Assembly (NCBI GenBank): GCA_964057225.1
Contig: CAXKVF010000088.1
Coordinates: forward strand, 124,001 to 188,000
Direction: 5' to 3'
Source of the DNA: Auanema rhodensis
Taxonomy: Eukaryota > Animalia > Nematoda
DNA length: 64,000 nt
Part shown: positions 1-64,000 of the stretch, piece after piece
How the letters are laid out: every line of letters begins with the position of its first letter
How positions within the stretch are numbered: the stretch's first letter is position 1
The notes under the pieces: model-generated
The model's input: only the letters and a program-made list of their open reading frames with translations
What the model was told of the DNA's origin: nothing
Database searches by the model: none
Program-made: the position numbers and the translations under genes

Positions 1-3000
1 TGGGGAATCTAATTTTGAAAACCGCATCTCTTTATCTTTCACGTGAAGCGAGTTACATACCAAGAGCACATTACGTGTACATTTAATTAGCATAAATTAA
101 AGTTCACGTAAAATTCAAAGTCATGGTTACCATGCACCAATATCAATAAAAATTTGTTTTTAGACTAATATGGACATGGGGAATCTAATTTTGAAAACCG
201 CATCTCTTTATCTTTCACGTGAAGCGAGTTACATACCAAGTGCACATCACGTGTACATTTAATTAGCATAAATTAAAGTTCACGTAAATTTCAAAGTCAT
301 GGTTACCATGCACCAATATCAATAAAAATTTGTTTTTAGACTAATATGGACATGGGGAATCTAATTTTGAAAACCGCATCTCTTTATCTTTCACGTGAAG
401 CGAGTTACATACCAAGTGCACATCACGTGTACATTTAATTAGCATAAATTAAAGTTCACGTAAATTTCAAAGTCATGGTTACCATGAACCAATATCAATA
501 CAAATTTGTTTTTAGACTAATATGGACATGGGGAATCTAATTTTGAAAACCGCATCTCTTTATCTTTCACGTGAAGCGAGTTACATACCAAGTGCACATC
601 ACGTGTACATTTAATTAGCATAAATTAAAGTTCACGTAAATTTCAAAGTCATGGTTACCATGAAGCAATATCAATAAAAATTTGTTTTTAGACTAATATG
701 GACATGGGGAATCTAATTTTGAAAACCGCATCTCTTTATCTTTCACGTGAAGCGAGTTACATACCAAGTGCACATCACGTGTACATTTAATTAGCATAAA
801 TTAAAGTTCACGTAAATTTCAAAGTCATGGTTACCATGAACCAATATCAATAAAAATTTGTTTTTAGACTAATATGGACATGGGGAATCTAATTTTGAAA
901 ACCGCATCTCTTTATCTTTCACGTGAAGCGAGTTACATACCAAGTGCACATCACGTGTACATTTAATTAGCATAAATTAAAGTTCACGTAAAATTCAAAG
1001 TCATGGTTACCATGAACCAATATCAATAAAAATTTGTTTTTAGACTAATATGGACATGGGGAATCTAATTTTGAAAACCGCATCTCTTTATCTTTCACGT
1101 GAAGCGAGTTACATACCAAGTGCACATCACGTGTACATTTAATTAGCATAAATTAAAGTTCACGTAAATTTCAAAGTCATGGTTACCATGCACCAATATC
1201 AATAAAAATTTGTTTTTAGACTAATATGGACATGGGGAATCTAATTTTGAAAACCGCATCTCTTTATCTTTCACGTGAAGCGAGTTACATACCAAGTGCA
1301 CATCACGTGTACATTTAATTAGCATAAATTAAAGTTCACGTAAAATTCAAAGTCATGGTTACCATGCACCAATATCAATAAAAATTTGTTTTTAGACTAA
1401 TATGGACATGGGGAATCTAATTTGGAAAACCGCATCTCTTTATCTTTCACGTGAAGCGAGTTACATACCAAGTGCACATCACGTGTACATTTAATCAGCA
1501 TAAATTAAAGTTCACGTAAATTTCAAAGTCATGGTTACCATGCACCAATATCAATAAAAATTTGTTTTTAGACTAATATGGACATGGGGAATCTAATTTT
1601 GAAAACCGCATCTCTTTATCTTTCACGTGAAGGGAGTTACATACCAAGTGCACATCACGTGTACATTTAATTAGCATAAATTAAAGTTCACGTAAATTTC
1701 AAAGTCATGGTTACCATGAAGCAATATCAATAAAAATTTGTTTTTAGACTAATATGGACATGGGGAATCTAATTTTGAAAACCGCATCTCTTTATCTTTC
1801 ACGTGAAGGGAGTTACATACCAAGTGCACATCACGTGTACATTTAATTAGCATAAATTAAAGTTCACGTAAATTTCAAAGTCATGGTTACCATGAACCAA
1901 TATCAATAAAAATTTGTTTTTAGACTAATATGGACATGGGGAATCTAATTTTGAAAACCGCATCTCTTTATCTTTCACGTGAAGCGAGTTACATACCAAG
2001 TGCACATCACGTGTACATTTAATTAGCATAAATTAAAGTTCACGTAAATTTCAAAGTCATGGTTACCATGCACCAATATCAATAAAAATTTGTTTTTAGA
2101 CTAATATGGACATGGGGAATCTAATTTTGAAAACCGCATCTCTTTATCTTTCACGTGAAGCGAGTTACATACCAAGTGCACATCACGTGTACAATTAATT
2201 AGCATAAATTAAAGTTCACGTAAATTTCAAAGTCATGGTTACCATGAACCAATATCAATAAAAATTTGTTTTTAGACTAATATGGACATGGGGAATCTAA
2301 TTTTGAAAACCGCATCTCTTTATCTTTCACGTGAAGCGAGTTACATACCAAGTGCACATTACGTGTACATTTAATTAGCATAAATTAAAGTTCACGTAAA
2401 TTTCAAAGTCATGGTTACCATGAACCAATATCAATACAAATTTGTTTTTAGACTAATATGGACATGGGGAATCTAATTTTGAAAACCGCATCTCTTTATC
2501 TTTCACGTGAAGCGAGTTACATACCAAGTGCACATTACGTGTACATTTAATTAGCATAAATTAAAGTTCACGTAAAATTCAAAGTCATGGTTACCATGCA
2601 CCAATATCAATAAAAATTTGTTTTTAGACTAATATGGACATGGGGAATCTAATTTTGAAAACCGCATCTCTTTATCTTTCACGTGAAGCGAGTTACATAC
2701 CAAGTGCACATCACGTGTACATTTAATTAGCATAAATTAAAGTTCACGTAAATTTCAAAGTCATGGTTACCATGCACCAATATCAATAAAAATTTGTTTT
2801 TAGACTAATATGGACATGGGGAATCTAATTTTGAAAACCGCATCTCTTTATCTTTCACGTGAAGGGAGTTACATACCAAGTGCACATCACGTGTACATTT
2901 AATTAGCATAAATTAAAGTTCACGTAAATTTCAAAGTCATGGTTACCATGAAGCAATATCAATAAAAATTTGTTTTTAGACTAATATGGACATGGGGAAT

Positions 3001-6000
3001 CTAATTTTGAAAACCGCATCTCTTTATCTTTCACGTGAAGGGAGTTACATACCAAGTGCACATCACGTGTACATTTAATTAGCATAAATTAAAGTTCACG
3101 TAAATTTCAAAGTCATGGTTACCATGAACCAATATCAATAAAAATTTGTTTTTAGACTAATATGGACATGGGGAATCTAATTTTGAAAACCGCATCTCTT
3201 TATCTTTCACGTGAAGCGAGTTACATACCAAGTGCACATCACGTGTACATTTAATTAGCATAAATTAAAGTTCACGTAAATTTCAAAGTCATGGTTACCA
3301 TGCACCAATATCAATAAAAATTTGTTTTTAGACTAATATGGACATGGGGAATCTAATTTTGAAAACCGCATCTCTTTATCTTTCACGTGAAGCGAGTTAC
3401 ATACCAAGTGCACATTACGTGTACATTTAATTAGCATAAATTAAAGTTCACGTAAAATTCAAAGTCATGGTTACCATGCACCAATATCAATAAAAATTTG
3501 TTTTTAGACTAATATGGACATGGGGAATCTAATTTTGAAAACCGCATCTCTTTATCTTTCACGTGAAGCGAGTTACATACCAAGTGCACATCACGTGTAC
3601 ATTTAATTAGCATAAATTAAAGTTCACGTAAATTTCAAAGTCATGGTTACCATGAACCAATATCAATAAAAATTTGTTTTTAGACTAATATGGACATGGG
3701 GAATCTAATTTTGAAAACCGCATCTCTTTATCTTTCACGTGAAGCGAGTTACATACCAAGTGCACATCACGTGTACATTTAATTAGCATAAATTAAAGTT
3801 CACGTAAATTTCAAAGTCATGGTTACCATGAACCAATATCAATACAAATTTGTTTTTAGACTAATATGGACATGGGGAATCTAATTTTGAAAACCGCATC
3901 TCTTTATCTTTCACGTGAAGCGAGTTACATACCAAGAGCACATTACGTGTACATTTAATTAGCATAAATTAAAGTTCACGTAAAATTCAAAGTCATGGTT
4001 ACCATGCACCAATATCAATAAAAATTTGTTTTTAGACTAATATGGACATGGGGAATCTAATTTTGAAAACCGCATCTCTTTATCTTTCACGTGAAGCGAG
4101 TTACATACCAAGTGCACATCACGTGTACATTTAATTAGCATAAATTAAAGTTCACGTAAATTTCAAAGTCATGGTTACCATGCACCAATATCAATAAAAA
4201 TTTGTTTTTAGACTAATATGGACATGGGGAATCTAATTTTGAAAACCGCATCTCTTTATCTTTCACGTGAAGCGAGTTACATACCAAGTGCACATCACGT
4301 GTACATTTAATTAGCATAAATTAAAGTTCACGTAAATTTCAAAGTCATGGTTACCATGAACCAATATCAATACAAATTTGTTTTTAGACTAATATGGACA
4401 TGGGGAATCTAATTTTGAAAACCGCATCTCTTTATCTTTCACGTGAAGCGAGTTACATACCAAGTGCACATCACGTGTACATTTAATTAGCATAAATTAA
4501 AGTTCACGTAAATTTCAAAGTCATGGTTACCATGAAGCAATATCAATAAAAATTTGTTTTTAGACTAATATGGACATGGGGAATCTAATTTTGAAAACCG
4601 CATCTCTTTATCTTTCACGTGAAGCGAGTTACATACCAAGTGCACATCACGTGTACATTTAATTAGCATAAATTAAAGTTCACGTAAATTTCAAAGTCAT
4701 GGTTACCATGAACCAATATCAATAAAAATTTGTTTTTAGACTAATATGGACATGGGGAATCTAATTTTGAAAACCGCATCTCTTTATCTTTCACGTGAAG
4801 CGAGTTACATACCAAGTGCACATCACGTGTACATTTAATTAGCATAAATTAAAGTTCACGTAAAATTCAAAGTCATGGTTACCATGCACCAATATCAATA
4901 AAAATTTGTTTTTAGACTAATATGGACATGGGGAATCTAATTTTGAAAACCGCATCTCTTTATCTTTTACGTGAAGCGAGTTACATACCAAGTGCACATC
5001 ACGTGTACATTTAATTAGCATAAATTAAAGTTCACGTAAATTTCAAAGTCATGGTTACCATGAACCAATATCAATAAAAATTTGTTTTTAGACTAATATG
5101 GACATGGGGAATCTAATTTTGAAAACCGCATCTCTTTATCTTTCACGTGAAGCGAGTTACATACCAAGTGCACATCACGTGTACATTTAATCAGCATAAA
5201 TTAAAGTTCACGTAAATTTCAAAGTCATGGTTACCATGCACCAATATCAATAAAAATTTGTTTTTAGACTAATATGGACATGGGGAATCTAATTTTGAAA
5301 ACCGCATCTCTTTATCTTTCACGTGAAGCGAGTTACATACCAAGTGCACATCACGTGTACATTTAATCAGCATAAATTAAAGTTCACGTAAATTTCAAAG
5401 TCATGGTTACCATGCACCAATATCAATAAAAATTTGTTTTTAGACTAATATGGACATGGGGAATCTAATTTTGAAAACCGCATCTCTTTATCTTTCACGT
5501 GAAGCGAGTTACATACCAAGTGCACATCACGTGTACATTTAATTAGCATAAATTAAAGTTCACGTAAATTTCAAAGTCATGGTTACCATGAACCAATATC
5601 AATAAAAATTTGTTTTTAGACTAATATGGACATGGGGAATCTAATTTTGAAAACCGCATCTCTTCATCTTTCACGTGAAGCGAGTTACATACCAAGTGCA
5701 CATCACGTGTACATTTAATTAGCATAAATTAAAGTTCACGTAAATTTCAAAGTCATGGTTACCATGCACCAATATCAATAAAAATTTGTTTTTAGACTAA
5801 TATGGACATGGGGGATCTAATTTTGAAAACCGCATCTCTTTATCTTTCACGTGAAGCGAGTTACATACCAAGTGCACATCACGTGTACATTTAATTAGCA
5901 TAAATTAAAGTTCACGTAAATTTCAAAGTCATGGTTACCATGAACCAATATCAATAAAAATTTGTTTTTAGACTAATATGGACATGGGGAATCTAATTTT

Positions 6001-9000
6001 GAAAACCGCATCTCTTTATCTTTCACGTGAAGCGAGTTACATACCAAGTGCACATCACGTGTACATTTAATTAGCATAAATTAAAGTTCACGTAAATTTC
6101 AAAGTCATGGTTACCATGCACCAATATCAATAAAAATTTGTTTTTAGACTAATATGGACATGGGGAATCTAATTTTGAAAACCGCATCTCTTTATCTTTT
6201 ACGTGAAGCGAGTTACATACCAAGTGCACATCACGTGTACATTTAATTAGCATAAATTAAAGTTCACGTAAATTTCAAAGTCATGGTTACCATGAACCAA
6301 TATCAATAAAAATTTGTTTTTAGACTAATATGGACATGGGGAATCTAATTTTGAAAACCGCATCTCTTTATCTTTCACGTGAAGCGAGTTACATACCAAG
6401 TGCACATCACGTGTACATTTAATCAGCATAAATTAAAGTTCACGTAAATTTCAAAGTCATGGTTACCATGCACCAATATCAATAAAAATTTGTTTTTAGA
6501 CTAATATGGACATGGGGAATCTAATTTTGAAAACCGCATCTCTTTATCTTTCACGTGAAGCGAGTTACATACCAAGTGCACATCACGTGTACATTTAATC
6601 AGCATAAATTAAAGTTCACGTAAATTTCAAAGTCATGGTTACCATGCACCAATATCAATAAAAATTTGTTTTTAGACTAATATGGACATGGGGAATCTAA
6701 TTTTGAAAACCGCATCTCTTTATCTTTCACGTGAAGCGAGTTACATACCAAGTGCACATCACGTGTACATTTAATTAGCATAAATTAAAGTTCACGTAAA
6801 TTTCAAAGTCATGGTTACCATGAACCAATATCAATAAAAATTTGTTTTTAGACTAATATGGACATGGGGAATCTAATTTGAAAACCGCATCTCTTTATCT
6901 TTCACGTGAAGCGAGTTACATACCAAGTGCACATCACGTGTACATTTAATTAGCATAAATTAAAGTTCACGTAAATTTCAAAGTCATGGTTACCATGCAC
7001 CAATATCAATAAAAATTTGTTTTTAGACTAATATGGACATGGGGGATCTAATTTTGAAAACCGCATCTCTTTATCTTTCACGTGAAGCGAGTTACATACC
7101 AAGTGCACATCACGTGTACATTTAATAGCATAAATTAAAGTTCACGTAAATTTCAAAGTCATGGTTAACCATGAACCAATATCAATAAAAATTTGTTTTT
7201 AGACTAATATGGACATGGGGAATCTAATTTTGAAAACCGCATCTCTTTATCTTTCACGTGAAGCGAGTTACATACCAAGTGCACATCACGTGTACATTTA
7301 ATTAGCATAAATTAAAGTTCACGTAAATTTCAAAGTCATGGTTACCATGCACCAATATCAATAAAAATTTGTTTTTAGACTAATATGGACATGGGGAATC
7401 TAATTTTGAAAACCGCATCTCTTTATCTTTCACGTGAAGCGAGTTACATACCAAGTGCACATCACGTGTACATTTAATTAGCATAAATTAAAGTTCACGT
7501 AAATTTCAAAGTCATGGTTACCATGCACCAATATCAATAAAAATTTGTTTTTAGACTAATATGGACATGGGGAATCTATTTTGAAAACCCGCATCTCTTT
7601 ATCTTTCACGTGAAGCGAGTTACATACCAAGTGCACATCACGTGTACATTTAATTAGCATAAATTAAAGTTCACGTAAATTTCAAAGTCATGGTTACCAT
7701 GCACCAATATCAATAAAAATTTGTTTTTAGACTAATATGGACATGGGGATCTAATTTGAAAACCGCATCTCTTTATCTTTCACGTGAAGCGAGTTACATA
7801 CCAAGTGCACATCACGTGTACATTTAATTAGCATAAATTAAAGTTCACGTAAATTTCAAAGTCATGGTTACCATGAACCAATATCAATAAAAATTTGTTT
7901 TTAGACTAATATGGACATGGGGAATCTAATTTTGAAAACCGCATCTCTTTATCTTTCACGTGAAGCGAGTTACATACCAAGTGCACATCACGTGTACATT
8001 TAATTAGCATAAATTAAAGTTCACGTAAATTTCAAAGTCATGGTTACCATGCACCAATATCAATAAAAATTTGTTTTTAGACTAATATGGACATGGGGAA
8101 TCTAATTTTGAAAACCGCATCTCTTTATCTTTCACGTGAAGCGAGTTACATACCAAGTGCACATCACGTGTACATTTAATTAGCATAAATTAAAGTTCAC
8201 GTAAATTTCAAAGTCATGGTTACCATGCACCAATATCAATAAAAATTTGTTTTTAGACTAATATGGACATGGGGAATCTAATTTTGAAAACCGCATCTCT
8301 TTATCTTTCACGTGAAGCGAGTTACATACCAAGTGCACATCACGTGTACATTTAATTAGCATAAATTAAAGTTCACGTAAATTTCAAAGTCATGGTTACC
8401 ATGCACCAATATCAATAAAAATTTGTTTTTAGACTAATATGGACATGGGGAATCTAATTTTGAAAACCGCATCTCTTTATCTTTCACGTGAAGCGAGTTA
8501 CATACCAAGTGCACATCACGTGTACATTTAATTAGCATAAATTAAAGTTCACGTAAATTTCAAAGTCATGGTTACCATGAACCAATATCAATAAAAATTT
8601 GTTTTTAGACTAATATGGACATGGGGAATCTAATTTTGAAAACCGCATCTCTTTATCTTTCACGTGAAGCGAGTTACATACCAAGTGCACATCACGTGTA
8701 CATTTAATTAGCATAAATTAAAGTTCACGTAAATTTCAAAGTCATGGTTACCATGCACCAATATCAATAAAAATTTGTTTTTAGACTAATATGGACATGG
8801 GGAATCTAATTTTGAAAACCGCATCTCTTTATCTTTCACGTGAAGCGAGTTACATACCAAGTGCACATCACGTGTACATTTAATTAGCATAAATTAAAGT
8901 TCACGTAAATTTCAAAGTCATGGTTACCATGCACCAATATCAATAAAAATTTGTTTTTAGACTAATATGGACATGGGGAATCTAATTTTGAAAACCGCAT

Positions 9001-12000
9001 CTCTTTATCTTTCACGTGAAGCGAGTTACATACCAAGTGCACATCACGTGTACATTTAATTAGCATAAATTAAAGTTCACGTAAATTTCAAAGTCATGGT
9101 TACCATGAACCAATATCAATACAAATTTGTTTTTAGACTAATATGGACATGGGGAATCTAATTTTGAAAACCGCATCTCTTTATCTTTCACGTGAAGCGA
9201 GTTACATACCAAGTGCACATCACGTGTACATTTAATTAGCATAAATTAAAGTTCACGTAAATTTCAAAGTCATGGTTACCATGAACCAATATCAATAAAA
9301 ATTTGTTTTTAGACTAATATGGACATGGGGAATCTAATTTTGAAAACCGCATCTCTTTATCTTTCACGTGAAGCGAGTTACATACCAAGTGCACATCACG
9401 TGTACATTTAATTAGCATAAATTAAAGTTCACGTAAATTTCAAAGTCATGGTTACCATGAACCAATATCAATAAAAATTTGTTTTTAGACTAATATGGAC
9501 ATGGGGAATCTAATTTTGAAAACCGCATCTCTTTATCTTTCACGTGAAGCGAGTTACATACCAAGTGCACATCACGTGTACATTTAATTAGCATAAATTA
9601 AAGTTCACGTAAATTTCAAAGTCATGGTTACCATGCACCAATATCAATAAAAATTTGTTTTTAGACTAATATGGACATGGGGGATCTAATTTTGAAAACC
9701 GCATCTCTTTATCTTTCACGTGAAGCGAGTTACATACCAAGTGCACATCACGTGTACATTTAATTAGCATAAATTAAAGTTCACGTAAATTTCAAAGTCA
9801 TGGTTACCATGAACCAATATCAATAAAAATTTGTTTTTAGACTAATATGGACATGGGGAATCTAATTTTGAAAACCGCATCTCTTTATCTTTCACGTGAA
9901 GCGAGTTACATACCAAGTGCACATCACGTGTACATTTAATTAGCATAAATTAAAGTTCACGTAAATTTCAAAGTCATGGTTACCATGCACCAATATCAAT
10001 AAAAATTTGTTTTTAGACTAATATGGACATGGGGAATCTAATTTTGAAAACCGCATCTCTTTATCTTTCACGTGAAGCGAGTTACATACCAAGTGCACAT
10101 CACGTGTACATTTAATTAGCAATAAATTAAAGTTCACGTAAATTTCAAAGTCATGGTTACCATGCACCAATATCAATAAAAATTTGTTTTTAGACTAATA
10201 TGGACATGGGGAATCTAATTTGAAAACCGCATCTCTTTATCTTTCACGTGAAGCGAGTTACATACCAAGTGCACATCACGTGTACATTTAATTAGCATAA
10301 ATTAAAGTTCACGTAAATTTCAAAGTCATGGTTACCATGCACCAATATCAATAAAAATTTGTTTTTAGACTAATATGGACATGGGGGATCTAATTTTGAA
10401 AACCGCATCTCTTTATCTTTCACGTGAAGCGAGTTACATACCAAGTGCACATCACGTGTACATTTAATTAGCATAAATTAAAGTTCACGTAAATTTCAAA
10501 GTCATGGTTACCATGAACCAATATCAATAAAAATTTGTTTTTAGACTAATATGGACATGGGGAATCTAATTTTGAAAACCGCATCTCTTATCTTTCACGT
10601 GAAGCGAGTTACATACCAAGTGCACATCACGTGTACATTTAATTAGCATAAATTAAAGTTCACGTAAATTTCAAAGTCATGGTTACCATGCACCAATATC
10701 AATAAAAATTTGTTTTTAGACTAATATGGACATGGGGAATCTAATTTTGAAAACCGCATCTCTTTATCTTTCACGTGAAGCGAGTTACATACCAAGTGCA
10801 CATCACGTGTACATTTAATTAGCATAAATTAAAGTTCACGTAAATTTCAAAGTCATGGTTACCATGCACCAATATCAATAAAATTTGTTTTTAGACTAAT
10901 ATGGACATGGGGAATCTAATTTTGAAAACCGCATCTCTTTATCTTTCACGTGAAGCGAGTTACATACCAAGTGCACATCACGTGTACATTTAATTAGCAT
11001 AAATTAAAGTTCACGTAAATTTCAAAGTCATGGTTACCATGCACCAATATCAATAAAAATTTGTTTTTAGACTAATATGGACATGGGGAATCTAATTTTG
11101 AAAACCGCATCTCTTTATCTTTCACGTGAAGCGAGTTACATACCAAGTGCACATCACGTGTACATTTAATTAGCATAAATTAAAGTTCACGTAAATTTCA
11201 AAGTCATGGTTACCATGAACCAATATCAATAAAATTTGTTTTTAGACTAATATGGACATGGGGAATCTAATTTTGAAAACCGCATCTCTTTATCTTTCAC
11301 GTGAAGCGAGTTACATACCAAGTGCACATCACGTGTACATTTAATTAGCATAAATTAAAGTTCACGTAAATTTCAAAGTCATGGTTACCATGCACCAATA
11401 TCAATAAAAATTTGTTTTTAGACTAATATGGACATGGGGAATCTAATTTTGAAAACCGCATCTCTTTATCTTTCACGTGAAGCGAGTTACATACCAAGTG
11501 CACATCACGTGTACATTTAATTAGCATAAATTAAAGTTCACGTAAATTTCAAAGTCATGGTTACCATGCACCAATATCAATAAAAATTTGTTTTTAGACT
11601 AATATGGACATGGGGAATCTAATTTTGAAACCGCATCTCTTTATCTTTCACGTGAAGCGAGTTACATACCAAGTGCACATCACGTGGTACATTTAATTAG
11701 CATAAATTAAAGTTCACGTAAATTTCAAAGTCATGGTTACCATGAACCAATATCAATACAAATTTGTTTTTAGACTAATATGGACATGGGGAATCTAATT
11801 TTGAAAACCGCATCTCTTTATCTTTCACGTGAAGCGAGTTACATACCAAGTGCACATCACGTGTACATTTAATTAGCATAAATTAAAGTTCACGTAAATT
11901 TCAAAGTCATGGTTACCATGCACCAATATCAATAAAAATTTGTTTTTAGACTAATATGGACATGGGGAATCTAATTTTGAAAACCGCATCTCTTTATCTT

Positions 12001-15000
12001 TCACGTGAAGCGAGTTACATACCAAGTGCACATCACGTGTACATTTAATTAGCATAAATTAAAGTTCACGTAAATTTCAAAGTCATGGTTACCATGAACC
12101 AATATCAATAAAAATTTGTTTTTAGACTAATATGGACATGGGGAATCTAATTTTGAAAACCGCATCTCTTTATCTTTCACGTGAAGCGAGTTACATACCA
12201 AGTGCACATCACGTGTACATTTAATTAGCATAAATTAAAGTTCACGTAAAATTCAAAGTCATGGTTACCATGCACCAATATCAATAAAAATTTGTTTTTA
12301 GACTAATATGGACATGGGGAATCTAATTTTGAAAACCGCATCTCTTTATCTTTTACGTGAAGCGAGTTACATACCAAGTGCACATCACGTGTACATTTAA
12401 TTAGCATAAATTAAAGTTCACGTAAATTTCAAAGTCATGGTTACCATGAACCAATATCAATAAAAATTTGTTTTTAGACTAATATGGACATGGGGAATCT
12501 AATTTTGAAAACCGCATCTCTTTATCTTTCACGTGAAGCGAGTTACATACCAAGTGCACATCACGTGTACATTTAATCAGCATAAATTAAAGTTCACGTA
12601 AATTTCAAAGTCATGGTTACCATGCACCAATATCAATAAAAATTTGTTTTTAGACTAATATGGACATGGGGAATCTAATTTTGAAAACCGCATCTCTTTA
12701 TCTTTCACGTGAAGCGAGTTACATACCAAGTGCACATCACGTGTACATTTAATTAGCATAAATTAAAGTTCACGTAAATTTCAAAGTCATGGTTACCATG
12801 AACCAATATCAATAAAAATTTGTTTTTAGACTAATATGGACATGGGGAATCTAATTTTGAAAACCGCATCTCTTTATCTTTCACGTGAAGCGAGTTACAT
12901 ACCAAGTGCACATCACGTGTACATTTAATTAGCATAAATTAAAGTTCACGTAAATTTCAAAGTCATGGTTACCATGCACCAATATCAATAAAAATTTGTT
13001 TTTAGACTAATATGGACATGGGGAATCTAATTTTGAAAACCGCATCTCTTTATCTTTCACGTGAAGCGAGTTACATACCAAGTGCACATCACGTGTACAT
13101 TTAATTAGCATAAATTAAAGTTCACGTAAATTTCAAAGTCATGGTTACCATGAACCAATATCAATAAAAATTTGTTTTTAGACTAATATGGACATGGGGA
13201 ATCTAATTTTGAAAACCGCATCTCTTTATCTTTCACGTGAAGCGAGTTACATACCAAGTGCACATCACGTGTACATTTAATCAGCATAAATTAAAGTTCA
13301 CGTAAATTTCAAAGTCATGGTTACCATGCACCAATATCAATAAAAATTTGTTTTTAGACTAATATGGACATGGGGAATCTAATTTTGAAAACCGCATCTC
13401 TTTATCTTTCACGTGAAGCGAGTTACATACCAAGTGCACATCACGTGTACATTTAATTAGCATAAATTAAAGTTCACGTAAATTTCAAAGTCATGGTTAC
13501 CATGCACCAATATCAATAAAAATTTGTTTTTAGACTAATATGGACATGGGGAATCTAATTTTGAAAACCGCATCTCTTTATCTTTCACGTGAAGCGAGTT
13601 ACATACCAAGTGCACATCACGTGTACATTTAATTAGCATAAATTAAAGTTCACGTAAATTTCAAAGTCATGGTTACCATGCACCAATATCAATAAAAATT
13701 CGTTTTTAGACTAATATGGACATGGGGAATCTAATTTTGAAAACCGCATCTCTTTATCTTTCACGTGAAGCGAGTTACATACCAAGTGCACATCACGTGT
13801 ACATTTAATTAGCATAAATTAAAGTTCACGTAAATTTCAAAGTCATGGTTACCATGAACCAATATCAATAAAAATTTGTTTTTAGACTAATATGGACATG
13901 GGGAATCTAATTTTGAAAACCGCATCTCTTTATCTTTCACGTGAAGCGAGTTACATACCAAGTGCACATCACGTGTACATTTAATTAGCATAAATTAAAG
14001 TTCACGTAAATTTCAAAGTCATGGTTACCATGAAGCAATATCAATAAAAATTTGTTTTTAGACTAATATGGACATGGGGAATCTAATTTTGAAAACCGCA
14101 TCTCTTTATCTTTCACGTGAAGCGAGTTACATACCAAGTGCACATCACGTGTACATTTAATTAGCATAAATTAAAGTTCACGTAAATTTCAAAGTCATGG
14201 TTACCATGAACCAATATCAATAAAAATTTGTTTTTAGACTAATATGGACATGGGGAATCTAATTTTGAAAACCGCATCTCTTTATCTTTCACGTGAAGCG
14301 AGTTACATACCAAGTGCACATCACGTGTACATTTAATTAGCATAAATTAAAGTTCACGTAAATTTCAAAGTCATGGTTACCATGCACCAATATCAATAAA
14401 AATTTGTTTTTAGACTAATATGGACATGGGGAATCTAATTTTGAAAACCGCATCTCTTTATCTTTCACGTGAAGCGAGTTACATACCAAGTGCACATCAC
14501 GTGTACATTTAATTAGCATAAATTAAAGTTCACGTAAACTTCAAAGTCATGGTTACCATGCACCAATATCAATAAAAATTCGTTTTTAGACTAATATGGA
14601 CATGGGGAATCTAATTTTGAAAACCGCATCTCTTTATCTTTCACGTGAAGCGAGTTACATACCAAGTGCACATCACGTGTACATTTAATTAGCATAAATT
14701 AAAGTTCACGTAAATTTCAAAGTCATGGTTACCATGAACCAATATCAATAAAAATTTGTTTTTAGACTAATATGGACATGGGGAATCTAATTTTGAAAAC
14801 CGCATCTCTTTATCTTTCACGTGAAGCGAGTTACATACCAAGTGCACATCACGTGTACATTTAATTAGCATAAATTAAAGTTCACGTAAATTTCAAAGTC
14901 ATGGTTACCATGAAGCAATATCAATAAAAATTTGTTTTTAGACTAATATGGACATGGGGAATCTAATTTTGAAAACCGCATCTCTTTATCTTTCACGTGA

Positions 15001-18000
15001 AGCGAGTTACATACCAAGTGCACATCACGTGTACATTTAATTAGCATAAATTAAAGTTCACGTAAATTTCAAAGTCATGGTTACCATGAACCAATATCAA
15101 TAAAAATTTGTTTTTAGACTAATATGGACATGGGGAATCTAATTTTGAAAACCGCATCTCTTTATCTTTCACGTGAAGCGAGTTACATACCAAGTGCACA
15201 TCACGTGTACATTTAATTAGCATAAATTAAAGTTCACGTAAAATTCAAAGTCATGGTTACCATGCACCAATATCAATAAAAATTTGTTTTTAGACTAATA
15301 TGGACATGGGGAATCTAATTTTGAAAACCGCATCTCTTTATCTTTTACGTGAAGCGAGTTACATACCAAGTGCACATCACGTGTACATTTAATTAGCATA
15401 AATTAAAGTTCACGTAAATTTCAAAGTCATGGTTACCATGAACCAATATCAATAAAAATTTGTTTTTAGACTAATATGGACATGGGGAATCTAATTGTGA
15501 AAACCGCATCTCTTTATCTTTCACGTGAAGCGAGTTACATACCAAGTGCACATCACGTGTACATTTAATTAGCATAAATTAAAGTTCACGTAAATTTCAA
15601 AGTCATGGTTACCATGAACCAATATCAATAAAAATTTGTTTTTAGACTAATATGGACATGGGGAATCTAATTTTGAAAACCGCATCTCTTTATCTTTCAC
15701 GTGAAGCGAGTTACATACCAAGTGCACATCACGTGTACATTTAATCAGCATAAATTAAAGTTCACGTAAATTTCAAAGTCATGGTTACCATGCACCAATA
15801 TCAATAAAAATTTGTTTTTAGACTAATATGGACATGGGGAATCTAATTTTGAAAACCGCATCTCTTTATCTTTCACGTGAAGCGAGTTACATACCAAGTG
15901 CACATCACGTGTACATTTAATTAGCATAAATTAAAGTTCACGTAAATTTCAAAGTCATGGTTACCATGAACCAATATCATTAAAAATTTGTTTTTAGACT
16001 AATATGGACATGGGGAATCTAATTTTGAAAACCGCATCTCTTTATCTTTCACGTGAAGCGAGTTACATACCAAGTGCACATCACGTGTACATTTAATTAG
16101 CATAAATTAAAGTTCACGTAAATTTCAAAGTCATGGTTACCATGCACCAATATCAATAAAAATTTGTTTTTAGACTAATATGGACATGGGGGATCTAATT
16201 TTGAAAACCGCATCTCTTTATCTTTCACGTGAAGCGAGTTACATACCAAGTGCACATCACGTGTACATTTAATTAGCATAAATTAAAGTTCACGTAAATT
16301 TCAAAGTCATGGTTACCATGCACCAATATCAATAAAAATTTGTTTTTAGACTAATATGGACATGGGGAATCTAATTTTGAAAACCGCATCTCTTTATCTT
16401 TTACGTGAAGCGAGTTACATACCAAGTGCACATCACGTGTACATTTAATTAGCATAAATTAAAGTTCACGTAAATTTCAAAGTCATGGTTACCATGAACC
16501 AATATCAATAAAAATTTGTTTTTAGACTAATATGGACATGGGGAATCTAATTTTGAAAACCGCATCTCTTTATCTTTCACGTGAAGCGAGTTACATACCA
16601 AGTGCACATCACGTGTACATTTAATCAGCATAAATTAAAGTTCACGTAAATTTCAAAGTCATGGTTACCATGCACCAATATCAATAAAAATTTGTTTTTA
16701 GACTAATATGGACATGGGGAATCTAATTTTGAAAACCGCATCTCTTTATCTTTCACGTGAAGCGAGTTACATACCAAGTGCACATCACGTGTACATTTAA
16801 TCAGCATAAATTAAAGTTCACGTAAATTTCAAAGTCATGGTTACCATGCACCAATATCAATAAAAATTTGTTTTTAGACTAATATGGACATGGGGAATCT
16901 AATTTTGAAAACCGCATCTCTTTATCTTTCACGTGAAGCGAGTTACATACCAAGTGCACATCACGTGTACATTTAATTAGCATAAATTAAAGTTCACGTA
17001 AATTTCAAAGTCATGGTTACCATGCACCAATATCAATAAAAATTTGTTTTTAGACTAATATGGACATGGGGAATCTAATTTTGAAAACCGCATCTCTTTA
17101 TCTTTTACGTGAAGCGAGTTACATACCGAGTGCACATCACGTGTACATTTAATTAGCATAAATTAAAGTTCACGTAAATTTCAAAGTCATGGTTACCATG
17201 AACCAATATCAATAAAAATTTGTTTTTAGACTAATATGGACATGGGGAATCTAATTTTGAAAACCGCATCTCTTTATCTTTCACGTGAAGCGAGTTACAT
17301 ACCAAGTGCACATCACGTGTACATTTAATCAGCATAAATTAAAGTTCACGTAAATTTCAAAGTCATGGTTACCATGCACCAATATCAATAAAAATTTGTT
17401 TTTAGACTAATATGGACATGGGGAATCTAATTTTGAAAACCGCATCTCTTTATCTTCCACGTGAAGCGAGTTACATACCAAGTGCACATCACGTGTACAT
17501 TTAATCAGCATAAATTAAAGTTCACGTAAATTTCAAAGTCATGGTTACCATGCACCAATATCAATAAAAATTTGTTTTTAGACTAATATGGACATGGGGA
17601 ATCTAATTTTGAAAACCGCATCTCTTTATCTTTCACGTGAAGCGAGTTACATACCAAGTGCACATCACGTGTACATTTAATTAGCATAAATTAAAGTTCA
17701 CGTAAATTTCAAAGTCATGGTTACCATGCACCAATATCAATAAAAATTTGTTTTTAGACTAATATGGACATGGGGAATCTAATTTTGAAAACCGCATCTC
17801 TTTATCTTTCACGTGAAGCGAGTTACATACCAAGTGCACATCACGTGTACATTTAATTAGCATAAATTAAAGTTCACGTAAATTTCAAAGTCATGGTTAC
17901 CATGCACCAATATCAATAAAAATTTGTTTTTAGACTAATATGGACATGGGGAATCTAATTTTGAAAACCGCATCTCTTTATCTTTTACGTGAAGCGAGTT

Positions 18001-21000
18001 ACATACCAAGTGCACATCACGTGTACATTTAATTAGCATAAATTAAAGTTCACGTAAATTTCAAAGTCATGGTTACCATGAACCAATATCAATAAAAATT
18101 TGTTTTTAGACTAATATGGACATGGGGAATCTAATTTTGAAAACCGCATCTCTTTATCTTTCACGTGAAGCGAGTTACATACCAAGTGCACATCACGTGT
18201 ACATTTAATTAGCATAAATTAAAGTTCACGTAAATTTCAAAGTCATGGTTACCATGCACCAATATCAATAAAAATTTGTTTTTAGACTAATATGGACATG
18301 GGGAATCTAATTTTGAAAACCGCATCTCTTTATCTTTCACGTGAAGCGAGTTACATACCAAGTGCACATCACGTGTACATTTAATTAGCATAAATTAAAG
18401 TTCACGTAAATTTCAAAGTCATGGTTACCATGAAGCAATATCAATAAAAATTTGTTTTTAGACTAATATGGACATGGGGAATCTAATTTTGAAAACCGCA
18501 TCTCTTTATCTTTCACGTGAAGCGAGTTACATACCAAGTGCACATCACGTGTACATTTAATTAGCATAAATTAAAGTTCACGTAAATTTCAAAGTCATGG
18601 TTACCATGCACCAATATCAATAAAAATTTGTTTTTAGACTAATATGGACATGGGGGGTCTAATTTTGAAAACCGCATCTCTTTATCTTTTACGTGAAGCG
18701 AGTTACATACCAAGTGCACATCACGTGTACATTTAATTAGCATAAATTAAAGTTCACGTAAATTTCAAAGTCATGGTTACCATGAACCAATATCAATAAA
18801 AATTTGTTTTTAGACTAATATGGACATGGGGAATCTAATTTTGAAAACCGCATCTCTTTATCTTTCACGTGAAGCGAGTTACATACCAAGTGCACATCAC
18901 GTGTACATTTAATTAGCATAAATTAAAGTTCACGTAAATTTCAAAGTCATGGTTACCATGCACCAATATCAATAAAAATTTGTTTTTAGACTAATATGGA
19001 CATGGGGAATCTAATTTTGAAAATCGCATCTCTTTATCTTTCACGTGAAGCGAGTTACATACCAAGTGCACATCACGTGTACATTTAATTAGCATAAATT
19101 AAAGTTCACGTAAATTTCAAAGTCATGGTTACCATGCACCAATATCAATAAAAATTTGTTTTTAGACTAATATGGACATGGGGAATCTAATTTTGAAAAC
19201 CGCATCTCTTTATCTTTCACGTGAAGCGAGTTACATACCAAGTGCACATCACGTGTACATTTAATTAGCATAAATTAAAGTTCACATAAATTTCAAAGTC
19301 ATGGTTACCATGCACCAATATCAATAAAAATTTGTTTTTAGACTAATATGGACATGGGGAATCTAATTTTGAAAACCGCATCTCTTTATCTTTCACGTGA
19401 AGCGAGTTACATACCGAGTGCACATCACGTGTACATTTAATTAGCATAAATTAAAGTTCACGTAAATTTCAAAGTCATGGTTACCATGAACCAATATCAA
19501 TAAAAATTTGTTTTTAGACTAATATGGACATGGGGAATCTAATTTTGAAAACCGCATCTCTTTATCTTTCATGTGAAGCGAGTTACATACCAAGTGCACA
19601 TCACGTGTACATTTAATTAGCATAAATTAAAGTTCACGTAAATTTCAAAGTCATGGTTACCATGAAGCAATATCAATAAAAATTTGTTTTTAGACTAATA
19701 TGGACATGGGGAATCTAATTTTGAAAACCGCATCTCTTTATCTTTCACGTGAAGCGAGTTACATACCAAGTGCACATCACGTGTACATTTAATTAGCATA
19801 AATTAAAGTTTACGTAAATTTCAAAGTCATGGTTACCATGAACCAATATCAATAAAAATTTGTTTTTAGACTAATATGGACATGGGGAATCTAATTTTGA
19901 AAACCGCATCTCTTTATCTTTCACGTGAAGCGAGTTACATACCAAGTGCACATCACGTGTACATTTAATTAGCATAAATTAAAGTTCACGTAAAATTCAA
20001 AGTCATGGTTACCATGCACTAATATCAATAAAAATTTGTTTTTAGACTAATATGGACATGGGGAATCTAATTTTGAAAACCGCATCTCTTTATCTTTTAC
20101 GTGAAGCGAGTTACATACCAAGTGCACATCACGTGTACATTTAATTAGCATAAATTAAAGTTCACGTAAATTTCAAAGTCATGGTTACCATGAACCAATA
20201 TCAATAAAAATTTGTTTTTAGACTAATATGGACATGGGGAATCTAATTTTGAAAACCGCATCTCTTTATCTTTCACGTGAAGCGAGTTACATACCAAGTG
20301 CACATCACGTGTACATTTAATTAGCATAAATTAAAGTTCACGTAAATTTCAAAGTCATGGTTACCATGAACCAATATCAATAAAAATTTGTTTTTAGACT
20401 AATATGGACATGGGGAATCTAATTTTGAAAACCGCATCTCTTTATCTTTCACGTGAAGCGAGTTACATACCAAGTGCACATCACGTGTACATTTAATTAG
20501 CATAAATTAAAGTTCACGTAAATTTCAAAGTCATGGTTACCATGCACCAATATCAATAAAAATTTGTTTTTAGACTAATATGGACATGGGGGATCTAATT
20601 TTGAAAACCGCATCTCTTTATCTTTCACGTGAAGCGAGTTACATACCAAGTGCACATCACGTGTACATTTAATTAGCATAAATTAAAGTTCACGTAAATT
20701 TCAAAGTCATGGTTACCATGAACCAATATCAATAAAAATTTGTTTTTAGACTAATATGGACATGGGGAATCTAATTTTGAAAACCGCATCTCTTTATCTT
20801 TCACGTGAAGCGAGTTACATACCAAGTGCACATCACGTGTACATTTAATTAGCATAAATTAAAGTTCACGTAAATTCCAAAGTCATGGTTACCATGCACC
20901 AATATCAATAAAAATTCGTTTTTAGACTAATATGGACATGGGGAATCTAATTTTGAAAACCGCATCTCTTTATCTTTCACGTGAAGCGAGTTACATACCA

Positions 21001-24000
21001 AGTGCACATCACGTGTACATTTAATTAGCATAAATTAAAGTTCACGTAAATTTCAAAGTCATGGTTACCATGCACCAATATCAATAAAAATTTGTTTTTA
21101 GACTAATATGGACATGGGGAATCTAATTTTGAAAACCGCATCTCTTTATCTTTCACGTGAAGCGAGTTACATACCAAGTGCACATCACGTGTACATTTAA
21201 TTAGCATAAATTAAAGTTCACGTAAATTTCAAAGTCATGGTTACCATGCACCAATATCAATAAAAATTTGTTTTTAGACCAATATGGACATGGGGAATCT
21301 AATTTTGAAAACCGCATCTCTTTATCTTTCACGTGAAGCGAGTTACATACCAAGTGCACATCACGTGTACATTTAATTAGCATAAATTAAAGTTCACGTA
21401 AATTTCAAAGTCATGGTTACCATGAAGCAATATCAATAAAAATTTGTTTTTAGACTAATATGGACATGGGGAATCTAATTTTGAAAACCGCATCTCTTTA
21501 TCTTTCACGTGAAGCGAGTTACATACCAAGTGCACATCACGTGTACATTTAATTAGCATAAATTAAAGTTCACGTAAATTTCAAAGTCATGGTTACCATG
21601 CACCAATATCAATAAAAATTTGTTTTTAGACTAATATGGACATGGGGGATCTAATTTTGAAAACCGCATCTCTTTATCTTTTACGTGAAGCGAGTTACAT
21701 ACCAAGTGCACATCACGTGTACATTTAATTAGCATAAATTAAAGTTCACGTAAATTTCAAAGTCATGGTTACCATGAACCAATATCAATAAAAATTTGTT
21801 TTTAGACTAATATGGACATGGGGAATCTAATTTTGAAAACCGCATCTCTTTATCTTTCACGTGAAGCGAGTTACATACCAAGTGCACATCACGTGTACAT
21901 TTAATTAGCATAAATTAAAGTTCACGTAAATTTCAAAGTCATGGTTACCATGCACCAATATCAATAAAAATTTGTTTTTAGACTAATATGGACATGGGGA
22001 ATCTAATTTTGTAAACCGCATCTCTTTATCTTTCACGTGAAGCGAGTTACATACCAAGTGCACATCACGTGTACATTTAATTAGCATAAATTAAAGTTCA
22101 CGTAAATTTCAAAGTCATGGTTACCATGCACCAATATCAATAAAAATTGGTTTTTAGACTAATATGGACATGGGGAATCTAATTTTGAAAACCGCATCTC
22201 TTTATCTTTCACGTGAAGCGAGTTACATACCAAGTGCACATCACGTGTACATTTAATTAGCATAAATTAAAGTTCACGTAAATTTCAAAGTCATGGTTAC
22301 CATGCACCAATATCAATAAAAATTTGTTTTTAGACTAATATGGACATGGGGAATCTAATTTTGAAAACCGCATCTCTTTATCTTTCACGTGAAGCGAGTT
22401 ACATACCAAGTGCACATCACGTGTACATTTAATTAGCATAAATTAAAGTTCACGTAAATTTCAAAGTCATGGTTACCATGCACCAATATCAATAAAAATT
22501 TGTTTTTAGACTAATATGGACATGGGGAATCTAATTTTGTAAACCGCATCTCTTTATCTTTCACGTGAAGCGAGTTACATACCAAGTGCACATCACGTGT
22601 ACATTTAATTAGCATAAATTAAAGTTCACGTAAATTTCAAAGTCATGGTTACCATGCACCAATATCAATAAAAATTGGTTTTTAGACTAATATGGACATG
22701 GGGAATCTAATTTTGAAAACCGCATCTCTTTATCTTTCACGTGAAGCGAGTTACATACCAAGTGCACATCACGTGTACATTTAATTAGCATAAATTAAAG
22801 TTCACGTAAATTTCAAAGTCATGGTTACCATGCACCAATATCAATAAAAATTTGTTTTTAGACTAATATGGACATGGGGAATCTAATTTTGAAAACCGCA
22901 TCTCTTTATCTTTCACGTGAAGCGAGTTACATACCAAGTGCACATCACGTGTACATTTAATTAGCATAAATTAAAGTTCACGTAAATTTCAAAGTCATGG
23001 TTACCATGAACCAATATCAATAAAAATTTGTTTTTAGACTAATATGGACATGGGGAATCTAATTTTGAAAACCGCATCTCTTTATCTTTCACGTGAAGCG
23101 AGTTACATACCAAGTGCACATCACGTGTACATTTAATTAGCATAAATTAAAGTTCACGTAAATTTCAAAGTCATGGTTACCATGAACCAATATCAATAAA
23201 AATTTGTTTTTAGACTAATATGGACATGGGGAATCTAATTTTGAAAACCGCATCTCTTTATCTTTCACGTGAAGCGAGTTACATACCAAGTGCACATCAC
23301 GTGTACATTTAATTAGCATAAATTAAAGTTCACGTAAATTCCAAAGTCATGGTTACCATGCACCAATATCAATAAAAATTCGTTTTTAGACTAATATGGA
23401 CATGGGGAATCTAATTTTGAAAACCGCATCTCTTTATCTTTCACGTGAAGCGAGTTACATACCAAGTGCACATCACGTGTACATTTAATTAGCATAAATT
23501 AAAGTTCACGTAAATTTCAAAGTCATGGTTACCATGCACCAATATCAATAAAAATTTGTTTTTAGACTAATATGGACATGGGGAATCTAATTTTGAAAAC
23601 CGCATCTCTTTATCTTTCACGTGAAGCGAGTTACATACCAAGTGCACATCACGTGTACATTTAATTAGCATAAATTAAAGTTCACGTAAATTTCAAAGTC
23701 ATGGTTACCATGAACCAATATCAATAAAAATTTGTTTTTAGACTAATATGGACATGGGGAATCTAATTTTGAAAACCGCATCTCTTTATCTTTCACGTGA
23801 AGCGAGTTACATACCAAGTGCACATCACGTGTACATTTAATTAGCATAAATTAAAGTTCACGAAAATTTCAAAGTCGTGGTTACCATGCACCAATATCAA
23901 TAAAAATTCGTTTTTAGACTAATATGGACATGGGGAATCTAATTTTGAAAACCGCATCTCTTTATCTTTCACGTGAAGCGAGTTACATACCAAGTGCACA

Positions 24001-27000
24001 TCACGTGTACATTTAATTAGCATAAATTAAAGTTCACGTAAATTTCAAAGTCATGGTTACCATGAACCAATATCAATAAAAATTTGTTTTTAGACTAATA
24101 TGGACATGGGGAATCTAATTTTGAAAACCGCATCTCTTTATCTTTCACGTGAAGCGAGTTACATACCAAGTGCACATCACGTGTACATTTAATTAGCATA
24201 AATTAAAGTTCACGTAAATTTCAAAGTCATGGTTACCATGAACCAATATCAATAAAAATTTGTTTTTAGACTAATATGGACATGGGGAATCTAATTTTGA
24301 AAACCCCATCTCTTTATCTTTCACGTGAAGCGAGTTACATACCAAGTGCACATCACGTATACATTTAATTAGCATAAATTAAAGTTCACATAAATTTCAA
24401 AGTCATGGTTACCATGCACCAATATCAATAAAAATTTGTTTTTAGACTAATATGGACATGGGGAATCTAATTTTGAAAACCGCATCTCTTCATCTTTCAC
24501 GTGAAGCGAGTTACATACCAAGTGCACATCACGTGTACATTTAATTAGCATAAATTAAAGTTCACGTAAATTTCAAAGTCATGGTTACCATGAACTAATA
24601 TCAATAAAAATTTGTTTTTAGACTAATATGGACATGGGGAATCTAATTTTGAAAACCGCATCTCTTTATCTTTCACGTGAAGCGAGTTACATACCAAGTG
24701 CACATCACGTGTACATTTAATTAGCATAAATTAAAGTTCACGTAAATTTCAAAGTCATGGTTACCATGAACCAATATCAATAAAAATTTGTTTTAAGACT
24801 TATATGGACATGGGGAATCTAATTTTGAAAACCGCATCTCTTTATCTTTCACGTGAAGCGAGTTACATACCAAGTGCACATCACGTGTACATTTAATTAG
24901 CATAAATTAAAGTTCACGTAAATTTCAAAGTCATGGTTACCATGAACCAATATCAATAAAAATTTGTTTTTAGACTAATATGGACATGGGGAATCTAATT
25001 TTGAAAACCGCATCTCTTTATCTTTCACGTGAAGCGAGTTACATACCAAGTGCACATCACGTGTACATTAAATTAGCATAAATTAAAGTTCACGTAAATT
25101 TCAAAGTCATGGTTACCATGAACCAATATCAATAAAAATTTGTTTTTAGACTAATATGGACATGGGGAATCTAATTTTGAAAACCGCATCTCTTTATCTT
25201 TCACGTGAAGCGAGTTACATACCAAGTGCACATCACGTGTACATTTAATTAGCATAAATTAAAGTTCACGTAAATTTCAAAGTCATGGTTACCATGCACC
25301 AATATCAATAAAAATTTGTTTTTAGACTAATATGGACATGGGGAATCTAATTTTGAAAACCGCATCTCTTTATCTTTCACGTGAAGCGAGTTACATACCA
25401 AGTGCACATCACGTGTACATTTAATTAGCATAAATTAAAGTTCACGTAAATTTCAAAGTCATGGTTACCATGAACCAATATCAATAAAAATTTGTTTTTA
25501 GACTAATATGGACATGGGGAATCTAATTTTGGAAACCGCATCTCTTTATCTTTCACGTGAAGCGAGTTACATACCAAGTGCACATCACGTATACATTTAA
25601 TTAGCATAAATTAAAGTTCACGTAAATTTCAAAGTCATGGTTACCATGAACCAATATCAATAAAAATTTGTTTTTAGACTAATATGGACATGGGGAATCT
25701 AATTTTGAAAACCCCATCTCTTTATCTTTCACGTGAAGCGAGTTACATACCAAGTGCACATCACGTATACATTTAATTAGCATAAATTAAAGTTCACGTA
25801 AATTTCAAAGTCATGGTTACCATGAACCAATATCAATAAAAATTTGTTTTTAGACTAATATGGACATGGGGAATCTAATTTTGAAAACCGCATCTCTTTA
25901 TCTTTCACGTGAAGCGAGTTACATACCAAGTGCACATCACGTGTACATTTAATTAGCATAAATTAAAGTTCACGTAAATTTCAAAGTCATGGTTACCATG
26001 AACCAATATCAATAAAAATTTGTTTTTAGACTAATATGGACATGGGGAATCTAATTTTGAAAACCGCATCTCTTTATCTTTCACGTGAAGCGAGTTACAT
26101 ACCAAGTGCACATCACGTGTACATTTAATTAGCATAAATTAAAGTTCACATAAATTTCAAAGTCATGGTTACCATGAACCAATATCAATAAAAATTTGTT
26201 TTTAGACTAATATGGACATGGGGAATCTAATTTTGAAAACCGCATCTCTTTATCTTTCACGTGAAGCGAGTTACATACCAAGTGCACATCACGTGTACAT
26301 TTAATTAGCATAAATTAAAGTTCACGTAAATTTCAAAGTCATGGTTACCATGCACCAATATCAATAAAAATTTGTTTTTAGACTAATATGGACATGGGGA
26401 ATCTAATTTTGAAAACCGCATCTCTTTATCTTTCACGTGAAGCGAGTTACATACCAAGTGCACATCACGTGTACATTTAATTAGCATAAATTAAAGTTCA
26501 CGTAAATTTCAAAGTCATGGTTACCATGAAGCAATATCAATAAAAATTTGTTTTTAGACTAATATGGACATGGGGAATCTAATTTTGAAAACCGCATCTC
26601 TTTATCTTTCACGTGAAGCGAGTTACATACCAAGTGCACATCACGTGTACATTAAATTAGCATAAATTAAAGTTCACGTAAATTTCAAAGTCATGGTTAC
26701 CATGCACCAATATCAATAAAAATTTGTTTTTAGACTAATATGGACATGGGGGATCTAATTTTGAAAACCGCATCTCTTTATCTTTTACGTGAAGCGAGTT
26801 ACATACCAAGTGCACATCACGTGTACATTTAATTAGCATAAATTAAAGTTCACGTAAATTTCAAAGTCATGGTTACCATGAACCAATATCAATAAAAATT
26901 TGTTTTTAGACTAATATGGACATGGGGAATCTAATTTTGAAAACCGCATCTCTTTATCTTTCACGTGAAGCGAGTTACATACCAAGTGCACATCACGTGT

Positions 27001-30000
27001 ACATTTAATTAGCATAAATTAAAGTTCACGTAAATTTCAAAGTCATGGTTACCATGCACCAATATCAATAAAAATTTGTTTTTAGACTAATATGGACATG
27101 GGGAATCTAATTTTGTAAACCGCATCTCTTTATCTTTCACGTGAAGCGAGTTACATACCAAGTGCACATCACGTGTACATTTAATTAGCATAAATTAAAG
27201 TTCACGTAAATTTCAAAGTCATGGTTACCATGCACCAATATCAATAAAAATTGGTTTTTAGACTAATATGGACATGGGGAATCTAATTTTGAAAACCGCA
27301 TCTCTTTATCTTTCACGTGAAGCGAGTTACATACCAAGTGCACATCACGTGTACATTTAATTAGCATAAATTAAAGTTCACGTAAATTTCAAAGTCATGG
27401 TTACCATGCACCAATATCAATAAAAATTTGTTTTTAGACTAATATGGACATGGGGAATCTAATTTTGAAAACCGCATCTCTTTATCTTTCACGTGAAGCG
27501 AGTTACATACCAAGTGCACATCACGTGTACATTTAATTAGCATAAATTAAAGTTCACGTAAATTTCAAAGTCATGGTTACCATGAACCAATATCAATAAA
27601 AATTTGTTTTTAGACTAATATGGACATGGGGAATCTAATTTTGAAAACCGCATCTCTTTATCTTTCACGTGAAGCGAGTTACATACCAAGTGCACATCAC
27701 GTGTACATTTAATTAGCATAAATTAAAGTTCACGAAAATTTCAAAGTCGTGGTTACCATGCACCAATATCAATAAAAATTCGTTTTTAGACTAATATGGA
27801 CATGGGGAATCTAATTTTGAAAACCGCATCTCTTTATCTTTCACGTGAAGCGAGTTACATACCAAGTGCACATCACGTGTACATTTAATTAGCATAAATT
27901 AAAGTTCACGTAAATTTCAAAGTCATGGTTACCATGCACCAATATCAATAAAAATTTGTTTTTAGACTAATATGGACATGGGGAATCTAATTTTGTAAAC
28001 CGCATCTCTTTATCTTTCACGTGAAGCGAGTTACATACCAAGTGCACATCACGTGTACATTTAATTAGCATAAATTAAAGTTCACGTAAATTTCAAAGTC
28101 ATGGTTACCATGCACCAATATCAATAAAAATTGGTTTTTAGACTAATATGGACATGGGGAATCTAATTTTGAAAACCGCATCTCTTTATCTTTCACGTGA
28201 AGCGAGTTACATACCAAGTGCACATCACGTGTACATTTAATTAGCATAAATTAAAGTTCACGTAAATTTCAAAGTCATGGTTACCATGCACCAATATCAA
28301 TAAAAATTTGTTTTTAGACTAATATGGACATGGGGAATCTAATTTTGAAAACCGCATCTCTTTATCTTTCACGTGAAGCGAGTTACATACCAAGTGCACA
28401 TCACGTGTACATTTAATTAGCATAAATTAAAGTTCACGTAAATTTCAAAGTCATGGTTACCATGAACCAATATCAATAAAAATTTGTTTTTAGACTAATA
28501 TGGACATGGGGAATCTAATTTTGAAAACCGCATCTCTTTATCTTTCACGTGAAGCGAGTTACATACCAAGTGCACATCACGTGTACATTTAATTAGCATA
28601 AATTAAAGTTCACGAAAATTTCAAAGTCGTGGTTACCATGCACCAATATCAATAAAAATTCGTTTTTAGACTAATATGGACATGGGGAATCTAATTTTGA
28701 AAACCGCATCTCTTTATCTTTCACGTGAAGCGAGTTACATACCAAGTGCACATCACGTGTACATTTAATTAGCATAAATTAAAGTTCACGTAAATTTCAA
28801 AGTCATGGTTACCATGAACCAATATCAATTAAAATTTGTTTTTAGACTAATATGGACATGGGCAATCTAATTTTGAAAACCGCATCTCTTTATCTTTCAC
28901 GTGAAGCGAGTTACATACCAAGTGCACATCACGTGTACATTTAATTAGCATAAATTAAAGTTCACGTAAATTTCAAAGTCATGGTTACCATGCACCAATA
29001 TCAATAAAAATTTGTTTTTAGACTAATATGGACATGGGGAATCTAATTTTGAAAACCGCATCTCTTTATCTTTCACGTGAAGCGAGTTACATTCCAAGTG
29101 CACATCACGTGTACATTTAATTAGCATACATTAAAGTTCACGTAAATTTCAAAGTCATGGTTACCATGCACCAATATCAATAAAAATTTGTTTTTAGACT
29201 AATATGGACATGGGGAATCTAATTTTGAAAACCGCATCTCTTCATCTTTCACGTGAAGCGAGTTACATACCAAGTGCACATCACGTGTACATTTAATTAG
29301 CATAAATTAAAGTTCACGTAAATTTCAAAGTCATGGTTACCATGCACCAATATCAATAAAAATTTGTTTTTAGACTAATATGGACATGGGGAATCTAATT
29401 TTGAAAACCGCATCTCTTTATCTTTCACGTGAAGCGAGTTACATACCAAGTGCACATCACGTGTACATTTAATTAGCATAAATTAAAGTTCACGTAAATT
29501 TCAAAGTCATGGTTACCATGAACCAATATCAATAAAAATTTGTTTTTAGACTAATATGGACATGGGGAATCTAATTTTGAAAACCGCATATCTTTATCTT
29601 TCACGTGAAGCGAGTTACATACCAAGTGCACATCACGTGTACATTTAATTAGCATAAATTAAAGTTCACGTAAATTTCAAAGTCATGGTTACCATGAACC
29701 AATATCAATTAAAATTTGTTTTTAGACTAATATGGACATGGGCAATCTAATTTTGAAAACCGCATCTCTTTATCTTTCACGTGAAGCGAGTTACATACCA
29801 AGTGCACATCACGTGTACATTTAATTAGCATAAATTAAAGTTCACGTAAATTTCAAAGTCATGGTTACCATGCACCAATATCAATAAAAATTTGTTTTTA
29901 GACTAATATGGACATGGGGAATCTAATTTTGAAAACCGCATATCTTTATCTTTCACGTGAAGCGAGTTACATACCAAGTGCACATCACGTGTACATTTAA

Positions 30001-33000
30001 TTAGCATAAATTAAAGTTCACGTAAATTTCAAAGTCATGGTTACCATGAACCAATATCAATTAAAATTTGTTTTTAGACTAATATGGACATGGGCAATCT
30101 AATTTTGAAAACCGCATCTCTTTATCTTTCACGTGAAGCGAGTTACATACCAAGTGCACATCACGTGTACATTTAATTAGCATAAATTAAAGTTCACGTA
30201 AATTTCAAAGTCATGGTTACCATGCACCAATATCAATAAAAATTTGTTTTTAGACTAATATGGACATGGGGAATCTAATTTTGAAAACCGCATCTCTTTA
30301 TCTTTCACGTGAAGCGAGTTACATTCCAAGTGCACATCACGTGTACATTTAATTAGCATACATTAAAGTTCACGTAAATTTCAAAGTCATGGTTACCATG
30401 CACCAATATCAATAAAAATTTGTTTTTAGACTAATATGGACATGGGGAATCTAATTTTGAAAACCGCATCTCTTCATCTTTCACGTGAAGCGAGTTACAT
30501 ACCAAGTGCACATCACGTGTACATTTAATTAGCATAAATTAAAGTTCACGTAAATTTCAAAGTCATGGTTACCATGCACCAATATCAATAAAAATTTGTT
30601 TTTAGACTAATATGGACATGGGGAATCTAATTTTGAAAACCGCATCTCTTCATCTTTCACGTGAAGCGAGTTACATACCAAGTGCACATCACGTGTACAT
30701 TTAATTAGCATAAATTAAAGTTCACGTAAATTTCAAAGTCATGGTTACCATGCACCAATATCAATAAAAATTTGTTTTTAGACTAATATGGACATGGGGA
30801 ATCTAATTTTGAAAACCGCATCTCTTTATCTTTCACGTGAAGCGAGTTACATACCAAGTGCACATCACGTGTACATTTAATTAGCATAAATTAAAGTTCA
30901 CGTAAATTTCAAAGTCATGGTTACCATGAACCAATATCAATAAAAATTTGTTTTTAGACTAATATGGACATGGGGAATCTAATTTTGAAAACCGCATATC
31001 TTTATCTTTCACGTGAAGCGAGTTACATACCAAGTGCACATCACGTGTACATTTAATTAGCATATATTAAAGTTCACGTAAATTTCAAAGTCGTGGTTAC
31101 CATGCACCAATATCAATAAAAATTCGTTTTTAGACTAATATGGACATGGGGAATCTAATTTTGAAAACCGCATCTCTTTATCTTTCACGTGAAGCGAGTT
31201 ACATACCAAGTGCACATCACGTGTACATTTAATTAGCATAAATTAAAGTTCACGTAAATTTCAAAGTCATGGTTACCATGCACCAATATCAATAAAAATT
31301 TGTTTTTAGACTAATATGGACATGGGGAATCTAATTTTGAAAACCGCATCTCTTTATCTTTCACGTGAAGCGAGTTACATACCAAGTGCACATCACGTGT
31401 ACATTTAATTAGCATAAATTAAAGTTCACGTAAATTTCAAAGTCATGGTTACCATGAACCAATATCAATTAAAATTTGTTTTTAGACTAATATGGACATG
31501 GGGAATCTAATTTTGAAAACCGCATCTCTTTATCTTTCACGTGAAGCGAGTTACATACCAAGTGCACATCACGTGTACATTTAATTAGCATAAATTAAAG
31601 TTCACGTAAATTTCAAAGTCATGGTTACCATGAACCAATATCAATAAAAATTTGTTTTTAGACTAATATGGACATGGGGAATCTAATTTTGAAAACCGCA
31701 TCTCTTTATCTTTCACGTGAAGCGAGTTACATACCAAGTGCACATCACGTGTACATTTAATTAGCATAAATTAAAGTTCACGTAAATTTCAAAGTCGTGG
31801 TTACCATGCACCAATATCAATAAAAATTCGTTTTTAGACTAATATGGACATGGGGAATCTAATTTTGAAAACCGCATCTCTTTATCTTTCACGTGAAGCG
31901 AGTTACATACCAAGTGCACATCACGTCTAAATTTAATTAGCATAAATTAAAGTTCACGAAAATTTCAAAGTCATGGTTACCATGAACCAATATCAATAAA
32001 AATTTGTTTTTAGACTAATATGGACATGGGCAATCTAATTTTGAAAACCGCATCTCTTTATCTTTCACGTGAAGCGAGTTACATACCAAGTGCACATCAC
32101 GTGTACATTTAATTAGCATAAATTAAAGTTCACGTAAATTTCAAAGTCATGGTTACCATGCACCAATATCAATAAAAATTTGTTTTTAGACTAATATGGA
32201 CATGGGGAATCTAATTTTGAAAACCGCATCTCTTCATCTTTCACGTGAAGCGAGTTACATACCAAGTGCACATCACGTGTACATTTAATTAGCATTAATT
32301 AAAGTTCACGTAAATTTCAAAGTCATGGTTACCATGAACCAATATCAATAAAAATTTGTTTTTAGACTAATATGGACATGGGGAATCTAATTTTAAAAAC
32401 CGCATCTCTTTATCTTTCACGTGAAGCGAGTTACATACCAAGTGCACATCACGTGTACATTTAATTAGCATAAATTAAAGTTCACGTAAATTTCAAAGTC
32501 ATGGTTACCATGCACCAATATCAATAAAAATTTGTTTTTAGACTAATATGGACATGGGGAATCTAATTTTGAAAACCGCATCTCTTCATATTTCACGTGA
32601 AGCGAGTTACATACCAAGTGAACATCACGTCTAAATTTAATTAGCATAAATTAAAGTTCACGAAAATTTCAAAGTCATGGTTACCATGAACCAATATCAA
32701 TAAAAATTTGTTTTTAGACTAATATGGACATGGGCAATCTAATTTTGAAAACCGCATCTCTTTATCTTTCACGTGAAGCGAGTTACATACCAAGTGCACA
32801 TCACGTGTACATTTAATTAGCATAAATTAAAGTTCACGTAAATTTCAAAGTCATGGTTACCATGCACCAATATCAATAAAAATTTGTTTTTAGACTAATA
32901 TGGACATGGGGAATCTAATTTTGAAAACCGCATCTCTTCATCTTTCACGTGAAGCGAGTTACATACCAAGTGCACATCACGTGTACATTTAATTAGCATA

Positions 33001-36000
33001 AATTAAAGTTCACGTAAATTTCAAAGTCATGGTTACCATGAACCAATATCAATAAAAATTTGTTTTTAGACTAATATGGACATGGGGAATCTAATTTTAA
33101 AAACCGCATCTCTTTATCTTTCACGTGAAGCGAGTTACATACCAAGTGCACATCACGTGTACATTTAATTAGCATAAATTAAAGTTCACGTAAAATTCAA
33201 AGTCATGGTTACCATGCACCAATATCAATAAAAATTTGTTTTTAGACTAATATGGACATGGGGAATCTAATTTTGAAAACCGCATCTCTTTATCTTTCAC
33301 GTGAAGCGAGTTACATACCAAGTGCACATCACGTGTACATTTAATTAGCATAAATTAAAGTTCACGTAAATTTCAAAGTCATGGTTACCATGCACCAATA
33401 TCAATAAAAATTTGTTTTTAGACTAATATGGACATGGGGAATCTAATTTTGAAAACCGCATCTCTTTATCTTTCACGTGAAGCGAGTTACATACCAAGTG
33501 CACATCACGTGTACATTTAATTAGCATAAATTAAAGTTCACGTAAATTTCAAAGTCATGGTTACCATGAAGCAATATCAATAAAAATTTGTTTTTAGACT
33601 AATATGGACATGGGGAATCTAATTTTGAAAACCGCATCTCTTTATCTTTCACGTGAAGCGAGTTACATACCAAGTGCACATCACGTGTACATTTAATTAG
33701 CATAAATTAAAGTTCACGTAAATTTCAAAGTCATGGTTACCATGAACCAATATCAATAAAAATTTGTTTTTAGACTAATATGGACATGGGGAATCTAATT
33801 TTGAAAACCGCATCTCTTTATCTTTCACGTGAAGCGAGTTACATACCAAGTGCACATCACGTGTACATTTAATTAGCATAAATTAAAGTTCACGTAAATT
33901 TCAAAGTCATGGTTACCATGCACCAATATCAATAAAAATTTGTTTTTAGACTAATATGGACATGGGGAATCTAATTTTGAAAACCGCATCTCTTTATCTT
34001 TCACGTGAAGCGAGTTACATACCAAGTGCACATCACGTGTACATTTAATTAGCATAAATTAAAGTTCACGTAAATTTCAAAGTCATGGTTACCATGCACC
34101 AATATCAATAAAAATTTGTTTTTAGACTAATATGGACATGGGGAATCTAATTTTGAAAACCGCATCTCTTTATCTTTCACGTGAAGCGAGTTACATACCA
34201 AGTGCACATCACGTGTACATTTAATTAGCATAAATTAAAGTTCACGTAAATTTCAAAGTCATGGTTACCATGCACCAATATCAATAAAAATTTGTTTTTA
34301 GACTAATATGGACATGGGGAATCTAATTTTGAAAACCGCATCTCTTTATCTTTCACGTGAAGCGAGTTACATACCAAGTGCACATCACGTGTACATTTAA
34401 TTAGCATAAATTAAAGTTCACGTAAATTTCAAAGTCATGGTTACCATGAAGCAATATCAATAAAAATTTGTTTTTAGACTAATATGGACATGGGGAATCT
34501 AATTTTGAAAACCGCATCTCTTTATCTTTTACGTGAAGCGAGTTACATACCAAGTGCACATCACGTGTACATTTAATTAGCATAAATTAAAGTTCACGTA
34601 AATTTCAAAGTCATGGTTACCATGCACCAATATCAATAAAAATTTGTTTTTAGACTAATATGGACATGGGGAATCTAATTTTGAAAACCGCATCTCTTTA
34701 TCTTTCACGTGAAGCGAGTTACATACCAAGTGCACATCACGTGTACATTTAATTAGCATAAATTAAAGTTCACGTAAATTTCAAAGTCATGGTTACCATG
34801 AACCAATATCAATAAAAATTTGTTTTTAGACTAATATGGACATGGGGAATCTAATTTTGAAAACCGCATCTCTTTATCTTTCACGTGAAGCGAGTTACAT
34901 ACCAAGTGCACATCACGTGTACATTTAATTAGCATAAATTAAAGTTCACGTAAAATTCAAAGTCATGGTTACCATGCACCAATATCAATAAAAATTTGTT
35001 TTTAGACTAATATGGACATGGGGAATCTAATTTTGAAAACCGCATCTCTTTATCTTTTACGTGAAGCGAGTTACATACCAAGTGCACATCACGTGTACAT
35101 TTAATTAGCATAAATTAAAGTTCACGTAAATTTCAAAGTCATGGTTACCATGAACCAATATCAATAAAAATTTGTTTTTAGACTAATATGGACATGGGGA
35201 ATCTAATTTTGAAAACCGCATCTCTTTATCTTTCACGTGAAGCGAGTTACATACCAAGTGCACATCACGTGTACATTTAATTAGCATAAATTAAAGTTCA
35301 CGTAAATTTCAAAGTCATGGTTACCATGAACCAATATCAATAAAAATTTGTTTTTAGACTAATATGGACATGGGGAATCTAATTTTGAAAACCGCATCTC
35401 TTTATCTTTCACGTGAAGCGAGTTACATACCAAGTGCACATCACGTGTACATTTAATTAGCATAAATTAAAGTTCACGTAAATTTCAAAGTCATGGTTAC
35501 CATGAAGCAATATCAATAAAAATTTGTTTTTAGACTAATATGGACATGTGGAATCTAATTTTGAAAACCGCATCTCTTTATCTTTCACGTGAAGCGAGTT
35601 ACATACCAAGTGCACATCACGTGTACATTTAATTAGCATAAATTAAAGTTCACGTAAAATTCAAAGTCATGGTTACCATGAACCAATATCAATAAAAATT
35701 TGTTTTTAGACTAATATGGACATGGGGAATCTAATTTTGAAAACCGCATCTCTTTATCTTTCACGTGAAGCGAGTTACATACCAAGTGCACATCACGTGT
35801 ACATTTAATTAGCATAAATTAAAGTTCACGTAAATTTCAAAGTCATGGTTACCATGAACCAATATCAATAAAAATTTGTTTTTAGACTAATATGGACATG
35901 GGGAATCTAATTTTGAAAACCGCATCTCTTTATCTTTCACGTGAAGCGAGTTACATACCAAGTGCACATCACGTGTACATTTAATTAGCATAAATTAAAG

Positions 36001-39000
36001 TTCACGTAAATTTCAAAGTCATGGTTACCATGAACCAATATCAATAAAAATTTGTTTTTAGACTAATATGGACATGGGGAATCTAATTTTGAAAACCGCA
36101 TCTCTTTATCTTTCACGTGAAGCGAGTTACATACCAAGTGCACATCACGTGTACATTTAATTAGCATAAATTAAAGTTCACGTAAATTTCAAAGTCATGG
36201 TTACCATGAACCAATATCAATAAAAATTTGTTTTTAGACTAATATGGACATGGGGAATCTAATTTTGAAAACCGCATCTCTTTATCTTTCACGTGAAGCG
36301 AGTTACATACCAAGTGCACATCACGTGTACATTTAATTAGCATAAATTAAAGTTCACGTAAATTTCAAAGTCATGGTTACCATGCACCAATATCAATAAA
36401 AATTTGTTTTTAGACTAATATGGACATGGGGAATCTAATTTTGAAAACCGCATCTCTTTATCTTTCACGTGAAGCGAGTTACATACCAAGTGCACATCAC
36501 GTGTACATTTAATTAGCATAAATTAAAGTTCACGTAAATTTCAAAGTCATGGTTACCATGAAGCAATATCAATAAAAATTTGTTTTTAGACTAATATGGA
36601 AATGGGGAATCTAATTTTGAAAACCGCATCTCTTTATCTTTCACGTGAAGCGAGTTACATACCAAGTGCACATCACGTGTACATTTAATTAGCATAAATT
36701 AAAGTTCACGTAAATTTCAAAGTCATGGTTACCATGAACCAATATCAATAAAAATTTGTTTTTAGACTAATATGGACATGGGGAATCTAATTTTGAAAAC
36801 CGCATCTCTTTATCTTTCACGTGAAGCGAGTTACATACCAAGTGCACATCACGTGTACATTTAATTAGCATAAATTAAAGTTCACTTAAATTTCAAAGTC
36901 ATGGTTACCATGAACCAATATCAATAAAAATTTGTTTTTAGACTAATATGGACATGGGGAATCTAATTTTGGAAACCGCATCTCTTTATCTTTCACGTGA
37001 AGCGAGTTACATACCAAGTGCACATCACGTGTACATTTAATTAGCATAAATTAAAGTTCACGTAAATTTCAAAGTCATGGTTACCATGCACCAATATCAA
37101 TAAAAATTTGTTTTTAGACTAATATGGACATGGGGAATCTAATTTTGAAAACCGCATCTCTTTATCTTTCACGTGAAGCGAGTTACATACCAAGTGCACA
37201 TCACGTGTACATTTAATTAGCATAAATTAAAGTTCACGTAAATTTCAAAGTCATGGTTACCATGCACCAATATCAATAAAAATTTGTTTTTAGACTAATA
37301 TGGACATGGGGAATCTAATTTTGAAAACCGCATCTCTTTATCTTTCACGTGAAGCGAGTTACATACCAAGTGCACATCACTTGTACATTTAATTAGCATA
37401 AATTAAAGTTCACGTAAATTTCAAAGTCATGGTTACCATGCACCAATATCAATAAAAATTTGTTTTTAGACTAATATGGACATGGGGAATCTAATTTTGA
37501 AAACCGCATCTCTTTATCTTTCACGTGAAGCGAGTTACATACCAAGTGCACATCACGTGTACATTTAATTAGCATAAATTAAAGTTCACGTAAATTTCAA
37601 AGTCATGGTTACCATGAAGCAATATCAATAAAAATTTGTTTTTAGACTAATATGGACATGGGGAATCTAATTTTGAAAACCGCATCTCTTTATCTTTTAC
37701 GTGAAGCGAGTTACATACCAAGTGCACATCACGTGTACATTTAATTAGCATAAATTAAAGTTCACGTAAATTTCAAAGTCATGGTTACCATGCACCAATA
37801 TCAATAAAAATTTGTTTTTAGACTAATATGGACATGGGGAATCTAATTTTGAAAACCGCATCTCTTTATCTTTCACGTGAAGCGAGTTACATACCAAGTG
37901 CACATCACGTGTACATTTAATTAGCATAAATTAAAGTTCACGTAAATTTCAAAGTCATGGTTACCATGCACCAATATCAATAAAAATTTGTTTTTAGACT
38001 AATATGGACATGGGGAATCTAATTTTGAAAACCGCATCTCTTTATCTTTTACGTGAAGCGAGTTACATACCAAGTGCACATCACGTGTACATTTAATTAG
38101 CATAAATTAAAGTTCACGTAAATTTCAAAGTCATGGTTACCATGAACCAATATCAATAAAAATTTGTTTTTAGACTAATATGGACATGGGGAATCTAATT
38201 TTGAAAACCGCATCTCTTTATCTTTCACGTGAAGCGAGTTACATACCAAGTGCACATCACGTGTACATTTAATTAGCATAAATTAAAGTTCACGTAAATT
38301 TCAAAGTCATGGTTACCATGCACCAATATCAATAAAAATTTGTTTTTAGACTAATATGGACATGGGGAATCTAATTTTGAAAACCGCATCTCTTTATCTT
38401 TTACGTGAAGCGAGTTACATACCAAGTGCACATCACGTGTACATTTAATTAGCATAAATTAAAGTTCACGTAAATTTCAAAGTCATGGTTACCATGAACC
38501 AATATCAATAAAAATTTGTTTTTAGACTAATATGGACATGGGGAATCTAATTTTGAAAACCGCATCTCTTTATCTTTCACGTGAAGCGAGTTACATACCA
38601 AGTGCACATCACGTGTACATTTAATTAGCATAAATTAAAGTTCACGTAAATTTCAAAGTCATGGTTACCATGAAGCAATATCAATAAAAATTTGTTTTTA
38701 GACTAATATGGACATGTGGAATCTAATTTTGAAAACCGCATCTCTTTATCTTTCACGTGAAGCGAGTTACATACCAAGTGCACATCACGTGTACATTTAA
38801 TTAGCATAAATTAAAGTTCACGTAAATTTCAAAGTCATGGTTACCATGCACCAATATCAATAAAAATTTGTTTTTAGACTAATATGGACATGGGGAATCT
38901 AATTTTGAAAACCGCATCTCTTTATCTTTTACGTGAAGCGAGTTACATACCAAGTGCACATCACGTGTACATTTAATTAGCATAAATTAAAGTTCACGTA

Positions 39001-39341
39001 AATTTCAAAGTCATGGTTACCATGAACCAATATCAATGAAAATTTGTTTTTAGACTAATATGGACATGGGGAATCTAATTTTGAAAACCGCATCTCTTTA
39101 TCTTTCACGTGAAGCGAGTTACATACCAAGTGCACATCACGTGTACATTTAATTAGCATAAATTAAAGTTCACGTAAATTTCAAAGTCATGGTTACCATG
39201 AAGCAATATCAATAAAAATTTGTTTTTAGACTAATATGGACATGTGGAATCTAATTTTGAAAACCGCATCTCTTTATCTTTCACGTGAAGCGAGTTACAT
39301 ACCAAGTGCACATCACGTGTACATTTAATTAGCATAAATTA
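1..39341. repeat. 176-bp tandem satellite array (left block, ~223 monomers; continues beyond window start)
   Basis: Monomer TGGGGAATCTAATTTTGAAAACCGC...GACTAATATGGACA restarts at 1, 177, 881, 1761 and 2641 (period 176). Copies differ by only a few substitutions. The array stops at ...AGCATAAATTA (39341). Confidence 0.99.
39336..39341 (+). repeat. Probable target-site duplication AAATTA (left copy; right copy 44540-44545)
   Basis: Satellite ends ...GCATAAATTA on the left and resumes AAATTAAAGTTCACG on the right, in register, so 6 bp are duplicated. The TSD is short and AT-rich, so its exact length is uncertain. Confidence 0.65.
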
Positions 39342-39348
39342 GTCAAGG

Positions 39349-39354
39349 TTTATT
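39349..39354 (-). terminator. Polyadenylation-like signal AATAAA at the element 1 3' end
   Basis: TTTATT on + strand, 7 nt from the element/satellite junction. It is followed by CCTTGAC and no poly(A) tail. Confidence 0.6.
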
Positions 39355-39882
39355 GTTCTTTATCACAGGTTATAACAATAGCAGTTTTGAAAAAAGAAAG
39401 TGGATAAAAGAAGTTCCTTACAATATGAACATGATTATATAAATTGATTGACATGAAAACATTAATTGTATAGAGATAAGAATAATTATTGAATCAATTA
39501 TGTCAGTAGAAAATATATATTCTAAACAAGTAAATCTATGTGTCATAGTTGTCAACCCATCCTTGATAAACAAGGGATTTGTTCAGTTCAAAAAATATGA
39601 CCTGACCTCATTTTTACTTTTACCAGGTGCGGTGGAACTTAGAGAAAAAGTCGAGCCCGTTCTGGTAATCAGAGGTAACTATCACCAGATTCGTATGGCT
39701 AATGCCTATAGAGTCCATGGTGCAGTAACATTGTAGCAAAGGGAACAAGGATGTGGTTGAAAACAAAAAATGATACATGAAGAACATAGTTTGCATAGAT
39801 ATTTGTAGAAGACATATTGAAATAATAATTAGAGAACAAAATATCATAAGCAGACGAAAAACATTAATAATGAAAGTGCAAG

Positions 39883-42747
39883 CTAATCGCTAAGGAAAAG
39901 TTGAAGATGTTTGCGAAATTTGGGAGCTTTTTCAAGACTCACAATGTTTGATGGTATTGAATTCCAGAGTTCTATGGCTCTGTACTCGATACCTCTTCTA
40001 GTTTGAGTCTTCTGGACGTTTGGAAAATCCACAGTCCATTCGTGACGCCTTAGTGAGTGTGTGAATTTTTTGAGCTTAAAAATTTTCAAAGTATTCTCTG
40101 AAATTGGTTGTTTTATTTGGTTAAAATAAAAAATTAAATCGAAAACTAGTCTTCTGAAAAATAACTTTTGCCCCCCTAGCAAAGACAGTTGATCTTCATA
40201 GCTCATTTTAGATCCTGAGCGCATGAAAACTGCGCGCAGAAACTTTTTTTGAACATTTTCAATCCGGTCTTTGTCTTTAGAATCTTGTGGGGACCAGATA
40301 ATAGAAGCATATTCCAATATTGGTCTTATGTAAGTACAGAATAAGTTGTACATAAGAGAAGGCGATTTAGAGTAGAAACAACGTAAAATTATTTTACATT
40401 TTTTTGCTGCTTCACTTGTGATTTTGTTTATGTGGTTTGAGAAGGAGAGATTGTAATCTGTGAATACTCCAAGATCTTTGTAACAATCTACTGAAGATAG
40501 GTTAAAGTTACCAAAAGTGAAAGCGAAGTTTTCAGGATTACTAATTGGTTTATTTGACATAACCATTATTTTAGATTTAGAGATGTTAACGGCCATCCCG
40601 TTTGAGTCGCACCATAATTTTAATTGATCAAGGGCCCGCTGTAAACTAGTAGGGTTTTTGCTGTAGAGCTTCAAATCATCTGCATAGAGAATGGAGCTGA
40701 CATCATTAGGAAAATCGGATGTTATGTCATTTATGTAAAATAAAAACAACAGAGGACCAAGAACTGTACCTTGTGGTACACCACAAGTGAGTTGTTTAGG
40801 TGGTGATAAGGAATTATTGACCATAACTGAAAAAAACCTACCAGAGATGAAACTTTGGAGAAAGGAATGAAGTGGGCCTTGAATACCAATGGACTTGAGT
40901 TTTGAAAAAAGAGTAGAATGTTGTATAAGATCGAAGGCTTTTGAAAAGTCGATATAAGCTACAAAAACCGGAGTATTACAGTCCAATGATGATCTGAAAG
41001 AGATGTGGCTACTGAGAATTGCAGAAACAGTGCTTCTTTTAGGAAGGAAGGCGTGTTGATTTTGAGATATGGCACCATTGGAAATACCAAAATTAAGAAG
41101 TGGAGTACGTATTATACGTTCAAAGATTTTTGAGAGACTGGAAGTGAGTGAAATTGGGCGGTAGTTACTTGGATTTTCAGGTCGGCCCGTTTTGAAAATG
41201 GGACGAATCCAGGCTAACTTCCAATCAGGAGGACAAGTTGAGGTAACTAACAAATTGTGAAAAATAAAAGCTAATGGATTAGCCAGAGTAAAAGCACATT
41301 GTTTAAGAAAGTAATATGGAATACCATCCGGAGATGTGGATACCCTGAGTGGAAGACTATGAAGAGTTTTGTAGACCAATTCAGGTGTTATATCCATGAA
41401 ATCAATGGTATGACTGGAAGAAGAAGAGACGGAAACATGAGTGTTTTCCTGAGAGACAAGAGGAGAAAGAGGAGAAACCGTGAAAACCTCGGCAAATGCT
41501 GACACTTTATCAATATCTGAAGAAACTGACACATTGTTGACAGTGAGGTTTGGAATGTCAGATGTTTTACCATTTAATCGGGCCTTACAAAAACGATAAA
41601 AAAGTTTGGAGTTTTTTAAGGCAGCAATACGCTCTTCCTCTAAAGCACAATTGATTTTTATTAGCTTGTCCAATTTTACTGAAAGATTTTTACGGCGAAT
41701 CTCGTCAGATAGATATAAAGAGCAACTTAGCCTGTTAATTTGATTTCTGAGTTTTGCAATGTTACGATCCGCTTTTTTATTTTTCCTCGGTTGTTTTTTA
41801 GGAACATAAATGTCAATGATTGAATGTAGAATAGAGATAAACTTTGAATACGATTGGAGTGGAGTAAGACCTGAAAGTTCAGAACAGAAGTCGATGTTGA
41901 CCAGTTGCCTATTGATACGTTCATAATCAGCCAAAAGGAAATTGCGGTCTGATAACATGGAGAGAGATGTGGGTTCAGCACTATGTAAATCTTGTAGATG
42001 AAAATTTTCAGATTTTGAAAGTATATGAAAGGTGATGGAAAAATGATCCGAAGCCCCAAGTGGACCAGATCGCTTGATATTGTTGACACAACGAACGTTA
42101 TTTGTAATTATATAGTCAAGAATATTTTCACCTCTAGTAGGAAAATTTACTAGCTGGTTTAGACAATTGTGATTGAGAAATTGGAGTAGAATTCTACTAG
42201 AAGGAGTAGGTTGAGAACATATACCAAGATCCCAGTTTATTTTAGGGAAATTAAGATCACCAGTGAGATAGAGAGACCGATTAACTAAATGATTTTGTAG
42301 ATCACAAAGATAGTTTGAGAAATCTAAGCTAGATGATGATGGAGAACGGTAACAAACAGAAAAAATAGAATTGGAAGATGTGATGAGAATATTTATAAAC
42401 TGTATGGTAGATGAATTACAAGAGCAGGAAAGAAGACGAAAAGTAATATGTTTTTTGATGAAAAGTAGTACACCACCACCCCGTGATGAACATCTATCAG
42501 CCCTGAGGATATTATAGATGTCACCTAACGGAAGAAGATTAGTGTTAAATTGGGGGTAAAGCCAGGACTCTGATATAGCAATTATATCAGGAGAATTGGG
42601 AGAGATGATAACTGGGAGAAGATGAAGTTTGTTGAGAATTGAGCGTGCATTGTAACGGTGAACAGAAGTGTAAGTGTGGTTAGAGACGAGAACAGGTGTT
42701 GACGATAACATTGGATCAACGAAAGGACCCGTTATTGGACAAAACAA
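39883..42747 (-). CDS. ORF2: apurinic-like endonuclease + reverse transcriptase (intact, ~950 aa)
   Basis: APE motifs YNARS, DIIAISESW, RGGGVLLFI, CYRSP, GDLN, LDY, SDH. RT motifs SPDGIP, NYRPISLTS, DFSKAFD, GVPQGTVLGPLLF, YADD (~40675-40686), KDLGV, RPILEYASIIWSP. The track start is a TTG and the first ATG is at 42711. The true start may be via frameshift from ORF1. Confidence 0.97.
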   Translation of the reverse strand: MFCPITGPFVDPMLSSTPVLVSNHTYTSVHRYNARSILNKLHLLPVIISPNSPDIIAISESWLYPQFNTNLLPLGDIYNILRADRCSSRGGGVLLFIKKHITFRLLSCSCNSSTIQFINILITSSNSIFSVCYRSPSSSSLDFSNYLCDLQNHLVNRSLYLTGDLNFPKINWDLGICSQPTPSSRILLQFLNHNCLNQLVNFPTRGENILDYIITNNVRCVNNIKRSGPLGASDHFSITFHILSKSENFHLQDLHSAEPTSLSMLSDRNFLLADYERINRQLVNIDFCSELSGLTPLQSYSKFISILHSIIDIYVPKKQPRKNKKADRNIAKLRNQINRLSCSLYLSDEIRRKNLSVKLDKLIKINCALEEERIAALKNSKLFYRFCKARLNGKTSDIPNLTVNNVSVSSDIDKVSAFAEVFTVSPLSPLVSQENTHVSVSSSSSHTIDFMDITPELVYKTLHSLPLRVSTSPDGIPYYFLKQCAFTLANPLAFIFHNLLVTSTCPPDWKLAWIRPIFKTGRPENPSNYRPISLTSSLSKIFERIIRTPLLNFGISNGAISQNQHAFLPKRSTVSAILSSHISFRSSLDCNTPVFVAYIDFSKAFDLIQHSTLFSKLKSIGIQGPLHSFLQSFISGRFFSVMVNNSLSPPKQLTCGVPQGTVLGPLLFLFYINDITSDFPNDVSSILYADDLKLYSKNPTSLQRALDQLKLWCDSNGMAVNISKSKIMVMSNKPISNPENFAFTFGNFNLSSVDCYKDLGVFTDYNLSFSNHINKITSEAAKKCKIILRCFYSKSPSLMYNLFCTYIRPILEYASIIWSPQDSKDKDRIENVQKKFLRAVFMRSGSKMSYEDQLSLLGGQKLFFRRLVFDLIFYFNQIKQPISENTLKIFKLKKFTHSLRRHEWTVDFPNVQKTQTRRGIEYRAIELWNSIPSNIVSLEKAPKFRKHLQLFLSD
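42716..42727 (-). promoter_or_regulatory. Candidate +1 ribosomal frameshift site TCC TTT CGT TGA at the ORF1/ORF2 junction (element 1)
   Basis: Last three ORF1 codons plus stop. ORF2 is open in the +1 frame (CCT TTC GTT GAT CCA ATG). The same motif occurs in element 2. Confidence 0.7.
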
Positions 42748-43785
42748 CAGAAGATGATGCAGAAGGACTACTCATAGATCTGGTATTAGGTCCAGTTGGT
42801 TTAACTACCCGAGGCGGATTTTTTCTCCTTCTTGGGCTTATTGAATGATTTTTATCTGTTGGTACAGACACCTGCCTATTGTTAGACCGACTGGGTCTAC
42901 CAGATTTACGAGGGGGGCTGGAGATGAGAGAAGAAATTGGTTTTAAGATTGAACTGCAAACGGCATCAACTACTGAAGGGGTTTCAGCTGGTTGAGTGTC
43001 CACAGTGACAGAGAGAGTGTTGATGGCATGCGAAGTAACATTGGTAGATTTACGGGGGACTTCAATAATTTTGAGATCCCGTACAAGAAAAGTCTTTTCA
43101 GTGTTATTTTCATTCTTGATTTTTGCTTCTTTTCGCAAGTTTTTCTCCAGTTCAATTTCGAAGGGGAGATAATCTCGTCGCAAAAACGTTTTTGAGAGGA
43201 AATCGAAGCATTTTGATTTATTGAATTTAATAACTTGAATAATCTTGTCACGTAAATCTACCGATGGACACGTAATTATGAGAGGGCCAGGGGAATTAGA
43301 TTTGAGAGTTGAACGTGCAATAGTAATTTGATTGCTATCGATCAAAGAAGACAAAGTGGTGTCCTGAGATTTCTCGATAATAAGATAATAAGTTTTAGTA
43401 ACAACAGAGGTTCAGTTGGAAATTCTGTTGACTTTAATGGCACTCGAAACCAAAGGGCTCTTTTGGCACGGTAGAGGTACTTTGTCTCCTCTGATCGTAA
43501 TTTTTGAAAATGACATGCTACATTGAGTGGGGAAAAAGTTGGAACACAGGTAGAATTAGTGTTGCTAGTGGTTTGAAATGAGTTAAAAGTTTGCTCTAAC
43601 TTATCTAAGCGGGATTTGAAATCCGTTTCGATAGTTTTTAAGCGAGCCTCGTGCGACGTGATACTAATTTTCATACAGTTAAGCTCATTTTTTATATCAT
43701 TTGACAATTTTGAAAAAGAGTTCTCGAGAGACTTTGAGAAATTTTGAAGAGCATTTGTAAGAAAATCATTAGTCACGAAAGACAT
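42716..43785 (-). CDS. ORF1 of element 1 (~356 aa), split by one frameshift near 43411-43345
   Basis: ATG at 43785 (MSFVTNDF...) is followed by a coiled-coil-like segment. The second frame continues ...IIEKSQDTTLSSLIDSN...FLRRDYLPFEIELEKNLRKEA...FLVRDLKII, then a basic Ser/Pro-rich tail ending GSFR-stop. The C-terminal part is homologous to 61390-61851. Confidence 0.8.
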
Positions 43786-44000
43786 ATTGAAAAACGAGGG
43801 AGTAAAAGAAGGGAAGTAAGAAAGAATAAGAATAAACACTGAAGTGGAAAATAAAAAAGAAACAAATACGAGAGAAAGGAAATAATGATAAAACTAAAAT
43901 GCGATACGAAAGAGAGCGCACCTTGACAAAGCCAGTCCGACGAAAATTTCCTTGACAGAAACGGATCCGGATCCAAACAGCGGAAGTCAACTGACGAGTG
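43786..44000 (-). promoter_or_regulatory. 5' UTR with putative internal promoter (Inr-like TCAGTT at 43994-43989)
   Basis: Unique sequence begins CACTCGTCAGTTGACTTCCGCTG on the minus strand. TCAGT-type initiators are common at invertebrate LINE 5' ends. A 12-bp palindrome GGATCCGGATCC lies at 43963-43974, and a pyrimidine-rich tract precedes the ORF1 ATG. Confidence 0.45.
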
Positions 44001-44510
44001 GGAGGTCAACTGACGAGTGAGGAGGTCAACTGACGAGTGGGAGGTCAACTGACGAGTGTGGAGGTCAACTGACGAGTGGGAGGTCAACTGACGAGTGGGG
44101 AGGTCAACTGACGAGTGGGAGGTCAACTGACGAGTGAGGAGGTCAACTGACGAGTGGGAGGTCAACTGACGAGTGAGGAGGTCAACTGACGAGTGAGAGG
44201 TCAACTGACGAGTGGGGAGGTCAACTGACGAGTGGGGAGGTCAACTGACGAGTGGGGAGGTCAACTGACGAGTGGGGAGGTCAACTGACGAGTGGGAGGT
44301 CAACTGACGAGTGGGAGGTCAACTGACGAGTGAGGAGGTCAACTGACGAGTGGGAGGTCAACTGACGAGTGGGAGGTCAACTGACGAGTGAGGACGTCAA
44401 CTGACGAGTGAGGAGGTCAACTGACGAGTGAGGAGGTCAACTGACGAGTGAGGAGGTCAACTGACGAGTGAGGAGGTCAACTGACGAGTGAGGAGGTCAA
44501 CTGACGAGTG
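43982..44510. repeat. 19/20-bp minisatellite (27 copies) at the 5' end of element 1
   Basis: Invariant 15-nt core GTCAACTGACGAGTG counted 27 times, separated by 4-5-nt linkers GGAG/AGGAG/GGGAG/TGGAG/AGAG/AGGAC. Confidence 0.98.
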
Positions 44511-44539
44511 TTCACGTAAATTTCAAAATTTTAAATTTC
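44510..44539 (+). other. Junction filler templated from adjacent satellite
   Basis: GTTCACGTAAATTTCAAA (44510-44527) copies 44548-44565. TAAATTTCAAA (44532-44542) is a second partial copy. Confidence 0.85.
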
Positions 44540-47500
44540 AAATTAAAGTTCACGTAAATTTCAAAGTCATGGTTACCATGAAGCAATATCAATAAAAATT
44601 TGTTTTTAGACTAATATGGACATGGGGAATCTAATTTTGAAAACCGCATCTCTTTATCTTTTACGTGAAGCGAGTTACATACCAAGTGCACATCACGTGT
44701 ACATTTAATTAGCATAAATTAAAGTTCACGTAAATTTCAAAGTCATGGTTACCATGAACCAATATCAATAAAAATTTGTTTTTAGACTAATATGGACATG
44801 GGGAATCTAATTTTGAAAACCGCATCTCTTTATCTTTCACGTGAAGCGAGTTACATACCAAGTGCACATCACGTGTACATTTAATTAGCATAAATTAAAG
44901 TTCACGTAAATTTCAAAGTCATGGTTACCATGAAGCAATATCAATAAAAATTTGTTTTTAGACTAATATGGACATGTGGAATCTAATTTTGAAAACCGCA
45001 TCTCTTTATCTTTCACGTGAAGCGAGTTACATACCAAGTGCACATCACGTGTACATTTAATTAGCATAAATTAAAGTTCACGTAAAATTCAAAGTCATGG
45101 TTACCATGAACCAATATCAATAAAAATTTGTTTTTAGACTAATATGGACATGGGGAATCTAATTTTGAAAACCGCATCTCTTTATCTTTCACGTGAAGCG
45201 AGTTACATACCAAGTGCACATCACGTGTACATTTAATTAGCATAAATTAAAGTTCACGTAAATTTCAAAGTCATGGTTACCATGAACCAATATCAACAAA
45301 AATTTGTTTTTAGACTAATATGGACATGGGGAATCTAATTTTGGAAACCGCATCTCTTTATCTTTCACGTGAAGCGAGTTACATACCAAGTGCACATCAC
45401 GTGTACATTTAATTAGCATAAATTAAAGTTCACGTAAATTTCAAAGTCATGGTTACCATGCACCAATATCAATAAAAATTTGTTTTTAGACTAATATGGA
45501 CATGGGGAATCTAATTTTGAAAACCGCATCTCTTTATCTTTTACGTGAAGCGAGTTACATACCAAGTGCACATCACGTGTACATTTAATTAGCATAAATT
45601 AAAGTTCACGTAAATTTCAAAGTCATGGTTACCATGAAGCAATATCAATAAAAATTTGTTTTTAGACTAATATGGACATGGGGAATCTAATTTTGAAAAC
45701 CGCATCTCTTTATCTTTCACGTGAAGCGAGTTACATACCAAGTGCACATCACGTGTACATTTAATTAGCATAAATTAAAGTTCACGTAAATTTCAAAGTC
45801 ATGGTTACCATGAACCAATATCAATAAAAATTTGTTTTTAGACTAATATGGACATGGGGAATCTAATTTTGAAAACCGCATCTCTTTATCTTTCACGTGA
45901 AGCGAGTTACATACCAAGTGCACATCACGTGTACATTTAATTAGCATAAATTAAAGTTCACGTAAATTTCAAAGTCATGGTTACCATGCACCAATATCAA
46001 TAAAAATTTGTTTTTAGACTAATATGGACATGGGGAATCTAATTTTGAAAACCGCATCTCTTTATCTTTCACGTGAAGCGAGTTACATACCAAGTGCACA
46101 TCACGTGTACATTTAATTAGCATAAATTAAAGTTCACGTAAATTTCAAAGTCATGGTTACCATGCACCAATATCAATAAAAATTTGTTTTTAGACTAATA
46201 TGGACATGGGGAATCTAATTTTGAAAACCGCATCTCTTTATCTTTCACGTGAAGCGAGTTACATACCAAGTGCACATCACGTGTACATTTAATTAGCATA
46301 AATTAAAGTTCACGTAAATTTCAAAGTCATGGTTACCATGAACCAATATCAATAAAAATTTGTTTTTAGACTAATATGGACATGGGGAATCTAATTTTGA
46401 AAACCGCATCTCTTTATCTTTCACGTGAAGCGAGTTACATACCAAGTGCACATCACGTGTACATTTAATTAGCATAAATTAAAGTTCACGTAAATTTCAA
46501 AGTCATGGTTACCATGCACCAATATCAATAAAAATTTGTTTTTAGACTAATATGGACATGGGGAATCTAATTTTGAAAACCGCATCTCTTTATCTTTCAC
46601 GTGAAGCGAGTTACATACCAAGTGCACATCACGTGTACATTTAATTAGCATAAATTAAAGTTCACGTAAATTTCAAAGTCATGGTTACCATGAAGCAATA
46701 TCAATAAAAATTTGTTTTTAGACTAATATGGACATGGGGAATCTAATTTTGAAAACCGCATCTCTTTATCTTTCACGTGAAGCGAGTTACATACCAAGTG
46801 CACATCACGTGTACATTTAATTAGCATAAATTAAAGTTCACGTAAATTTCAAAGTCATGGTTACCATGCACCAATATCAATAAAAATTTGTTTTTAGACT
46901 AATATGGACATGGGGAATCTAATTTTGAAAACCGCATCTCTTTATCTTTCACGTGAAGCGAGTTACATACCAAGTGCACATCACGTGTACATTTAATTAG
47001 CATAAATTAAAGTTCACGTAAATTTCAAAGTCATGGTTACCATGCACCAATATCAATAAAAATTTGTTTTTAGACTAATATGGACATGGGGAATCTAATT
47101 TTGAAAACCGCATCTCTTTATCTTTCACGTGAAGCGAGTTACATACCAAGTGCACATCACGTGTACATTTAATTAGCATAAATTAAAGTTCACGTAAATT
47201 TCAAAGTCATGGTTACCATGAAGCAATATCAATAAAAATTTGTTTTTAGACTAATATGGACATGTGGAATCTAATTTTGAAAACCGCATCTCTTTATCTT
47301 TCACGTGAAGCGAGTTACATACCAAGTGCACATCACGTGTACATTTAATTAGCATAAATTAAAGTTCACGTAAAATTCAAAGTCATGGTTACCATGAACC
47401 AATATCAATAAAAATTTGTTTTTAGACTAATATGGACATGGGGAATCTAATTTTGAAAACCGCATCTCTTTATCTTTCACGTGAAGCGAGTTACATACCA

Positions 47501-50500
47501 AGTGCACATCACGTGTACATTTAATTAGCATAAATTAAAGTTCACGTAAATTTCAAAGTCATGGTTACCATGAACCAATATCAATAAAAATTTGTTTTTA
47601 GACTAATATGGACATGGGGAATCTAATTTTGAAAACCGCATCTCTTTATCTTTTACGTGAAGCGAGTTACATACCAAGTGCACATCACGTGTACATTTAA
47701 TTAGCATAAATTAAAGTTCACGTAAATTTCAAAGTCATGGTTACCATGCACCAATATCAATAAAAATTTGTTTTTAGACTAATATGGACATGGGGAATCT
47801 AATTTTGAAAACCGCATCTCTTTATCTTTCACGTGAAGGGAGTTACATACCAAGTGCACATCACGTGTACATTTAATTAGCATAAATTAAAGTTCACGTA
47901 AATTTCAAAGTCATGGTTACCATGAAGCAATATCAATAAAAATTTGTTTTTAGACTAATATGGACATGGGGAATCTAATTTTGAAAACCGCATCTCTTTA
48001 TCTTTCACGTGAAGGGAGTTACATACCAAGTGCACATCACGTGTACATTTAATTAGCATAAATTAAAGTTCACGTAAATTTCAAAGTCATGGTTACCATG
48101 AACCAATATCAATAAAAATTTGTTTTTAGACTAATATGGACATGGGGAATCTAATTTTGAAAACCGCATCTCTTTATCTTTCACGTGAAGCGAGTTACAT
48201 ACCAAGTGCACATCACGTGTACATTTAATTAGCATAAATTAAAGTTCACGTAAATTTCAAAGTCATGGTTACCATGCACCAATATCAATAAAAATTTGTT
48301 TTTAGACTAATATGGACATGGGGAATCTAATTTTGAAAACCGCATCTCTTTATCTTTCACGTGAAGCGAGTTACATACCAAGTGCACATCACGTGTACAT
48401 TTAATTAGCATAAATTAAAGTTCACGTAAATTTCAAAGTCATGGTTACCATGAAGCAATATCAATAAAAATTTGTTTTTAGACTAATATGGAAATGGGGA
48501 ATCTAATTTTGAAAACCGCATCTCTTTATCTTTCACGTGAAGCGAGTTACATACCAAGTGCACATCACGTGTACATTTAATTAGCATAAATTAAAGTTCA
48601 CGTAAATTTCAAAGTCATGGTTACCATGAACCAATATCAATAAAAATTTGTTTTTAGACTAATATGGACATGGGGAATCTAATTTTGAAAACCGCATCTC
48701 TTTATCTTTCACGTGAAGCGAGTTACATACCAAGTGCACATCACGTGTACATTTAATTAGCATAAATTAAAGTTCACGTAAAATTCAAAGTCATGGTTAC
48801 CATGCACCAATATCAATAAAAATTTGTTTTTAGACTAATATGGACATGGGGAATCTAATTTTGAAAACCGCATCTCTTTATCTTTTACGTGAAGCGAGTT
48901 ACATACCAAGTGCACATCACGTGTACATTTAATTAGCATAAATTAAAGTTCACGTAAATTTCAAAGTCATGGTTACCATGCACCAATATCAATAAAAATT
49001 TGTTTTTAGACTAATATGGACATGGGGAATCTAATTTTGAAAACCGCATCTCTTTATCTTTCACGTGAAGCGAGTTACATACCAAGTGCACATCACGTGT
49101 ACATTTAATTAGCATAAATTAAAGTTCACGTAAATTTCAAAGTCATGGTTACCATGAACCAATATCAATAAAAATTTGTTTTTAGACTAATATGGACATG
49201 GGGAATCTAATTTTGAAAACCGCATCTCTTTATCTTTCACGTGAAGCGAGTTACATACCAAGTGCACATCACGTGTACATTTAATTAGCATAAATTAAAG
49301 TTCACGTAAATTTCAAAGTCATGGTTACCATGAACCAATATCAATAAAAATTTGTTTTTAGACTAATATGGACATGGGGAATCTAATTTTGAAAACCGCA
49401 TCTCTTTATCTTTCACGTGAAGCGAGTTACATACCAAGTGCACATCACGTGTACATTTAATTAGCATAAATTAAAGTTCACGTAAATTTCAAAGTCATGG
49501 TTACCATGCACCAATATCAATAAAAATTTGTTTTTAGACTAATATGGACATGGGGAATCTAATTTTGAAAACCGCATCTCTTTATCTTTCACGTGAAGCG
49601 AGTTACATACCAAGTGCACATCACGTGTACATTTAATTAGCATAAATTAAAGTTCACGTAAATTTCAAAGTCATGGTTACCATGCACCAATATCAATAAA
49701 AATTTGTTTTTAGACTAATATGGACATGGGGAATCTAATTTTGAAAACCGCATCTCTTTATCTTTCACGTGAAGCGAGTTACATACCAAGTGCACATCAC
49801 GTGTACATTTAATTAGCATAAATTAAAGTTCACGTAAATTTCAAAGTCATGGTTACCATGCACCAATATCAATAAAAATTTGTTTTTAGACTAATATGGA
49901 CATGGGGAATCTAATTTTGAAAACCGCATCTCTTTATCTTTCACGTGAAGCGAGTTACATACCAAGTGCACATCACGTGTACATTTAATTAGCATAAATT
50001 AAAGTTCACGTAAATTTCAAAGTCATGGTTACCATGCACCAATATCAATAAAAATTTGTTTTTAGACTAATATGGACATGGGGAATCTAATTTTGAAAAC
50101 CGCATCTCTTTATCTTTTACGTGAAGCGAGTTACATACCAAGTGCACATCACGTGTACATTTAATTAGCATAAATTAAAGTTCACGTAAATTTCAAAGTC
50201 ATGGTTACCATGAAGCAATATCAATAAAAATTTGTTTTTAGACTAATATGGACATGGGGAATCTAATTTTGAAAACCGCATCTCTTTATCTTTCACGTGA
50301 AGCGAGTTACATACCAAGTGCACATCACGTGTACATTTAATTAGCATAAATTAAAGTTCACGTAAATTTCAAAGTCATGGTTACCATGCACCAATATCAA
50401 TAAAAATTTGTTTTTAGACTAATATGGACATGGGGAATCTAATTTTGAAAACCGCATCTCTTTATCTTTCACGTGAAGCGAGTTACATACCAAGTGCACA

Positions 50501-53500
50501 TCACGTGTACATTTAATTAGCATAAATTAAAGTTCACGTAAATTTCAAAGTCATGGTTACCATGCACCAATATCAATAAAAATTTGTTTTTAGACTAATA
50601 TGGACATGGGGAATCTAATTTTGAAAACCGCATCTCTTTATCTTTCACGTGAAGCGAGTTACATACCAAGTGCACATCACGTGTACATTTAATTAGCATA
50701 AATTAAAGTTCACGTAAATTTCAAAGTCATGGTTACCATGAACCAATATCAATAAAAATTTGTTTTTAGACTAATATGGACATGGGGAATCTAATTTTGA
50801 AAACCGCATCTCTTTATCTTTCACGTGAAGCGAGTTACATACCAAGTGCACATCACGTGTACATTTAATTAGCATAAATTAAAGTTCACGTAAATTTCAA
50901 AGTCATGGTTACCATGCACCAATATCAATAAAAATTTGTTTTTAGACTAATATGGACATGGGGAATCTAATTTTGAAAACCGCATCTCTTTATCTTTCAC
51001 GTGAAGCGAGTTACATACCAAGTGCACATCACGTGTACATTTAATTAGCATAAATTAAAGTTCACGTAAATTTCAAAGTCATGGTTACCATGCACCAATA
51101 TCAATAAAAATTTGTTTTTAGACTAATATGGACATGGGGAATCTAATTTTGAAAACCGCATCTCTTTATCTTTCACGTGAAGCGAGTTACATACCAAGTG
51201 CACATCACGTGTACATTTAATTAGCATAAATTAAAGTTCACGTAAATTTCAAAGTCATGGTTACCATGAAGCAATATCAATAAAAATTTGTTTTTAGACT
51301 AATATGGACATGGGGAATCTAATTTTGAAAACCGCATCTCTTTATCTTTCACGTGAAGCGAGTTACATACCAAGTGCACATCACGTGTACATTTAATTAG
51401 CATAAATTAAAGTTCACGTAAATTTCAAAGTCATGGTTACCATGAACCAATATCAATAAAAATTTGTTTTTAGACTAATATGGACATGGGGAATCTAATT
51501 TTGAAAACCGCATCTCTTTATCTTTCACGTGAAGCGAGTTACATACCAAGTGCACATCACGTGTACATTTAATTAGCATAAATTAAAGTTCACGTAAATT
51601 TCAAAGTCATGGTTACCATGAAGCAATATCAATAAAAATTTGTTTTTAGACTAATATGGACATGGGGAATCTAATTTTGAAAACCGCATCTCTTTATCTT
51701 TCACGTGAAGCGAGTTACATACCAAGTGCACATCACGTGTACATTTAATTAGCATAAATTAAAGTTCACGTAAATTTCAAAGTCATGGTTACCATGAACC
51801 AATATCAATAAAAATTTGTTTTTAGACTAATATGGACATGGGGAATCTAATTTTGAAAACCGCATCTCTTTATCTTTCACGTGAAGCGAGTTACATACCA
51901 AGTGCACATCACGTGTACATTTAATTAGCATAAATTAAAGTTCACGTAAATTTCAAAGTCATGGTTACCATGCACCAATATCAATAAAAATTTGTTTTTA
52001 GACTAATATGGACATGGGGAATCTAATTTTGAAAACCGCATCTCTTTATCTTTCACGTGAAGCGAGTTACATACCAAGTGCACATCACGTGTACATTTAA
52101 TTAGCATAAATTAAAGTTCACGTAAATTTCAAAGTCATGGTTACCATGAACCAATATCAATAAAAATTTGTTTTTAGACTAATATGGACATGGGGAATCT
52201 AATTTTGAAAACCGCATCTCTTTATCTTTCACGTGAAGCGAGTTACATACCAAGTGCACATCACGTGTACATTTAATCAGCATAAATTAAAGTTCACGTA
52301 AATTTCAAAGTCATGGTTACCATGCACCAATATCAATAACAATTTGTTTTTAGACTAATATGGACATGGGGAATCTAATTTTGAAAACCGCATCTCTTTA
52401 TCTTTCACGTGAAGCGAGTTACATACCAAGTGCACATCACGTGTACATTTAATTAGCATAAATTAAAGTTCACGTAAATTTCAAAGTCATGGTTACCATG
52501 CACCAATATCAATAAAAATTTGTTTTTAGACTAATATGGACATGGGGAATCTAATTTTGAAAACCGCATCTCTTTATCTTTCACGTGAAGCGAGTTACAT
52601 ACCAAGTGCACATCACGTGTACATTTAATTAGCATAAATTAAAGTTCACGTAAATTTCAAAGTCATGGTTACCATGAAGCAATATCAATAAAAATTTGTT
52701 TTTAGACTAATATGGACATGGGGAATCTAATTTTGAAAACCGCATCTCTTTATCTTTTACGTGAAGCGAGTTACATACCAAGTGCACATCACGTGTACAT
52801 TTAATTAGCATAAATTAAAGTTCACGTAAATTTCAAAGTCATGGTTACCATGCACCAATATCAATAAAAATTTGTTTTTAGACTAATATGGACATGGGGA
52901 ATCTAATTTTGAAAACCGCATCTCTTTATCTTTCACGTGAAGCGAGTTACATACCAAGTGCACATCACGTGTACATTTAATTAGCATAAATTAAAGTTCA
53001 CGTAAATTTCAAAGTCATGGTTACCATGAACCAATATCAATAAAAATTTGTTTTTAGACTAATATGGACATGGGGAATCTAATTTTGAAAACCGCATCTC
53101 TTTATCTTTCACGTGAAGCGAGTTACATACCAAGTGCACATCACGTGTACATTTAATTAGCATAAATTAAAGTTCACGTAAATTTCAAAGTCATGGTTAC
53201 CATGCACCAATATCAATAAAAATTTGTTTTTAGACTAATATGGAAATGGGGAATCTAATTTTGAAAACCGCATCTCTTTATCTTTCACGTGAAGCGAGTT
53301 ACATACCAAGTGCACATCACGTGTACATTTAATTAGCATAAATTAAAGTTCACGTAAATTTCAAAGTCATGGTTACCATGAAGCAATATCAATAAAAATT
53401 TGTTTTTAGACTAATATGGACATGGGGAATCTAATTTTGAAAACCGCATCTCTTTATCTTTCACGTGAAGCGAGTTACATACCAAGTGCACATCACGTGT

Positions 53501-56500
53501 ACATTTAATTAGCATAAATTAAAGTTCACGTAAATTTCAAAGTCATGGTTACCATGCACCAATATCAATAAAAATTTGTTTTTAGACTAATATGGACATG
53601 GGGAATCTAATTTTGAAAACCGCATCTCTTTATCTTTTACGTGAAGCGAGTTACATACCAAGTGCACATCACGTGTACATTTAATTAGCATAAATTAAAG
53701 TTCACGTAAAATTCAAAGTCATGGTTACCATGCACCAATATCAATAAAAATTTGTTTTTAGACTAATATGGACATGGGGAATCTAATTTTGAAAACCGCA
53801 TCTCTTTATCTTTTACGTGAAGCGAGTTACATACCAAGTGCACATCACGTGTACATTTAATTAGCATAAATTAAAGTTCACGTAAATTTCAAAGTCATGG
53901 TTACCATGCACCAATATCAATAAAAATTTGTTTTTAGACTAATATGGACATGGGGAATCTAATTTTGAAAACCGCATCTCTTTATCTTTCACGTGAAGCG
54001 AGTTACATACCAAGTGCACATCACGTGTACATTTAATTAGCATAAATTAAAGTTCACGTAAATTTCAAAGTCATGGTTACCATGCACCAATATCAATAAA
54101 AATTTGTTTTTAGACTAATATGGACATGGGGAATCTAATTTTGAAAACCGCATCTCTTTATCTTTCACGTGAAGCGAGTTACATACCAACATCACGTGTA
54201 CATTTAATTAGCATAAATTAAAGTTCACGTAAATTTCAAAGTCGTGGTTACCATGCACCAATATCAATAAAAATTCGTTTTTAGACTAATATGGACATGG
54301 GGAATCTAATTTTGAAAACCGCATCTCTTTATCTTTCACGTGAAGCGAGTTACATACCAAGTGCACATCACGTGTACATTTAATTAGCATAAATTAAAGT
54401 TCACGTAAATTTCAAAGTCATGGTTACCATGCACCAATATCAATAAAAATTTGTTTTTAGACTAATATGGACATGGGGAATCTAATTTTGAAAACCGCAT
54501 CTCTTTATCTTTCACGTGAAGCGAGTTACATACCAAGTGCACATCACGTGTACATTTAATTAGCATAAATTAAAGTTCACGTAAAATTCAAAGTCATGGT
54601 TACCATGAACCAATATCAATAAAAATTTGTTTTTAGACTAATATGGACATGGGGAATCTAATTTTAAAAACCGCATCTCTTTATCTTTCACGTGAAGCGA
54701 GTTACATACCAAGTGCACATCACGTGTACATTTAATTAGCATAAATTAAAGTTCACGTAAATTTCAAAGTCATGGTTACCATGCACCAATATCAATAAAA
54801 ATTTGTTTTTAGACTAATATGGACATGGGGAATCTAATTTTGAAAACCGCATCTCTTTATCTTTCACGTGAAGCGAGTTACATACCAAGTGCACATCACG
54901 TGTACATTTAATTAGCATAAATTAAAGTTCACGTAAATTTCAAAGTCATGGTTACCATGCACCAATATCAATAAAAATTTGTTTTTAGACTAATATGGAC
55001 ATGGGGAATCTAATTTTGAAAACCGCATCTCTTTATCTTTCACGTGAAGCGAGTTACATACCAAGTGCACATCACGTGTACATTTAATTAGCATAAATTA
55101 AAGTTCACGTAAATTTCAAAGTCATGGTTACCATGAAGCAATATCAATAAAAATTTGTTTTTAGATTAATATGGACATGGGGAATCTAATTTTGAAAACC
55201 GCATCTCTTTATCTTTCACGTGAAGCGAGTTACATACCAAGTGCACATCACGTGTACATTTAATTAGCATAAATTAAAGTTCACGTAAATTTCAAAGTCA
55301 TGGTTACCATGAACCAATATCAATAAAAATTTGTTTTTAGACTAATATGGACATGGGGAATCTAATTTTGAAAACCGCATCTCTTTATCTTTCACGTGAA
55401 GCGAGTTACATACCAAGTGCACATCACGTGTACATTTAATTAGCATAAATTAAAGTTCACGTAAATTTCAAAGTCATGGTTACCATGCACCAATATCAAT
55501 AAAAATTTGTTTTTAGACTAATATGGACATGGGGAATCTAATTTTGAAAACCGCATCTCTTTATCTTTCACGTGAAGCGAGTTACATACCAAGTGCACAT
55601 CACGTGTACATTTAATTAGCATAAATTAAAGTTCACGTAAAATTCAAAGTCATGGTTACCATGAACCAATATCAATAAAAATTTGTTTTTAGACTAATAT
55701 GGACATGGGGAATCTAATTTTAAAAACCGCATCTCTTTATCTTTCACGTGAAGCGAGTTACATACCAAGTGCACATCACGTGTACATTTAATTAGCATAA
55801 ATTAAAGTTCACGTAAATTTCAAAGTCATGGTTACCATGCACCAATATCAATAAAAATTTGTTTTTAGACTAATATGGACATGGGGAATCTAATTTTGAA
55901 AACCGCATCTCTTTATCTTTCACGTGAAGCGAGTTACATACCAAGTGCACATCACGTGTACATTTAATTAGCATAAATTAAAGTTCACGTAAATTTCAAA
56001 GTCATGGTTACCATGCACCAATATCAATAAAAATTTGTTTTTAGACTAATATGGACATGGGGAATCTAATTTTGAAAACCGCATCTCTTTATCTTTCACG
56101 TGAAGCGAGTTACATACCAACATCACGTGTACATTTAATTAGCATAATTTAAAGTTCACGTAAATTTCAAAGTCGTGGTTACCATGCACCAATATCAATA
56201 AAAATTCGTTTTTAGACTAATATGGACATGGGGAATCTAATTTTGAAAACCGCATCTCTTTATCTTTCACGTGAAGCGAGTTACATACCAAGTGCACATC
56301 ACGTGTACATTTAATTAGCATAAATTAAAGTTCACGTAAATTTCAAAGTCATGGTTACCATGCACCAATATCAATAAAAATTTGTTTTTAGACTAATATG
56401 GACATGGGGAATCTAATTTTGAAAACCGCATCTCTTTATCTTTCACGTGAAGCGAGTTACATACCAAGTGCACATCACGTGTACATTTAATTAGCATAAA

Positions 56501-59500
56501 TTAAAGTTCACGTAAAATTCAAAGTCATGGTTACCATGAACCAATATCAATAAAAATTTGTTTTTAGACTAATATGGACATGGGGAATCTAATTTTAAAA
56601 ACCGCATCTCTTTATCTTTCACGTGAAGCGAGTTACATACCAAGTGCACATCACGTGTACATTTAATTAGCATAAATTAAAGTTCACGTAAATTTCAAAG
56701 TCATGGTTACCATGCACCAATATCAATAAAAATTTGTTTTTAGACTAATATGGACATGGGGAATCTAATTTTGAAAACCGCATCTCTTTATCTTTCACGT
56801 GAAGCGAGTTACATACCAAGTGCACATCACGTGTACATTTAATTAGCATAAATTAAAGTTCACGTAAAATTCAAAGTCATGGTTACCATGAACCAATATC
56901 AATAAAAATTTGTTTTTAGACTAATATGGACATGGGGAATCTAATTTTAAAAACCGCATCTCTTTATCTTTCACGTGAAGCGAGTTACATACCAAGTGCA
57001 CATCACGTGTACATTTAATTAGCATAAATTAAAGTTCACGTAAATTTCAAAGTCATGGTTACCATGCACCAATATCAATAAAAATTTGTTTTTAGACTAA
57101 TATGGACATGGGGAATCTAATTTTGAAAACCGCATCTCTTTATCTTTCACGTGAAGCGAGTTACATACCAAGTGCACATCACGTGTACATTTAATTAGCA
57201 TAAATTAAAGTTCACGTAAATTTCAAAGTCATGGTTACCATGCACCAATATCAATAAAAATTTGTTTTTAGACTAATATGGACATGGGGAATCTAATTTT
57301 GAAAACCGCATCTCTTTATCTTTCACGTGAAGCGAGTTACATACCAAGTGCACATCACGTGTACATTTAATTAGCATAAATTAAAGTTCACGTAAATTTC
57401 AAAGTCATGGTTACCATGAAGCAATATCAATAAAAATTTGTTTTTAGATTAATATGGACATGGGGAATCTAATTTTAAAAACCGCATCTCTTTATCTTTC
57501 ACGTGAAGCGAGTTACATACCAAGTGCACATCACGTGTACATTTAATTAGCATAAATTAAAGTTCACGTAAATTTCAAAGTCATGGTTACCATGAACCAA
57601 TATCAATAAAAATTTGTTTTTAGACTAATATGGACATGGGGAATCTAATTTTGAAAACCGCATCTCTTTATCTTTCACGTGAAGCGAGTTACATACCAAG
57701 TGCACATCACGTGTACATTTAATTAGCATAAATTAAAGTTCACGTAAATTTCAAAGTCATGGTTACCATGCACCAATATCAATAAAAATTTGTTTTTAGA
57801 CTAATATGGACATGGGGAATCTAATTTTGAAAACCGCATCTCTTTATCTTTCACGTGAAGCGAGTTACATACCAAGTGCACATCACGTGTACATTTAATT
57901 AGCATAAATTAAAGTTCACGTAAAATTCAAAGTCATGGTTACCATGAACCAATATCAATAAAAATTTGTTTTTAGACTAATATGGACATGGGGAATCTAA
58001 TTTTAAAAACCGCATCTCTTTATCTTTCACGTGAAGCGAGTTACATACCAAGTGCACATCACGTGTACATTTAATTAGCATAAATTAAAGTTCACGTAAA
58101 TTTCAAAGTCATGGTTACCATGCACCAATATCAATAAAAATTTGTTTTTAGACTAATATGGACATGGGGAATCTAATTTTGAAAACCGCATCTCTTTATC
58201 TTTCACGTGAAGCGAGTTACATACCAAGTGCACATCACGTGTACATTTAATTAGCATAAATTAAAGTTCACGTAAATTTCAAAGTCATGGTTACCATGCA
58301 CCAATATCAATAAAAATTTGTTTTTAGACTAATATGGACATGGGGAATCTAATTTTGAAAACCGCATCTCTTTATCTTTCACGTGAAGCGAGTTACATAC
58401 CAAGTGCACATCACGTGTACATTTAATTAGCATAAATTAAAGTTCACGTAAATTTCAAAGTCATGGTTACCATGAAGCAATATCAATAAAAATTTGTTTT
58501 TAGACTAATATGGAAATGGGGAATCTAATTTTGAAAACCGCATCTCTTTATCTTTCACGTGAAGCGAGTTACATACCAAGTGCACATCACGTGTACATTT
58601 AATTAGCATAAATTAAAGTTCACGTAAATTTCAAAGTCATGGTTACCATGAAGCAATATCAATAAAAATTTGTTTTTAGACTAATATGGACATGGAAAAT
58701 CTAATTTTGAAAACCGCATCTCTTTATCTTTCACGTGAAGCGAGTTACATACCAAGTGCACATCACGTGTACATTTAATTAGCATAAATTAAAGTTCACG
58801 TAAATTTCAAAGTCATGGTTACCATGAACCAATATCAATAAAAATTTGTTTTTAGACTAATATGGACATGGGGAATCTAATTTTGAAAACCGCATCTCTT
58901 TATCTTTCACGTGAAGCGAGTTACATACCAAGTGCACATCACGTGTACATTTAATTAGCATAAATTAAAGTTCACGTAAATTTCAAAGTCATGGTTACCA
59001 TGAACCAATATCAATAAAAATTTGTTTTTAGACTAATATGGACATGGGGAATCTAATTTTGAAAACCGCATCTCTTTATCTTTCACGTGAAGCGAGTTAC
59101 ATACCAAGTGCACATCACGTGTACATTTAATTAGCATAAATTAAAGTTCACGTAAATTTCAAAGTCATGGTTACCATGCACCAATATCAATAAAAATTTG
59201 TTTTTAGACTAATATGGACATGGGGAATCTAATTTTGAAAACCGCATCTCTTTATCTTTCACGTGAAGCGAGTTACATACCAAGTGCACATCACGTGTAC
59301 ATTTAATTAGCATAAATTAAAGTTCACGTAAAATTCAAAGTCATGGTTACCATGAACCAATATCAATAAAAATTTGTTTTTAGACTAATATGGACATGGG
59401 GAATCTAATTTTAAAAACCGCATCTCTTTATCTTTCACGTGAAGCGAGTTACATACCAAGTGCACATCACGTGTACATTTAATTAGCATAAATTAAAGTT

Positions 59501-61232
59501 CACGTAAATTTCAAAGTCATGGTTACCATGCACCAATATCAATAAAAATTTGTTTTTAGACTAATATGGACATGGGGAATCTAATTTTGAAAACCGCATC
59601 TCTTTATCTTTCACGTGAAGCGAGTTACATACCAAGTGCACATCACGTGTACATTTAATTAGCATAAATTAAAGTTCACGTAAATTTCAAAGTCATGGTT
59701 ACCATGCACCAATATCAATAAAAATTTGTTTTTAGACTAATATGGACATGGGGAATCTAATTTTGAAAACCGCATCTTTTTATCTTTCACGTGAAGCGAG
59801 TTACATACCAAGTGCACATCACGTGTACATTTAATTAGCATAAATTAAAGTTCACGTAAATTTCAAAGTCATGGTTACCATGAAGCAATATCAATAAAAA
59901 TTTGTTTTTAGACTAATATGGAAATGGGGAATCTAATTTTGAAAACCGCATCTCTTTATCTTTCACGTGAAGCGAGTTACATACCAAGTGCACATCACGT
60001 GTACATTTAATTAGCATAAATTAAAGTTCACGTAAATTTCAAAGTCATGGTTACCATGAAGCAATATCAATAAAAATTTGTTTTTAGACTAATATGGACA
60101 TGGAAAATCTAATTTTGAAAACCGCATCTCTTTATCTTTCACGTGAAGCGAGTTACATACCAAGTGCACATCACGTGTACATTTAATTAGCATAAATTAA
60201 AGTTCACGTAAATTTCAAAGTCATGGTTACCATGAACCAATATCAATAAAAATTTGTTTTTAGACTAATATGGACATGGGGAATCTAATTTTGAAAACCG
60301 CATCTCTTTATCTTTCACGTGAAGCGAGTTACATACCAAGTGCACATCACGTGTACATTTAATTAGCATAAATTAAAGTTCACGTAAATTTCAAAGTCAT
60401 GGTTACCATGCACCAATATCAATAAAAATTTGTTTTTAGACTAATATGGACATGGGGAATCTAATTTTGAAAACCGCATCTCTTTATCTTTCACGTGAAG
60501 CGAGTTACATACCAAGTGCACATCACGTGTACATTTAATTAGCATAAATTAAAGTTCACGTAAAATTCAAAGTCATGGTTACCATGCACCAATATCAATA
60601 AAAATTTGTTTTTAGACTAATATGGACATGGGGAATCTAATTTTGAAAACCGCATCTCTTTATCTTTTACGTGAAGCGAGTTACATACCAAGTGCACATC
60701 ACGTGTACATTTAATTAGCATAAATTAAAGTTCACGTAAATTTCAAAGTCATGGTTACCATGCACCAATATCAATAAAAATTTGTTTTTAGACTAATATG
60801 GACATGGGGAATCTAATTTTGAAAACCGCATCTCTTTATCTTTCACGTGAAGCGAGTTACATACCAAGTGCACATCACGTGTACATTTAATTAGCATAAA
60901 TTAAAGTTCACGTAAATTTCAAAGTCATGGTTACCATGCACCAATATCAATAAAAATTTGTTTTTAGACTAATATGGACATGGGGAATCTAATTTTGAAA
61001 ACCGCATCTCTTTATCTTTCACGTGAAGCGAGTTACATACCAAGTGCACATCACGTGTACATTTAATTAGCATAAATTAAAGTTCACGTAAATTTCAAAG
61101 TCATGGTTACCATGAAGCAATATCAATAAAAATTTGTTTTTAGACTAATATGGAAATGGGGAATCTAATTTTGAAAACCGCATCTCTTTATCTTTCACGT
61201 GAAGCGGGTTACATACCAAGTGCACATCACGT
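44540..61232. repeat. 176-bp tandem satellite array (right block, ~95 monomers)
   Basis: Same monomer and orientation as the left block. Ends at ...GTGCACATCACGT (61232). Confidence 0.99.
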
Positions 61233-61236
61233 CACG

Positions 61237-61406
61237 AATTATCTTCCTTTTGAAATTATCTTCCTTTTGAATTGATCTTCCTTTTGAAATTATCTTCCTT
61301 TTGAATTGATCTTCCTTTTGAAATTATCTTCCTTTTGAAATTATCTTCCTTTTGAAATTATCTTCCTTTTGAAATTATCTTCCTTTTGAAATTATCTTCC
61401 TTTTGA
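61237..61406. repeat. 17-bp tandem array (10 copies) at the 5' truncation point of element 2
   Basis: Unit AATTATCTTCCTTTTGA x8 plus variant ATTGATCTTCCTTTTGA x2 (61271, 61305). The last copy runs straight into ORF1 sequence (YLPFEIQLENNLREEAK). Confidence 0.97.
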
Positions 61407-61851
61407 AATTCAACTGGAAAACAACCTTCGCGAGGAAGCAAAAGAAAAAAACAAAAACAACACTAAGTCTGTCTTTTTGGTACGAGATCTTCGACTTATT
61501 GAAGTTTCCCGCAATCCAGCCGATCCTCCAAACCCTCAAATAGCTCCCACTTCTTCTTGTAATCAAACTCCTAAAATACCATCTATTCACAACGTTCCAT
61601 TACCAACACTCCATTCTCAAACTCTCACATCCCCAACTCTTTTTTCTAGCCCCCCTTGTAAATCTGGTAGAATGAGCCGGTCGAAGGAAAGACAGAACCG
61701 CACGTCAAAAGACAAGCGTTCTTCTGTTAGCCCAAGACGTCGCAAAAATCCACCACGATCCGCAAAATTAACCACAGATCAAATTACCAGATCTGTTAGC
61801 ATGAACAATACATCTCAACGTCTCACGTCTGACAAAATGTCCTTTCGTTAA
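61390..61851 (+). pseudogene. C-terminal remnant of ORF1 (5'-truncated)
   Basis: NYLPFEIQLENNLREEAKEKNKNNTKSVFLVRDLRLIEV...SSPPCKSGRMSRS...SPRRRKNPPR...MSFR-stop aligns with element 1 DYLPFEIELEKNLRKEAKIKNENNTEKTFLVRDLKIIEV...SPRRRKNPPR...GSFR-stop. Confidence 0.92.
61840..61851 (+). promoter_or_regulatory. Candidate +1 ribosomal frameshift site TCC TTT CGT TAA (element 2)
   Basis: Last three ORF1 codons plus stop. The ORF2 frame (+1) is open from 61805 and has no ATG until 62612. Confidence 0.72.
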
Positions 61852-64000
61852 CACTGTCACGTCTTCAACCCCCCCTGTCTCACATCCTACCAGCCTCTCA
61901 GTTCAGTGTCTTAATGCACGTTCTATTCTTAACAAACTTCATATACTATCCCACGTTATTTCTTTATCCACTCCTGATATAATTGCAATATCAGAATCAT
62001 GGCTTTTTCCTGAGTTCGATACCCACCTACTCCCATGTAAACATACTTACACTATTTTTAGAGCCGATAGGTGTCTCTCACGTGGTGGTGGTGTTGTCCT
62101 CTATATTAAAAGTCATATCAAACCTTTTCTTCTTTCCTGTTCTTCTCCTCAATCTTCTATACAATTCATTAACTTACTCATACCTTCACTTAATGCTGTT
62201 TTCTCACTTTGTTATCGTCCTCCAACAGCTTCTCATTCAGATTTCATTTCGTTTCTTTCTGATCTACGTAAACAAATTTCCAAACGATCGTTCTTCCTAA
62301 CGGGCGATCTTAATTTTCCTAAAATCAACTGGGACCTCGGTATTTGCTCTCAACCATGCTCCTCTAGTAGATCTATTCTTCAATTTCTTAACGATAGCTG
62401 TTCTCATCAGTTGGTAAAGTTCCCTACCAGAGGCAAGAACATTCTTGATTATGTTATCACTGATAACATATCCAGTGTAGGCAACATATCCCGTTCTTCC
62501 CCCCTCGGCTCCTCGGATCACCATTCTGTGGTTTTCCAAATTGTTTCAGACTCTTTTCAGTTAGCTAATACAATCAGCTCTTCTAATACTTTGTCTCCGG
62601 TAGCATTACCTATGTTTTCTGATCGCAATTTTCAAGTTGCTGACTACAATCTCATCAATCATAGACTAGCCAAAATTGATTTCGCTAATCATCTCTCCGG
62701 TCTCACTCCTTTAGATTCTTACTCTAAACTTGTTCACATTCTTCACTCGGTCATTGATAGCTGCGTTCCCAAAAAACAAGAAAGAAGAAAAAAGAAGATT
62801 GACCGAGATATTTTAAAACTCTCATCTCATATAAAAAAACTCAGTTGTTCTTATCATCATCATGATGAATCTCGTCGTAAAAAACTTTCACATTCTCTTG
62901 ATAAACTTATCAAGAATAGATTGGCTTTGGAAGAGGAACGTATTGCCAACTATAATAATTCAAAACTTCTTTACCGCTTTTGCAGAACCCGTTTGGGTGG
63001 CAGCACTTCAGATATCCCAAATCTCAAAATAGATAATGATTCTGTTTCGTCTGATTCTGACAAAGCTTCTATCTTTGCTACTACCTTCTCTGTTCGCCCC
63101 CTTCCTATCTCTCTACCACATGCTCCTCATTCCTTTTCTTCTACTATTATCGACTTTATTGATGTCTCCCCTCTCAACGTTCACAAAATTCTCTGTCAGT
63201 TACCTCTTCGGGTATCAACATCCCCAGACGGAATCCCTTATTTCTTCCTAAAAAATTGTGCTTCTACTCTCTCTCAGCCTCTGGCCTTTGTTTTCCACAA
63301 TCTACTTGTTTCCTCCTCTTGCCCTCCTGACTGGAAAACAGCTTGGATTCGTCCCGTTCATAAATCAGGACTTTCTTCTAACCCGGCTAATTATCGTCCT
63401 ATTTCTCTCACATCCAGTCTATCTAAAGTTTTTGAACGTCTCCTTCGTTCACCTCTTCTTGACTTTGGTATTTCCTCCGGCTTTATTTCTCCTAATCAGT
63501 TTGCTTTTCTTCCAAAACGCAATACTGTATCAGCAATTCTTAGTAGTCATGTTCTCTGGAGATCTGCTGTAGACAAGAAAAAACCTGTTTATGTTGCCTT
63601 TATTGACTTTTCTAAGGCTTTTGATCTCATAAATCATTCCGTTCTGTTAGCTAAATTAAAATCAATTGGCATTGCCGGCTGTATTCTCACTTTTCTCAAA
63701 AACTTCATTACTAATAGATCTTTCTCTGTATTAGTTAATTACTCTCTATCCGTCACAAATTCTTTGCCCTGTGGAGTTCCACAGGGGACAGTACTGGGTC
63801 CTCTTCTTTTTTTATTTTATATAAATGATATTACATCAAATTTACCTGATGATGTACATCCAACTCTTTATGCAGACGATCTTAAACTAAGCAGCACAAA
63901 TCCGGTAAGTTTACAACTAGCTTTGAATATTCTCAAAAACTGGTGTCTATCTAACGGTATGAAAGTTAATACTTCCAAATCCAAAGTTATGATTATATCG
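61844..64000 (+). CDS. ORF2 of element 2: APE endonuclease + reverse transcriptase (partial, open to window end; absent from the ORF track)
   Basis: Manual translation is stop-free from 61805 to 64000: LNARSILNKLH, DIIAISESW, RGGGVVLYIK, CYRPP, GDLNFP, LDY, SDH, SPDGIPY, NYRPISLTS, IDFSKAFD, GVPQGTVLGPLLF, YADD (63869-63880). Confidence 0.96.

Follow-up and report, generated by a model that had tools for sequence, protein, structure and literature searches.

The L1 elements of mouse and rat are headed by tandem 5' promoter monomers of ~200 bp, which are inherited, whereas CR1, L2 and I-type LINEs carry short 3' tail repeats that are generated by slippage at initiation, and TART regenerates its 5' end by a template jump. 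End-to-end template jumping and untemplated addition by the reverse transcriptases (RTs) of R2 and L1 have reportedly been described by Bibillo and Eickbush. The RT lineage of telomerase is related to non-LTR elements, and telomerase is thought to descend from retroelement RTs.

Natural 5' junctions of R1 and R2 contain untemplated bases, microhomology and target duplications, and no tandem arrays of the terminal 17-20 nt of the element have been seen there (PMC2718515). In bacteria, the defence RT DRT2 produces concatemeric cDNA from one RNA segment, the concatenation rebuilding a promoter, and its authors considered it the second case, after telomerase, of an RT that is used for repetitive DNA synthesis (PMC12039810). 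The literature searched contained no account of short arrays regrown at LINE 5' junctions, and no natural retrotransposon that makes tandem repeats by re-copying the end of its template was found on record.

Here we analyze a 64-kb stretch of the genome of the nematode Auanema rhodensis, referred to as the window, in which a LINE begins with 27 tandem copies of its own 5'-terminal nucleotides. On balance, we consider it probable that this array is the 5' end of a satellite-site LINE whose RT would re-copy the end of its RNA at insertion, with at least two units inherited and with turnover of the array thereafter. The locus resembles the jumping of the R2 and L1 RTs in that the event would take place at 5' run-off of the RNA, with extra bases at the seams of some arrays, target duplication at the junction and microhomology at truncated junctions; unlike in R1 and R2, the jump would here return repeatedly to a fixed distance from the same end. 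As in CR1, L2, I-type LINEs and TART, slippage or jumping of the RT at the template terminus would create or restore the terminal repeats of a LINE, but in these systems the event takes place at the 3' end, or a long terminal repeat is copied a single time, whereas many short units are found here at the 5' junction. Our proposal also has in common with DRT2 that tandem repeats are made by an RT from one linear RNA segment, which is copied again and again; DRT2, in contrast, is bacterial, employs a 120-nt template that is bounded by RNA structure, has a primer-binding site and involves no transposition event (PMC12039810).

Results

Element 1 and its insertion site

A 176-bp satellite fills nearly the whole window (positions 1-61232, 92% matches) and is interrupted by two stretches of differing composition. 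The first of these, located at 39342-44510 on the minus strand, was identified from its open reading frames (ORFs), Pfam domains and junctions as a LINE encoding an endonuclease and an RT. This element, termed element 1, is without poly(A), and its 3' terminus reads ...CCTTGAC (boundary ± 2 nt). Its ORF2 (39883-42747, minus strand; 954 amino acids) showed Pfam matches to Exo_endo_phos (residues 47-238) and Exo_endo_phos_2 as well as to RVT_1 (residues 526-731; E = 5e-34), and the closest solved structures were those of human L1 ORF2p and the R2 RT (E ~1e-13). With a predicted endonuclease and a predicted RT in one ORF, element 1 has the attributes of an APE-type non-LTR retrotransposon, and its family displays the hallmarks of LINEs, namely, a constant 3' end, variable 5' truncation and target-site duplication. 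No RNase H domain was detected in ORF2, the last 220 amino acids of which were without a Pfam match even at E <= 10.

The ORF1 region (42716-43839, minus strand) is formed by two overlapping frames (43839-43342 and 43354-42716), with a first ATG near 43785, and ORF2 overlaps the second of these frames. The unique part of the 5' UTR lies between ORF1 and the array (43840-43981, minus strand). Since the ORFs for the endonuclease and the RT are on the minus strand, from 43839 down to 39883, the plus strand corresponds to the cDNA sense, in agreement with a preliminary description of this DNA. A search for known ribozymes over 39200-44700 gave no Rfam match at E <= 1, which speaks against a 5'-end ribozyme as in R2 or RTE.

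Copies of the element 1 family were gathered by searching the window's own genome (the A. rhodensis assembly), and all of them terminate with ...CCTTGAC at the 3' end. Those located in the satellite sit after ...GTGAACTTTAATT, and TAATT is duplicated. In the window, the 3' copy of this target-site duplication (39337-39341, minus strand; sense TAATT) directly follows the 3' end of element 1, and the satellite resumes with the 5' copy (44541-44545, minus strand; sense TAATT). A target-site duplication of 33 bp, as opposed to TAATT, was observed in one copy (L047). Judged from the copies recovered, the element 1 family is specific for one satellite position, with few copies elsewhere, and this holds in both the 98-100% and the ~80% subfamilies. 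Three remoter families (66-75% identity), one of which includes element 2, the other insertion in the window, are found mostly at a second satellite position, ...CACATCACGTG, in the opposite orientation.

Over 10 kb, the satellite monomers of the window (1-61232) and of L079/L080 (contig C101) showed ~99% identity whatever the register, so that the orthology of flanks was judged from mismatch positions only, overall identity being uninformative. Between the array and the satellite lies a filler of 30 nt (44511-44540, minus strand), composed of a second copy of ~17 nt of the upstream target (sense TTTGAAATTTACGTGAA) and an imperfect 12-nt piece. This filler points to further short-patch copying, over approximately the same length, on target DNA at the 5' junction.

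The 27-unit array

The 5'-terminal array of element 1 occupies 43982-44510 (minus strand) and comprises 27 units of 19-20 nt, each consisting of the sense core CACTCGTCAGTTGAC, the linker CTCC and 0-1 extra nt. Tandem Repeats Finder returned a period of 20, 27.0 copies and 96% matches for this segment. In an exact-string count, the 15-nt core (GTCAACTGACGAGTG on the plus strand) occurred 27 times with zero mismatch. The linkers, 4-5 nt in length, read GGAG, AGGAG, GGGAG, TGGAG, AGAG and AGGAC on the plus strand (sense CTCC, CTCCT, CTCCC, CTCCA, CTCT and GTCCT), and the innermost unit is followed by GGAA on the plus strand (sense TTCC). The preliminary description had reported 27 copies, a mismatch-free core, variation confined to these linkers, GGAA innermost versus GGAG in the repeats and a TCAGTT in every unit; the sequence and the string count agree with it on each of these points, TCAGTT being present in each sense unit. 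It had also reported an unrelated array on element 2, and this was found at 61237-61410 (plus strand), where Tandem Repeats Finder counted 10.2 units and the comparison with relatives showed the 17-nt unit to be the beginning of a truncated body.

The linker accounts for 23% of the window array and contains all five variant types (P <= 6e-4, assuming five independent and evenly spread variant types). The even spread of point changes over the unit that is expected of an ordinary minisatellite was thus not seen in this array, and there was no significant clustering of its linker types (p = 0.14). The restriction of variation to the seams, as originally claimed, is therefore upheld for the window and does not extend to the family, in which other copies vary inside the core. 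The extra seam bases (sense T, C or A) are appended to an intact GGAG, no part of which is replaced. A cap-derived extra base was also considered and is ruled out, as the extra bases are T, C or A in the sense strand and not G.

Arrays at full-length 5' ends and in related families

The unit was present at every independent full-length 5' end of the element 1 family (about nine independent ends), in numbers that varied from 1.3 to 32. Low unit counts were observed in L010-12 (1.3 units), L006 (1.4 units), L014 (2.3 units), L007/L030 (2.7 units), L013/15 (~6 units) and L008/9 (8.7 units), and high counts in L047 (11 units), L029 (19 units), the window copy (27 units), L048 (~27 units) and L001 (32 units). 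The outermost unit is cut at a differing offset in each independent full-length array. The outermost, partial unit and the end of the target often have 1-3 nt in common (for instance, TT in L048 and L006, AT in L034), which suggests that re-copying would stop once the upstream target captures the cDNA end.

Four related families (80%, 70-75%, 69% and 66% identity) carry 5' arrays of their own terminal 17-20 nt, spanning 1 to 76 units, with the maximum in L020. The suggestion that such arrays are a family-level property, initially based on the two insertions in the window, has thereby been substantiated. Within one family, two unit boundaries were noted, since L017 has a 20-nt unit that reaches the unique sequence and L018 a 17-nt unit; the register is thus set anew in each array.

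Errors in the long-read assembly of repetitive DNA could account for the arrays or for their copy numbers, and both the 99% homogeneity of the surrounding satellite and the recurrence of small variants that are possible read errors (CA insertion, C-run length) would be compatible with this. The same architecture, however, was encountered at > 20 loci spread over many contigs; the period is exact, and the unit in every case corresponds to the body next to it. We consequently regard an assembly artefact as extremely improbable.

Rearrangements were noted in two of the copies. In L029 (G000:C4:13074900-13084000), the array is followed by positions 1-1474 and then by 253-4639, and this internal 1.2-kb tandem duplication would fit a template switch in the course of reverse transcription. 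Toward the outer tip, the array of L029 alters in steps: the 4 canonical units give way to 2 units of a first variant, after which come 1 unit with an extra CA and 11 units of an 18-nt variant. In L030 (G000:C3:10137500-10147499, locus positions ~629-5098), a body truncated at 1294 is placed head-to-head with an inverted 5' segment (1-1071), the 2.7-unit array of which abuts the truncation point. This copy looks like an L1-style twin-priming inversion, and its junction would show the appearance of the RNA 5' end without a target junction.

Arrays at truncated 5' ends

The unique bodies of the element 1 family start at positions 1, 253, 349, 1294, 1686, 2326, 3224, 3574, 3604, 4005, 4234, 4252 and 4335. 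The copy L034 (contig C3), which is located at the same satellite site, has a body of 1416 nt with 100% identity (rounded) to the window copy and starts at unique-body position 3224, inside the RT domain (residues GPLLFLFYIND). It carries nine exact units of its own first 19 nt, i.e., eight extra units, spaced by exactly 19 nt, and only the innermost seam deviates, by one base. In L042 (C6, truncated at 4234), an A-rich filler is followed by ~1.8 copies of its own first 20 nt. The 17-nt unit of element 2, in turn, is a single-copy sequence located ~800 nt inside the 86%-related full-length copies L020, L021 and L028. Coding sequence from the points of truncation makes up the arrays of L034, L042 and element 2, which therefore cannot be inherited promoter repeats.

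Any repeat was present in only 3 of the ~12 independent truncated copies of the element 1 family, the remaining ~9 having no repeat, a short filler or a complex duplication (L044), and this low proportion counts against the proposed re-copying. If reiteration needs a real RNA end, and if most truncations correspond to premature joining, the ~9 truncated copies without an array would fit.

Like mouse and rat L1, the LINEs studied here are headed by a variable number of tandem units, and the unit would be inherited with the element and would probably carry the start signal, which is putative in our case. Unlike L1 monomers, the units of the element 1 families measure 17-20 nt, their boundaries differ between copies of one family, and arrays are also derived from arbitrary coding sequence at truncated 5' ends. 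For repeats of the monomer type, only the canonical 5' unit is expected to be reiterated and none should be found on truncated copies, an expectation with which L034, L042 and element 2 do not agree.

Probably inherited units and changes after insertion

In the copies of the window subfamily, TTCC was found innermost only, and all outer units have CTCC. The innermost linker of the 95-97% subfamily is CTCC, indicating that TTCC is a substitution that became fixed in the innermost unit of the window subfamily and that this unit was not the source of the outer ones. The CTCC of all outer units, as opposed to the TTCC of the innermost, implies indirectly that the RNA template already carries at least two units. 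A recognisable form of the 19-nt unit persists in the 86% and 80% subfamilies. All five families have the motif TGACCT in their terminal unit (window 43982-44510, L013, L017-L021, L023-L028), their leaders being otherwise dissimilar, and TCAGTT is limited to three of the five, namely, the element 1 family, its relative at 80% identity and the family at 70-75%. On the other strand TGACCT reads AGGTCA, the nuclear-receptor half-site sequence, and it may be a candidate promoter or recognition element. The terminal unit would thus be passed on with the 5' end and would probably have a function there.

As the alternative to formation at insertion, the preliminary description had named an inherited 5' UTR repeat. 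This alternative is partly correct, given that conservation of the unit reaches the 86% and 80% subfamilies and that at least two units would be contained in the RNA; it does not extend to the arrays of the truncated copies. In its complete form, the whole array would be an inherited minisatellite similar to mouse L1 monomers that is transcribed and passed on, and differences in copy number and linkers would be due to 5' truncation within the array followed by unequal exchange. Such a scenario agrees with the restriction of TTCC to the innermost unit, CTCC being found in every other unit of all subfamily copies, with the conservation of the unit in the 95%, 86% and 80% subfamilies and of TGACCT in all five families, and with the demonstrable instability of arrays after insertion. 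We nevertheless consider it unlikely, because L034, L042 and element 2 repeat coding sequence from their truncation points, the unit boundaries of L017 and L018 differ, unequal exchange does not create seam-only insertions of differing bases, and the order of units is not common to independent young copies.

The instability of the array became apparent from contig C101, which contains the same insertion as the window copy (contig C95). Both have an identical 30-nt filler, and their 5' and 3' flanks are identical over 1830 nt and 60 nt, respectively; beyond this shared segment, they diverge at the ordinary satellite level, as judged from mismatch positions. Comparison of the two bodies over 3.8 kb revealed 3 mismatches, and the arrays contain 32 units in C101 versus 27 units in C95, with three unit-indels and one core substitution. 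Provided that the assembly is correct here, the window array is thus far more prone to change than the sequence around it.

The alignment of unit order between C95 and C101, used as a positive control, gave a score of 41 versus 19.4 ± 3.3 for shuffles (p < 0.0005). The unit orders of the window array and of that in L048, an independent insertion of the same young subfamily, were no more alike than shuffles (p = 0.72). A common ancestry of the window and L048 arrays, considered on account of a CTCT linker at similar depth, was rejected by the same test (p = 0.72). The preliminary description had held that a linker order common to all full-length copies would speak against formation at insertion, and the comparison of independent full-length copies showed that the order is not shared. 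As positive evidence this carries less weight, since the turnover of arrays after insertion is fast, and the rapid DNA-level turnover seen between C95 and C101 could also scramble the order of units, a point that counts against re-copying at insertion. The original claim that the array is made at insertion is supported by the arrays at the truncation points of L034, L042 and element 2, and has to be modified for an innermost part that would be inherited and for units that are gained and lost later.

Seams, variants and their polarity

Variation at one seam takes the form of 0-2 extra bases in the window and L048 arrays, which is as expected for untemplated addition at run-off. The additions are CT or CA in L048 and are absent or constant in L009, L018, L020, L021, L023 and L034. 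Since the seams do not vary at all in many arrays, random untemplated addition is not a general feature. In 10 of the 11 independent arrays that contain variants, the variant units are located toward the outer tip, the part of the cDNA that is made last (sign test, p = 0.006).

A single persistent variant forms blocks in the arrays of L029, L047, L019 and L025, and multi-unit blocks are repeated within the arrays of element 2 and L019. Re-copying of a constant RNA end is therefore not the whole story; such blocks would need either slippage at the DNA level or a template in which the first unit is already variant. The insertion of CA into GTCAGTTGAC, resulting in GTCACAGTTGAC, recurs in three independent arrays (L029, L048 and L013/L015) and would represent either a slippage hot spot or a read-error pattern.

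One may envisage that a single short duplication at the 5' junction, due to one template switch or to host end joining such as that by polymerase theta, was later expanded by replication slippage or unequal exchange in the satellite heterochromatin. The presence of only ~2 copies in L042 is what one would expect of such a seed, and gain and loss at the DNA level are indicated by the multi-unit blocks of element 2 and L019 and by the 27 versus 32 units of the same insertion. Short repeat seeds are normally stable, however, and L034 has 9 units despite 100% (rounded) identity over its 1416-nt body. In addition, the 20-76 identical units on young copies would demand a very rapid expansion from a 2-unit seed, and the outward polarity of the variants fits directional synthesis. 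Expansion from a seed hence appears rather unlikely to us.

The preliminary description had proposed that the cDNA end GGAG re-pairs with UUCC of the RNA by means of a G-U wobble, which corresponds to base-pair realignment of the telomerase or prime-and-realign type. The difference between the innermost linker TTCC and the CTCC of the repeats prompted this idea, and slippage by one whole unit becomes possible once the RNA holds at least two units. The proposal was not sustained by the family, in which CTCC is innermost in the related 95-97% subfamily. The start of the unit and the bases after the unit have no nucleotide in common in L034 and element 2 and share 2 nt in L042, so that the three de novo arrays offer 0-2 nt of possible pairing. 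Furthermore, the extra seam bases were added to an intact GGAG, with none replaced. Realignment by base pairing is thus very improbable.

As in telomerase, a DNA 3' end would be extended by tandem repeats that stem from the repeated copying of a short RNA segment, and the sequence pattern expected of such an activity was found, in that the arrays are exactly the first 17-20 nt of the body, are located on the side synthesised last and have their variants outward. Realignment by pairing to an alignment region, as in telomerase, was not seen in L034, element 2 (0 nt each) and L042 (2 nt). Unlike in telomerase, there is here no dedicated template and no alignment region; any terminal sequence can be used. 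The units measure 17-20 nt, and what results is an internal junction and not a chromosome end.

Discussion

The sequence comparisons document de novo arrays at truncated ends, a pattern that is family-wide and changes that follow insertion, and they imply a template with at least two units; it is from these observations that we propose a mechanism. During target-primed reverse transcription, the polymerase would reach the physical 5' end of the RNA and would not stop there. The last 17-20 nt would then be re-copied repeatedly, sometimes with 0-2 untemplated bases per restart, until the upstream target captures the cDNA end, usually via a microhomology of 0-3 nt. In full-length copies, the innermost part of the array would be inherited via the RNA and the outer part added at insertion, and the array would keep altering in the DNA afterwards by gain and loss of units. 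We infer that the re-copying would be done by the LINE's own RT, that some of the 27 units would have been made at the window insertion and that the unit may have a promoter role.

The distance of each restart would be a fixed ruler that is set by the enzyme-template complex at the RNA end, and not by base-pair realignment. Such a ruler is suggested by the constant length of 17-20 nt whatever the sequence. An RNase H cut ~18 nt behind the active site would leave a terminal RNA fragment that could act as a repeated acceptor for end-to-end jumps, which would explain this length. As no RNase H domain is detectable in ORF2, an RNase H of ORF2 itself is doubtful as the ruler, and a host RNase H is a possible source.

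The conservation of the terminal-unit motif across families (TGACCT, plus TCAGTT in three families) is the reason to think that the regrowth of this motif probably protects or rebuilds the putative start signal of the element. The genome-wide pattern of terminal re-copying appears to be undescribed.

Dozens of insertion junctions in the A. rhodensis genome record such events, some of them from arbitrary template ends. These junctions offer a direct handle on the behaviour of a LINE RT at the end of its template and on the completion of LINE 5' junctions, and they bear on the possible origin of tandem 5' promoter repeats such as the L1 monomers. They also suggest how a LINE whose start signal is internal may avoid the loss of its 5' end in each cycle. 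We put forward, as a tentative idea that we would not yet favour over its negation, that the RTs of these satellite-specific nematode LINEs may possess an intrinsic capacity for repeat addition at 5' run-off of the RNA, by which the last 17-20 nt would be reiterated at a distance set by the protein and the start signal would be regrown. If true, this intrinsic repeat addition by the RT would amount to a telomerase-like activity inside a retrotransposon, one that regrows the start signal at each insertion.

Follow-up and report, generated by a model that had tools for sequence, protein, structure and literature searches.

Full-length mouse L1 elements carry 5′ monomer repeats, and the 3′ microsatellite tails of LINEs such as eel UnaL2 and the I factor, which consist of element-owned units of 3–8 nt, are ascribed to slippage of the reverse transcriptase (RT) at initiation. 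Insertions left by polymerase theta usually hold flanking DNA copied once or a few times and do not typically form long phased arrays, and nematode germlines make heavy use of polymerase-theta repair. The 5′ VNTRs of the fungal telomeric elements MoTeR and FoTeR have been ascribed to slippage or recombination (PMC12857005). For R2, snap-back and extra-template 5′ junctions are known (PMC11331408), and non-LTR RTs are known to jump between template ends and to append extra bases, serial template jumping being cited in PMC12039810. Telomerase, which is phylogenetically near the non-LTR RTs, and the bacterial DRT2 system both produce tandem DNA from one stretch of RNA, and both do so with dedicated templates (PMC12039810). 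Surveys of R1/R2 and L1/ZfL2 junctions (including PMC11331408) record no phased arrays of the element's last 17–23 nt, and in the open-access literature searched we found no description of arrays made of an element's own end at truncated LINE junctions.

The LINE insertions described here, from the nematode Auanema rhodense, carry tandem arrays that sit exactly at the 5′ junction and match the end of the very insertion that bears them. The units are uniform in size, vary at their seams and have a length that is specific to the insertion. In our reading, which we consider probable from comparison of the junction sequences, the last ~17–23 nt of the template were re-copied repeatedly at a real template end, before the target was joined.

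The likeness to R2 and other non-LTR RTs lies in a polymerase that would continue past the template end with little or no homology and add a few bases where the ends meet, and a snap-back junction occurs here too (insertion L041); the difference is that one and the same terminal stretch serves repeatedly, up to dozens of times. With telomerase and DRT2 these elements share tandem DNA obtained by repeated copying of a short RNA stretch, if the template is indeed RNA, however, those enzymes have a dedicated, bounded template with an alignment region, whereas here any end sequence appears to serve, with microhomology of at most 1 nt and units of 16–23 nt. Variable-number 5′ repeats on full-length elements, perhaps linked to a promoter, are common to mouse L1, MoTeR, FoTeR and the present families, but the former have consensus repeats, whereas here the unit is the terminal 16–23 nt, with a length that depends on the insertion, and arrays are also found at truncation points inside coding sequence. 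The UnaL2 and I factor tails likewise consist of short units in tandem at one end of the element, with putative RT slippage; the arrays described here stand at the 5′ end, would arise at termination and have units of 16–23 nt. Polymerase-theta insertions resemble them in the repeated short synthesis from nearby templates, in direct and inverted orientation, with tiny microhomologies. Apparently, then, these are ordinary LINEs with an unusual, seemingly unreported mode of 5′ end completion.

Two LINEs in a satellite array

The window, i.e., the whole 64-kb stretch of DNA analysed, consists almost entirely of a 176-bp satellite, for which TRF gives 346 copies. Mapping of the satellite monomer onto the window leaves two gaps, 39342–44539 and 61233–64000, occupied by element 1 (E1) and element 2 (E2), respectively (Table 1). 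A 2026 preprint describes the A. rhodense germline genome as 180 Mb in 7 chromosomes with about 61% satellite, lost from somatic cells (10.64898/2026.08.27.747507); by keyword, neither these elements nor their arrays appear in that main text (10.64898/2026.08.27.747507). The 180.9-Mb genome to which the window belongs, which has huge satellites and comes in 112 contigs, seven or eight of them 21–26 Mb long, was searched with the E2 sequence.

Table 1 Features of E1 and E2, and two further truncated insertions with clean arrays. Positions refer to the window unless a contig is named.
Feature	Position	Strand	Remarks
E1, full-length non-LTR retrotransposon, full extent	39342–44539	−	
E1 body: 5′ UTR, ORF1, ORF2, 3′ UTR	39342–43981	−	
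E1 counterpart of the E2 17-mer	43154–43174	−	single-copy
E1 5′ array	43982–44510	−	27 units of 19–21 nt
E1 filler between target and array	44511–44539	−	29 nt; read directly
E1 probable TSD, 5′ copy	44540–44545	−	6 bp, TAATTT; 3′ copy at 39336–39341; read directly
Final satellite monomer 5′ of E2	61057–61232	+	E2 5′ junction after ...CACATCACGT
E2 within the window	61233–64000	+	starts inside ORF1
E2 junction filler	61233–61240	+	CACG at 61233–61236, then AATT at 61237–61240
E2 array	61241–61410	+	ten full 17-nt units from ORF1 coding sequence
E2 body: remaining ORF1, then ORF2 endonuclease and RT	61411–64000	+	matches 844–4612 of a full-length relative
Truncated insertion L057	C3:24025892		cut in RT domain; 19 nt × 9.3; 100% identical to E1
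Truncated insertion L065	C6:20442919		cut in 3′ UTR; 19 nt plus seam C, about × 2 (2.1); 100% identical to E1

In E1, ORF1 is spread over two frames, ORF2 encodes 954 aa with endonuclease (Exo_endo_phos) and RT (RVT_1) domains, and the 3′ UTR lacks a poly(A) tail. E2, which ends about 1166 nt past the window (C95:189166), shows ~66% identity to members of the E1 family. Two Pfam matches in ORF2 lie above their cut-offs, RVT_1 (E = 5e-34) and Exo_endo_phos_2 (E = 9e-8), and a weaker match to Exo_endo_phos falls slightly under its own; a zinc knuckle is absent from the ORF2 C-terminus. The nearest solved structures are L1 ORF2p and the R2 RT, the best protein relatives are unnamed metagenome proteins with 35% identity, and the Atlas supplies generic names only. 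These comparisons point to LINEs in general, not to a named clade such as CR1, Jockey, R1 or L1. The domains are those of non-LTR retrotransposons (LINEs) with an apurinic-type endonuclease, and many copies share the base at which they end 3′ and differ in where they start, as is expected for variable 5′ truncation.

Most copies insert at a position typical of their family. Nine of 15 independent E2-family copies join exactly at ...CACATCACGT, and a further four do so at most a few bases away from it; E1-type elements are joined at ...ACTTTAATTT and are oriented oppositely to the E2 family. The TSD is probably TAATTT in E1 and the 4-bp ACGT in the E2 family. Of the ~40 surveyed junctions, nearly all are inside the 176-bp satellite, and from their fixed positions in it we infer that both are satellite-site-specific LINEs.

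The 17-nt array at the truncation point of E2

TRF reports a 17-nt array at 61237–61410 with 10.2 copies, 94% matches and zero indels. Direct reading resolves ten full units, in agreement with the original observation of a unit of about 17 nt repeated ten times where E2 is truncated in ORF1; the end first given for the array, 61420, is corrected to 61410. The element's original sequence is represented by unit 10, from which ORF1 resumes with CAACTGG at 61411. On the other side, the CACG of the filler repeats the final target bases, and AATT is the 3′ end of an incomplete extra unit. Only units 2 and 4 are variant and, as originally noted, they differ from the others solely at the seam (GAATTG vs GAAATT). 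The resulting order of seams is A B A B A A A A A A; rather than independent seams, this may record the duplication of 34 nt at the DNA level. TRF finds no further tandem repeat in the part of E2 inside the window, and in the 4.6-kb body of E1 it finds only a 9-nt repeat of 2.7 copies.

The array might in principle be older than the insertion. If the arrays were inherited 5′ UTR promoter monomers, with that of E2 being either a repeat internal to its subfamily or a product of misassembly, one could point to the full-length arrays, which share a TGACCT core and are partly inherited (see below), and to the fact that the whole E2 array is unbridged by any read contig. The comparison of copies speaks otherwise. 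In 14 other distinct E2-family copies the sequence reads ...GACTATCTTCCTTTTGAAATTCAACTGG... or a one-base variant of it, each exactly once, and the counterpart in E1 is single-copy as well, as originally claimed. Since the 17-mer is single-copy across the family, the unit consists of 17 contiguous family bases, duplicated head to tail; this bears out the original view that the array arose where E2 is truncated, out of the element's own terminal sequence. Nor do the family copies compared hold the 17-bp array internally, an outcome that had been named as fatal to this idea. A subfamily internal repeat was accordingly rejected, the site being single-copy in every other copy compared, and the E2 array does not behave as an inherited monomer array of the mouse L1 type, its 17-mer occurring once in each of the 14 copies.

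Assembly and read data bear on the artefact. Logan contigs from four runs (three studies, three organism labels) cover the bins from 61304 to 61405, one of the runs from 61338 only, and they also cross the boundary between the last unit and ORF1. Any contig in this stretch exceeds one 17-nt unit in length, which points to seam-spanning coverage. No contig of the four runs bridges the satellite to the array or spans the whole E2 array, and the bins at 61236–61303, which hold both variant units, have zero depth in these runs, so that the copy number of the E2 array rests on the assembly. There, the locus is assembled twice, on C95 and C101, with an identical array. Of the stretch 61200–61450, array words and the ORF1 boundary are found in contigs of all four runs, and the satellite side stays unbridged. 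An assembly artefact was rejected on the strength of the array words in the contigs of four independent runs, which carry no copy number, and of the two identical assemblies. Together with the single occurrence elsewhere of the 17-mer and of the cores of two further arrays (L057 and L065), this makes the inherited-repeat or artefact reading very improbable; for E2 it is largely refuted.

Arrays at other truncated insertions

Family members were found with two queries, full-length E1 and one full-length element of the E2 family, and ~40 5′ junctions were examined with TRF. After collapsing obvious later duplications, 16 independent truncated insertions in the satellite remained. Their junctions comprise three clean arrays (E2, L057 and L065), one complex array, one snap-back, one A-rich filler (L059) and ten plain joins. 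L057, L065 and the complex case, L067, belong to another family than E2, and their units are unrelated to its 17-mer. In L057 the unit is made of 19 bases contiguous in E1, the overlap is a single T, and at the innermost seam G replaces T; the array of L065 sits behind an A9 filler. The cores of L057 and L065 are single-copy in all other copies compared. A match of 17–19 nt immediately upstream of the junction is far beyond chance, and TRF detected no comparable arrays inside the element bodies of the copies examined. The trinucleotide TTG is common to all three clean truncated units (chance ~0.014), a weak lead only.

Three candidates were discarded. In L041, an apparent hairpin with inverted loop dissolved when family sequence showed the nine loop bases to be direct element sequence; L059–61 has a messy A-rich filler and no clean repeat that could be called an array; and a 19-nt repeat at L052 is part of a neighbouring inverted element.

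The prediction that each independent truncation would carry an array of its own unit is upheld by L057 and L065, cleanly, and by L067 in complex form, but not by ten of the 16 insertions, which have no array. Arrayless truncated copies, which had been expected to count against the idea, are thus present in part, and the array reaction is not obligatory. Possibly, arrayed truncations stem from RNAs that really ended there, and plain joins from cDNA captured midway.

The units are drawn from arbitrary element sequence, namely ORF1 (E2), the RT domain (L057) and the 3′ UTR (L065), with no dedicated template RNA. Realignment through an ATT microhomology, as first proposed for E2, does not hold: its family reads GACTATC and a single T is the sole overlap, the apparent ATT having arisen because E1 (GATTATC) was compared instead of E2's own family. 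The shared sequence amounts to 1 nt in E2 and L057 and to none in L065, which is not what a telomerase alignment region would give. Pfam reveals no telomerase-specific domains beyond RT and endonuclease. With neither such domains nor an evident alignment region, the strict analogy to telomerase that had been drawn is not sustained.

The remaining junctions broaden the picture. L041 has a 20-nt snap-back, in which element bases +10 to +29 recur in inverted orientation. In L067, the true end is preceded upstream by a 16-nt and a 23-nt re-copy of a segment beginning 7 nt within the element, and each re-copy is itself preceded by a target-like AATTT. Within the 29-nt filler of E1, 16 nt are a re-copy of the satellite from just upstream. 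The snap-back (L041), the target-templated fillers (E1, L067) and the A-rich fillers are the junctions of a jumpy polymerase.

Which polymerase this is deserves attention. Theta-type repair by a host polymerase that anneals, extends, releases and re-anneals could have made the arrays while sealing the 5′ junction, the RT not being responsible. Target-templated fillers and the 20-nt snap-back are typical of theta-type repair too, and the re-copied unit of L067 seems to include five target-like bases, for which a DNA-templated step fits better. The heavy use of such repair in nematode germlines makes a host polymerase more credible still. On the other hand, theta-type repair usually leaves one or a few short copies, whereas here 10 to 55 phased units are present; the repeats are direct copies of the element's plus-strand end, for which RNA is the simplest template; and the unit size is uniform in full-length copies of about six related families. 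We regard a host polymerase as the unlikely author of these arrays, and only tentatively attribute the copying, presumably during integration and from an RNA template, to the element's own RT.

Arrays of full-length copies

Of 24 independent full-length copies, which represent about six related families with 65–100% mutual identity, 20 carry a 5′ array of at least two units. These arrays have a median of 6.6 units and a maximum of at least 55, with units of 16–23 nt, mostly 18–19. By the same threshold, 4 of the 16 truncated copies have arrays (Fisher p = 0.0003). The excess in full-length copies fits a reaction that needs the template end, although inheritance may explain part of it.

Inheritance is visible in two respects. 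The unit core is TTGACCT in all families but one, which has GTGACCT, and this conserved TGACCT(C) core suggests a functional 5′ module, perhaps the region of the start site. Furthermore, the array units have C where the body-adjoining unit has T in every E1 copy checked, a shared difference from which it follows that E1 arrays are at least partly inherited and not wholly fresh. With their conserved core and shared C/T difference, the full-length arrays conform in part to inherited monomers.

Other features argue for renewal. L074 and L073 belong to the same family and have the same terminal sequence, but the unit of the former has 17 nt (× 6, perfect) and that of the latter 20–23 nt (× 2.8); similarly, L046 and L047 are 97% alike, and one carries a perfect 18-nt unit × 54, the other a 19-nt unit × 15. 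Both pairs are evidence, from sequence comparison, for arrays that are made or extended at each insertion and not merely inherited. Nearly all unit variation is at the seams, where 0–3 bases are gained or missing, and the outermost units are often incomplete, with varied phase. In the E1 array, all length differences between units are at the seam and the five 5′-most units are identical. Homogeneous 5′-most blocks of this kind comprise five units in E1, four in L051 and 14 in L071, the inner units being more mixed, which looks like outward growth over older units.

Growth may also have occurred later, at the DNA level. In its pure form, this explanation holds that integration produced a small duplication at most, and that replication slippage or unequal exchange in the recombining satellite did the rest. 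The duplicated E1 locus, with 27 units on C95 and 32 on C101 and the differences in mid-array, means that arrays also change at the DNA level, unless one copy is mis-assembled; the A B A B order of seams in E2 suggests a two-unit duplication; and the 5′ VNTRs of fungal telomeric non-LTR elements provide a precedent (PMC12857005). Slippage or unequal exchange certainly alters long arrays. As their origin, however, we find it quite improbable, somewhat more so than a host polymerase: it leaves their position unexplained, since arrays are found only at 5′ junctions and never within the 4.6-kb bodies; L057 and L065 are very young, being 100% identical to E1, yet L057 already has nine units; the E2 array is the same in both assembly copies; and variation is concentrated at the seams, with frequent incomplete outermost units.

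Discussion

Repeated copying of the template end, which we favour, can be laid out as a sequence of steps. The elements integrate by target-primed reverse transcription, and the cDNA would reach the physical 5′ end of the RNA, whether this end is the genuine one or results from breakage or shortening. There the polymerase would continue, copying the final 17–23 nt of the template many times. Each re-start would involve little or no base pairing, with one to three bases sometimes gained or lost at the seam, and the series would stop when the cDNA joins the upstream target, often leaving the outermost unit incomplete. On a full-length RNA, a 5′ array with the TGACCT(C) core would be built and renewed in this manner, inherited in part through the RNA and lengthened at later jumps. 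On a truncated template, the array would be made from whatever sequence forms the end, such as the ORF1 codons in E2.

The uniform size of units of unrelated sequence suggests a physical ruler. Speculatively, the ruler may be a terminal piece of RNA the size of the RT footprint, re-used by end-to-end jumps. It is also a matter of speculation whether small-RNA-guided cleavage sets internal RNA ends and, with them, which truncated copies gain arrays.

A more far-reaching version can be offered only tentatively, as a possibility that we would not yet expect to hold in full. According to it, the RT of this lineage is capable of processive repeat addition at the 5′ end of whatever RNA it copies, the ruler measuring ~18–20 nt. 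It would rebuild and lengthen the start-site array at each jump, as a telomerase-like fix for 5′ end replication, and would incidentally seed minisatellites from coding sequence in a germline-restricted satellite.

How the 5′ end is completed and attached is the least understood step of the LINE life cycle, and the origin and growth of promoter arrays are open questions as well. The junctions described here, of which one genome supplies more than 40, point to a defined reaction, which could explain both 5′ completion and the growth of promoter arrays. It would also be a concrete way for unique sequence, coding sequence included, to turn into tandem repeats. If the 176-bp satellite of A. rhodense is discarded from the soma, as it probably is, it would constitute a striking refuge for active elements. 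The enzymes of these elements would be a living intermediate between the template-jumping RTs of retrotransposons and telomerase-like repeat addition.

Sequence and length of the 5′ arrays

A TTGACCT core is kept in the 5′ units of LINE families that are only ~65% identical to one another, with GTGACCT in its place in one family. The E1-type units (E1 being the full-length element of the window) also contain an initiator-like TCAGTT. The 5′ unit may be a start-site module. TTG is present in 3/3 units of the clean arrays at truncated copies, i.e., tandem repeats of an element's own terminal sequence at its 5′ truncation point, in E2 (a related element cut short in ORF1) and in L057 and L065 (truncated E1-type copies), with a probability of ~0.014 by chance; its offset from the unit start in E2 and L057 approximates that in canonical 5′ units. 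The occurrence in all three weakly suggests that certain sequences are preferred.

The block with E1 and E2 on C95, the contig that carries the window, has a near-identical duplicate on C101. The E2 array is identical in the two blocks, at 10 units; that of E1 counts 27 units on C95 versus 32 on C101, with mid-array differences, so that the array is either truly unstable or was assembled differently in the two places.

Junctions and rearranged copies

The 29-nt filler between the E1 array and its target includes a 16-nt re-copy of satellite sequence, the source of which lies ~10 nt upstream, as well as a second, shorter satellite-like piece, a composition which suggests that the template was switched several times within the target. 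Another type of 5′ junction, a snap-back, is seen in the truncated E2-family copy L041, where element bases +10 to +29 (20 nt) are copied in inverted orientation immediately upstream of the truncated start.

At L025, a perfect 21-nt repeat (×2) lies where an interrupted E1 copy meets an unrelated insert, and the inserted sequence also flanks L072. The E2-family copy at L033 is of the full-length class and has an array of 20 units, but inverted satellite interrupts it after ~2.7 kb; this break is a rearrangement within the satellite.

Coordinates of the features described
Feature	Window or locus position	Contig position
5′ unit core comparison	window 43982-44510; L032-L036, L046, L047, L053, L054, L073, L074, L027-L030	
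Duplicated block (E1 array)	window 43982-44510 vs L037	G000:C101 (L037)
E1 array-target filler	window 44511-44539, minus strand	
Snap-back junction	L041, oriented ~679-730	G000:C4:23316366 region
21-nt repeat	L025:3112-3152	G000:C3:10142594-10142634
Inverted-satellite break	L033, oriented 7947-7948	G000:C4:13.118 Mb
3′ ends	window 39342-39420; L035:9400-9470	
E2-family 3′ fragments, C4		G000:C4:13.06-13.14 Mb
E2-family 3′ fragments, C7		G000:C7:0.48-0.55 Mb
Satellite insertion target	window 1-64000; loci L031-L077	

3′ ends and the satellite target

Directly before the 3′ junction, a terminal motif is common to E1 and the E2 family, consisting of AACCTGTGAT and, after a short gap of a few bases, GAACAATAAACC; these 3′ ends carry neither a poly(A) tail nor a 3′ microsatellite. 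The motif may be the recognition site for the reverse transcriptase. Short 3′-terminal E2-family fragments are found in many copies in one region each of C4 (163-nt fragments, mostly spaced by 527 bp or a multiple thereof) and C7 (36-nt fragments, spaced by roughly 2–6 kb); apparently, higher-order satellite repeats captured these fragments, which were then co-amplified.

The 176-bp satellite is almost the sole insertion target of several related LINE families, each at a fixed satellite position: the E2 type inserts after CACATCACGT, and the E1 type after ACTTTAATTT in the opposite orientation. Should the genome be that of Auanema rhodense, the satellite may be restricted to the germline and, if so, would offer active LINEs a refuge.
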